Below are positions 1-64,000 of a stretch of 64,000 nucleotides of DNA, in pieces; positions within the stretch are counted from its first letter, which is position 1, and each line of letters starts with the position of its first letter. Both the position numbers and the translations under genes were made by a program. The notes under the pieces are model-generated. The model was not told where the DNA came from. It was given only the letters and a program-made list of their open reading frames with translations, and did not search any database. The DNA is from Stylophora pistillata (taxonomy: Eukaryota): the NCBI RefSeq assembly GCF_002571385.2, contig NW_019218131.1, positions 111,159-175,158 of the forward strand, written 5' to 3'.

Positions 1-205
1 CACGGTGCAAAACGTGTCCTTTCATTGACAACACTGATAAATATCGGGGCCTAAACGATCACTTCACGTGCACCTCCGCCAATGTAATCTATTGCATAAC
101 TTGCACTTATTGCAAAAAGATATACATCGGCGAAACAGGCAGAAGACTAGGTGACCGATTCCGAGAACACCTTCGAGACGTGGAAAGGAATGACAAGGAC
201 ATATC
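1..205 (+). mobile_element. Penelope-like retroelement remnant (GIY-YIG endonuclease fragment)
   Basis: Translates to RCKTCPFI...HFTCTSANVIYCITCTYCKKIYIGETGRRLGDRFREHLRDV, the VIY..C..C...YIGET.R.L..RF.EH signature of PLE GIY-YIG endonucleases; internally deleted and truncated. Confidence 0.85.
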
Positions 206-1128
206 GAAATGTGTCCTAGAGGAGAAATTTAAGCAAACCAGTTTTCAAAAGTTCAAATGCCCGCGAGAGGGGGATGTTGAAGCTTTTAATTGATGGACGC
301 ATTAATCATCTTAATTAAGTTAAAGAATAAATTGGAGTTAAAGTTATCGTTCTTCAAAGAATTATTTCCACTAGCTTTTTAGCTCTGAAAACAGCTTTCA
401 TCTAACTGTCTCCTTGGTTCAATTTTAGCTAAATAAGGCGCTGATTAGGAAACCCGACAGATTTCTTGGTTACATGTTTTTGTTTGGTTTCGTGGACCTG
501 ATTATTCAGGACACAACGTTTAATAGCATTCCAAGAACGAACAACTTGCCCCCTGAGGGAACTGGCACTAGGTTGAGCAATCCCAATGTCTATTCGGATA
601 CCAGTACTAGCGAAGTCTCGTATCGTGGAACCATACGACCCACAAAAACTTAAATCCCCTTAAGAACAAAAAGAAAAAAACTAATGCACCGACAAGGAGC
701 TCTCCAACAAAAAACCCGCAGCACCTTTTTATCTTTAAATCCAGTAGTGATGAACATGAAACTTCTCCCTACGATATACTTACATTATCCAATAAACCGG
801 TGATGAGAATTACTGAAACTATCACGTAGAAGTTGGTATCTTGATCTAACACCAAATTCTTGTAACTGATTTACCAAGAAACGTGTAGCAGCTAGAGGGG
901 AGAACTAACAATCAAATCTTGGTAGTTTAGGGTGAACAGGTCTTCCCTTCCAGTCATCCCTACTACCATCGATCTCAGTAAAGCGAGAGTACGAAAAAAT
1001 ATCAATGTAGTGGTTATCCTGGGCTAGGAGAAAAAAAATCATACAACTATATCCTCATCGCAGTCGCTCGCAAATGATCGCTTCCTTAAATAGCTTTATC
1101 AATAACTTTATCCTACCATAAAATTTTC

Positions 1129-1200
1129 TAACCAGGTAATATCGATTAACCAGGTAATATCGATTAACCAGGTAATATCGATTAACCAGGTAATATCGAT
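1129..1200. repeat. 18-bp tandem repeat x4 (TAACCAGGTAATATCGAT)
   Basis: Four exact consecutive copies, about 660 bp downstream of the IRS stop codon. Confidence 0.95.
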
Positions 1201-1862
1201 TGGCCAACCATACGAGGAGCAACCCTTGGCCAATTCTCGTCAAGCAACACGATTGTTTTCGGATCCCCCTTCGACCAATTGAGAATAATCCGAGCAATCG
1301 CCGAACACGATCTCGTTCAAGCAGACTTGGAAAAGTTTCACGAGATCTTTAACAAAATGATAAATTCGCCGTAACATTTACCAGCAAATATACAAATCGG
1401 CACGTGCAACATCGCCTTTGACATAACTAGGTACTAAAAATTTTCAATGAAATTTCTTCTATGCTATCGATTTTCAGTCAGCCCTCTGTCAAAAGAAGTG
1501 CTACAGGCTTAACTTTGTACACCTCAGATCCTCTCTGTAACTAACCAAGACCTACTGAAATATTTGTTTAAAGTAGAGAAGAATTTTCATTTTTCGCCCC
1601 GAAGTTTCCACAATGATCAGCCACGAGATATCACGTCTTAATTGGGAATTTTTTTTTTTTTAGGGAAATAGCTACCTTGGACAATCTCACAATTGTGAAG
1701 TTCTATGTGCTCATCCAAACATGAATTCTCTCATGTATTTCCCTGCGTTTCTGTGATCTGGCAGTTTATAGCGATCCATCTAAAATAGGCATGTCACATC
1801 GCCGGCTCACCAAATAGATTGAACAACGAAGTACCAGCTTTCCACCGCTTCTCGCTGTCTAC

Positions 1863-3125
1863 TTAGTTGAAAACAAGAGTATTGGCTGATTCCCTTCTCT
1901 CCTGCCTGGCTTGCCTTATTCCATCAGATTTAGTGAAGTCCACCTCAGCGTACGCACTCCTGACGGGAGCAGATTTCGGCCCCGGAGACCCACGCCGACA
2001 CGAGGTTAAGTCTATGTTCGCAGGTCGTCGGCGCTGACGACTTGGAGACTCCGAAGAGTTCTCGGAATTGCTTAAGTCGAGCATGACGTAATTGAGCTGT
2101 TTGATCTCCTCATCTTCTTGAGTTGTGGTCAGTGGAGCGTTAGTCACAAGCTTTGGCGTCTGTAATCTAGCTGGTTCGCTATCTCTTCTGTTAGCATGAG
2201 GTGATTTTCTCCATCTTTGCCCTTCAACTTGAGGCTTTTCAGGAGAAAACTCGACATTGTCAAGAGCCTTAACTAAGCCGGTGTCTCGATCGTCATTGAC
2301 TAAGAAAACATCATTCTTGCTACTTTCGCAGATCTCCCCAGGAAAAAAATTTACGTACTCGGGCACATCTACTGCGCTCTTGCTTTTTGTAATACCGCTG
2401 AAATCAATGTTTTCGTACGCACGAGGTTTGTCTAATAGGTCGGACTCCAGGCTATGCTTTCTAAAACTGTTGTTCGAGTTTTTCTCATCAATGATCTTTC
2501 CAGGACTATAGTTCACATAACTATGCATATCTTCGTTAGAAGATGAGTCTTCTGAGTTGTTGACACGTTTAAGTAAACTCGGAATTTCAAGAAATTTCCC
2601 CCTGTTTGAAGAATCTGCCCCAGGGGTAAAGTTCACGTAATAACCGTTCGAGTCCTCTTTACGATGTCTCGCATCGGGGTTCGGAGATCGCGATCTCGGA
2701 GAATTCGCCCCGGGTAAAACATTTACATAACTAGGAGATCCGCCTGAGTCTACAGCGAGGGGACACATTGAAACATAATCCTGGCTTGATCTTCTTCGGC
2801 AAGAAGATGGAGACGTTTTGATAGAAACAAATTCACGAATGTCTGGTTTGTTAGGTAACGCACTTTCTGTAGTCCTCAGTTGCCTAGGAGACGACGATTT
2901 TGACTGCTGTACATACCCAGTCCGCGGGCTCGAACTTGGATTCTTCGCAGTTCCATTTTGTTTGTCACTGTGTTGTTTTTGTAGTGACGTCATGTCCATG
3001 TAGCCCCCATTGGGGACTGCGTGCGTCGTTTTTGTGTTCGACTGTTCATTGTCGACGATCGTAAATGCTTTGACAGCCTTGGACTTGCTTGCCTCCATAT
3101 CCACTTAGGAGTCACTGTTTTTGCG
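1863..3125 (-). CDS. IRS: IRS last exon (signalling tail with PI3K YxxM, Grb2 YxN and SHP2-type motifs)
   Basis: Acceptor TATTTTTCCAG at 3126; begins CGC AAA AAC AGT GAC TCC TAA GTG GAT ATG and then continues as the 413-aa ORF to TAA at 1863. Confidence 0.85.
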
Positions 3126-6100
3126 CTGGAAAAATACCATAACATTTTGACAACGATTATCCTCTCCCCCCTCACGGCTGTACTAAAATTTGACATCCCC
3201 CCCTTCCACCGACCTTCAACAACAACCTCGTCTGCGTTCAATTGTGAGTTCCCAGCTACGAATACAAGAACAACTGAACAATGGAACAACGGAATCACGG
3301 GACAACAGAGGATATACCCACATGAGGTACTGCAGTGACAAGCTTAGTTACCTCTGAGGCAAAAGAAAACCTTCATCCTATTGATAAACACGTTTACACA
3401 GGCTACCTTTGTTTCTATCTGTACTTTGTTACATGCAGAGAAGACAAAGATCCCTCTTGGTTTAGCTCATAAACTTCTTACTGTCTTAGAGGTCAGCTAA
3501 ATAAATCACATCTTTTGGACCGAAATATACCGAGCGTCCCCCACCCTCCCCTCCCAGGTGTTGAGTTGACGAGAAAAACGATCAAAGAAACCCATAAGAC
3601 AACAAAGCTTCTGAGCTAAATAATTTTTTACTTACAATTCCAGTTTCTCCATCCATCGCCATGTAATCCTCCATACTCGATGTTTCTCCGACAGTCTTCG
3701 ATCCAAGATTCATGTACACTGTTCAAAATTAAATCACGATTTGTACCGTATTTCTAAGAAAAATATCTGAACGAGTTTCAAAAACAAATCCCTATGAATA
3801 TCAAATCGTCCAACATCTCATTCCCCGTTCAAAAGCCATTGGTCCACTCCCTTGGTTTAAAGTTTTTGAATAGTGTTACTTCCTGGCAAAAACGGTTTAA
3901 GAATTATTGTCGCAACTGAAATTATCAACAGTTAAGGAATGTGTTTGCTAATAAGGATGTAATTTTGCCTGGCAAATGACTAAGTAAATCGATCTCATCA
4001 ACCAAAGGCGCCACGGGTAAACCACTTTGACCGTCCGTAAATTGTAGGGGTAAACATCTCTTTCTCCAAGGCTGGTTTCTCGCGTGATGATTGCGAGAGA
4101 CGAGTTCTTCCACCCACGCAAGAGCACGCACGACCATGGTGCGATGCGCACCTCGAGTGCGCATTGGCAATAGCAGGCACCCGCCTTAAAGATTCAATGA
4201 GAACTCTGGTAAAAACAACCAAACTGCTTAAAGCGCGAAAAAAGGCGAGCGACCAAGTCATGATTGGTTTTGGTTTTGCACCTGATTGGTTGAGTGGCGA
4301 GAGTTTTTCTGCAAAGCAAAACCACGCCATGAATTTTTTTTCTTACCCAGTTGGTCCTCTTTCTGTTCTACAGGTTTTGACGGAGGCTGCATCAATACTT
4401 TATCACCAAAGCCTGAATCTTTTTCTTCTCGGTTCTTGACTGGACTTTCCAAGCTCGTATTCAAGCCTAATGCAGAGGATATAAGTAAAAAAGATCATTT
4501 TTAAATACGTTTAACAGATTTTAGCTGGGACTCAGTGAAGTTTCCCAGAACAACAGAATGTAATAAAAGATTTCCATAGCGCCATATCCATTAGCCCCTG
4601 GCGCTTTACAACAGTTTGCGGAGCACTTTGGCCAAACTGCATGGAGTATATTACAATAACAAGTCCTAAGGGACATGCGCAGAAGACCCGGGTCTCTAGG
4701 GTACAGATAACTTTATAATAAAAAATGAATCCAATGCTCCAATGCTTCAGTTTTATTCTTTGTCCTGAGCTAGCGACAAAACAGATAAAATCTCTCCTTA
4801 TTTGAAGAACACGCATAGAGTCTAGTGGTAAAAAAGGATTTGTTCATAAACCACTCGTTTTCCCGCCCTTTTTGTGGTTTTGCCGCTAAGGACCGCGGGC
4901 TTCGGTACTCTTTTTTCACCAGAAGCGGCCATCTTGGTTTTGTTATGTTTTGAGCTCGAAATAAATTATTTTACTTGACGACCTATTCCTGGTAATTCAA
5001 CTGTTCTGGTATCGAAAACATCAAGTATCTCTCTTATTCCATTCACACAATGTTTTAAGAACAATCTGACATTGCTTGCGAATTTTAAGCTACTTTTCTA
5101 AATCAGATCATTTTGATGTAGGGCATACTTGAGCACCTATTACAGGTAGAGTTGTCAACTCCTCTGCCACAATTAGGGGAAATTAGGAATAAAAATATAT
5201 TTACTCATATCAGATAGGTGAATTCAGTGACAGAATAATTATGAATAGCTTGCGAGCAACCTTCAATTATTATTAGGCTTGCAGCACAGTCGTTTCTCCG
5301 CTCGTGAGAAGATTTTGAGACGAGTCTGGCACTAGTGCCACGCCCCCTGCAGACCTCTAGCCGGTTCGCTTAGCTCGAGGCCTCCTAATTTCCCGTTAGT
5401 AAAGAAACTCTCGTGCCGAAGCGCTGATAATGAGTGCCTGCTTGCGGGCTCAGCGATAAAAGACGCAACTACCTTCCTTTGATTTTCTCCGCGACCGCAA
5501 GCGATTTAACACAGATGGTGTTTTGTTCTTGGGACTTTCAAACTCTGATAAGTTCCGAGTAGAAACTGAGGAACTTATGGTACGAACCAACGGATTAGGA
5601 GAAGTAGGATCGGTGTCTGACCGACCACGACCGGGTGGATATATCATGGCGGACACTGGACGAGGGCGAGTCTTTTTTTTCCCTTCACTTTCACAACGTC
5701 GCCTTGTAATTGGTGGGAGATCAGACGAGGAGATGTTGTGCATCGCGCTGTAAATAATTAAAAGATACAAGGTTAGTGAAATATTACAAGAATTAAGGTT
5801 TTTTACAGGGATCCAAGGTCAAAATTTTCAACCTTTTTTTTTTTTTTCATCTTTGCTGCAGATTTTAGTCTCCAAAACTCGTTCCTTCGCGCCATGGTGA
5901 CCAAAATGGTTACAGCTTAGAGAGGTGGTTCAAAATCACGTGGGTAAAGTTTCACTCCCAAGATCTCATGAGTAATTCTGATTTCTATCTGCCATACAAT
6001 TCTTATGATGTTAGTTTGGAGAATTTGGCATTGGATCGACTTTTACTGGTTATCCCCTAACTGATATATTTTTTCTTCTCACCACTCGTCTGCTTTATAT

Positions 6101-6804
6101 TGTATTGACACTGTGAGGATAAATTCTGTCTTGGTCATCATAGGGAGTTAAAAAGGTTAAGGTAAAACAAATCCAATGAGACTTCAATAAAGTTTGTGTT
6201 CCCTGAGGGAACGAGGAGGATTCCCTGTTCCACAGTTGTGTAGGCCATCACAGTTTACTCTTAGCATTTCATCAGATTTCACTGACAGTTTGCCCACCCA
6301 AAGTAACATGTTTATACCTAGGTGGGCACGGGGGAGGAACTGGTGGAATGTTTTAGGACAGTTCATAGTTTAAATGGTCTAAATCCATCTTTGTTTACTT
6401 ATGCTAGTGCCTTTCGTCCTCTCCGCTCTAATAGTTGTTATAAATTGAAAGTCAAATCAGCTAGATTAAATTGTTACAAGTACTCACTCTTTGTCAGAAT
6501 CGTAACCCTGTGGAATAAATTACCTTAAGACGTAGCTGAAGCAGAATCTCTATGAACATTTAAGACCAAAGTCAAGAATTACCTTTTTAAATAATATTGT
6601 AAATAGTTTTTATAGTAGGAGTGTATATAGTTAAATCGCAACTTAATGTTCTTACATTTGTACATTCAAATAGATGTTTAACTAGATAATTATTTTGGAA
6701 ACACCCTCCATAGGGCTAACCTCTGGTGTCTCCCTTTCTTTCAAATTATTTATTTTTTGCGATTTGATTGAATAAAGTATTATTATTATTAATTATTATT
6801 ATTA

Positions 6805-6874
<70 letters not shown>

Positions 6875-9800
6875 GTATTTCTATCCCCCTCCCCCTTTGA
6901 ATGGAATGGCAGTCCATTGTGAGGTTACCTCCCCTCCCCCAGGCTACCTCCCCTTCCACTGTCTCTCCTGGGCGGAGAGAGGCACTGTGAGAGAAAAGTA
7001 TTTTTCACGAAAAACAGAACACAAGGACCTGACCAGGTCTCTGACTGAGATCTCCCAATTTGGAGTCTAGCATTCTCGCTGCTTGGCCACCATGTCTCCC
7101 CAATTATCCAGGGAACTGTTTAAATACTAATGAACATAATTTACCTCAGTATAGCTTCATGCATGTTCTGTGCAATGATTTGATCATCGACCTGAATCCA
7201 TAGCTCGCCAGCACCAGTGGCTGCGGACCTCCCAAGCTCCATGAAGAAAAAACAGTCTGTGTGGCCACAGCGTCTTATATTGACCAGCTGCAGCTCTGTG
7301 GCTGGTTCTTTGGTATCCTTTTTAACCAATGCTAGGTTGCGAGTGGACAACTGAAGGTCAAACTGACCAGCCAGGTTCCTGCTAGTTCCCAATCCCCTTG
7401 GTTTCACAGCAACAGGCCAGGTTGAGACTATCAGGAAAGAAAGATTAAGAAAAGTAAAGGGGTCATCCAGATGTCACTTGTGAGAGTACAGTCCTACATA
7501 GATTGCTCATGTATACCAGCAAATGGTTGGGATTATTCATTACGAATTTGCTGGTTTTGATGGGAAGGGAGGGGGATCTGCAATGGTCAAGTATTCCTTC
7601 AGGAGAAAAGGCAGTACAATAACTTTTTATATCACAAAAACTTTCATAAGATCTGGCATTTTGACCCCCAAGCAGGGCTCGACACTAACTTTTCAACTTA
7701 CTAGCCAAGTGGTTGGTGACCATCTTAGATGTTATGACAATTTCAGTTTGTTTACTAGCCAAATTGGCTGGTGGAAATCAAAAACCACTGGCCAAAACTG
7801 AAATTCTTCTAGTATGTGTCTAGTGGGCTTCTGTTAGGGTTGAGTCCTGCCTAAGAGTGACCAGCATCTAATTTCTCCTTACAATATCACCCCTGAATTA
7901 AACATTAAGGTTAAAGAAGCTCTCCTTGTCAGCATTATAAGTGTAGCACATGTATAGAGAACAGTATGGAGAATATGCATACTGATGTTAGTGTGTAAAG
8001 GGTTAACTCACTCACACAGTCTGTATCCATTCTAATGAAGGGCAGATGTTGAAAGGTGGAACCCTTTTTTTAATCAATATTTATCCTCAGGGTTGAAGAG
8101 CAGTGCTGTGTGAGACAAGACAGGGCTCAACACTTATGGTAGCCAGCTAGCCACAGACTAGTAGAAATTCAGTTTTGGCTGGTGTTTTTCAATTCCCACT
8201 TGCCAGTTTGGCTAGTAAAATACCCACTTGGCTAGTAAGTTGAAAAGTCAGTGTTGAGCCCTGCAAGATGCTTGCGAAAAATGATAATTTCAGCTACAGA
8301 CTGGATCAGACCTTTGGAGTTTGAACTGGGTGTGACATCCACTGGATAGCACATGACCACTGAAAGGCACTAGAATCATTTTTGATTCCTTACTAGTCTG
8401 AGGTTAAGCAGCCTGCTCAGCTGGAGCTGATCTTAAAGCCACTGGGAGCAATGCTGTTCTCTATGGCCAGCAGGATACAACATATAGAAAGATGTTCTTT
8501 GTCTAGTCATGGGCATGGGAGAAAGAAAAAATTCTGAAGCTTTGGACATTGCCGATCCTAACAGTATGCAGGACACGCGACAAATATGAACTTCCTCATG
8601 GGCCTTGCTGACCATAGAGTCTCTGCGGCTCAGCGGCAGAGCATCAGATTGTGGAATCCGAAGGTCTGGGGTTTGTTTCCTCCTGACGATTCGTATTTTT
8701 TCTTTGTGATTGTCCCACGTTCATGAGTAGATGAAAAACATCTTTCCATATTTCTTTACCGAGCTCAAATTCTTCACAAGGCTAAAACATGTTAACAATA
8801 ACTTAATTAACCCTTTCACTCACAGAAGTGATTAACCGAGAAATTCTCCAGATGACATTCATAAATTATTCAGCAAAATAGGTAATAAGAATATTCAAAC
8901 TTATCAGGTAGAAGTCGTCACCTTGATTTGACATCAAATTCTCCTAACTAATTTACAAGGAAATGTGTAGTAGCTAGAGGGGAGAATTCACAATTGGATC
9001 TTGAGAGTTACGGGGTTACCAGATCTACCAACTTCTGAAAATATTTCAAAACATCTCAATATACTTTGGGTTACGATTTTTTTCAATTTACTTTGGGTTA
9101 AGATTTAGCTGAATTAACAAGTGACCTGGAAAATTCACCATGAGAGTAGAGAGATTATGCCTGGATCAATTTCAAACTTCAATATCCCTTTCCCTCTGGA
9201 AAAATCTGCTGAAAAAACTTTGATCATGAAATCTGGCGTAAATGGGCAGGGAATTTGAACACAATTTTGGGCTCGAGGGGCAGGAATTTGAACAAACCAA
9301 TCCTCAAAAGTTCAAAAGCCCTGGGGGTTGACCATAAAGGATGTTGAAACTTTGAATACATGTGGATCAATGCATTGAATGCATCAATCAAACATCATAC
9401 CATGTTTTGCCTTACAACGTCTAATGAAAAAATTTATAGAAACTGGTTCAGTCTCTATGGTTTGCTGTAGAAGGTAATACCAAATCAATCATTCAGGGTT
9501 TTTTTTTACAAAGCTGTTGTACCAAGCTTGTTAGACCAAAATAAGATTTTTGAAAAATCCAGTTCTTTTTTTTTTTGTTGTTACCTTGACAGATGGTTTA
9601 CTACATAAATATCACTTTGCTTACATTTTACTGATTTGTGCCATTTTAAAGTAAAGAAACATAATTATGTTAAGAGTTGTCATGAAAACAAAAACAAAAA
9701 GGAGCTTTTTGTTAATTTTAATCTTACAAGTCAGCATGGAGCAGTCCTTGCTTCTTTTGAGGCAGTAAAATGGACATTTTGTGAGTTTTTTTTTTTTTTC

Positions 9801-11526
9801 TTGAAAATATAACAAACAATAAAACATCTGAATAGAAAAGATGTTGGCTTTCAGATAACCTACCAGATTGCTGGAAAAATGCCTCATTTCATGAAAAGAT
9901 TTTGCTCAAAATGCAGCTGAAGTCTAAACTACAGGAAACTGTTTAATTAGAATTTACTAATATATATTTTTCAAGGGAGGAGGAGGTGAAATGAAAGTAC
10001 ATTATTTCACGATAAATTTTTTACTTTATAATAATTTCAGTGAAAAGCTTTCCAAAATAATAACTTTACATTTTTAGAAAAATTGACACAAAAATCCTAA
10101 CCCCTCCCCAAGTGAAAAAATATTTCAACCCATCACCTGGTATGGGTCACAACGGGTTACAAACATGCAAGGATGCATGCAATTTCATAATAATTGCGAT
10201 TTCTAATTACACGCATGATTGTATGCTAGGTTGTTAGTAAAGTGAATCGCTCACCAGATGCATTAAGGATTTCATCTTTCCTCTTCTCGACGTTCAAAAT
10301 TTTCATCCAAGCGTTCAATTCGTCCTCTGATTCCGCAATCAAACCAAAAAAATAATCTCGCGTGTACAAAGCAAACACCAATTTGTGCTTCGAGTCCTCT
10401 TTCTTTGCGATGTTTAGGCAGCTTGCAAGGTAGATCACTCGCTTTGGTGGGCCTTTTGAGCGGAATTTTTTCTCGCTCTCGTAGTATTCCAGTCGAGATT
10501 TGCCTTTCCTTGGCGACGAACGAAGAACGAAAAATCGCTTTTTCAGCGTCTGTTGAATAATAACACACGATCTAGGTACTTTGTCACAAATACTTGTCAC
10601 GGATTTCTGAGCGCTGTTGTTGCTGTGTACATTTCCTGAGCTGTAAAATTACGACCTCAAAAAAAATTTTTTTTACAAACTCGAGAAAGAAAAAAATTAT
10701 AACATGCAAAAATAATCAGCAACACCAATCAACAAAGCACAGATTTGCATTCGCATCTGCGCGTTTAATTTCAGTACAAAGCAAAATGACATTGTCTTTC
10801 AATTTTGTTCACATGAGCACTTGAATTTGCAATAAAAACAATGAGTAAGTTTATCAAGTTCTAGGTCCCGATCGTAATAAATAAATAGCAAAAAGATTTT
10901 CAAAAATGAAACATTGAAAGCCTGACGCAAAATTGTAAACGATTTAAACCCACACACAAAAGACAAAAGACAAGCTTTTTGGCTCACAAATCTACTTAAA
11001 GAGGACCTACATGCAGTGTAATTACCCCAGAACGAAACTCGTATATTAATACCTCAATTTATGCAGGGCTTTAAACAATCAAGGTTTTCCTTACAGATGT
11101 AGATAACGATGTATCAAAACAGCTTCACCATTATCAGCGGAAAATCGTTCTCGAGAACTCAAAATTCGTTCAGAATAAAAGCTTCTACGCCTAAACATGC
11201 TTGAGTTTATTGGGCAAGAGTGCAAATTAGACTGGACAAACAATTAAAAGCATTCAAGTCAAACTAACATGACAGACCCCTGGTTGAGCTTCACCACTGA
11301 TCGCAAGTTGCCGCAAAGAAACAACAAAAATACTAAATAACGGTTAAACATTTAGCGTTTACAGCTTACGAACGACGCAAACTTGAGCCAATATTTGTAA
11401 TTTACAACGAAAAGGAACTGCCGATCGAAGAATCAATTGCATAGACTAAGTGCGAACTTTTATCAAAGAGATCTTTACCTTGAGTCTTCGAAGATGCCCT
11501 TCTTTTACAATATCTCCATCGTCCAT
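1863..11526 (-). CDS. IRS: Insulin receptor substrate (IRS1/2/chico-like): PH + IRS-type PTB + Tyr-motif tail; contains an in-frame TAA at 3105-3107
   Basis: Phase-consistent GT-AG exons: 11526-11479 (MDDGDIVKEGHLRRLK; alternative in-frame ATG at 11550), 10549-10255 (TLKKRFFVLR..RLEYYESEKKF, PH), 7427-7145 (IRRCGHTDCFFFMELGRSAATGAGELW, PTB), 5747-5473, 4466-4347, 3718-3636 (YMNL, YMAM), 3125-1863 (YMDM, YVSM, several YVN/YEN, LNYVML, AYAEV). 374 aa to the internal TAA, 788 aa if read through. Confidence 0.92.
6340..6871 (+). mobile_element. 5'-truncated CR1/L2-type LINE 3' end with AATAAA and (ATT)n tail
   Basis: ECFRTVHSLNGL...YKLKVKSARLNCYKYSLFVRIVTLWNKLP resembles the C-terminus of CR1/L2 ORF2 (SF..R....WN.LP); followed by a UTR, AATAAA (6771) and an ATT microsatellite tail. 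Confidence 0.75.
6778..6871. repeat. (ATT)n microsatellite
   Basis: About 30 nearly perfect ATT units. Confidence 0.95.
7145..7427 (-). CDS. IRS: IRS PTB-domain exon
   Basis: WPVAVKPRGLG...LQLVNIRRCGHTDCFFFMELGRSAATGAGELWIQVDDQIIAQNMHEAIL, closely matching the IRS PTB consensus; AG/GT boundaries. Confidence 0.95.
8121..8263. mobile_element. MITE with CAGGGCTC(AA)...(TT)GAGCCCTG terminal inverted repeats (hAT-like); related copies near 7673-7850, 39314-39490, 50033-50507
   Basis: Inverted termini CAGGGCTCAACACT / AGTGTTGAGCCCTG and shared internal ACTAGCCA motifs across copies. Confidence 0.7.
8807..9019. mobile_element. Abundant ~200-bp MITE family with TTAACCC(TTT)...(AAA)GGGTTAA ends (piggyBac-like non-autonomous); related copies near 730-935, 5950-6160, 7850-8006, 16850-17000, 26930-27055, 30365-31445, 34410-34630, 44127-44280, 48385-48600
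   Basis: Recurrent shared sequence (…ATCAGGTAGAAGTTGTTATCTTGATCTAACACCAAATTCTC…AGGGGAGAAT… and …CATCTAATTTCTCCTTACAATATCACCCCTGAAT…GAATATGCATACTGATGTTAG…) bounded by TTAA-CCC inverted ends. Confidence 0.7.
10255..10549 (-). CDS. IRS: IRS PH-domain exon
   Basis: KKRFFVLR, RLEYYESEKKF, PKRVI.L..C.NI.K..DSKHK...ALYTRD..F...AESE.E...W; AG/GT boundaries. Confidence 0.95.
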
Positions 11527-38100: not shown

Positions 38101-40367
38101 NNNNNNNNNNNNNNNNNNNNNNNNNNNNNNNNNNNNNNNNNNNNNNNNNNNNNNNNNNNNNNNNNNNNNNNNNNNNNNNNNNNNNNNNNNNNNNNNNNNN
38201 NNNNNNNNNNNNNNNNNNNNNNNNNNNNNNNNNNNNNNNNNNNNNNNNNNNNNNNNNNNNNNNNNNNNNNNNNNNNNNNNNNNNNNNNNNNNNNNNNNNN
38301 NNNNNNNNNNNNNNNNNNNNNNNNNNNNNNNNNNNNNNNNNNNNNNNNNNNNNNNNNNNNNNNNNNNNNNNNNNNNNNNNNNNNNNNNNNNNNNNNNNNN
38401 NNNNNNNNNNNNNNNNNNNNNNNNNNNNNNNNNNNNNNNNNNNNNNNNNNNNNNNNNNNNNNNNNNNNNNNNNNNNNNNNNNNNNNNNNNNNNNNNNNNN
38501 NNNNNNNNNNNNNNNNNNNNNNNNNNNNNNNNNNNNNNNNNNNNNNNNNNNNNNNNNNNNNNNNNNNNNNNNNNNNNNNNNNNNNNNNNNNNNNNNNNNN
38601 NNNNNNNNNNNNNNNNNNNNNNNNNNNNNNNNNNNNNNNNNNNNNNNNNNNNNNNNNNNNNNNNNNNNNNNNNNNNNNNNNNNNNNNNNNNNNNNNNNNN
38701 NNNNNNNNNNNNNNNNNNNNNNNNNNNNNNNNNNNNNNNNNNNNNNNNNNNNNNNNNNNNNNNNNNNNNNNNNNNNNNNNNNNNNNNNNNNNNNNNNNNN
38801 NNNNNNNNNNNNNNNNNNNNNNNNNNNNNNNNNNNNNNNNNNNNNNNNNNNNNNNNNNNNNNNNNNNNNNNNNNNAGGAGAAACTGCACAACAATGAAAC
38901 AGCAATAATGATGTTAATAAACCTAAATGAAAAATTTTTCATTATAGTCAATAACCAGAAGATGTACACTTATAATGTAAACTATTAGCAGTGGCAGATC
39001 CAGACGATGAGCTAATGGGGAGGGGGGGGGGGCTGTTTTTTGTCTGATTATGTACACCTGCTGGCTTTTCTTCCTTCTGTGATTTTTTAACCCAAAATAA
39101 TGAGGGAGGGGAGGGGGCTTCCCCTAGATCTGCTCCTGGTTAGTCACTATGATTGCCATTATCAGTTTTGATTACATTTAGCCAAACCTACCTTTCTTTG
39201 AATAGGTGTGGGAAGTTTGTAACCTTTCTTCATAACTCCTTTGAACACTGGGAAACTTAAGCCTACAGATATAATAAAATGTAAAACACTTCTCATAAGA
39301 TTCCAACTTCCTCAGGGCTCAACACTAACTTTTCAACTAATACTAGCCAAGTGACTGATGACACCTTAGATGCTATGACAATGTCAGTTTGTTTACCAGC
39401 CAAACTGGCTTGTGGAAACCGAAATCCACTGGCCAAGAATGAATTTCTACTAGTCTGTGGCTTATGGGCTACCCTTAGTGTTGAGCCCTGTTCCTATAGA
39501 AACTTGAAACCCTTCCTCAACATAGCATATGAATTACAAGATAACAAACTGAATGGGAACAATCAAGGACAGATAATAATGACTTGGAATGTCTTCAAAG
39601 AACCTATGCTTGTAACAAGATGGTAAAAGATTGGATAAAAGGACTAATGAAAAAGAGTTGAAGTAGCAACTGCACAAGCATATGCATGGGCACAAAAGAA
39701 TGATATAATTATAATGTTGTAAACATGCTTTTCTTTAAGTAATTTCTTTCAAGCTAAAGTTCACTTTCATTAAAGTAAATTCTTTTGAGTTTGCTTTTAT
39801 TAATGTTACTTCTTTTTTCGTTGTCATTGGGGCCAGTTTACAATTAAAGGTGAACTACCATCTTTCTTCAAAATAAAATATTATTAAACATCTTCAGTAC
39901 CCATAGATTGAAATCCTCCAGATTTTTTCTTCTTTTTGTTATGCTGAGTGACAAGTCCTCTGGTATAAAGTCCCGTGTCATCATCATCATCACTATTGTC
40001 AACATCATCATGATGTCTTAAATCTTCATCTTGCTCATGATTATATAGTCCATCAGTTTCCACCTAATTTCGATGTAATTTAAATGTACACATACATAAT
40101 TTGGAGAAATCAAGAGAACATTTACTGTCTACTGGAAGGTCTACCATACGTCCTTGATTCCTTTCAATCTCAGGCTCTAAAAAATTCCTCCTCAAAGTCC
40201 ATACATGAAAATAAATAAATAAATAAATAAATAAACCATACCTCATCAAACTCATCAGCCTCTTCATTCTTCTTTTTCTTTCTTCTAAACTTCGATGGAT
40301 GATTGCTAGTTATTTTCCTATTCTTTTTCTGTTTAGAAGACTCAAGAGACCTTTTCTTGGCCATCAT
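14829..40367 (-). CDS. DDX54: ATP-dependent RNA helicase DDX54 / DBP10 (incomplete in the assembly)
   Basis: Exons: 40367-40242, 40063-39901 ([11 protein letters not shown]), 39262-39192 ([11 protein letters not shown]), 37501-37450, 36655-36591 (GSGKT), 34890-34819 (SPTRELA), 34194-34145, 33590-33549, 32973-32878 (TPGR, DEAD), [exon missing at gap], 32520-32462 (SAT), 31770-31709, 30225-30189, 29816-29722, 29171-29114, 28849-28782, 28345-28261 (ARGIDIP, HRV), 28027-27969 (GRVARAGR), 24204-24040 or 22536-22372, 23587-23458 or 21919-21790, 21502-21429, 21028-20967, 20640-20514, [missing], 18044-17943, 17284-17186 ([16 protein letters not shown]: DBP10 C-terminal domain), 15861-15764, 15022-14829. 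Confidence 0.95.
15862..17185 (-). other. DDX54: U12-type (minor spliceosome) GT-AG intron of DDX54
   Basis: 5' splice site GTATCCTTC (U12 consensus RTATCCTT); branch site CCTTAAC at 15881-15875, ending 13 nt before the exon; no polypyrimidine tract. The join gives ASYRKN-I-YRDW in frame. Confidence 0.9.
18167..18224. mobile_element. Short palindromic MITE CAACCTCGTTCCCA...TGGGAACGAGGTTG
   Basis: 14-bp perfect inverted termini visible in the sequence. Confidence 0.75.
18381..19035 (+). mobile_element. Penelope-like element 3' portion (GIY-YIG endonuclease ORF end 18382-18876 plus 3' terminal region)
   Basis: [30 protein letters not shown]...[18 protein letters not shown] is a PLE endonuclease C-terminus. 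The 164-codon frame is uninterrupted and starts at a contig join (N at 18380); downstream GATGAC..GTCATC-GAAACGT hairpin. Confidence 0.85.
19070..19380 (+). mobile_element. Second, degenerate Penelope-like GIY-YIG remnant
   Basis: [10 protein letters not shown]...[37 protein letters not shown], with frameshifts. Confidence 0.75.
19780..19819 (+). ncRNA. Minimal type I hammerhead ribozyme (Penelope-associated)
   Basis: ATCA-CTGATGA-A-GGCT-taagcatt-AGCC-GAAA-CGTC-TGGT: intact CUGAUGA and GAAA boxes, stem II GGCT/AGCC, palindromic ACGT stem III, GUC cleavage triplet, stem I ATCA/TGGT. Confidence 0.75.
21641..24913. repeat. 1605-bp near-identical tandem duplication (21641-23245 and 23309-24913) containing two DDX54 exons
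   Basis: Offset 1668 bp; identical ORFs in the ORF track; one substitution seen by eye (CGCAG near 22814 vs CGAAG near 24482); 63-bp spacer. Confidence 0.95.
22800..23165 (-). mobile_element. tRNA-derived tandem repeat (two units); duplicated at about 24468-24833
   Basis: Reverse complement contains TAGCTCAATTAGTAGAGC (A box) and GGTTCGAATCC (B box); same family as 30514-31167. Confidence 0.8.
25174..26883 (+). CDS. Kelch-like protein (BTB-BACK-Kelch, KLHL family), intronless, nested antisense in a DDX54 intron
   Basis: 569-aa ORF: [23 protein letters not shown] (BTB), [14 protein letters not shown]....WVKHD..R..LF.HVRL (BACK), kelch repeats with GG..YDP...W. Confidence 0.95.
   Translation: MEGTVVTMEPRTGMNRRKHQQQQDMLRTMNSFRKSRTFCDVFLVVENGTLPAHKVVLAANSSFFKASFTFELTKEKSTSEVEVNLRVFYLDGMEELLNFIYTGECGVSEKNAEQLLAMADYFDIPSLKETCAEFLMISLKPSNCLWIQVFAKRYNHELLYEAATEYICNNLSSIWKTNEFLCFDFIDVEELICGERLVIKTQRGEEEVFEGIRAWVKHDSENRENFFEDLFRHVRLSAMSIQFISEFIECDELVTQSHDSQSLVTAALRIPDEARDEPRGVTESIVLLSKNGCCSCFTPATGMWYDLARLPSFNEPRAITICEGLLFAIGWQDDRLTIENFDPQINTWSEVLSTLTNLPTAAVSVDDSIFLLKENGLTRFKPVDHSWEDMAPMDSSRRGLCAVSLNGLVYAIGGHDGLRQLGLNIVERYDPQRDQWEYVSPMDERRAFASATVTSNKIFVVGGTGDHFLPLQNCELYDPITNMWSLLSAELCVPRSHAALGKAKRKIFVFGGTYSNGIVEYFDRENEAWTEIGKMPSTLSYNHACVTWLPKAMLKSLRGSKLLCDQQKG
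29990..30120 (+). mobile_element. Short hammerhead-carrying retroelement remnant (PLE pseudo-LTR / retrozyme-like)
   Basis: CTGACAAAGGGCAAACGCTCGAAACGTCAG at 30027-30056 (CUGANGA box mutated), preceded by an inverted partial copy AGCTGACGTATCGAGCGTTAGC at 29990-30011. Confidence 0.65.
30514..31167 (+). mobile_element. Tandem array of three ~250-bp tRNA(Thr)-like units (pseudo-tRNA/SINE) inserted into a MITE
   Basis: Units start at 30514, 30773 and 31022. Acceptor stem GGCTTGT/ACAGGCC, D arm GCTC/GAGC, loop CTAGTAT (AGT), B box GGTTC(G/A)AATCC, then a T6 run; T-stem is mismatched. Confidence 0.8.
32651..32888. repeat. 74-bp perfect inverted duplication next to a gap (32651-32724 vs 32815-32888), probable assembly fold-back
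   Basis: Exact reverse complement including part of the DEAD exon/donor; starts immediately after the N run. Confidence 0.85.
35290..35429. repeat. 35-bp minisatellite x4 (CATATGCTGAATTATACAATGCATTTTGATTGGTT)
   Basis: Four consecutive near-identical units with no spacers. Confidence 0.95.
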
Positions 40368-40399
40368 AGACTGTAAAATTAACTATTAATCTGTGATTG

Positions 40400-40744
40400 C
40401 TAACCACGAAGCGGAAATAAACCATTCAAATGTGTAAAATTGTTATGCTGTCCGCTACGTCCGTCGTTTTACCATGCTTGAAGAGCCAGCGATAAAAATG
40501 GATAGCGGAAGTGGAAAATTTTTTAGCGATTTCATTGGTCAGTACCGTGACAACGTAATAGGAGTAAACCAATCACAGCCCGCATAAGGACGCGGCAAGC
40601 CTAAACATGCGCCAAAGTTATTATTGTCATCTGTCACCTTCTTGAGTATCCATAGAAGAAGTAGCGTAGAGAGTTAAAAAACTTTGGAAAACTTTGTCTT
40701 AGTAGAGCTTTACAGACTCATTTCAATCTCAGTGCGATAAAGAC
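40400..40744. promoter_or_regulatory. Bidirectional promoter between DDX54 and the 148-aa ORF
   Basis: Start codons are 378 bp apart head-to-head. ETS-like GCGGAAGT (40505-40512), CCAAT boxes (ATTGG 40534-40538, CCAAT 40569-40573), E2F consensus GCGCCAAA = TTTGGCGC (40609-40616). Confidence 0.65.
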
Positions 40745-41191
40745 ATGGAGAGATGTGTATCTGCTGCTCAAGCAACTCCACCAATAGAGGACAATCCGTC
40801 CTTCGCTCAGCACATTTTGTGGGCACCGAAGAAGAAGCGCTTGCATCGAAGAGTGATTTCATCAGATCTTCCATCAAGCGCAAGAGCTCATTCGCATTCG
40901 AAAATTAGAAAGCGCTTGATATACCCATCTCTGGAAGACAATGAAAGAAAAGGCGAAGAAGAAGAATCAAGCCACATGCTGGAATGTAAAAAGGATTCAT
41001 ACAGCGAGGAAAAGCATCCTTTACGGACGCCCGATTGCGTAGGAGACAAGCGAAATGGCGTTCAACTCAGTCATCTCAACTTGTCGAAGCCAACGGATGC
41101 ACGTGCTCAGCAGCTCAAAACTAATCACAAAGACAGAAATGTGGATCCACAGCGCATCAAAAGGAAGTTGGCTTTAAGCAGCTTTCGTTGA
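40745..41191 (+). CDS. Uncharacterised 148-aa basic, disordered nuclear protein with RxL cyclin-docking-like motifs
   Basis: Single-exon ORF, good Kozak context (GACATGG), directly downstream of promoter motifs; NLS-like PKKKR; RKRLIY and KRKLAL; TP sites. Confidence 0.65.
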   Translation: MERCVSAAQATPPIEDNPSFAQHILWAPKKKRLHRRVISSDLPSSARAHSHSKIRKRLIYPSLEDNERKGEEEESSHMLECKKDSYSEEKHPLRTPDCVGDKRNGVQLSHLNLSKPTDARAQQLKTNHKDRNVDPQRIKRKLALSSFR

Positions 41192-43973
41192 AGAAACGGA
41201 AAAACTTTAAGTGAATGAAACAGACAACTGAACATTGCATAGTGGTTGAATTGAAGTGCATGTCGTAAAGTTGTCGAATTTGAAACTTTCACCCAGTTTG
41301 AAACTGTGGTGGTACTTTGAAAGCTAAGCAATTTGACAGCAATTAATTTATAGGAACAGCGTTCTGAGAGCGTTCATCAATCTTTGCTGATTGACATTCA
41401 ATTTGAACTGTTTTAAACAGTCCAAGAAAATGCGGAATTTAAATTAATGTAAGAAGGACTTGCAATTGGTCGGTGCAAGTATTTAACTTGCCAAAAGCTA
41501 GCTTTGCTTGCAAGTTTGAAAAAAATTAAGTGAAGCCTGACCACAAAGAAACTTGTGAAACCATAAAAAATTAATATATGAACTCTGTAAGTTGATTAAA
41601 AATCATTTTAAAAATACGAATCTATTACAGTTTATTTCAACAACTGTTGTCTTAATGCTCTGCTTGCAAGTTCTATTCTTCCATCTTGACGAAATTTTTG
41701 AGAAAAGCAAAACAAACTGCCTAAACGACTGACAGCTGGTGAAGTTAGAAATTTCAGTGTGGCCAAAAGCAAATGTAGTCCACTGATATCTGTGCAAGTA
41801 TTAAATATTTTCCATTCAAAACAAAGTCAGTGCTTTTTTTGCCAGGAACAGATTGCTTAGACGTCTTTTCTGATTTTGGACTGGGGACCATTTACAGATT
41901 TGACACCCCCAAATCAATATGTATATTCTCACACTGCTTCTAACACATTTTGTATGGTACTGACAAGGAGAAACTGCACAACAAAAATCGCAAGCCTCTT
42001 AATTCATGATCAGTTTCCTCCAAATACTGGATGCAGCAGTGCTACAAAGGTTTCCAAGAGTGTTTTCTTGCGATGACATCATTTGAATTGCATCAGGTAC
42101 AGTCAACAGTAGGGAAACTAGAAGTTTGATTCACTGGAATTTATAGTTGGGCAAGGGTGTAGCAAGTCATTTTTGGCTTGTAAGCCTGTTCCATACTTCA
42201 TAAGTATAGTGTGGCCAGGGAAGGTAAATATATTCCAAGAAAAAATAAATATTCAGAGAAGACTTGGTAAGCCCAGGCTTCCTGGCTTAAAGGGAGCTAC
42301 ATGCCTTTCAGGCCAGCAAAGCTGCATGTACACTATTATAATTTTAGTTGGGAAAGGACAGAACCAAGAACAAAGTTGCAAACAGTGTTCCAAGCAAATA
42401 TCACTTAAATGAGAAACCAAAATAATATTGCAACATTTAACTTAATGCTAGCAGTGTTGCTATATAATATTCTTTTTAATATATATTTTCACAAGAAATG
42501 CTTCAATAAGTTCTCTCCAAGCAAGAACAATGTTTCTGAATCCCAGCGCAGTTGTTCAAAGGGTAGTTGATGGTAGCCAATGAATAAACCCTTGTCACAG
42601 TGCTATCTCCACCAGATAGAGATTAATCCAGTGTAGGACCTCACCGACCCTATGAACAACAGCAGCCTGGACTGTAATGTACAGCTGCACTACCCTTCAA
42701 ATGTTGCTGTTCAAGAATGTGAAAACATTTTCTTTTTGAGAACAAAAAATAATTACCAGCATTAAAAATATTTCAACATTAAACACCATATTATTACAAC
42801 TAAATTCCTAAGAGAGGCATTAAAGAGATCTTGATACTCTTAGAGTTGATTGCTGATGATGACATAAAAAATTTGTTGCCCACATATGCAAATAGATGCC
42901 CCAAAATGTTCATCTCTTAGAAATAATCTCCTGTACCTATTTAAAAATGCTCTCACATTATTGAATTATGCAACATCTGTGGCATGTTTTAGTTCTACAT
43001 AATCGCCAAAAGAAAAAAATTGCAAATCAATAAAAATATCTAAAACAGTGTGCATGACAGCTAAGATTCTTGGACTAAAAGTGTTCAATTTTTATGAAAA
43101 CTTCTGCAATGGAAACTGTACTTTTCATAGGAATGTTTGTATCCAAAAAATATTGGAACCAACCATTATAAAGATCAACTTTGCCTGTCTACACTACAGG
43201 TTAATGTATAATCATGTACCGGTAAACTATCTTTCTTTATTTCATATATATATATAGTGTACAGTAGTATCTTCTAAAAGATATGGCTTTCTCTGATGCT
43301 TTCTGAAACATCAAGCAAAATTAACAAGAAAACTGAGCTCTCTAATGAACGTTTCTTAAATTCTCTCAGATCTTAAAACTTGCATAAAGATGTACCTGTT
43401 AAAAGACACTATAACCCAAAAAGATCCTAAAAGAACATAACATGCCTGGCACAATAGCTCAAAAATTGTCTTGATCGAATCAAAAGCAACACAAACATAA
43501 CTAAGCATCAAAGCAAAGATAAACAACAACAACAATGGAAACCAACAACCCCACCCTAAACCCTAGACTAAGATCTTCGAAGATGAAAGGTACTGTACTA
43601 TTCTTCTAACTTAAGGTCCAACTGCACCCTTTTCTTTGCACCTGCTGCTGACTCATCACTCTGTGCATACAAATGGCTCAACCCCCCCTCCCCTTCCTTC
43701 CCTTCATGGTGCCTTGCTGTGCTACAGTGTATTTCTTAAAATAATTTTCTTTCCCTTCCCATTGCTTCTCTCTATCTACTCTCTTTGTAATTCATCTATA
43801 ACAAATTATAAGTTTTAGATGAAAAAATTGTATGTGCTGATCTAAGACATTCCAGGTTTAATTTATTTAAAATATTACTAATCCTTTGCCACTTATTAAA
43901 CCCACACACAAAAGTAACAACCAGTAGTCAGAGTTGCAAGTAATGACTAGGGATGCATGGTTCAACCTCCAAG

Positions 43974-46900
43974 TTAGGAGACTTTCACTCCTTCTCCATG
44001 GGCAGTTGATCCTTTTTTGATAGAGTCCTCTAGTCTTGACAACCATCTAGTACACAAAAAGTAAAGATGAAAATGGCTATTAGTATTTAGTTAGCTGACA
44101 ATATTAAAATGAGGAAAAATGACAATTAAACCTTTACACCCCAACATCAGTATGTATATTCTCTGTACTGTTCTCTATACATATCTCAAGGTGCTGAAAA
44201 GGAGAATTTGTTCAACAATCAATAGCTTCTTTAGTTGTGATCAATTCCTTTATTCTTGTGACATTTATGTGCGATTCTAAAGGACCAAAATGGTTATTCC
44301 TTGTTGCTTTCTCTCTCTCTTTGGCAGTGACATTAGATTGCACTAACAACAAAACAAATGATACATACATGCAGCTGCTCAAAAGCACATCACTCCTGAT
44401 ATTTGTGTGCTCACAAGATATCGAGAGATGCCAGTAGGCCATTTTACAGTTGTGTGCTTAGTTGCCAAGCCTTTGATTTGAAGTGAGGCTGAAAGTGACT
44501 TTGTTGTGATGGGGACCAGTATCTAAGTCAGCATGATAACATTTGTATCATAACAGGATCACCCTTAGCCTCTGACTACTATTCAAAGGCTTGGCAACCA
44601 AGGTACAATGGTGCTAGCATACATGTATGTTCAGAAAATTCTAATACATGAATCCCATCAAAATAGCTCAGGCTACAGATGAGCCATTGAGCTCCAGATA
44701 TCATTACAATGACATGTGTGACCCCCATGGCAAAATCCACAGGCCAACCACTCTGGACTTCATTATCATTAAGGATGTTATGATAGTATGTTAATTTTGT
44801 AACTACTACAAAGATCCCCTACCTATTCCTGTCCATTTCACTTTCAGCTGCAAAAAAGTAAGTCCTGTATGATGGATCTGTGGAAATAGCTTTAAAGAAG
44901 TACTTCTTTTCCTTCTGCTCTCCTGGTTGAATTGTGTAGCCAAGAAGCTTTGCCACACCCAAGGCAACTGTGTTGGACATGTCAGAGTAGTAGTAGAGAA
45001 AGCCATCCTTAAGAACAAAATAGCGTTTCCTCCAAACCTTGATACCCTGGCCTTGTTTGTGTAGGTAACCATGGCAATCTGGATCCCTGATTGATAGGGC
45101 AGGAATGCTGACATTGTGAACACTTCCTTCCGAAAGAGTAAATGGATTGGACTACACAGGGGAAGGAAAGAGGAATACATAATATGCATTATCGACGATG
45201 TTTTTTCAATTACATTAATATGGCTGGATGTTGGGAAAAACAGCAAACAAGCAAATAAACCAAAAGAAAGCCAATCTACTAAGAATACTTCAATAAGTTT
45301 CATTCCATATCCCAAGCTCATATTCTGTGATCAAATGTTTCTCATTCTTTTCTCAGAATATGCGAAAGCAAGCAGTGAAATTCGCTTGAGCCCCAAGCAC
45401 CTACTAAGAACTCTGATACCAATGCAATTACTAGTGATATTTGTGTTAGATAGAAAATTAAAAAAGAAAAAAGCTACATACACTGCTAGAGGACCCCTTG
45501 ATCGCATCCATCATGGCCATCATCCACTTCCTCATGTCTACATCACTACCTGCACACATGTAATATGTCCTAGCACCACCCTTGGTCAACTTGAAGCAGT
45601 ACGGTTTGTTAATCTCTGGTGCTTTTGATATGGAGTAGTTTGACAAGATGATTGCTCCACAGGGTGCTTTATCTTTTTGCTTGTTGTAGTAGTAGAGACA
45701 GTTGTCCCTTTTCAATGCAAACCTGGTGCATGCAAGTAACACGTCATAAAGATACGTTAACTTGACTGCAGGGTTTTTTTTTTATGAAATACTTAATAAC
45801 TGCCAGTGGTACTCTACACTTTTTGGATAAAAGAGGCAGAGTAAGACACTTATACCCCATTCACACCAAAAAACATCTTAAGTTATCCCAGATTTAAATA
45901 AAAATCAACTGCAATAGATCGTTTGCACCACACTTTATCACTGGACAACTGTCTTACCATCTTTTCCTCCAATTTTTTGGTGTTAGGCCAGAACCACCCA
46001 TCTTCAACAAGTGTCCTCTGATGTAATCTGAACACAACAACAAAAAGAATTAATTGCCTTAATTGGTTAAAAAAAATTCAATCTCTTTTCTCTTGTTCCT
46101 TCTCATATCCTTGATGCACTGATCATACTTGTAAGTACTTGATCATGAAGTCTGATCACCCATTTACTGTCTGCTTCCTAGCATGACCTTATCAGAGTTG
46201 GTCAGAGTTAGTCAGAAAAAAAAAATTAAAAATGACAAAAAATCATACAGATCACCACTAACCTTCCTTTGTTGATTTCCCATCAACAATGTCACCTTTG
46301 GAAAAACTTTCACGGAAGTCTCTCTCCGAAACAGTCGATGAATCTGATGACAGACGCTCCCTATCTGTTTCTAGAAGCCATGACTTTCTATTAGTAGAAG
46401 CTCCAAGATTGTCAGGAACAAATGCATTATTGTCGTCTTCATCATCTCCATAATCAGAGGGTGTGTCAGAATCTATTCCATCCTCATTCGGTGCTGGTGT
46501 TCCAGGTCGACTGTTTGGTGAGCTTTCTTCTGTACCTGCAGATATGCCACTTTCATCCGTTGTTATCTCAATATCAGGTACTGCCTTACCCATGCCACTC
46601 CTTGCAACTTCCAGGTCAAGTTCATCTGCAGAATCTGACTTTTCAGTTGAAGCATTGTCCAGGTCCTTTTTGCATTCCTGTCCTGTTACCCCTTGCAACA
46701 ATTCCTCTGCATTACTTACTTCTCCTGCTGATTCAACTTCTTTCCCTACCTCTTCATGTCCATCCACTGGTTTACTTGTCTGCAAGACACTGCTGTCTTC
46801 AACTTGTGAATCCTCATTGCAGGGTAGAACTTGCTCAGCAGATACAGCCTTTTCCTTTTCAACCTCTTGTATTTCAGCAACATCCACATCAGTTCCCTTG

Positions 46901-47991
46901 TTGTCATTATTAATTTCATCCACTAAGTTGTTACCACTCACTCTCTCTTTGTTTCCTTCATCAACATTTTGTAATGTAGTCAACTCCACGCATCCTCCTT
47001 TGTTATCTTCCTCATCCATTTTCTTTTCATTTGATTGTTTCATTTGAGTCATTGCTGTACATAGTTGCTGTTCTAGCCCTGCCAGATCCTCCATGGCCCT
47101 TGATAAGCTCTTGGCAACATCAGCTGTGATTGACTTTGGGTAACTCTCGCTATCAACCTCTTTGGCATCACCAGATGAAACACTAGCATTGTCAACACTA
47201 TCGTTCTTATTACTCTCAGTTGCTTTTACTATATTACCAACCCCACTGTTTTCTAAACTTTCTTCTATTCTGACTGTCTCATTTATTCCATATGGATTTG
47301 ACTGAGCAACATCAGTTTTACCAATTAGATCAACTGCTTTCCCTTCATCACACACCAGGTTTGGTGTTGCCATTTTTTCTGATGGTACCTCTGTGGCATC
47401 TTGCTCAGGTATAGCATGTGAATTTACCTCACCTCCAACAGATATGGATAATGCAGAATCACCTTCTTCTATATCTCCACCTTGAAGACATGACTGTTCA
47501 TTTTCACTGTTAACAGGTAATAAAACTTCTGAAGATTCAACTGTTTCTTCTTGATCAAGTGCTCTCTTCAAAGAATCCTCAAGATCATTTTCTGTTTTGT
47601 TATGATCATTTGTTTCAGTTTGAGCATCTGTTAGTAGTTCATCTGTATCCCTGTTAGAATCATTTTGGCCCAAGATTGAAGGATCAGAAGAAGCATTTGC
47701 TTCTCCTTCATCACTTGTTTTGTCCAATTTATCTTCTTTCCCTCCATCAGTACTGTTGCTTTCTTCCTGCTTCTGAGCAGGGGGATCAGACCCAGACCCC
47801 ACTCCAACTCCATCCAAAGCATCAGTCTCCTCTTCTTGGAGTTCAGGATCATTCGCAATCTCCATAAAAGAATCAAACAACTCATCAGCAGCTACTTCAT
47901 CAGAAGATGATAATTCTTGTGGGTTTTTTTCCTCAGGTTTTTCTTCTTGATCCATGGGACCAGCAGTATCCTCTCTTGCTTCATCAGCCAT
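43974..47991 (-). CDS. Acidic disordered N-terminus + tandem PH-domain protein (about 813 aa)
   Basis: Exons 47991-46263 (Glu/Asp/Ser-rich), 46027-45958 (IRGHLLKMGGSGLTPKNWRKRW), 45722-45482 (FALKRDNCLYYY...RKWMMAM), 45151-44823 (CHGYLHKQGQGIKVWRKRYFVLKDGFLYYY...TYFFAAESEMDRN), 44046-43974 (RWLSRLE...TAA). All phases consistent; in-frame TGA just upstream of the ATG; a 5' UTR acceptor at 48015 and a probable UTR exon donor near 51929. Confidence 0.88.
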
Positions 47992-48073
47992 TGCTCAAAC
48001 ACTCAAGTCAAATCCTGCATGAAAGGGATGAGAAAATTATTTTTTATCTCCTCAAGTCAAGTCCTTAAAAGTC

Positions 48074-48275
48074 AGAGGCAGTGTGGCCAAGTGGTCAGCG
48101 TGTCGGGCTTGCAATCCATCGCTCCCGGGTTCAAGTCCCGCCCTGACCACTACCTGAATTTGTTTCATGGTGGCTCTGAGTTCAAATTCTCGGCCATGCT
48201 TGTAAATAGCCAACTGGTTTGCCTCCGGCCAGTTGGGATTCTTAACAATGTTATGTTCAATTTGAATTATTTGTT
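48074..48275 (+). mobile_element. tRNA-derived SINE; second copy at about 54225-54400
   Basis: TGGCCAAGTGG A box, GGTTCAAGTCC B box, shared body GAGTTCAAATTCTCGGCC..GTAAATAGCCAACTGGTTTGCCTCC..AGTTGGGATT. Confidence 0.75.
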
Positions 48276-62400: not shown

Positions 62401-64000
62401 GATAGTAGACGAGTTCAAAGGAAGCGTGAGGTTCGTGGTAAGAGACATGCCCACAAACACCAAAGCATAAATAAAATGTTTAATGGGTCATTCTCATATG
62501 GGAGAAAGTCAAGCTTTCAAGTTTCAAACACAAACGAAAAGAAAAGCTCGACAAAGAAAGCAAGAGGCACACGTTTTCGTTCGAACGGGACAGAATTACG
62601 CAAAAAGAAAGCAGTTTCTGGTGAGTATTCCTCAAAAACGAAATACAGTTGAACCTCTCCCCAAAGGCCACTTTGAAGACAGAAGAAAATGGCCTTTGGG
62701 GAAATGTAGCCGGTATGGGGAGGTAGGGAAGTAATGTTTGGACAGTCCGCCAAAACCGAAAAAACTGGAGGTTGTGGCGAGATAGCCATTGTAGAGAGGT
62801 GGCCGTTATTATAGGTTCGGCTGTACAGGGAACTACGAGATCATCACGAAGTTTCCTTAATACGAAGCGTTTTTCCATACATTTTCTAAAGTCGTTCTCA
62901 TCCTCTCCTTTCTTTTTTCCAGTCGCTAACAAACCAAGAACGAAAATTATCTATCCCGTTGGGGATCCTATGAAAGATATTATAAGCAAAGGATATTCAG
63001 AGGCGCGTGGATTGTATGGTGCAGGCATTTCATCGCAGGTTGCACCATGGCCATTAACATATACTCCCGTCACACCACAGCCACTTTCATCGGGGGTTCC
63101 ACCGTGGCCCTTAACATTTACTCCCGTAGCACCACAGCTACTTTTCCGACGCTTTCCTTTGCTCGCTTTTCCAAAGGGCTCACCCCAATCGCTGATGGAA
63201 CTCTCCCAAAAGGTAGATCAGTTTCCAAACCAAGACTTAGTTTCAGCCACTGGAAACATTCCATATGATATGAGCCAACCGGCTACTGACACAAGCAATG
63301 TTCCACCGGGCTCATCATGGCAAGATAAACGAAATGAGCCAAACAGCGTTAGTGCAACTTTGAATCTTTTTTCCAGTCAAGAGCCTTTTGGATCCTCAGA
63401 GAAACCTTCAGTGAAGATGCTAAGAGATGAACGGAATGAGGAAAATGAAACCGACCAGAAAGGATCTTCGTCTTCAAGTTATTCATTAAACGCGAATGGC
63501 TTCCCAGAAATATCACAACCGTCTATACCTGGGTTTGCAAGCCAAAGCTACTCGGAATCTCCGGCAGAAACTGCACAGGCCATACCAGAAAACGAGCAGT
63601 TCGGAAAAGGCGATCATGGTTTACCGGATGAAGAAGAATCGGAAGCGGAAGCGGAAAAATTCACTGATGATGGGGAACGAAATGAGGATGAAGAAAGCGA
63701 CTCAAATTTCACTCCAGGATTAGTTGACGGCTTGGATACCATGCAGACAGGTTTACTGAAACAACAGTTTGATAGCACTCCTTCTTTTAAAGGGCGAGTA
63801 ATGGATATATTTCATACATTTGGGTCTCCTCAGTGGGGAAGGAGACCACCTTCTCTGGAATCACTCTGGCGTCGAAGAGCTAATTTACGGCAAAATGCTA
63901 TGGCGCCTCAGAAAGCACTTTTACAAGAACGGGCCACATTTAGCACTAAACAAGATGTACAACAAAATGTTCCTGGGAGTGTTCAAGGAAATGTTTTAGG
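59449..64000 (+). CDS. Large secreted low-complexity protein (signal peptide, many dibasic sites); 3' incomplete; two in-frame TAA at 62050 and 62257
   Basis: ATG 59449 MLPIWPIVLLWLVRASA (signal peptide). Open for 867 aa to TAA 62050-62052; the same frame continues to the donor G|GTGAGT at 62620; acceptor TTTTTTCCAG at 62922; exon 62923-64000 is open in the matching phase for about 359 codons to the window edge. Confidence 0.75.
62645..62825. mobile_element. TA-flanked MITE (TACAGTTGAACCT...AGGTTCGGCTGTA), Tc1/mariner/pogo-like
   Basis: Imperfect inverted termini with TA at both ends, within the intron of the secreted-protein gene. Confidence 0.6.

What the first reader, a model, noticed from the sequence alone, without database searches (positions are those of the whole stretch)
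3096..3127. IRS: an in-frame TAA sits exactly at the Tyr of a YxxM PI3K motif and gates the whole 413-aa signalling tail
Seen: exon 6 ends in phase 0 (ATT|GTAAGT, 3636). The strong acceptor TTTTTCCAG at 3126 gives R-K-N-S-D-S-*-V-D-M-E..., and the frame then stays open for 413 codons packed with YMDM, YVSM, five YxN and two SHP2-type motifs. Established: YxxM is the p85 SH2 docking motif, Tyr is among the residues inserted at UAA during readthrough, and TAA is one base from TAC/TAT. Inference: either regulated readthrough that switches between a 374-aa PH-PTB short form and a 788-aa full adaptor while creating YVDM, or a nonsense allele or base error. A third route also keeps frame: exon 5 (phase 1) spliced to the AG inside TCCTAAG|TG (exon start 3103), skipping exon 6. 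The +4 G context is not a known leaky one.
Basis: partly seen in the sequence, partly recalled or inferred. Interest (0 to 1): 0.8.

Follow-up and report, generated by a model that had tools for sequence, protein, structure and literature searches.

The report
Assembly-only stop codon in coral IRS
The stop codon that seems to cut a coral insulin-receptor-substrate gene in two is found only in the reference assembly; every other colony, transcript and related coral checked has an ordinary tyrosine codon there, so this is a reference error or private allele, not a readthrough switch.

Summary
On the minus strand, exon 6 ends in phase 0 at 3636. The acceptor AG at 3127-3126 opens the last exon. 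Its seventh codon is TAA (3107-3105), followed by 413 open codons rich in pTyr motifs.

- In four runs of this species (Stylophora pistillata) from four studies, the reference base at 3105 is never seen. The probable 2016 source library contig has TAT, a 2024 run and a 2021 poly-A RNA contig have TAC, and raw RNA reads give 4 TAC and 1 TAT of 5.
- Three further conspecific contigs have TAC.
- All twelve related-coral sequences that cover the site have Tyr (S-Y-[VIM]-[DE]-M).
- Transcripts join exon 5, exon 6 and the 3125 start exactly. No bypass joint was seen.

All four reference-private bases in this exon sit on sites where other colonies carry two other alleles (P about 5e-7). That points to a consensus error at heterozygous sites (about 0.7) rather than a real private nonsense allele (about 0.25).

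Both public gene models are distorted by it: RefSeq stops at 382 aa, and GenBank skips 11 codons. The true product is an ordinary IRS of about 796 aa with an intact YVDM.

The parts
3105..3107 (-). In-frame TAA of the reference. In all other samples this codon is Tyr (TAC, less often TAT), the Tyr of a conserved S-Y-V-D-M motif.
   Evidence: for the window; at + strand 3105 the reference T is seen in no run (X3 = A, X1 = G, X10 = G, X22 raw reads 4 G + 1 A of 5). L001, L007 and L008 read TAC.
3126..3127 (-). Acceptor AG of the last intron. This is the one actually used.
   Evidence: Spliced contigs L001 and L008 and the X10 contig all start the last exon at 3125. The position is conserved in two other genera (L003, L004).
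1863..3125 (-). Last coding exon (exon 7), with the final stop at 1865-1863. It encodes the Tyr-motif tail.
671..1862 (-). 3' UTR, at least as far as 671. It includes an 18-nt tandem repeat at 1129-1201.
   Evidence: L001 aligns down to 671. Tandem repeat.
3636..3718 (-). Exon 6 (V-Y-M-N-L ... Y-M-A-M ... G-E-T-G-I). It ends in phase 0.
   Evidence: The X10 contig covers 3642-3719.
4347..4466 (-). Exon 5. It ends in phase 1.
5473..5747 (-). Exon 4 (Ser/Arg-rich linker).
7145..7427 (-). Exon 3: IRS-type PTB domain.
   Evidence: PF02174, E 1.3e-17. Mapping.
10255..10549 (-). Exon 2: PH domain.
   Evidence: PF00169, E 3.7e-10. Mapping.
11479..11550 (-). First coding exon of the RefSeq model (Met at 11550).
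   Evidence: Exact match to residues 1-24 of XP_022799973.1 (P0073).
3093..3094 (-). Cryptic AG used by the GenBank model PFX19694.1 to skip the stop (exon start 3092). No transcript supports it.
   Evidence: P0074 reads ...GETGI|ASKSK. AG list. No such joint, and the transcripts carry the 11 skipped codons.
3104..3105 (-). It exists only in the reference because its A is the aberrant base.

Best explanation
The gene is the ordinary single-copy insulin-receptor-substrate (IRS) orthologue of Stylophora pistillata. It has seven coding exons on the minus strand: PH domain, IRS-type PTB domain, and a long disordered tail of YxxM and YxN docking motifs. In the species, codon 7 of the last exon is Tyr. 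TAC is the common and ancestral allele, and TAT is a minor synonymous allele. The mRNA therefore encodes one continuous protein of about 796 aa containing S-Y-V-D-M. The A that turns this codon into TAA is present only in the reference assembly. It is most likely a consensus miscall made at a heterozygous C/T site of the sequenced colony. Nothing is gated, no readthrough is needed, and the 382-aa short form is an annotation consequence of one wrong base. Shown: the reference base is absent from all other data, Tyr is conserved, and the splice pattern is as described. Inferred: the base is an assembly error rather than a rare real allele, and the step of the assembly pipeline that produced it.
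For: + strand 3105: the reference T is in none of four runs from four studies. X3 is one of four 2016 DNA runs from one sample, which matches the four paired-end libraries described in PMC5730576; its contig has A, giving TAT. X1 (2024) has G, giving TAC. The X10 poly-A RNA contig has TAC. X22 raw stranded RNA reads give 4 TAC and 1 TAT of 5.
conspecific contigs L001 and L008 (spliced transcripts) and L007 (genomic, metagenome) all read TAC.
twelve related-coral sequences that cover the site all have Tyr. They include Oculina patagonica P0033, the 816-aa sister-species transcripts (L005/L006, TAC), and genomic loci L003 and L004 of two other genera (TAC).
the exon 5-6-7 joints sit exactly at 4347/3718 and at the 3125 start.
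after nine samples, the only reference-private bases in 1800-3125 are 2066, 2103, 2258 and 3105. All four lie on sites where the other samples carry two other alleles (36 such sites in 1326 nt; hypergeometric P = 4.6e-7). Introns 5 and 6 show two more such sites (4003, 4089).
One of these four bases (2258) turns a second conserved Tyr (D-Y-V-x-F) into Asn in the reference alone. Losing conserved residues this way is what unselected errors would do.
two other first-stage notes report in-frame stops in otherwise intact frames of this same genome. These are unchecked leads.
Against: The run contigs keep one allele per bubble, so the X3 contig (TAT) cannot show that the source colony lacks a TAA haplotype. 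I could not see the raw reads of the source libraries. X3 being the source colony is inferred from date, sample structure and the paper, and is not stated by the tool. I have no demonstrated mechanism by which the pipeline (ALLPATHS-LG with HAPLOIDIFY, then SSPACE and GapFiller) writes a third base at a heterozygous SNP. At other heterozygous-looking sites (for example 2181, 2551, 2800) the reference carries a real allele.
Confidence: 0.7

Rival explanations
1. The TAA is a real but private nonsense allele, germline heterozygous or clonal somatic, in the sequenced colony. One haplotype would encode a 382-aa PH-PTB protein without the docking tail. The stop lies in the last exon, so the mRNA would escape nonsense-mediated decay. 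The other haplotype would encode the normal protein.
For: The TAA stands in the public assembly, and both public annotations had to work around it. The run contigs drop minor alleles, so absence from the X3 contig is not proof. Corals are highly heterozygous (17 differences in 2.5 kb between the reference and the X3 contig). At several other sites the reference allele is a real allele shared with other colonies (2402, 2800, 2883/2884).
Against: The allele is seen in none of at least seven other data sets. It would require the reference haplotype to carry private third alleles precisely at sites that are already biallelic in the population (P about 5e-7 by chance), including two hits on conserved Tyr codons. 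The probable source library contig carries TAT, not TAA.
Confidence: 0.25
2. Programmed, regulated stop-codon readthrough: UAA is decoded as Tyr, Gln or Lys. This would switch between a PH-PTB short form and the full adaptor and create YVDM only on readthrough.
For: Only the reference sequence itself: a stop at the Tyr position of a YxxM motif with 413 conserved open codons behind it.
Against: The stop is not conserved. There are 0 stops in twelve related-coral sequences and 0 in conspecific DNA and RNA, so the downstream conservation is that of an ordinary ORF. UAA followed by G is not a known leaky context (established knowledge). No unusual RNA structure follows the stop (z = -0.9).
Confidence: 0.01
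3. The stop is removed by splicing, either exon 5 to the AG at 3105-3104 (skipping exon 6) or exon 6 to the cryptic AG at 3094-3093, as in GenBank model PFX19694.1.
For: Both routes keep the frame. The GenBank 785-aa model uses the second route.
Against: All spliced contigs (L001, L008, X10, and L005/L006 of the sister species) use exon 6 and the 3125 start, and they contain the 11 codons that the GenBank model skips. No such joint appears, although raw-read depth was low (about 1-5x). The first AG does not exist in the TAC/TAT alleles.
Confidence: 0.02

Closest known systems
Insulin receptor substrate family (vertebrate IRS1/2/4, Drosophila chico; cnidarian 'insulin receptor substrate 1-B', e.g. 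Nematostella vectensis P0037)
   Same: N-terminal PH domain, then an IRS-type PTB domain (PF02174), then a long low-complexity tail with several YxxM and YxN motifs.
   Different: It is shorter (about 796 aa) than vertebrate IRS1/2 (over 1200 aa). The tail is alignable only within Scleractinia. No biochemical data exist for the coral protein.
Public models of this very gene: RefSeq XP_022799973.1/XP_022799974.1 (382 aa) and GenBank PFX19694.1 (785 aa)
   Same: Same locus, with the same exons 1-6.
   Different: RefSeq ends at ...RKNSDS because of the TAA. GenBank jumps from ...GETGI to ASKSK through a cryptic AG and loses 11 codons, including the YVDM motif. Transcripts of other colonies support neither model.
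Pocillopora damicornis IRS homologue pdam_00015468 (797 aa), listed in PMC10838073
   Same: A coral IRS-like protein of nearly the same length, recognised as an insulin-pathway component.
   Different: It comes from another genus, and I did not align it here.
Programmed stop-codon readthrough genes of animals (e.g. UGA-CUAG type)
   Same: An in-frame stop followed by conserved coding sequence, but in the reference only.
   Different: The stop is not conserved, is absent from the population, has no leaky context and has no downstream structure.

Membership tests
IRS adaptor family | N-terminal pleckstrin-homology domain | tested here: met
   PF00169, E 3.7e-10, on exon 2.
IRS adaptor family | IRS-type PTB domain directly after the PH domain | tested here: met
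   PF02174, E 1.3e-17, on exon 3. Full-length relatives carry PF00169 + PF02174.
IRS adaptor family | C-terminal tail with multiple YxxM (p85 SH2) and YxN (Grb2 SH2) motifs | tested here: met
   YMDM, YVSM and five YxN in the last exon; YMNL and YMAM in exon 6; plus YVDM in all non-reference sequences. The motifs are present; binding was not tested.
IRS adaptor family | Sequence homology to named IRS proteins | tested here: met
   Nematostella IRS1-B at E 1e-58 and vertebrate IRS1/IRS2 at E 1e-24 to 1e-26, with orthologue P0007 as query. Cluster members are named 'insulin receptor substrate 1-like' and 'Insulin receptor substrate 1-B'.
IRS adaptor family | Tyrosine phosphorylation by an insulin/IGF-type receptor kinase | not testable with these tools
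   Needs biochemistry.
Programmed stop-codon readthrough | The stop codon is conserved in orthologues | tested here: not met
   Tyr in all twelve related-coral sequences covering the site. The codon is TAC in every one read as DNA.
Programmed stop-codon readthrough | The stop codon is present in the species' own DNA and mRNA | tested here: not met
   0 of 4 runs and 0 of 3 further conspecific contigs.
Programmed stop-codon readthrough | Leaky stop context or a stimulatory downstream RNA structure | tested here: not met
   UAA-G context. The 126 nt around and after the stop fold no better than shuffles (z = -0.9).

The most novel reading that the evidence does not exclude
The TAA could be a real heterozygous nonsense allele of the sequenced Red Sea colony. 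That colony would then be a natural carrier of a tail-less PH-PTB IRS fragment that escapes NMD and might act as a dominant negative. Basal readthrough could restore a little full-length protein. The evidence does not exclude this, because the raw reads of the source libraries could not be inspected.
Probability: 0.22. Interest if true: 0.25.

Novelty: not a real feature. Interest (0 to 1): 0.12.

Why it matters
As biology it does not matter much. The coral IRS gene is conventional, and its PI3K-docking YVDM motif is intact in the species.

It matters for practical use of the data.
- Both public protein models of this gene are wrong at this point. One is a 382-aa truncation. The other has an 11-codon skip that deletes a conserved YxxM motif. 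Either could mislead comparative work on insulin signalling in corals.
- The reference seems to carry third-allele bases at heterozygous sites. If that is general, it would produce false nonsense and missense calls elsewhere in this widely used assembly. Other in-frame stops flagged in this genome should therefore be checked against reads before any readthrough or pseudogene reading.

Tried and rejected
- Second copy or haplotig in the same assembly: none, a single 100% match.
- Downstream readthrough-stimulating RNA structure: none.
- Transition/transversion bias of the reference-private bases as an error signature: it looked strong against the X3 contig alone. It weakened once each base was compared with the nearest real allele (about 5 transversions to 4 possible transitions), so I do not rely on it.
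- CpG hypermutability as the cause of the three-allele sites: only 3105 and possibly 4003 are CpG sites, so I rejected it as a general cause.
- A deterministic mis-decoding rule for ambiguity codes (a 2-bit ASCII trick applied on the minus strand): it fits 5 of 6 sites. That is not significant (about 0.2), and the TAA is already in the public record, since the RefSeq and GenBank models both react to it. It was therefore not introduced by this scan.
- Replicating the third-allele pattern on another gene of the window (the intronless Kelch gene at 25174-26883): only one other conspecific contig exists in the collection, too few to test.
- Pfam on the tail: no domain, as expected for a disordered tail.
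- Earlier findings by words: no checked result, only two unchecked leads.
- Joined spliced model: I did not build, search or fold one. Exons were handled one by one or through public protein ids. The only joined letter was the single base completing the split codon at the start of exon 6, inside a script.

Full report
**What is there.**
The finding lies in the last exon of a minus-strand gene. Pfam finds a PH domain on the exon at 10255-10549 and an IRS-type PTB domain on the exon at 7145-7427. Exon-by-exon mapping of the public 382-aa protein gives seven coding exons:
- exon 1: 11550-11479
- exon 2: 10549-10255
- exon 3: 7427-7145
- exon 4: 5747-5473
- exon 5: 4466-4347
- exon 6: 3718-3636
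- exon 7: 3125-1863

Exon 6 ends ATT|GTAAGT in phase 0. The acceptor AG is at 3127-3126. The exon opens R-K-N-S-D-S-stop-V-D-M-E, with TAA at 3107-3105 followed by G. After that, 413 codons are open. They carry YMDM, YVSM, five YxN motifs and one LNYVML motif.

**Identity.**
Cluster members name the organism and the gene: Stylophora pistillata, 'insulin receptor substrate 1-like isoform X2' (XP_022799973.1, 382 aa) and 'Insulin receptor substrate 1-B' (PFX19694.1, 785 aa). Full-length relatives with PH + PTB include Oculina patagonica (793 aa), unnamed coral transcripts of 773-816 aa, and Nematostella IRS1-B. A review already lists a 797-aa IRS-like protein in Pocillopora damicornis (PMC10838073). 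The gene is single copy in its 397.6-Mb assembly.

**Orthologues.**
Every related-coral sequence that reaches upstream of the site has Tyr.
- As protein, P0007, P0008, P0015, P0030, P0031, P0033, P0034, P0035 and P0036 read S-Y-[VIM]-[DE]-M.
- Genomic loci of two further genera (L003, L004) read TAC directly after a conserved acceptor.
- The sister-species transcripts L005 and L006 also read TAC.

The stop is therefore not conserved. The downstream conservation is that of a normal ORF.

**Conspecific data.**
L001 is a spliced contig 97-100% identical to the window. It aligns as 4516-4344 / 3719-3636 / 3125-671 and reads TAC where the window reads TAA. L008 (transcript) and L007 (genomic, from a metagenome) also read TAC.

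Reads and contigs of four runs were laid on 1800-4600. At + strand 3105 the reference T occurs in none of them.

| Run | Type | Base(s) at + strand 3105 | Codon |
|---|---|---|---|
| X3 | DNA, 2016 | A | TAT |
| X1 | 2024 | G | TAC |
| X10 | poly-A RNA contig | G | TAC |
| X22 | raw stranded RNA reads | 4 G + 1 A of 5 | TAC / TAT |

X3 is one of four 2016 DNA runs of one sample. This matches the four paired-end libraries of the genome paper (PMC5730576), so X3 is probably the source colony.

The X10 contig carries the exon 5-6-7 joints, and X22 has one read across 3719/4350. No joint from 4347 to 3103 or from 3636 to 3092 was seen, although raw depth there was only about 1-5x. With C or T at that position it does not exist.

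**Error or real allele.**
I combined with five conspecific contigs. In 1800-3125 the reference then carries a base seen in no other sample at only four sites: 2066, 2103, 2258 and 3105. At all four, the other samples carry two other alleles. X22 raw reads are heterozygous for those two alleles at each site.

Of the 1326 positions, 36 are polymorphic among the non-reference samples. Four of four falling on such sites has P = 4.6e-7. Introns 5 and 6 add two more such sites (4003, 4089).

Natural private variants should fall mostly on otherwise monomorphic sites, so this pattern suggests the assembly wrote a wrong letter where the sequenced colony is heterozygous. The base at 2258 also changes a second conserved Tyr (D-Y-V-x-F in relatives) to Asn in the reference only. 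The assembly used ALLPATHS-LG with HAPLOIDIFY=True, then L_RNA_scaffolder, SSPACE and three rounds of GapFiller. Which step produced such letters is my inference, not shown.

The caveat is that the run contigs keep one allele per bubble. A TAT/TAA heterozygous source colony is therefore not excluded. I put the error reading at about 0.7 and a real private nonsense allele at about 0.25.

If the allele is real, the stop lies in the last exon, 19-21 nt past the last junction. By established knowledge the mRNA would escape NMD and give a tail-less PH-PTB fragment.

**Readthrough.**
There is no support for readthrough. UAA-G is not a leaky context (established knowledge). The RNA after the stop folds no better than shuffles (z = -0.9). 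The stop is also absent from the species at large.

**Consequences for annotation.**
RefSeq ends the protein at ...RKNSDS (382 aa). GenBank splices from ...GETGI to ASKSK through the cryptic AG at 3094-3093, dropping 11 codons. Transcripts from other colonies read ...GETGIRKNSDSYVDMEASK.... From the RefSeq start, the real product is therefore 382 + 1 + 413 = 796 aa.

**Earlier notes.**
Two unchecked first-stage notes report in-frame stops in otherwise intact frames elsewhere in this genome. They fit a systematic substitution artefact and should be checked against reads first.

**Limits.**
One read-laying run was allowed, so the raw reads of the source libraries were not inspected.

Noticed in passing
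window 2066, 2103, 2258, 4003, 4089 (+ strand): Here too the reference carries a base seen in no other sample, while the other colonies carry two other alleles. 2258 turns a conserved Tyr (D-Y-V-x-F) into Asn in the reference only. This looks like a systematic consensus artefact at heterozygous sites of this assembly.
   Followed up: partly
window 3636-3641 (-): The poly-A transcript contig of run X10 joins 3642 directly to 3125, so it lacks GGAATT (Gly-Ile) at the end of exon 6. L001 and L008 have those six bases. This is either an in-frame 6-nt indel polymorphism or an unusual donor.
   Followed up: no
window 4349 (-), last full codon of exon 5: A real Leu/Pro polymorphism (CTG in the reference and X3; CCG in X1, X10, L001 and L008). 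Pro is the state in related corals.
   Followed up: partly
window 1129-1201: A perfect 18-nt tandem repeat, 4.1 copies, in the 3' UTR. Transcript L001 lacks 36 nt (two units), so copy number is polymorphic. L009 lacks 16 nt at 1665-1680.
   Followed up: partly
window 4210-4294 (intron between exons 5 and 6): A very high-copy dispersed repeat. Summed contig depth is 900 to 10,900, against 19 to 129 beside it. RNA reads lie on both strands, with many loose ends into other copies.
   Followed up: no
window 25174-26883 (+): An intronless BTB-BACK-Kelch gene, annotated PFX19680.1 'Kelch-like protein diablo'. An ORF at 52946-53896 (+) encodes a pyridine nucleotide-disulphide oxidoreductase domain.
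   Followed up: partly
window 18380; 32636-32650: A single N and a run of 15 N inside otherwise continuous sequence. A lone N would fit an ambiguity left unresolved by the assembler. I left both untouched.
   Followed up: no
same genome, other windows (notes s1-773132, s1-771610): Other first-stage notes report in-frame stops in otherwise intact reading frames. They may be the same kind of reference-only base.
   Followed up: no
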